Part shown: positions 1 through 5,339 of the stretch, piece by piece | Position numbering within the stretch: the first letter of the stretch is position 1 | Layout of the letters: each line of letters opens with the position of its first letter | Virus record (IMG/VR): IMGVR_UViG_2648501390_000019 | Direction: 5' to 3' (one strand) | Source of the DNA: a virus | Lineage: Duplodnaviria; Heunggongvirae; Uroviricota; Caudoviricetes | DNA length: 5,339 nucleotides | Position numbers and translations under genes: made by a program | Notes under the pieces: generated by a model | What the model saw: only the letters and a program-made list of their open reading frames with translations | The model's database searches: none | Told to the model about the DNA's origin: nothing

Positions 1-134
1 GGTTCGGTGGGGACGGAGGGCGCGATATTTTATCGTCTGCGGATGTGGCGGATGTCATGGTGGATGATGCCGCATTAATGATGGCTTCAGCGGGGATTCC
101 GGGAGGTGTGAGATATGTCCCAGCCGGTTGGTGA
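1..134 (+). CDS. T: Tail assembly chaperone gpT-like, 3' end only (C-terminal part of the G-T frameshift product; 5' end lies outside the window)
   Basis: Frame 3 is open from the window edge to a TGA at 132..134 (translation FGGDGGRDILSSADVADVMVDDAALMMASAGIPGGVRYVPAGW*). It overlaps the H start by 20 nt, matching the lambda T/H arrangement as I recall it. Position immediately upstream of H fits the conserved order. Confidence 0.65.
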   Translation, partial: FGGDGGRDILSSADVADVMVDDAALMMASAGIPGGVRYVPAGW

Positions 135-2688
135 TCTTGTTATTGACCTGAGTCTGGATGCTGTCCGTTTCGATGAGCAGATGAGCCGGGTAAGGCGTCA
201 TTTTTCAGGTCTGGATACCGACGCCAGAAAAACCGCCAGTGCTGTTGAACAGGGCCTGAGCCGCCAGGCGCTGGCTGCACAAAAAGCCGGGATTTCCGTC
301 GGGCAGTATAAAGCGGCCATGCGAACCCTGCCCGCACAGTTTACGGATATCGCCACGCAGCTTGCCGGTGGTCAGAATCCCTGGCTGATCCTGCTGCAAC
401 AGGGCGGTCAGGTGAAGGACTCCTTCGGCGGGATGATCCCCATGTTCAGGGGGCTTGCCGGTGCGATCACCCTGCCGATGGTCGGGGTCACCTCGCTGGC
501 GGTGGCGACAGGTGCGCTGGCGTACGCCTGGTACCAGGGCGACGCCACGCTTTCAGAATTTAATAAAACGCTGGTCCTTTCCGGCAATCAGGCCGGACTG
601 ACTGCCGATCGTATGCTGACGCTCTCAAGAGCCGGGCAGGCAGCAGGGCTGACGTTTAACCAGGCGAGAGAGTCACTGGCAGCCCTGGTGAATGCCGGTG
701 TGCGTGGTGGTGAACAGTTTGATGCCATCAACCAGAGTGTCGCGCGTTTTGCGTCTGCATCCGGTGTGGAGGTGGATAAAGTCGCTGAAGCCTTCGGGAA
801 GCTGACCACTGACCCGACGTCGGGACTGATGGCGATGGCGCGCCAGTTCCGTAACGTGACGGCAGAGCAGATTGCGTATGTTGCACAGCTGCAGCGTTCC
901 GGAGACGAGGCCGGGGCATTGCAGGCGGCGAACGATATCGCCACGAAAGGCTTTGATGAGCAGACCCGTCGCCTGAAAGAAAACATGGGAACACTGGAGA
1001 CCTGGGCGGATAAAACAGGGAAGGCATTCAAATCGATGTGGGATGCCATTCTGGATATCGGTCGTCCGGAATCCTCAGCGGATATGCTCGCCAGTGCGCA
1101 GAAGGCATTTGATGAGGCGGATAAAAAATGGCAGTGGTACCAGAGCCGGAGCCAGCGCCGGGGAAAGACCTCCTCTTTTCGTGCGAACCTTCAGGGGGCA
1201 TGGGATGACCGGGAAAATGCCCGTCTGGGTCTGGCAGCGGCCACGCTGCAGTCGGATATGGAAAAAGCCGGTGAACTGGCGGCAAGGGACAGGGCTGAGC
1301 GTGAGTCGTCACAGCTGAAGTATACCGGAGAGGCGCAGAAGGCGTATGAGCGCCTGCAGACGCCGCTGGATAAATATACCGCCCGTCAGAAAGAGCTGAA
1401 TAAGGCCCTGAAAGACGGAAAAATCCTGCAGGCGGATTACAACACGCTGATGGCGTCGGCAAAAAAGGATTATGAATCGACGCTGAAAAAGCCGTCAGGT
1501 GTGAAGGTGTCTGCCGGTGAGCGCCAGGAAGACCGGGCGCATGCAGCCCTGCTGGCGCTTGAAACCGAGCTCAGGACGCTGGAAAAACACAGCGGTGTGA
1601 ATGAGAAAATCAGCCAGCAGCGCCGGGATTTATGGGAAGCGGAAAGTCAGTATGTGGTCCTGAAAGAGGCCGCCACGAAACGGCAGTTATCTGAGCAGGA
1701 AAAATCCCTGCTGACCCATGAGAAAGAGACGCTGGAGTACAAACGCCAGCTGGCTGAGCTGGGAGACAAGATTGAACACCAGAAGCGGCTGAATGAGCTG
1801 GCACAGCAGGCGGCGCGGTTTGAACAGCAGCAAAGCGCGAAGCAGGCGGCAATCAGCGCAAAAGCCCGCGGCCTCACCGACCGTCAGGCGCAGCGGGAGT
1901 CGGAAGAGCAGCGCCTTCGTGAGGTGTACGGTGATAATCCGGCTGCGCTGGCGAAGGCCACATCGGCACTGAAGAACACCTGGTCTGCGGAGGAGCAGCT
2001 TCGTGGAAGCTGGATGGCCGGGATGAAGTCCGGCTGGGGAGAGTGGGCGGAAAGTGCGACGGACAGTTTTTCGCAGGTTAAAAGTGTGGCCACGCAGACC
2101 TTTGACGGTATTGCACAGAATATGGCGGCGATGCTGACCGGCAGCGAACAGAACTGGCGCAGCTTCACCCGTTCCGTGCTGTCCATGATGACAGAAATTC
2201 TGCTTAAGCAGGCAATGGTGGGGATTGTCGGGAGTATCGGCAGCGCCATTGGCGGGGCTGTTGGTGGCGGCGCATCCGCGTCAGGCGGTACAGCCATTCA
2301 GGCCGCTGCGGCGAAATTCCATTTTGCAACCGGAGGATTTACGGGAACCGGCGGCAAATATGAGCCAGCGGGGATTGTTCACCGTGGTGAGTTTGTCTTC
2401 ACGAAGGAGGCAACCAGCCGGATTGGCGTGGGGAATCTTTACCGGCTGATGCGCGGCTATGCCACCGGCGGTTATGTCGGTACACCGGGCAGTCTGGCAG
2501 ACAGCCGGTCGCAGGCGTCCGGGACGTTTGAGCAGAATAACCATGTGGTGATTAACAACGACGGCACGAACGGGCAGATAGGGCCACAGGCGCTGAAGGC
2601 TGTGTATGACATGGCCCGCAAGGGTGCCCGTGATGAAATTCAGACACAGATGCGTGATGGTGGACTGTTCTCCGGAGGTGGACGATGA
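115..2688 (+). CDS. H: Tail tape measure protein, lambda gpH family
   Basis: 857-aa ORF with ATG at 115 preceded by GGGAGGTG. The translation is recognisably lambda gpH-like along its length (N-terminus MSQPVGDLVIDLSLDAVRFDEQM..., C-terminus ...QTQMRDGGLFSGGGR). It has hydrophobic segments near residues 88-140, a charged central region, and a Gly-rich hydrophobic stretch near the C-terminus (MVGIVGSIGSAIGGAVGGGASASGG). Lambda gpH is 853 aa from memory. Confidence 0.95.
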   Translation: MSQPVGDLVIDLSLDAVRFDEQMSRVRRHFSGLDTDARKTASAVEQGLSRQALAAQKAGISVGQYKAAMRTLPAQFTDIATQLAGGQNPWLILLQQGGQVKDSFGGMIPMFRGLAGAITLPMVGVTSLAVATGALAYAWYQGDATLSEFNKTLVLSGNQAGLTADRMLTLSRAGQAAGLTFNQARESLAALVNAGVRGGEQFDAINQSVARFASASGVEVDKVAEAFGKLTTDPTSGLMAMARQFRNVTAEQIAYVAQLQRSGDEAGALQAANDIATKGFDEQTRRLKENMGTLETWADKTGKAFKSMWDAILDIGRPESSADMLASAQKAFDEADKKWQWYQSRSQRRGKTSSFRANLQGAWDDRENARLGLAAATLQSDMEKAGELAARDRAERESSQLKYTGEAQKAYERLQTPLDKYTARQKELNKALKDGKILQADYNTLMASAKKDYESTLKKPSGVKVSAGERQEDRAHAALLALETELRTLEKHSGVNEKISQQRRDLWEAESQYVVLKEAATKRQLSEQEKSLLTHEKETLEYKRQLAELGDKIEHQKRLNELAQQAARFEQQQSAKQAAISAKARGLTDRQAQRESEEQRLREVYGDNPAALAKATSALKNTWSAEEQLRGSWMAGMKSGWGEWAESATDSFSQVKSVATQTFDGIAQNMAAMLTGSEQNWRSFTRSVLSMMTEILLKQAMVGIVGSIGSAIGGAVGGGASASGGTAIQAAAAKFHFATGGFTGTGGKYEPAGIVHRGEFVFTKEATSRIGVGNLYRLMRGYATGGYVGTPGSLADSRSQASGTFEQNNHVVINNDGTNGQIGPQALKAVYDMARKGARDEIQTQMRDGGLFSGGGR

Positions 2689-3014
2689 AAACCTTCCGCT
2701 GGAAAGTGAAACCCGGGATGGATGTGACATCGGCTCCTTCCGTCAGGGAGGTGCGCTTTGGTGATGGCTATTCCCAGCGTGCGCCTGCCGGGCTGAACGC
2801 TGACCTGAAAACGTACAGCGTGACGCTGTCTGTCTCCCGTGAGGAGGCCACGGCGCTGGAGTCGTTTCTGGCTGAGCACGGGGGCTGGAAGGCCTTTCTG
2901 TGGACGCCGCCTTATGGTTACAGGCAGATAAAGGTGACCTGCGCAAAATGGTCGTCGCAGGTCAGTATGTTGCGTGTTGAGTTCAGCGCAGAGTTTAAAC
3001 AGGTGGTGAACTGA
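2685..3014 (+). CDS. M: Minor tail protein M, lambda gpM family
   Basis: 109-aa ORF, the same length as lambda gpM, with translation MKTFRWKVKPGMDV...RVEFSAEFKQVVN recognisable as gpM. The start overlaps the H stop in an ATGA (2685..2688). A GGAGGTGG Shine-Dalgarno lies just upstream. Confidence 0.93.
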   Translation: MKTFRWKVKPGMDVTSAPSVREVRFGDGYSQRAPAGLNADLKTYSVTLSVSREEATALESFLAEHGGWKAFLWTPPYGYRQIKVTCAKWSSQVSMLRVEFSAEFKQVVN

Positions 3015-3712
3015 TGCAGGATATCCGGCAGGAAACACTGAATGAATGCACCCGTGCGGAGCAGTCGGCCAGCGTGGTGCTCTGGGAAATCGATCTGACA
3101 GAGGTCGGTGGAGAACGTTATTTTTTCTGTAATGAGCAGAACGAAAAAGGTGAGCCGGTCACCTGGCAGGGGAGACAGTATCAGGCGTATCCCATTCAGG
3201 GGAGCGGTTTTGAACTGAATGGCAAAGGCACCAGTACGCGGCCCACGCTGGCAGTCTCTAACCTGTACGGCATGGTCACCGGTATGGTGGAAGATATGCA
3301 GAGTCTGGTCGGCGGAACGGTGGTCCGGCGTAAGGTTTACGCCCGTTTTCTGGATGCGGTGAACTTCGTCAACGGAAACAGCGACGCCGATCCGGAGCAG
3401 GAGGTGATCAGCCGCTGGCGCATCGAGCAGTGCAGCGAACTGAGCGCGGTCAGTGCCTCCTTTGTACTGTCCACGCCGACGGAAACGGACGGCGCTGTTT
3501 TTCCGGGACGTATCATGCTGGCCAACACCTGCACCTGGACCTATCGCGGTGATGAGTGCGGTTATCACGGTCCGGCAGTCGCGGATGAATATGACCAGCC
3601 GACGTCCGATATCACGAAGGATAAATGCAGCAAATGCCTGAGCGGCTGTAAGTTCCGCAATAACGTCGGCAACTTTGGCGGCTTCCTTTCCATTAACAAA
3701 CTTTCGCAGTAA
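3014..3712 (+). CDS. L: Minor tail (tip) protein L, lambda gpL family; C-terminal Cys cluster consistent with an Fe-S site
   Basis: 232-aa ORF, the same length as lambda gpL, with translation MQDIRQETLNECTRAEQSASVVLWEIDL... recognisable as gpL. The start overlaps the M stop in TGATG (3012..3016). A GGTGGTG Shine-Dalgarno-like sequence lies upstream. Cysteine codons at 3530, 3557, 3626, 3635 and 3647 are clustered in the last 60 residues. Confidence 0.93.
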   Translation: MQDIRQETLNECTRAEQSASVVLWEIDLTEVGGERYFFCNEQNEKGEPVTWQGRQYQAYPIQGSGFELNGKGTSTRPTLAVSNLYGMVTGMVEDMQSLVGGTVVRRKVYARFLDAVNFVNGNSDADPEQEVISRWRIEQCSELSAVSASFVLSTPTETDGAVFPGRIMLANTCTWTYRGDECGYHGPAVADEYDQPTSDITKDKCSKCLSGCKFRNNVGNFGGFLSINKLSQ

Positions 3713-3716
3713 TCCC

Positions 3717-4460
3717 ATGACAGAGACAGAATCAGCGATTCTGGCGCACGCCCGGCGATGTGCGCCAGCGGAGTCGTGCGGCTTCGTGGTGAGAACGCCG
3801 GAGGGGGAAAGATATTTCCCCTGCGTGAATATCTCCGGTGAGCCGGAGGCGTATTTCCGGATGGCTCCGGAGGACTGGCTGCAGGCAGAGATGCAGGGTG
3901 AGATTGTGGCGCTGGTCCACAGCCACCCCGGTGGTCTGCCCTGGCTGAGTGAGGCTGACCGGCGGCTGCAGGTGCAGAGTGATTTGCCGTGGTGGCTGGT
4001 CTGCCGGGGGGCGATTCACAAGTTCCGCTGTGTGCCGCATCTCACCGGGCGGCGCTTTGAGCACGGGGTGACGGACTGTTACACGCTGTTCCGGGATGCT
4101 TACCATCTGGCGGGGATTGAGATGCCGGATTTTCATCGCGGGGATGACTGGTGGCGTCACGGTCAGAATCTCTATCTGGACAATATGGAGGCTACAGGGC
4201 TGTACCGTGTCGCACTGACAGAGGCGCAGCCGGGCGATGTGCTGCTGTGCTGTTTTGGTTCATCGGTGCCGAATCACGCCGCCATTTACTGCGGCGACGG
4301 TGAGCTGCTGCACCATATTCCTGAACAACTGAGTAAACGAGAGAGGTATACCGACAAATGGCAGCGACGCACACACTCCCTCTGGCGTCACCGGGCATGG
4401 CACGCATCTGCCTTTACGGGGATTTGCAACGATTTGGCCGCCGCATCGACCTTCGTGTGA
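3717..4460 (+). CDS. K: Tail tip assembly protein K, lambda gpK family (JAB/MPN metalloprotease-like domain plus NlpC/P60-like domain); start codon uncertain
   Basis: The frame is open from the L stop to a TGA at 4458..4460. ATG at 3717 lies 5 nt after the L stop (possible coupling, no clear Shine-Dalgarno) and gives 247 aa. ATG at 3861, preceded by GGAGG with an 11-nt spacer, gives the 199-aa form that I recall as the lambda reference annotation. The JAMM motif HSHPGGLPWLSEAD (H-x-H-x7-S-x2-D) is at 3918..3959. An NlpC/P60-like Cys (DCYTL) is at 4077..4079, with His residues downstream (NHAAIY...LLHH). The track's 3675 start is a TTG that overlaps L. Confidence 0.85.
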   Translation: MTETESAILAHARRCAPAESCGFVVRTPEGERYFPCVNISGEPEAYFRMAPEDWLQAEMQGEIVALVHSHPGGLPWLSEADRRLQVQSDLPWWLVCRGAIHKFRCVPHLTGRRFEHGVTDCYTLFRDAYHLAGIEMPDFHRGDDWWRHGQNLYLDNMEATGLYRVALTEAQPGDVLLCCFGSSVPNHAAIYCGDGELLHHIPEQLSKRERYTDKWQRRTHSLWRHRAWHASAFTGICNDLAAASTFV

Positions 4461-4999
4461 AAACGGGGGCTGAAGCCATCCGGGCACTGGCCACACAGCT
4501 CCCGGCGTTTCGTCAGAAACTGAGCGATGGCTGGTATCAGGTACGGATTGCCGGGCGGGATGCAGGAGAAACCGAATTATCATCCCGTCTTAATGAGCCG
4601 CTGGCAAATGGTGCCGTGATCCACATCGTGCCGCGTCTTGCGGGAGCAAAAAGTGGCGGTGTGTTTCAGGCGGTGCTGGGTGCGGCGTTGATTGCTACGG
4701 CAATCTGGATGCCGGGGATCAGTATCGCTTTCAGTGACATTCTCTTTTCAATGGGTGCGGCGATGACGCTTGGTGGTGTGGCGCAGATGCTGGCACCGAA
4801 AGCCAGAACTCCCCGTACACAGACAACGGATAACGGCAAACAGAACACCTATTTCTCCTCACTGGATAACATGGTTGCCCAGGGCAATGTCCTGCCTGTT
4901 CTGTACGGTGAAATGCGCGTGGGGTCACGTGTGGCATCTCAGGAGATCAGCACGGCAGATGAAGGGGATGGTGGTCAGGTTGTGGTAATTGGGCGGTAA
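4358..4999 (+). CDS. I: Tail assembly protein I, lambda gpI family (N-terminal ubiquitin-like region ending in Gly-Gly, hydrophobic C-terminal region)
   Basis: 213-aa ORF with ATG at 4358 preceded by GAGAGG, and translation MAATHTLPLASPGMARICLYGDLQRFGRR... ending ...EGDGGQVVVIGR, recognisable as gpI. It overlaps the 3' end of K by 103 nt in a different frame, as in lambda. A di-glycine is at residues 100-101 (4655..4660), followed by a long hydrophobic segment. Confidence 0.9.
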   Translation: MAATHTLPLASPGMARICLYGDLQRFGRRIDLRVKTGAEAIRALATQLPAFRQKLSDGWYQVRIAGRDAGETELSSRLNEPLANGAVIHIVPRLAGAKSGGVFQAVLGAALIATAIWMPGISIAFSDILFSMGAAMTLGGVAQMLAPKARTPRTQTTDNGKQNTYFSSLDNMVAQGNVLPVLYGEMRVGSRVASQEISTADEGDGGQVVVIGR

Positions 5000-5072
5000 T
5001 ATTATTTTACTCATGTTCTAACTAATTTAATATTTATATCGAACACTGATAATTATTCTATTGGTTAGCTAT
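5000..5072 (+). promoter_or_regulatory. AT-rich intergenic segment; candidate promoter region for the downstream lipoprotein ORF (weak, unverified)
   Basis: A GATAAT hexamer at 5048..5053 is a 5/6 match to the -10 consensus, but I found no convincing -35. The region is so AT-rich that hexamer matches are expected by chance. Confidence 0.2.
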
Positions 5073-5249
5073 ATGAACAAAACGATTTTATTCTGCACGA
5101 TTATTGCCTTAACAGGATGTAAATCTTTGGATTACGTAAAATCCGGAAAACCTGTAATGGAAGGTAATTCATTAAAAAATATTGATGAATTGTCAGGCTG
5201 CATATCCAGACAATGGGCTGGTAATGGAACACCTATAACATCCCGGTGA
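5073..5249 (+). CDS. Putative small lipoprotein; reading frame runs into the IS1 end and is probably truncated by the insertion
   Basis: ATG at 5073 gives MNKTILFCTIIALTGCKSL..., a classic lipoprotein signal peptide: a short basic n-region, a hydrophobic core, and a lipobox L-T-G-C with Lys at +2. The segment is AT-rich, unlike the tail module. The last codons (cgg, tga at 5244..5249) are supplied by the IS1 terminal repeat, so the native C-terminus is not known. The track's TTG start at 5061 is less likely. Confidence 0.45.
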   Translation: MNKTILFCTIIALTGCKSLDYVKSGKPVMEGNSLKNIDELSGCISRQWAGNGTPITSR

Positions 5250-5267
5250 TGCTGCCAACTTACTGAT
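5245..5267 (+). repeat. IS1 left terminal inverted repeat (about 23 bp)
   Basis: GGTGATGCTGCCAACTTACTGAT at the outer end of the IS1 match. Confidence 0.8.
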
Positions 5268-5299
5268 TTAGTGTATGATGGTGTTTTTGAGGTGCTCCA

Positions 5300-5339
5300 G
5301 TGGCTTCTGTTTCTATCAGCTGTCCCTCCTGTTCAGCTA
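5300..5339 (+). CDS. insA: IS1 InsA (transposition repressor / N-terminal part of the InsAB' transposase), 5' end only
   Basis: GTG at 5300 followed by GCT TCT GTT TCT ATC AGC TGT CCC TCC TGT TCA GCT, which translates to (M)ASVSISCPSCSA, the InsA N-terminus including its first Cys pair. It sits 56 nt into the element, as expected for insA. Confidence 0.8.
   Translation, partial: MASVSISCPSCSA

Follow-up and report, generated by a model that had tools for sequence, protein, structure and literature searches.

Morons are small accessory genes added to phage genomes. Among the best described is gene 15 of phage HK97 (Juhala et al., 2000; Cumby et al., 2012; reviewed in PMC3594210), which lies between the tail chaperone and tape measure genes. 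Its product, gp15, is a YebO-like inner-membrane protein, and its promoter, its expression from the prophage, and its exclusion phenotype have all been demonstrated. Two sets of phage lipoproteins are also relevant: (i) Cor of phages phi80, N15, and mEp167, together with Llp of T5, receptor-blocking lipoproteins that are small, carry a type II signal peptide, and are encoded close to receptor-binding tail genes (PMC4936722; PMC11436027); and (ii) lambda Bor/Iss, prophage-encoded outer-membrane lipoproteins of ~100 aa for serum resistance that are carried as lysogenic-conversion cargo. The locus considered here resembles HK97 gene 15: it is a single small gene for an envelope-targeted protein, it lies within a lambda-like tail operon and runs in the direction of the tail genes, its GC content differs from that of its neighbors, and it is present or absent among otherwise collinear phages. 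Its Enterobacter homolog even occupies the same chaperone-to-tape-measure slot. In contrast to gp15, however, the product is a predicted lipoprotein of unrelated sequence, and the gene is known from sequence. It shares the signal peptide type and the tail-proximal position with Cor and Llp, but has no detectable homology to Cor, is set beside Llp by analogy alone, has a predicted TBP-like or helix-grip fold, and does not track one J receptor-binding type. It is likewise unrelated in sequence to Bor, whose gene neighbors the lysis genes, on the other strand, and is not part of the tail operon.

The window, i.e., the whole 5,339-nt stretch of DNA analyzed, is probably one whole short-read contig and is 99.3% identical to the prophage of strain UTI89. 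By sequence comparison, it comes from a UTI89-type lambdoid prophage and covers the tail block H-M-L-K-I. Its features are listed below; UTI89 coordinates refer to the extracted locus L001 (window coordinate = L001 coordinate - 4201), and the five complete tail genes were taken from the open reading frame (ORF) list and the UTI89 annotation.

1..134, + strand: tail assembly gene T, 3' part only, truncated at the window start (offset from the UTI89 'phage tail assembly protein T', L001 3922-4335)
115..2688, + strand: tape measure gene (lambda H equivalent), 857 aa, intact
2685..3014, + strand: minor tail gene M equivalent, 109 aa, intact
3014..3712, + strand: minor tail gene L, 232 aa, intact
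3717..4460, + strand: tail gene K (C40 peptidase), 247 aa, intact
4358..4999, + strand: tail assembly gene I, intact, TAA stop at 4997-4999
5000..5244, + strand: 5' 245 bp of the AT-rich moron cassette (whole cassette ~435 bp), 245/245 identical to UTI89 and absent from empty-site relatives
5009..5015, + strand: ACTCATG, a 7-bp direct repeat; its second copy (L001 9630-9636) is at the right-hand edge of the intact cassette
5073..5120, + strand: predicted lipoprotein signal peptide, codons 1-16, lipobox LTGC, with Cys16 as the predicted lipidation site (translation)
5073..5244, + strand: lipoprotein gene interrupted by IS1, retaining native codons 1-57 (of 112) and base 1 of codon 58 (translation)
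5236..5244, no strand: TAACATCCC, 9 bp that a simple insertion should have copied to the right IS1 end (sequence)
5245..5339, + strand: left end of IS1, with the terminal inverted repeat from 5245 and the insA start codon GTG at 5300, continuing past the window end

H, M, L, K, and I contain 0 internal stop codons and are 99-100% identical to their UTI89 counterparts; 855 residues of the tape measure protein are identical. The start of I given above is that of the longest ORF, and the UTI89 RefSeq annotation (PGAP) places it at 4424.

The base composition changes abruptly at the end of this block. GC content is 58.3% over positions 1-4999 vs. 31.0% over 5000-5244. Sliding windows of 245 nt within the tail genes have a mean of 58.5% (sd 3.0%) and a minimum of 50.2%, so the drop amounts to ~9 sd, and it begins one base past the I stop. 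The initial annotation of this DNA, made from the sequence alone, had placed the turn to AT-rich DNA exactly at that stop codon and had read the jump as a junction with foreign DNA, an inference that we judge to be correct. It had also stated that J begins about 60 bp past the I stop in lambda (the lambda sequence has the I stop at 15444 and the J start at 15505, leaving a 60-bp spacer) and had described the ORF at the expected J position as encoding a lipoprotein signal peptide instead of a gpJ N-terminus. The translation agrees with this description. The ATG at 5073, 73 nt past the I stop, opens MNKTILFCTIIALTGC, in which residues 13-16 (L-T-G-C) fit the lipobox pattern [LVI][ASTVI][GAS]C, and the gpJ N-terminus, MGKGSSKGHTPREA, differs from it.

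Relatives of the prophage indicate where the AT-rich DNA belongs. The 5000-5244 segment adjoins I in ~337 of 5,426 complete E. coli genomes, in all of which it is annotated as 'tail assembly protein' followed by 'hypothetical protein', and it is 100% identical together with the end of I in UTI89, APEC O1, S88, and IHE3034. The end of I, the complete ~435-bp cassette, and the start of J are contiguous in 334 E. coli genomes. In UTI89, the intact cassette (L001 9201-9635) consists of a gene for a 112-aa lipoprotein and a hairpin, and is followed directly by an intact J; the first 100 nt of J include ATGGGTAAAGGAAGCAGTAAGGGG. The two prophages that were inspected, those of UTI89 and O104:H4 strain HUSEC2011, both carry I, the gene for the 112-aa hypothetical protein, gpJ, lom, stf, and tfa in this order. 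The I-J spacer is 478 bp in UTI89 vs. 60 bp in empty-site E. coli prophages, and in a spread sample of the other genomes the I and J flanks are mostly two pieces spanning 383 bp; the cassette takes the place of ~17 bp of the lambda-type spacer. As judged from these genomes, the AT-rich DNA is a normal resident of UTI89-type prophages. An association of the cassette with one J receptor-binding type was considered and rejected: the UTI89-type J C-terminus occurs in 3,348 genomes vs. 334 for the cassette, a roughly ten-fold difference, and the cassette is thus not tied to that J type.

The protein encoded by the intact cassette has all the features of a type II signal peptide, MNK-TILFCTIIA-LTGC, with a basic n-region, a hydrophobic core, and a lipobox, of which G15 and C16 are invariant in 16 homologs. 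It would presumably be exported, lipidated at Cys16, and, given a lysine at the +2 position, sorted to the outer membrane by the +2 rule. Residues 1-112 of the UTI89 protein match positions 1-118 of the 118-position phrog_914 profile (E-value 7.3e-33). The annotated product in both UTI89 and HUSEC2011 is WP_001332187.1, and its first 57 residues match those of the window, whose copy is cut at codon 58 by IS1. Homologs form 78 clusters from at least eight enterobacterial genera, with identity down to ~25%. Across these clusters the lipobox cysteine is invariant and Cys43 and Cys111 are conserved; the latter two probably form a disulfide. The AlphaFold model of the intact protein (pLDDT 83.7, pTM 0.76) predicts an alpha/beta domain of ~95 residues with a TBP-like or helix-grip fold. 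In the window, the frame continues into IS1, where it adds a single Arg before a stop at 5247-5249. The resulting 58-residue stub would keep the signal peptide and lose the beta-sheet core, the C-terminal helix, and the conserved Cys111; lacking these, the truncated product is very probably non-functional.

The cassette has the main hallmarks of a moron in the Hendrix/Juhala definition (as summarized in PMC3594210). It is extra DNA relative to collinear relatives (478 vs. 60 bp, with 334 genomes filled), and its GC content is deviant (31% vs. 58.3% in the window). The lipoprotein gene of UTI89 has 36% GC between flanks of 58%, its homologs in other genera have 41-44% between flanks of 50-57%, and GC is shifted in the same direction, below that of the neighbors, in seven other homolog loci. 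Homologs occupy several positions in the tail module. The Enterobacter homolog lies in a T-X-H slot, which is that of the HK97 gp15 moron (PMC3594210); homologs in Klebsiella, E. coli, and phages Fraca and LMessi lie in a K-X-I slot; the cassette of the window is in an I-X-J slot; and a K. oxytoca homolog follows J.

How such a gene would be expressed can be read in two ways. A consensus scan of the + strand of the cassette detected no sigma-70 consensus promoter, and the best manual match, TTAATA-15-GATAAT, is weak (9/12, spacer poor). In every locus the gene points the same way as the tail genes, and in the K-X-I loci only 23-32 nt separate it from K, which suggests that it may be a late-operon passenger without expression in lysogens. 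A hairpin of 9 pairs followed by a T-run lies 3' of the intact gene (L001 9636-9656, -16.7 kcal/mol, z -4.1). It ends just before the ribosome-binding site of J, beyond the IS1 site, and similar hairpins follow homologs in other tail-internal slots. An equivalent hairpin, however, also precedes J at empty sites and in lambda, and is therefore not specific to the cassette. The missing consensus promoter, the shared orientation with short spacers, and the hairpin at empty sites are consistent with a dispensable gene that is transcribed only together with the tail genes and acts in lytic growth. For instance, it could mask receptors on the dying cell and so spare progeny from adsorbing to debris, as has been proposed for T5 Llp. 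We consider this reading rather doubtful: the 73-nt AT-rich leader in the window and leaders of 86-210 nt in other slots leave room for a non-consensus promoter, and the HK97 prophage does express gp15 from an equivalent slot (PMC3594210).

The right-hand end of the window is an insertion sequence. Positions 5245-5339 are identical at 95/95 positions to the left end of a complete 768-bp IS1 from strain 3045, and database matches to them carry IS1A/IS1B transposase annotation. The junction is exact at 5244/5245, so that the window ends 95 bp inside IS1. The initial annotation had correctly closed the AT-rich segment at 5244, the last base before IS1, and had overlooked that the window itself stops within the element. 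IS1 prefers AT-rich targets and generates a 9-bp target duplication on insertion; most IS1 copies are simple insertions with such a duplication. Here, the element sits in the sole AT-rich stretch of an otherwise GC-rich operon, and it interrupts the lipoprotein gene at codon 58. If the insertion was simple, the right end of IS1 would be followed by TAACATCCC, then by TTCCTATTGAGAATGG, and then by J, the start of which would lie ~1.2 kb past the I stop (the 478-bp spacer plus ~777 bp of IS1 and duplication).

Several collections were searched for this arrangement. The cassette-IS1 junction was absent from the complete E. coli genomes (megablast, coverage at most 82%) and was not found in the plasmid collection. 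A degenerate 42-mer for either junction, assuming a 9-bp duplication, gave 0 matches in GTDB representatives, IMG/VR, and JGI metagenomes, and matched the window itself as a control. Exact-product look-up of the truncated ORF with both start codons returned nothing. Since the junction is missing from all of these collections, it is from the relatives that we infer J beyond IS1 here, and with it lom and the fiber genes. A related event does exist in strain 3045, in which a complete IS1 joins this cassette at the equivalent of window position 5187, 58 bp away. The 9-mers flanking that copy differ (acagattta vs. gaattgtca), i.e., there is no target duplication, and int/xis/exo lie on its other side, which together indicate that this prophage has lost its head and tail genes but retains J and lom. 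The two elements are independent insertions into the same cassette, and an association with a deletion is seen in strain 3045.

The preferred interpretation, which we hold to be very likely, is that the AT-rich DNA is an accessory cassette cut by a simple IS1 insertion and that J is merely out of view because the window ends inside IS1. Within the window, J is indeed absent from its expected position, as the initial annotation stated: there is no J start motif anywhere in it, and tblastn finds J-like coding sequence only at E > 1. That annotation proved accurate on every element that it described, and its interpretation was right in part. Of its two alternatives, a cargo cassette between I and J is borne out by the 334 genomes in which I, cassette, and J are contiguous. 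The presence of 5000..5244 at the same site in IS1-free relatives was one half of what it had named as favoring a simple cargo insertion over a deletion, and this half is observed. On the other hand, its heading, that the tail module ends abruptly with J replaced by AT-rich DNA, is not supported in that form, as the window just stops 95 bp into IS1. Deletion of J from a defective prophage likewise lacks support as proposed, given that the cassette is normally resident with J directly downstream in those 334 genomes.

A rival reading in line with that deletion is that the prophage was broken at IS1. Whatever followed (the remaining cassette, J, lom, and the fiber genes) would then be gone or relocated, and the prophage would be defective for want of its receptor-binding protein. 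Nothing contradicts this directly, because the window ends in IS1, and strain 3045 provides a precedent, with a large prophage deletion next to an IS1 in the equivalent cassette. We nevertheless regard it as unlikely, and less likely than the presence of J beyond IS1. J is directly downstream in 334/337 cassette-bearing genomes, simple insertion is the usual outcome for IS1, and the five tail genes, all intact, share 99-100% identity with their counterparts in prophages that seem complete, as a recent and simple insertion would predict. What looks like a loss of J is accounted for by the cassette, IS1, and the end of the window, and should not be taken as a sign of a receptor-less defective prophage.

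The function of the intact lipoprotein can be addressed only tentatively. The likeliest single role, on the analogy with Cor, Llp, and the HK97 gp15 moron, may be an envelope function that helps the lysogen or the phage, such as receptor masking or superinfection exclusion, although the proposal is a speculative one. A wider proposal, also doubtful, is that the phrog_914 lipoproteins are an unrecognized tail-module family of outer-membrane proteins that mask a receptor or exclude phages, and that their AT-rich cassette is a recurrent IS1 target seeding prophage decay; such a family would be unrelated to Cor, Llp, and Bor, have a TBP-like alpha/beta fold, and occupy at least four intergenic slots in the Enterobacteriaceae. 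Literature searches on the protein accession and on I-J lipoproteins retrieved nothing specific. The PADLOC-DB defense models gave 0 families at E ≤ 1, and structure comparison yielded a generic fold match only. The one meaningful match in BFVD is a 93-aa uncharacterized protein of Pseudomonas phage phiAH14a. A match to Rfam GcvB (19.6 bits against a gathering score of 42) was rejected as chance.

It is very improbable that the protein is instead a diverged Cor, Bor/Iss, or Rz1-type spanin sharing the function of that family. It is a small prophage lipoprotein encoded near tail-tip genes, and cor genes likewise adjoin tail-fiber genes (PMC4936722), with phage Fraca carrying both. However, hhalign gives probabilities of 7.6% against Fraca Cor and 14.9% against lambda Bor, in each case with only the signal peptide aligned; Pfam gives no match and NCBIfam only a sub-threshold match to the VirB7 signal peptide; the PDB profile search returns only the signal peptide of FlgP (E-value 0.78); and the gene position is wrong for a spanin. 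Membership in the Cor or Bor family is refuted at the level of sequence, and the separate cor gene in Fraca argues that Cor and this lipoprotein are not redundant copies.

Finally, one could take the AT-rich segment for non-coding filler, or for a scar left where foreign DNA replaced J, and the lipoprotein-like ORF for a chance frame. Short ORFs arise easily in AT-rich DNA, the ribosome-binding site before the ATG at 5073 is weak, and the original genome annotations seem to have omitted the gene (its RefSeq locus tags are late additions). This reading is refuted by conservation, namely the full-length phrog_914 match and the 78 clusters with an invariant lipobox cysteine and conserved Cys43 and Cys111; the structure model is also confident, and J is intact just downstream in relatives.

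For the window, the main result is a correction, and the case is an ordinary one. The wider point is modest: a conserved, uncharacterized lipoprotein gene resides in the tail operons of prophages of prominent pathogens. If its role turned out to be superinfection exclusion or modification of the envelope, the few phage lipoproteins known to alter the phage susceptibility of their host would gain a new family, with relevance to phage-therapy host range in ExPEC lineages. Among the homologs, a 134-member 'partial' cluster (P0003) was considered as a sign of recurrent contig breaks in the cassette; this was rejected, because for most of its members the better explanation is that gene callers took Met29 for the start codon.

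The window holds a lambda-like prophage tail block, with all of its genes on the + strand:

1-134, +, 3' end of tail gene T
115-2688, +, tape-measure gene H, complete
2685-3014, +, M, complete
3014-3712, +, L, complete
3717-4460, +, K, complete
4358 or 4424 to 4999, +, I, complete (stop codon 4997-4999)

Over nucleotides 1-5244 the window shares 99.3% identity with a prophage found in UTI89, NU14, PMV-1 and numerous further complete E. coli genomes; the five complete tail genes have no internal stops and share 99-100% protein identity with UTI89. The window starts inside T and ends inside IS1. The tail block has a median of 3 matching places per E. coli genome and the segment with the IS1 end a median of 11, which suggests that the window is an entire short-read contig, both ends of which lie in sequence matching several places in most E. 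coli genomes.

GC content is 58.3% over 1-4999 vs. 31.0% over 5000-5244. Since GC stays at 50.2% or more in all 245-nt stretches within the tail genes (mean 58.5%, sd 3.0%), this is a fall of about 9 sd, beginning at the first base past the I stop. The I-J spacer of lambda is 60 bp. In the window the next ORF starts with an ATG at 5073 and reads MNKTILFCTIIALTGC..., a stretch that combines a basic n-region with a hydrophobic core and an L-T-G-C lipobox and that differs from the gpJ N-terminus. Neither a J start motif nor J-like coding sequence was found across the whole window. The initial annotation located the I stop, the GC fall, the lipoprotein ORF (as distinct from gpJ) and the start of IS1 at 5245 correctly; its headline, that J is absent and replaced by AT-rich DNA, is a product of the window boundary and of a cassette resident between I and J. 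It gave no weight to the window ending within IS1.

The 4990-5250 segment was found in 337 of 5,426 complete E. coli genomes, always labelled 'tail assembly protein' and 'hypothetical protein'. In UTI89 and the O104:H4 strain HUSEC2011, it opens a 339-bp gene whose 112-aa product is WP_001332187.1, and 3' of this gene come an intact gpJ of 1,159 aa, then lom, a gene for a side tail fibre, and tfa. A query joining the I end, the cassette and the J start was fully covered in 334 genomes, in line with the second alternative of the initial annotation, a cargo between I and J; in the sampled rest of the ranking, the I and J flanks matched as two pieces, 383 bp apart. When filled and empty sites are aligned, the cassette falls between the I stop and a GC-rich hairpin ahead of the J ribosome-binding site, where ~435 bp (9201-9635 of the UTI89 locus, L001; 34% GC) stand in place of ~17 bp of lambda-type spacer, so that the I-J spacer grows from 60 bp to 478 bp. 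Widely used reference genomes already contain the cassette, with its gene annotated as hypothetical, and phrog_914 is its catalogue entry.

The two edges of the intact cassette share a 7-bp ACTCATG (window 5009-5015, L001 9630-9636), and the empty site carries TTATGTGA at the join; this could be a recombination footprint or chance, and no meaning is attached to it. The I end and cassette start also occur, 100% identical, at 71287-71631 of NZ_CP082081.1, a 150-kb E. coli record in the plasmid collection that could be a phage-plasmid or a misassigned replicon. A draft contig (1-258 of L022, a contig end of GCA_052569625.1) begins in the cassette at codon 28 and runs into J and lom; a repeat or an IS may have caused the break.

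The cassette portion of the window is identical to UTI89 up to 5244 (245/245), after which the sequence is that of IS1: over 5245-5339, 95/95 nucleotides match the left end of a complete 768-bp IS1, and database matches to this stretch are annotated as IS1A/IS1B transposase. Because UTI89 identity stops at 5244, the element sits after the first base of codon 58, and the truncated ORF reads on into it through one Arg codon to a stop. An accessory cassette is resident between I and J, and the IS1 insertion cuts its only gene at codon 58. What is left is a 58-residue stub that has neither the beta-sheet core nor the C-terminal helix nor Cys111 and therefore should be non-functional; a look-up found no identical record of this product. 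The cassette/IS1 junction, searched with a pattern that does match the window itself, had no match in complete E. coli genomes, plasmids, GTDB representatives, IMG/VR or JGI metagenomes.

The window stops 95 bp into IS1, and the J region of the source genome lies beyond view. Short-read assembly contigs commonly end at repeats, and we infer that the window end is such an assembly break. The initial annotation had proposed that an intact J just downstream of IS1, with 5000-5244 at the same site in IS1-free relatives, would indicate simple cargo insertion; 5000-5244 does lie at that site in IS1-free relatives, with J intact downstream in UTI89 and HUSEC2011, and any J beyond IS1 would lie past the window end. 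It is unlikely that J fails to follow IS1 in the source genome: E. coli strain 3045 (NZ_CP103570.1) offers a precedent, in which an IS1 event in the same cassette was accompanied by loss of the entire head and tail region, but J is kept directly downstream in 334 of the 337 cassette-bearing genomes and the tail genes of the window are intact. For these two reasons a recent simple insertion is favoured, and J probably follows IS1.

In strain 3045, a complete 768-bp IS1 (3233-4009 of its locus, L021) has the same orientation as that of the window, and its right end abuts the cassette at window-equivalent 5187, 58 bp upstream of the window junction. It shows no target duplication, as the flanking 9-mers differ (acagattta vs. 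gaattgtca); int, xis and exo flank it on the opposite side, and the cassette 3' half, J and lom are kept. This is an independent event in the cassette, associated with deletion of head and tail genes.

The intact 112-aa protein matches phrog_914 (function unknown) end to end (E 7e-33). Pfam and PADLOC gave no match, NCBIfam only a signal-peptide hit below threshold, and a PDB profile search nothing past a signal peptide. Sequence and profile searches gave 78 homolog clusters, the named sources of which are all Enterobacterales (Escherichia, Klebsiella, Kluyvera, Enterobacter, Citrobacter, Atlantibacter, Jejubacter, and Pantoea); source-given names are solely 'hypothetical', 'uncharacterised' or plain 'Lipoprotein'. 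Neither the lipobox Gly-Cys nor Cys43 varies, and Cys111 is nearly invariant; we infer that the exported domain contains a disulfide. A confident AlphaFold model (11 homologs; pLDDT 83.7, pTM 0.76) has a beta-alpha-beta4-alpha domain. Among viral models it has one clear match, to an uncharacterised 93-aa protein of Pseudomonas phage phiAH14a (E 1.7e-5, TM 0.70/0.83), which corresponds by size to a gene listed in that phage beside a copy of tail assembly gene I (PMC4936722). Membership of the Cor or Bor families was rejected, as profile comparisons with Cor of phage Fraca (probability 7.6%) and lambda Bor (14.9%) aligned signal peptides alone. Two ENA-derived proteins (P0019 and P0020) carry short stretches identical or near-identical to the lipoprotein fused to unrelated sequence, in one case with an acyl-carrier-type PF00550 domain; both are probably chimeras of metagenome assembly.

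All homologs sit inside lambda-like tail modules and share the strand of the tail genes, but the slot varies:

T to tape-measure gene: Enterobacter
K to I: Klebsiella, a second E. coli subfamily, phages Fraca and LMessi
I to J: the prophage type of the window
after J, at the prophage end: K. oxytoca

In Fraca (L003 6725-7336), classed in Hendrixvirinae, and LMessi (L004 6647-7336), a distant homolog (~30% identity) and a second small hypothetical gene lie between K and I. Fraca has a separate annotated cor gene further downstream (L003 12579-12812), and therefore the two lipoproteins coexist.

The gene has a lower GC content than its flanks at all loci examined (36-44% vs. 50-58%). The cassette has the extra DNA and the deviant composition of a moron. 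No consensus promoter was detectable in the cassette, and some homologs have just 23-32 nt upstream of the gene. In tail-internal slots, a GC-rich hairpin and T-run lie 3' of the lipoprotein gene, just ahead of the next tail gene (L003, L004, L007, L011 and L016 in other tail-operon slots). Between I and J, a stable GC-rich hairpin and U-rich run precede the J ribosome-binding site with or without the cassette:

L001 9636-9656: UTI89, cassette-bearing
L014 ~763-785: lambda
L005 ~419-440: empty-site prophage

The late operon around this hairpin is Q-antiterminated. An Rfam GcvB hit to the gene 3' half and hairpin (L001 9439-9664; 19.6 bits vs. gathering 42, E 0.063) was dismissed as chance, the terminator-like hairpin driving the score.

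Textbooks describe both morons inserted into lambdoid tail operons and IS1 inserted into prophages, and the lipoprotein is filed as an uncharacterised example of known moron-type cargo; literature searches found no description of a function for the phrog_914 lipoprotein family or of its occupying several tail-operon slots. The Enterobacter homolog shares the T-to-tape-measure slot with gene 15 of HK97, the founding 'moron', whose product acts in superinfection exclusion (PMC3594210). By established lipoprotein biology, the intact product would be exported, receive its lipid at Cys16 and, with Lys at +2, be sorted to the outer membrane. By analogy alone, it may alter the cell envelope in a way that benefits the lysogen or the phage, and receptor masking or superinfection exclusion is tentatively put forward as its likeliest role, as for Cor, which adjoins tail-fibre genes (PMC4936722; PMC11436027), and for gp15, whose gene lies within the tail operon. 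The UTI89-type J C-terminal region occurs in 3,348 genomes vs. 334 for the cassette, which argues against a strict link between the cassette and the phage's own receptor.

Follow-up and report, generated by a model that had tools for sequence, protein, structure and literature searches.

The feature at the 3' end of the window (the window being the whole 5,339-nucleotide stretch of DNA analysed) is an ordinary IS1-disrupted pseudogene, and the gene from which it is derived, as represented by the intact allele of Escherichia coli UTI89, encodes a moron-encoded envelope lipoprotein of a conserved family, phrog_914. There is very little doubt about the combined assignment, namely that 5073-5244 represents codons 1-57 of a lipoprotein gene of phrog_914 which IS1 has cut after nt 172, that the intact gene is a moron between the tail genes I and J, and that its product carries a signal peptidase II lipobox, a +2 residue other than an inner-membrane retention one, and a mature domain with two invariant cysteines. 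The protein is already present in the databases as a "hypothetical protein" and as phrog_914. The coordinates of the features in the window are collected in Table 1.

Table 1. Features of the window, with their positions, strand and the basis of each assignment.
Feature	Position	Strand	Basis
Tape-measure gene H	115-2688	+	ORF list / source-contig gene calls
Tail gene M	2685-3014	+	ORF list / source-contig gene calls
Tail gene L	3014-3712	+	ORF list / source-contig gene calls
Tail gene K	3717-4460	+	ORF list / source-contig gene calls
Tail gene I, gpI-type tail-tip plug protein, upstream side of the I-J slot	4424-4999	+	Pfam Lambda_tail_I, E=9.5e-20; contig gene call
AT-rich leader of the lipoprotein moron, 73 nt, ~24% GC	5000-5072	+	Composition; absent at the I-J junction of vB_EcoS-640R1
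phrog_914 lipoprotein gene, 5' 172 nt only (codons 1-57)	5073-5244	+	Identical to nt 1-172 of the WP_001332187.1 gene
Signal peptide with lipobox L-T-G-C; codon of lipidated Cys16 at 5118-5120; Lys at +2	5073-5120	+	PS51257-type pattern
Codon of Cys43, invariant non-lipid Cys	5199-5201	+	Alignment of 62 members; presumed partner Cys111 lost here
Terminal 95 bp of IS1, inverted-repeat end GGTGATGCTGCCAACTTACTGAT...	5245-5339	+	All 95 bp identical to copies annotated IS1A/IS1B
TGA stop from IS1, closing the truncated frame	5247-5249	+	Sequence and ORF list

The window is the entire draft contig JHRB01000277.1 (assembly GCA_001265265.1), whose gene calls do not include the lipoprotein fragment. 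The contig ends 95 bp into IS1, where the assembler stopped at the repeat, and therefore the sequence beyond IS1 in the source strain is not visible. The tail module is lambdoid, and positions 1-5244 were aligned with the prophage of E. coli UTI89 at 99.3% identity and free of gaps over 5244 bp; the homologues of gene I are labelled 'tail assembly protein' in UTI89 and ATCC 11775. No Rfam family reached its gathering score in the window, and the sole Rfam match in the intact region, GcvB, was rejected (19.6 bits versus the 42 needed).

The reading frame starts with the ATG at 5073-5075, from which the intact alleles are annotated (the ORF list opens the frame at TTG 5061), and runs through 58 sense codons to the TGA at 5247-5249, which lies inside IS1, as had been read from the window alone. 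Codon 58 (CGG, 5244-5246) spans the junction with IS1 and encodes Arg, and the surviving product thus consists of 57 native residues of 112 together with one junction-encoded Arg. A complete IS1 insertion is typically flanked by a target duplication of 8-9 bp. Because IS1 insertions are polar, the expression of J from the late operon is probably impaired in this prophage, which is likely tail-defective. No exact match to the 58-aa or the 62-aa truncated product was found, the IS1 junction sequence was absent from the species genomes and viral contigs searched, and among complete E. coli genomes none covered more than 60% of window positions 5100-5339. The fragment retains the signal peptide, one helix and just one of the five beta-strands, and it ends before the C-terminal helix and Cys111; with these elements lost, the truncated product is predicted from the model of the intact protein to be unable to fold and to be non-functional.

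Three different insertion sequences were observed inside this 339-bp gene in independent strains, at sites within ~12 bp of one another. IS1 follows gene nt 172 in the window (5232-5244 corresponds to gene nt 160-172), an IS5 is present in an IMG/VR contig (locus L072, 1-215) whose right flank restarts at ~nt 160-161, and a complete 1258-bp IS3 with a 3-bp duplication AAC (nt 165-167) is present in E. coli GN05476 (locus L075, 2742-4001). The element in L072 had been considered as IS2, and this identity was rejected as BLAST assigned it to IS5. The AT-rich DNA at nt ~160-172 may locally favour insertion as a hot spot, a remark to be set against the 333 of 337 complete-genome carriers in which the gene is full length.

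The intact allele (WP_001332187.1) is a 112-aa hypothetical protein encoded by a 339-bp gene between I and J in UTI89 and ATCC 11775, in which J begins 66 nt past the stop codon of the lipoprotein gene. The gene region was found in 337 of 5426 complete E. coli genomes (~6%), with the full-length gene in all but four of them, and the intact 112-aa protein is encoded by 58 of the 61 E. coli-type viral loci. The carriers listed include UTI89, APEC O1, S88, IHE3034 and NU14, and also O104:H4 and 042. Between the E. coli alleles, 11 synonymous and 6 non-synonymous changes were counted, with 22% synonymous changes expected at random (p=2e-4), and this excess indicates purifying selection. The ORF at 5073-5244 thus belongs to a real gene under such selection, and the window copy is a pseudogene. 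The original prediction had held that the native protein was probably longer and that the copy here was a pseudogene, and had advised a search for intact, IS1-free homologues; it is borne out by the 112-aa allele in the I-J slot and by the full-length gene in 333 of 337 genomes.

The phrog_914 HMM was aligned with the intact protein at E=7.3e-33 (residues 1-112 on profile positions 1-118 of 118), and it was matched by all of the 62 diverse members tested. In the profile search, ~122 representative clusters were recovered at E<=1e-3, nearly all of 105-125 aa and spanning Gammaproteobacteria. Full-length homologues with 50-60% identity and 31 invariant columns were obtained from Klebsiella, Enterobacter, Kluyvera and Jejubacter, and the sources recovered in the profile search include Yersinia, Hafnia, Shimwellia and Dyella, with copies in Pseudomonas phages as well. 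The phage records carrying members are all of temperate-type siphophages. Among GTDB species-representative genomes, a close relative was found in one only (a Kluyvera locus), so that the gene is not a core gene.

No Pfam family was returned at E<=10 for the intact protein and none among its 62 relatives, PADLOC gave no match to the intact protein, and the sequence searches of the PDB returned noise only. The NCBIfam model VirB7 was rejected, as it scored 12.7 bits versus a cut-off of 60 and was restricted to the signal-peptide region. The mature sequence, which had not been recognised in the initial reading either, has no match in Pfam, NCBIfam or PADLOC. In the literature search, no paper mentioning WP_001332187.1 was found. 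The RefSeq locus tag of the gene in UTI89 (UTI89_RS29190; locus L001, 6124-6462) is out of series with those of its neighbours (RS07275 and RS07280), which suggests that the gene was overlooked in the original annotation and added later; this late annotation may explain the lack of literature on it.

The N-terminal sequence MNKTILFCTIIALTGC fits the PROSITE rule PS51257, which was applied as a positively charged n-region, a hydrophobic h-region and the motif [LVI][ASTVI][GAS]C, the Cys of which falls within residues 15-35, and the textbook lipoprotein signal that had been proposed (lipidated Cys16 followed by Lys at +2) was thus found to be genuine. A lipobox of this type was detected in 57 of the 62 members, with Asp at +2 in none of the 57; each of the remaining five is either a truncated call or a near-consensus variant in which the GC dipeptide is still present. 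G15 and C16 are invariant in the close relatives, and only C16, C43 and C111 are invariant among the 62 diverse members. Exactly three Cys were counted in the mature protein of 53 of the 57 lipobox-positive members, and a disulfide between Cys43 and Cys111 probably joins the two helices. The mature domain is of ~97 aa (~10.5 kDa). Based on the lipobox, the +2 residues (with sorting read from the E. coli +2 rule, Lys at +2) and the conserved cysteines, the intact protein is predicted to reside in the outer membrane with its anchor in the inner leaflet, to face the periplasm and to contain one disulfide.

The AlphaFold2 model, built from an 11-sequence alignment, was obtained with a pLDDT of 83.7 and a pTM of 0.76, and its topology is strand-helix-four strands-helix. 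The nearest solved structure is Francisella Flpp3 (DUF3568), deposited as a 'virulence determinant' lipoprotein, and the other fold matches were helix-grip, START-like, DUF302, KA1 and BamC N-domain structures, all at 6-12% identity; Llp and Rtp45 were absent among the fold matches listed. The only significant viral structural match was an uncharacterised protein of phiAH14a, which is itself a phrog_914 member. As these matches are of a generic alpha+beta type, the fold reveals no function.

In UTI89 the GC content falls from ~58% in the upstream flank to 24% in the 80-nt leader and 36% in the gene, and returns to 59% in the downstream flank. A stretch of ~420 bp, made up of leader and ORF, that UTI89 shares with the window is missing in the alignment at the I-J junction of vB_EcoS-640R1, in which I is followed directly by J and the J C-terminus is 97.6% identical to that of UTI89. 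By the tests of extra DNA and of GC content, the intact lipoprotein gene is a moron in the Juhala/Hendrix sense. The GC content was below that of the flanks in 10 of 10 phage-borne copies examined, marginally so (41% versus 43-44%) in the Yersinia locus L076. The low GC content given in the original prediction is thereby confirmed; of its placement as cargo at the edge of a tail module, the cargo position between I and J in a lambdoid tail module stood, but the gene lies inside the tail operon and not at the edge of the module.

The family occupies several slots. It is found in the I-J slot in E. coli, in the K-I slot in mEpX2, HK140, Fraca, LMessi, the P. aeruginosa phage D14P, Yersinia prophages and Klebsiella-, Enterobacter- or Kluyvera-type loci, and in the T-H slot, from the G/T chaperone genes to the tape-measure gene, in loci L066-L071. 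The T-H slot is that of the original moron, HK97 gene 15 (PMC3594210). In the tail-operon contexts, the gene is co-oriented with and embedded in the late tail operon, and copies with 25-35% identity have repeatedly been retained in tail operons of phages whose hosts range from Escherichia to Pseudomonas. No sigma-70 consensus was found on the + strand in the scan of the 73-nt leader, in which weak -10-like hexamers can be seen by eye. The leader (5000-5072) presumably carries the gene's own promoter, and expression in the lysogen is likewise presumed.

A canonical terminator follows the gene in most phage-borne copies (that of L064 is unclear), and a strong hairpin with a T-run follows the UTI89-type gene. 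The empty I-J site of vB_EcoS-640R1 already has a homologous hairpin of its own, and hence the downstream hairpin is no evidence of an independent transcription unit there and was down-weighted as proof of an independent cassette. A near-identical hairpin, AAACCACC-NNNN-GGTGGTTTTTTTATGG, was observed just upstream of gene I after unrelated morons, with the hairpin-sharing loci being HK022 gp20 (locus L092, 2249-2520), locus L074 (~6350-6385) and Fraca (locus L003, 7353-7380), the last two carrying phrog_914 members. HK022 gp20 is a different moron, a small single-pass membrane protein in the K-I slot. The near-identical hairpins suggest cassette exchange at a conserved slot boundary, and the terminators look like shared slot boundaries rather than parts of the lipoprotein cassette.

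Several further settings of the family were recorded. In vB_PaeS-D14P (locus L090, 3956-4294), a full-length, unannotated member (MRIVAVGAALLLLAGCYSPSDL...) lies between K and I with a GC content of 51% versus 66% and 57% in its flanks, and a terminator is located just before I. In the Yersinia enterocolitica prophages (loci L076-L078, 3400-8000), the K-I gap is ~4.5 kb long and contains the lipoprotein gene, a P22 immI-like set (Arc-type repressors, Bro-N/ANT antirepressor-like and KilA-N) and a SocA_Panacea-domain gene, constituting an unusually large accessory island within the tail operon. The phiAH14a member p33 (locus L089, 3488-4942, p35-p32) is not part of the tail module but follows the repressor gene in the same orientation; it was apparently called too short, and directly after it comes a stray gpI-like gene, p32, which scored 21.4 bits with Pfam Lambda_tail_I, just under the cut-off of 23.8. 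A homologue with 38% identity was found in a chromosomal setting in Shimwellia blattae (CP001560.1; locus L079, 8001-8339), in the order of copC/copD/yebY, a yidB-like gene, the lipoprotein gene and ecotin. It could be a cellular relative or an ancestor of the phage morons, and its chromosomal position implies that the fold also has some cellular role. Fraca carries both an annotated cor gene downstream of J (locus L003, 12579-12812) and a phrog_914 member in K-I, so that Cor and phrog_914 are not simple alternatives.

Exclusion of phages that use the prophage's own receptor predicts linkage of the lipoprotein gene to the C-terminus of J, and such linkage was not observed. Lipoprotein alleles at 98-100% identity were found beside at least four J C-terminal types, the J C-termini next to these near-identical alleles being 97-100%, 64-69% or 52-55% identical or without a match. 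In the converse comparison, the J C-terminus of UTI89 was found at 95% identity or more in 17 phage records, and the gene was absent from this collection but for distant relatives. The linkage fails both ways, and the lipoprotein gene is accordingly not a dedicated partner of one receptor-binding domain. This leaves four options, namely heterotypic or receptor-independent exclusion, host fitness, a helper role in the lytic cycle and a cellular role.

We tentatively favour the first of these, in which the intact lipoprotein may be an envelope-level phage exclusion factor. It would be made in the lysogen as a factor of lysogenic conversion and would act at the periplasmic face of the outer membrane against superinfecting phages. 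It would either lock a receptor in that membrane, in the manner of Llp, Cor and Rtp45, or obstruct a later step in the crossing of the envelope. The proposal is favoured by the nature of HK97 gp15, the other characterised slot occupant, for which exclusion has been demonstrated experimentally (PMC3594210), by the retention of the family in temperate siphophage tail operons across distant hosts, and by its members in phages whose hosts are environmental, for which virulence in mammals plays no part. The slots are recognised moron slots, which adds to its plausibility. Binding of small phage lipoproteins to a receptor from the periplasmic side is an established mechanism of exclusion (PMC12685063; PMC9586334), with T5 Llp acting on FhuA (PMC9586334), Rtp45 on LptDE (PMC12685063) and Cor, according to the summary in PMC3594210, also on FhuA. 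The authors of the phiAH14a paper offered a Cor-like role as a speculation for another lipoprotein of the tail module of that phage (PMC4936722). Against the exclusion proposal count the leader without a consensus promoter, the hairpin at the empty I-J site, the missing linkage to J, the larger size of the mature protein than that of Llp or Rtp45, the absence of both from the fold matches listed, and the chromosomal homologue of Shimwellia.

In a more specific, receptor-independent version, phrog_914 proteins on the periplasmic face would block the breach of the outer membrane by gpI and the tape-measure protein of an incoming lambdoid tail. The missing linkage to J, the frequent abutment to gene I and the pairing with a gpI-like gene in phiAH14a point in this direction, and for gpI, the plug of the tail tip, insertion of its hydrophobic helices into the outer membrane of the host has been proposed (PMC11101478, PMC12617516). 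However, both K-I and I-J are generic moron sites, with unrelated annotated moron products in HK022 (gp20 in K-I, gp22 and gp23 in I-J), and adjacency to gene I was consequently down-weighted as functional evidence, by which this version is considered improbable.

Of the explanations other than exclusion, the one that survives best is a factor of host fitness or virulence unrelated to phages (serum resistance, envelope robustness or adhesion), like Bor/Iss or Lom. The carriers listed are largely extraintestinal-pathogenic and avian-pathogenic strains, a Lom/Ail gene lies just after J in the same UTI89 prophage, the best fold match is the 'virulence determinant' Flpp3, and the lack of a link to the receptor-binding end of J is in keeping with it; this explanation is judged possible, if rather unlikely. 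A captured cellular periplasmic lipoprotein with a housekeeping role in binding small molecules or lipids, carried as near-neutral phage cargo, is unlikely. The chromosomal copy of Shimwellia, with its host-like GC content of 62% and without the terminator cassette, would agree with such an origin, as would the resemblance of the fold to helix-grip, START-like, DUF302, KA1 and BamC N-domain proteins, several of which bind lipids or ligands, and morons are often of bacterial gene origin (PMC3594210). Near-neutral carriage is, however, opposed by the purifying selection in the E. coli prophage copies and by the repeated retention in tail operons, which argues for a selected, phage-relevant benefit, and a cellular source by the restriction of the close relatives to one GTDB species-representative.

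A helper of the lytic cycle, which would keep progeny off the receptors on debris (the role proposed for T5 Llp) or aid release, is doubtful as a separate explanation. The gene lies inside and co-oriented with the late tail operon. Antiterminated late transcription reads through the lambda late operon and would thus also read through the lipoprotein gene. Exclusion factors are described as also preventing adsorption to cell fragments after lysis (PMC12685063), and this explanation largely overlaps with the exclusion proposal rather than competing with it; the carrier phages being all temperate-type siphophages and the missing link to the receptor-binding domain count against it. Finally, the possibility that the fragment arose as an ORF by chance in AT-rich DNA or begins a larger, unrelated protein, which the original prediction had named as its refutation and for which nothing speaks except that the fragment is short (58 codons) and AT-rich, is refuted by full-length homologues conserved across genera with an invariant Cys and lipobox, by the excess of synonymous changes, by the confident AlphaFold model (pLDDT of 83.7), and by the stand-alone length of 105-125 aa in nearly all members.

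For the window itself, the result is a dead cargo gene in a prophage probably crippled by IS1. For the family, it is the presence of phrog_914 in temperate siphophage tail operons of hosts as diverse as Escherichia, Klebsiella, Yersinia and Pseudomonas, with well-known uropathogenic, avian and neonatal-meningitis strains among the E. coli carriers. If the intact protein excludes phages, a new fold would be added to the few known exclusion lipoproteins, which would matter for the prediction of host range in phage therapy, and if both Cor and phrog_914 proteins exclude, they would not be redundant alternatives in Fraca. If it is a host-fitness factor, it would represent a further prophage contribution to the envelope of extraintestinal-pathogenic E. 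coli.

In comparison with known systems, Flpp3/DUF3568, DUF302, KA1 and the BamC N-domain share 6-12% identity with the intact protein, with no profile match found, and by sequence profile the family thus falls outside DUF3568/Flpp3. No sequence homology to a characterised Cor or Llp member was found, and neither Llp nor Rtp45 is among the fold matches listed. Lambda Bor/Iss is a prophage outer-membrane lipoprotein of ~100 aa which acts in lysogenic conversion and is common in extraintestinal-pathogenic E. coli, and no match of Pfam Lambda_Bor was found to the intact protein or to the 62 relatives. In lambda, bor neighbours the lysis genes and lies outside the tail operon. Llp and Bor, which had been put forward as analogues, therefore hold as analogies, but beyond the signal peptide the lipoprotein has no sequence relation to Bor, Cor or Llp, the sequence match to Llp covering residues 1-20 only (E=1.2).

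Llp and Rtp45 are periplasm-facing siphophage lipoproteins whose binding to the receptor alters its external loops (PMC9586334, PMC12685063). They are of ~6 kDa, are encoded next to the gene of the receptor-binding protein and are specific to the receptor (llp with pb5), whereas the phrog_914 product is larger (~10.5 kDa), has an alpha+beta fold and is unlinked to the receptor-binding end of J. Cor (phi80, N15, HK022 and T1; phrog_1119) resembles the predicted phrog_914 product in being a small outer-membrane lipoprotein of temperate lambdoid siphophages encoded in or near the tail region, and as it acts in the lysogen it provides the natural functional analogy. The two are not homologous, since only 2 of the 62 members touch phrog_1119 (E~5e-4), which was read as similarity of the signal peptides, and the position of cor is past J or the fibre genes, in phages that use FhuA and to which it is tied, unlike phrog_914. 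HK97 gp15 differs in being a small inner-membrane YebO-like protein, which is not a lipoprotein and is unrelated in sequence. It is nevertheless, like the phrog_914 gene product, encoded by a moron in the tail operon with a GC content unlike that of its surroundings, in the same T-H slot in which phrog_914 members are found, and it also has cellular homologues and blocks the entry of DNA without touching the receptor (PMC3594210).

Follow-up and report, generated by a model that had tools for sequence, protein, structure and literature searches.

Accessory genes inserted between the conserved late genes of lambdoid phages are known as morons. Bacterial lipoproteins, the substrates of Lgt and LspA, are recognized by a signal peptide ending in the lipobox [LVI][ASTVI][GAS]C. 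Among insertion sequences, a full copy of IS1 has 768 bp and comprises insA (an ORF beginning at IS1 nt 56, the product of which is a zinc-finger/HTH repressor), insB, the A6C frameshift site between them, and the right inverted repeat; the element also forms composite transposons. Its length of 768 bp, its inverted repeats, the production of the transposase InsAB' via a frameshift, and the 8- or 9-bp target duplication have been described, together with a weak promoter, PIS1, that overlaps the left inverted repeat (IRL) in part (PMC12428005). IS1, its mechanism, and insertion events of the kind described below are already known and ordinary.

The whole stretch of DNA analysed here (the window, 5339 bp) is the entire contig JHRB01000277.1 of the E. 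coli draft assembly GCA_001265265.1, the two being identical from end to end. An exact look-up of the tape measure protein encoded in the window returned a single record, WP_052935213.1, named E. coli and located on the same contig. A Shigella origin was considered and rejected, as the source record names E. coli. A literature search on assembly GCA_001265265.1 found nothing.

The tail cluster and its accessory lipoprotein gene

Over positions 1-5244 the window shares 99.3% identity with a prophage that occurs in E. coli UTI89 and in relatives of the ST95 type. The lambda-like tail order H-M-L-K-I is conserved in the window, with the corresponding protein families in sequence, and is followed by an accessory segment that is cut by IS1:

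1-134, + strand: T, 3' end (called genes and Pfam matches on the source contig; UTI89 annotation)
115-2688, + strand: H, tape measure (Pfam TMP_2/Tape_meas_lam_C)
2685-3014, + strand: M (Pfam Phage_min_tail)
3014-3712, + strand: L (Pfam Phage_tail_L)
3717-4460, + strand: K (Pfam Prok-JAB/NLPC_P60)
4424-4999, + strand: I, tail assembly, intact, the last tail gene before IS1 (Pfam Lambda_tail_I)
5000-5244, + strand: AT-rich accessory (moron-like) segment between I and J, the target of IS1 (GC content; presence or absence among prophages)
5073-5249, + strand: truncated lipoprotein gene of the phrog_914 family, with 57 native codons, one Arg codon and a TGA from IS1 (the ATG at 5073 matches the start of the UTI89 CDS)

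In UTI89 the order continues from I through a gene for a 112-aa lipoprotein to J (L001 6779-10258, where L001 is the UTI89 locus), Lom, and the tail fibre. This lipoprotein gene is the usual occupant of the I-J gap in the intact relatives (UTI89 and loci L003, L009, and L011), and in the intact arrangement J begins 234 bp past the point at which the window is interrupted. Immediately downstream of the gene comes J, which encodes the receptor-binding tail tip.

The 38 differences between the window and UTI89 are clustered within 385-4396 (for example at 2160-2163, 2391-2601, and 4178-4202), and there are none in the last 848 bp before IS1. On a comparison of the two sequences, this patchy distribution would be what recombination among lambdoid prophages produces. 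At its other end (1-134) the contig begins inside continuous phage sequence, in the 3' part of T, and already its first base is collinear with UTI89, which suggests that the left break lies at a sequence common to other lambdoid prophages of the genome and is not a biological boundary.

The uninterrupted gene of UTI89 (L001 6374-6712, 112 aa) is annotated as a hypothetical protein. Its product matches phrog_914, a family of unknown function, with an E-value of 7e-33, and gave no Pfam match. The N-terminus, MNKTILFCTIIALTGC, holds the lipobox LTGC at residues 13-16, and by this motif the 112-aa product is a predicted lipoprotein. Across 12 aligned family members G15, C16, C43, C111, and the stretch MGGYDVVLD (M72-D80) are invariant, and L13 is nearly so (at least 90%). 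The homologs are confined to the Enterobacteriaceae, namely E. coli, Klebsiella, Enterobacter, Kluyvera, and Jejubacter. The AlphaFold model of the protein is confident, with generic structural matches only. At the DNA level the lipoprotein gene had no megablast-level match among 50,697 deposited phage genomes, and the accessory segment is present in 337 of 5426 complete E. coli genomes.

In several respects this gene resembles a moron. It is AT-rich whereas its neighbours are GC-rich (a GC fraction of 0.275 at 5000-5199 against 0.53-0.60 in the tail genes), it is variably present, and in UTI89 it comes with a terminator-like hairpin. Its variability is seen in prophages with an identical L protein, some of which run from I directly to J while others carry the 112-aa gene. 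It differs from morons that have a promoter of their own, since a consensus scan of the coding strand found no promoter-like site upstream of the lipoprotein gene. Taken on these sequence features, the gene is a candidate phage moron. The UTI89 hairpin, GAGCCGCC-TTT-GGGCGGCTT followed by a T-rich run, is situated at L001 6736-6756, between the lipoprotein gene and J. It thus sits inside the late operon, and late transcription would need to read through it.

The IS1 left end and the interrupted reading frame

Collinearity with UTI89, at 100% identity from position 4397 onwards, stops exactly at 5244/5245, and the following elements can be placed at and beyond this point:

5236-5244, + strand: predicted 9-bp target TAACATCCC (8-bp alternative AACATCCC), the bases immediately left of IS1 nt 1
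5245-5339, + strand: left end of IS1, nt 1-95, broken off by the contig end (95/95 identical to the IS1 copies of phage P1 and of E. coli strain 3045)
5245-5267, + strand: IRL of IS1, 23 bp, GGTGATGCTGCCAACTTACTGAT (the P1 record annotates the terminal inverted repeat at the same place)
5252-5279, + strand: promoter-like CTGCCA-16-TATGAT, a consensus match only from the consensus scan, lying where the IRL-overlapping promoter of IS1 is expected
5300-5339, + strand: 5' part of insA with a GTG start, reading MASVSISCPSCSA and so on, with the start of the zinc-finger CxxC (DNA identical to P1 insA)

Positions 5245-5339 match nt 1-95 of the IS1 of phage P1 (NC_005856) at 95 of 95 positions (E-value 4e-42), and the IS1 copies of Shigella phage SfIV and others give the same match. 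In the P1 record the mobile element IS1 occupies L012 901-1668 (768 bp), of which the window matches L012 901-995. The terminal inverted repeat annotated there (L012 900-923) agrees with an IRL at 5245-5267. The GTG at window position 5300 corresponds to IS1 nt 56, where the P1 record begins the insA CDS (L012 956). Strain 3045 carries a complete IS1 whose left end is likewise identical to the 23 bp at 5245-5267; 19 of these 23 positions match its right end once the latter is reverse-complemented. We therefore confirm that the element at 5245-5339 is a genuine IS1 left end. The preliminary description of this DNA, drawn up from the letters alone, had placed the inverted repeat at 5245-5267 and the start of insA at 5300, both of which the P1 annotation bears out, and had correctly given the element the same orientation as the tail operon. 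It had also envisaged that an alignment to an IS1 reference could turn out partial or chimeric; the visible part aligns at 95/95 from IS1 nt 1.

The portion in view amounts to 12% of the 768-bp element and includes 13 codons of insA (window 5300-5338). Compared with IS1 copies of the IS1A/IS1E/IS1R type, as found in E. coli and phage P1, the visible part shows no difference, the 95 identical nucleotides including the IRL, the promoter region, and the 13 insA codons. Between the copies of P1 and strain 3045 there are 20 differences in 768 positions, none of them in the first 95 nt, so that the isoform cannot be named from the window. An IS1F-like isoform was ruled out, the window being only 86% identical to IS1F-type copies.

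As the break in collinearity falls exactly at IS1 nt 1, the junction bears the signature of a real transposition, as opposed to a chance match or a random chimera. In UTI89 the sequence across the insertion point reads ACATCCC followed by TTCCTATTGAGAATGG, while in the window it reads ACA TCC C/GG TGA (the slash marking the junction), IS1 giving one Arg codon and a stop. The resulting ORF, 5061-5249 on the + strand, ends with the TGA at 5247-5249, which belongs to the IS1 terminus GGTGA; the preliminary description was right that the lipoprotein ORF owes its stop codon to IS1. The lipoprotein gene is cut after codon 57 of 112. What is left is a stub of 58 residues that keeps the signal peptide, the lipobox, and about 40 residues of the mature protein, and that loses the invariant M72-D80 (MGGYDVVLD) and C111 as well as four of the five strands and the last helix of the AlphaFold model. 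Judged by that model, the stub cannot form the predicted fold.

The truncated ORF, in its 58-aa and 62-aa versions, had no record in exact protein look-ups. The left junction had no match in exact scans of GTDB representatives, JGI metagenomes, and IMG/VR, and is absent from 5426 complete E. coli genomes by megablast, where the best cover (85%) corresponds to the phage part only. Compared with other copies of IS1, the window is set apart by its insertion site, which was present in no other genome searched.

Other IS events in the lipoprotein gene

The accessory segment is uninterrupted in 333 of the 337 complete E. coli genomes that contain it and disrupted in the other four. In strain 3045 (NZ_CP103570.1; L014 2233-3000, and L015) an IS1 is found in the lipoprotein gene, its right end abutting the window-equivalent position 5187. 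This copy lacks a 9-bp duplication, its left flank being ACAGATTTA and its right flank GAATTGTCA. The prophage concerned is located at ompW, and IS1 connects its int-xis-exonuclease end directly with what remains of the lipoprotein gene on the 3' side, followed by J, lom, and the tail fibre; on its sequence we read this as an IS1-associated deletion of most of the prophage. The element, its orientation, and its target gene are the same as in the window, and the site lies 58 bp upstream of the window's. The two nevertheless differ, since in strain 3045 the phage sequence left of the lipoprotein gene is deleted and J is kept, whereas the window keeps the left side. With a different insertion point, the event in strain 3045 is independent of that in the window. 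As we read it, strain 3045 shows that IS1-associated deletion does happen at the lipoprotein gene, but as a different event and with opposite polarity.

In strain GN05476 (NZ_CP147578.1; L016 2243-3500) the same gene is interrupted by an IS3 with a 3-bp duplication, AAC, at the window-equivalent positions 5237-5239, and J is intact downstream. This insertion shares with the window the target gene and the I-lipoprotein-J context, and lies 5 bp upstream of the IS1 site. It differs in belonging to the IS3 family, in its 3-bp duplication, in its length of about 1.26 kb, and in having both junctions visible. Gene I of GN05476 is annotated as frameshifted.

Altogether, three independent IS events fall within 58 bp: the IS1 of the window, the IS1 of strain 3045, and the IS3 of GN05476. 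For three uniformly placed sites a span of at most 58 bp has a p of about 0.04-0.08, depending on whether the target is taken as 478 or 339 bp, in a test that was chosen post hoc. The three hits are mildly suggestive of a preferred target. That the phrog_914 gene is a preferred landing pad for IS elements, and as such a fragile site for the inactivation and erosion of lambda-like prophages of E. coli, we consider doubtful and distinctly unlikely.

The probable course of the insertion and what it means

Multicopy repeats are not crossed by a short-read assembler, and contigs stop within them after the length of a read or k-mer; this is why the window breaks off 95 nt into IS1. How common this repeat is appears from queries containing an IS1 end, for which 4979-5397 of the 5426 complete E. 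coli genomes have a match, with a median of 10-11 places in each, against only 337 of 5426 genomes for the phage-specific part of the query. The seeming lack of J therefore reflects a contig boundary produced by the assembly and is not an observed deletion. The preliminary description had taken the tail operon to lose J at this point and had seen in this a sign of an IS-mediated deletion. This part of it is not supported, as the window is a whole draft contig that ends in a repeat, and the lipoprotein gene is normal in the I-J gap.

The reading that we favour is a simple insertion. A copy of IS1 (768 bp) would have transposed into the AT-rich accessory lipoprotein gene that separates I from J in a lambda-like prophage, moved by the transposase InsAB', the product of a -1 ribosomal frameshift from insA to insB. 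Lying in the same direction as the tail operon, IS1 cuts the lipoprotein gene after codon 57 and ends its ORF with its own GGTGA; the remainder of the gene, followed by J, lom, and the tail-fibre genes, would be found on a further contig of GCA_001265265.1. We put the probability of this reading, a simple insertion flanked by a duplication of TAACATCCC with the remaining genes on another contig, at about 0.65. It predicts a right junction at which the right end of IS1, GTTGGAGTCATTACC, would be followed by TAACATCCC (or AACATCCC) and TTCCTATTGAGAATGG, running into J; the second copy of the target would accordingly be TAACATCCC and then TTCCTATTGAG. With a simple insertion, J would start about 1 kb beyond the end of the window. 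A search for the predicted right junction with a spacer of 0-12 nt gave no match in IMG/VR, GTDB representatives, or JGI metagenomes, none of which contains the source assembly. Among 5426 complete E. coli genomes, also without the source assembly, megablast found such a junction only in strain 3045, at a different site. The homolog search likewise returned no cluster with a representative like the 41-aa C-terminal fragment that PGAP calls in strain 3045 (WP_000509652.1). Neither the right end nor the second target copy is seen in the window, and the simple-insertion part of the reading is therefore based on a priori likelihood and on the left flank being intact. The AT-rich target (GC 0.275) was counted in favour of IS1 insertion, and the IS3 of GN05476, only 5 bp away and leaving J intact, is a precedent for a simple insertion.

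Left of IS1, everything is collinear with an intact prophage. With the left flank collinear up to IS1 nt 1, a leftward deletion is ruled out and a random chimera is very unlikely. A rearrangement towards the right is another matter: an adjacent deletion or inversion mediated by IS1, or recombination between two IS1 copies, would have parted I from J and from the lipoprotein gene's 3' half, perhaps along with lom and the tail-fibre genes, leaving a defective prophage. Replicative adjacent deletions by IS1 are known (Turlan and Chandler 1995, as cited in PMC12428005), and the IS1 copy that interrupts this lipoprotein gene in strain 3045, without the 9-bp duplication, goes with the absence of about 30 kb of phage genes. 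The window itself holds no positive evidence of such an event; its left flank matches the order of the intact prophage perfectly as far as the first nucleotide of IS1, and the absence of J is fully explained by a contig ending in a repeat. We regard a rearrangement as rather unlikely, yet as deserving some weight.

Only nt 1-95 of the element are visible, and these could also form the end of one arm of an IS1-bounded composite transposon (Tn9-like) or of a tandem or nested IS, in which case more than 768 bp of foreign DNA would separate I from J. No sequence supports such an arrangement, and on E. coli chromosomes solitary copies of IS1 far outnumber composite transposons, which makes it improbable in our view. 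An assembly chimera, in which IS1 was misjoined to a phage contig and the true, uninterrupted site would read ACATCCCTTCCTATTG, seems hardly credible. Draft contig ends are error-prone and the junction occurs in no other genome searched, but a random misjoin would be very unlikely to place the change from phage to IS1 sequence precisely at the element's first nucleotide, as is expected of transposition, and IS elements can evidently reach this site, given the independent insertions within 58 bp in other genomes.

If the insertion was a simple one, the lipoprotein gene would be inactivated, the prophage would gain 777 bp, and J may be transcribed less through polarity. Polar effects of IS1 are classical; Q antitermination of the lambda late transcript would probably lessen them.

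For the annotation of this contig, a lambda-like tail cluster with a pseudogenised phrog_914 lipoprotein gene and a partial IS1 at the contig end would be a suitable description, and the absence of J from the contig is not to be taken as prophage decay. The same caution applies to window-based scans in general, where an end inside a multicopy IS may reflect a draft contig and "missing" downstream genes are not evidence of deletion. Beyond annotation the IS1 insertion is of little consequence. The source strain is, however, a natural knock-out of the phrog_914 lipoprotein gene, and would be useful as such if the function of this gene is ever studied.
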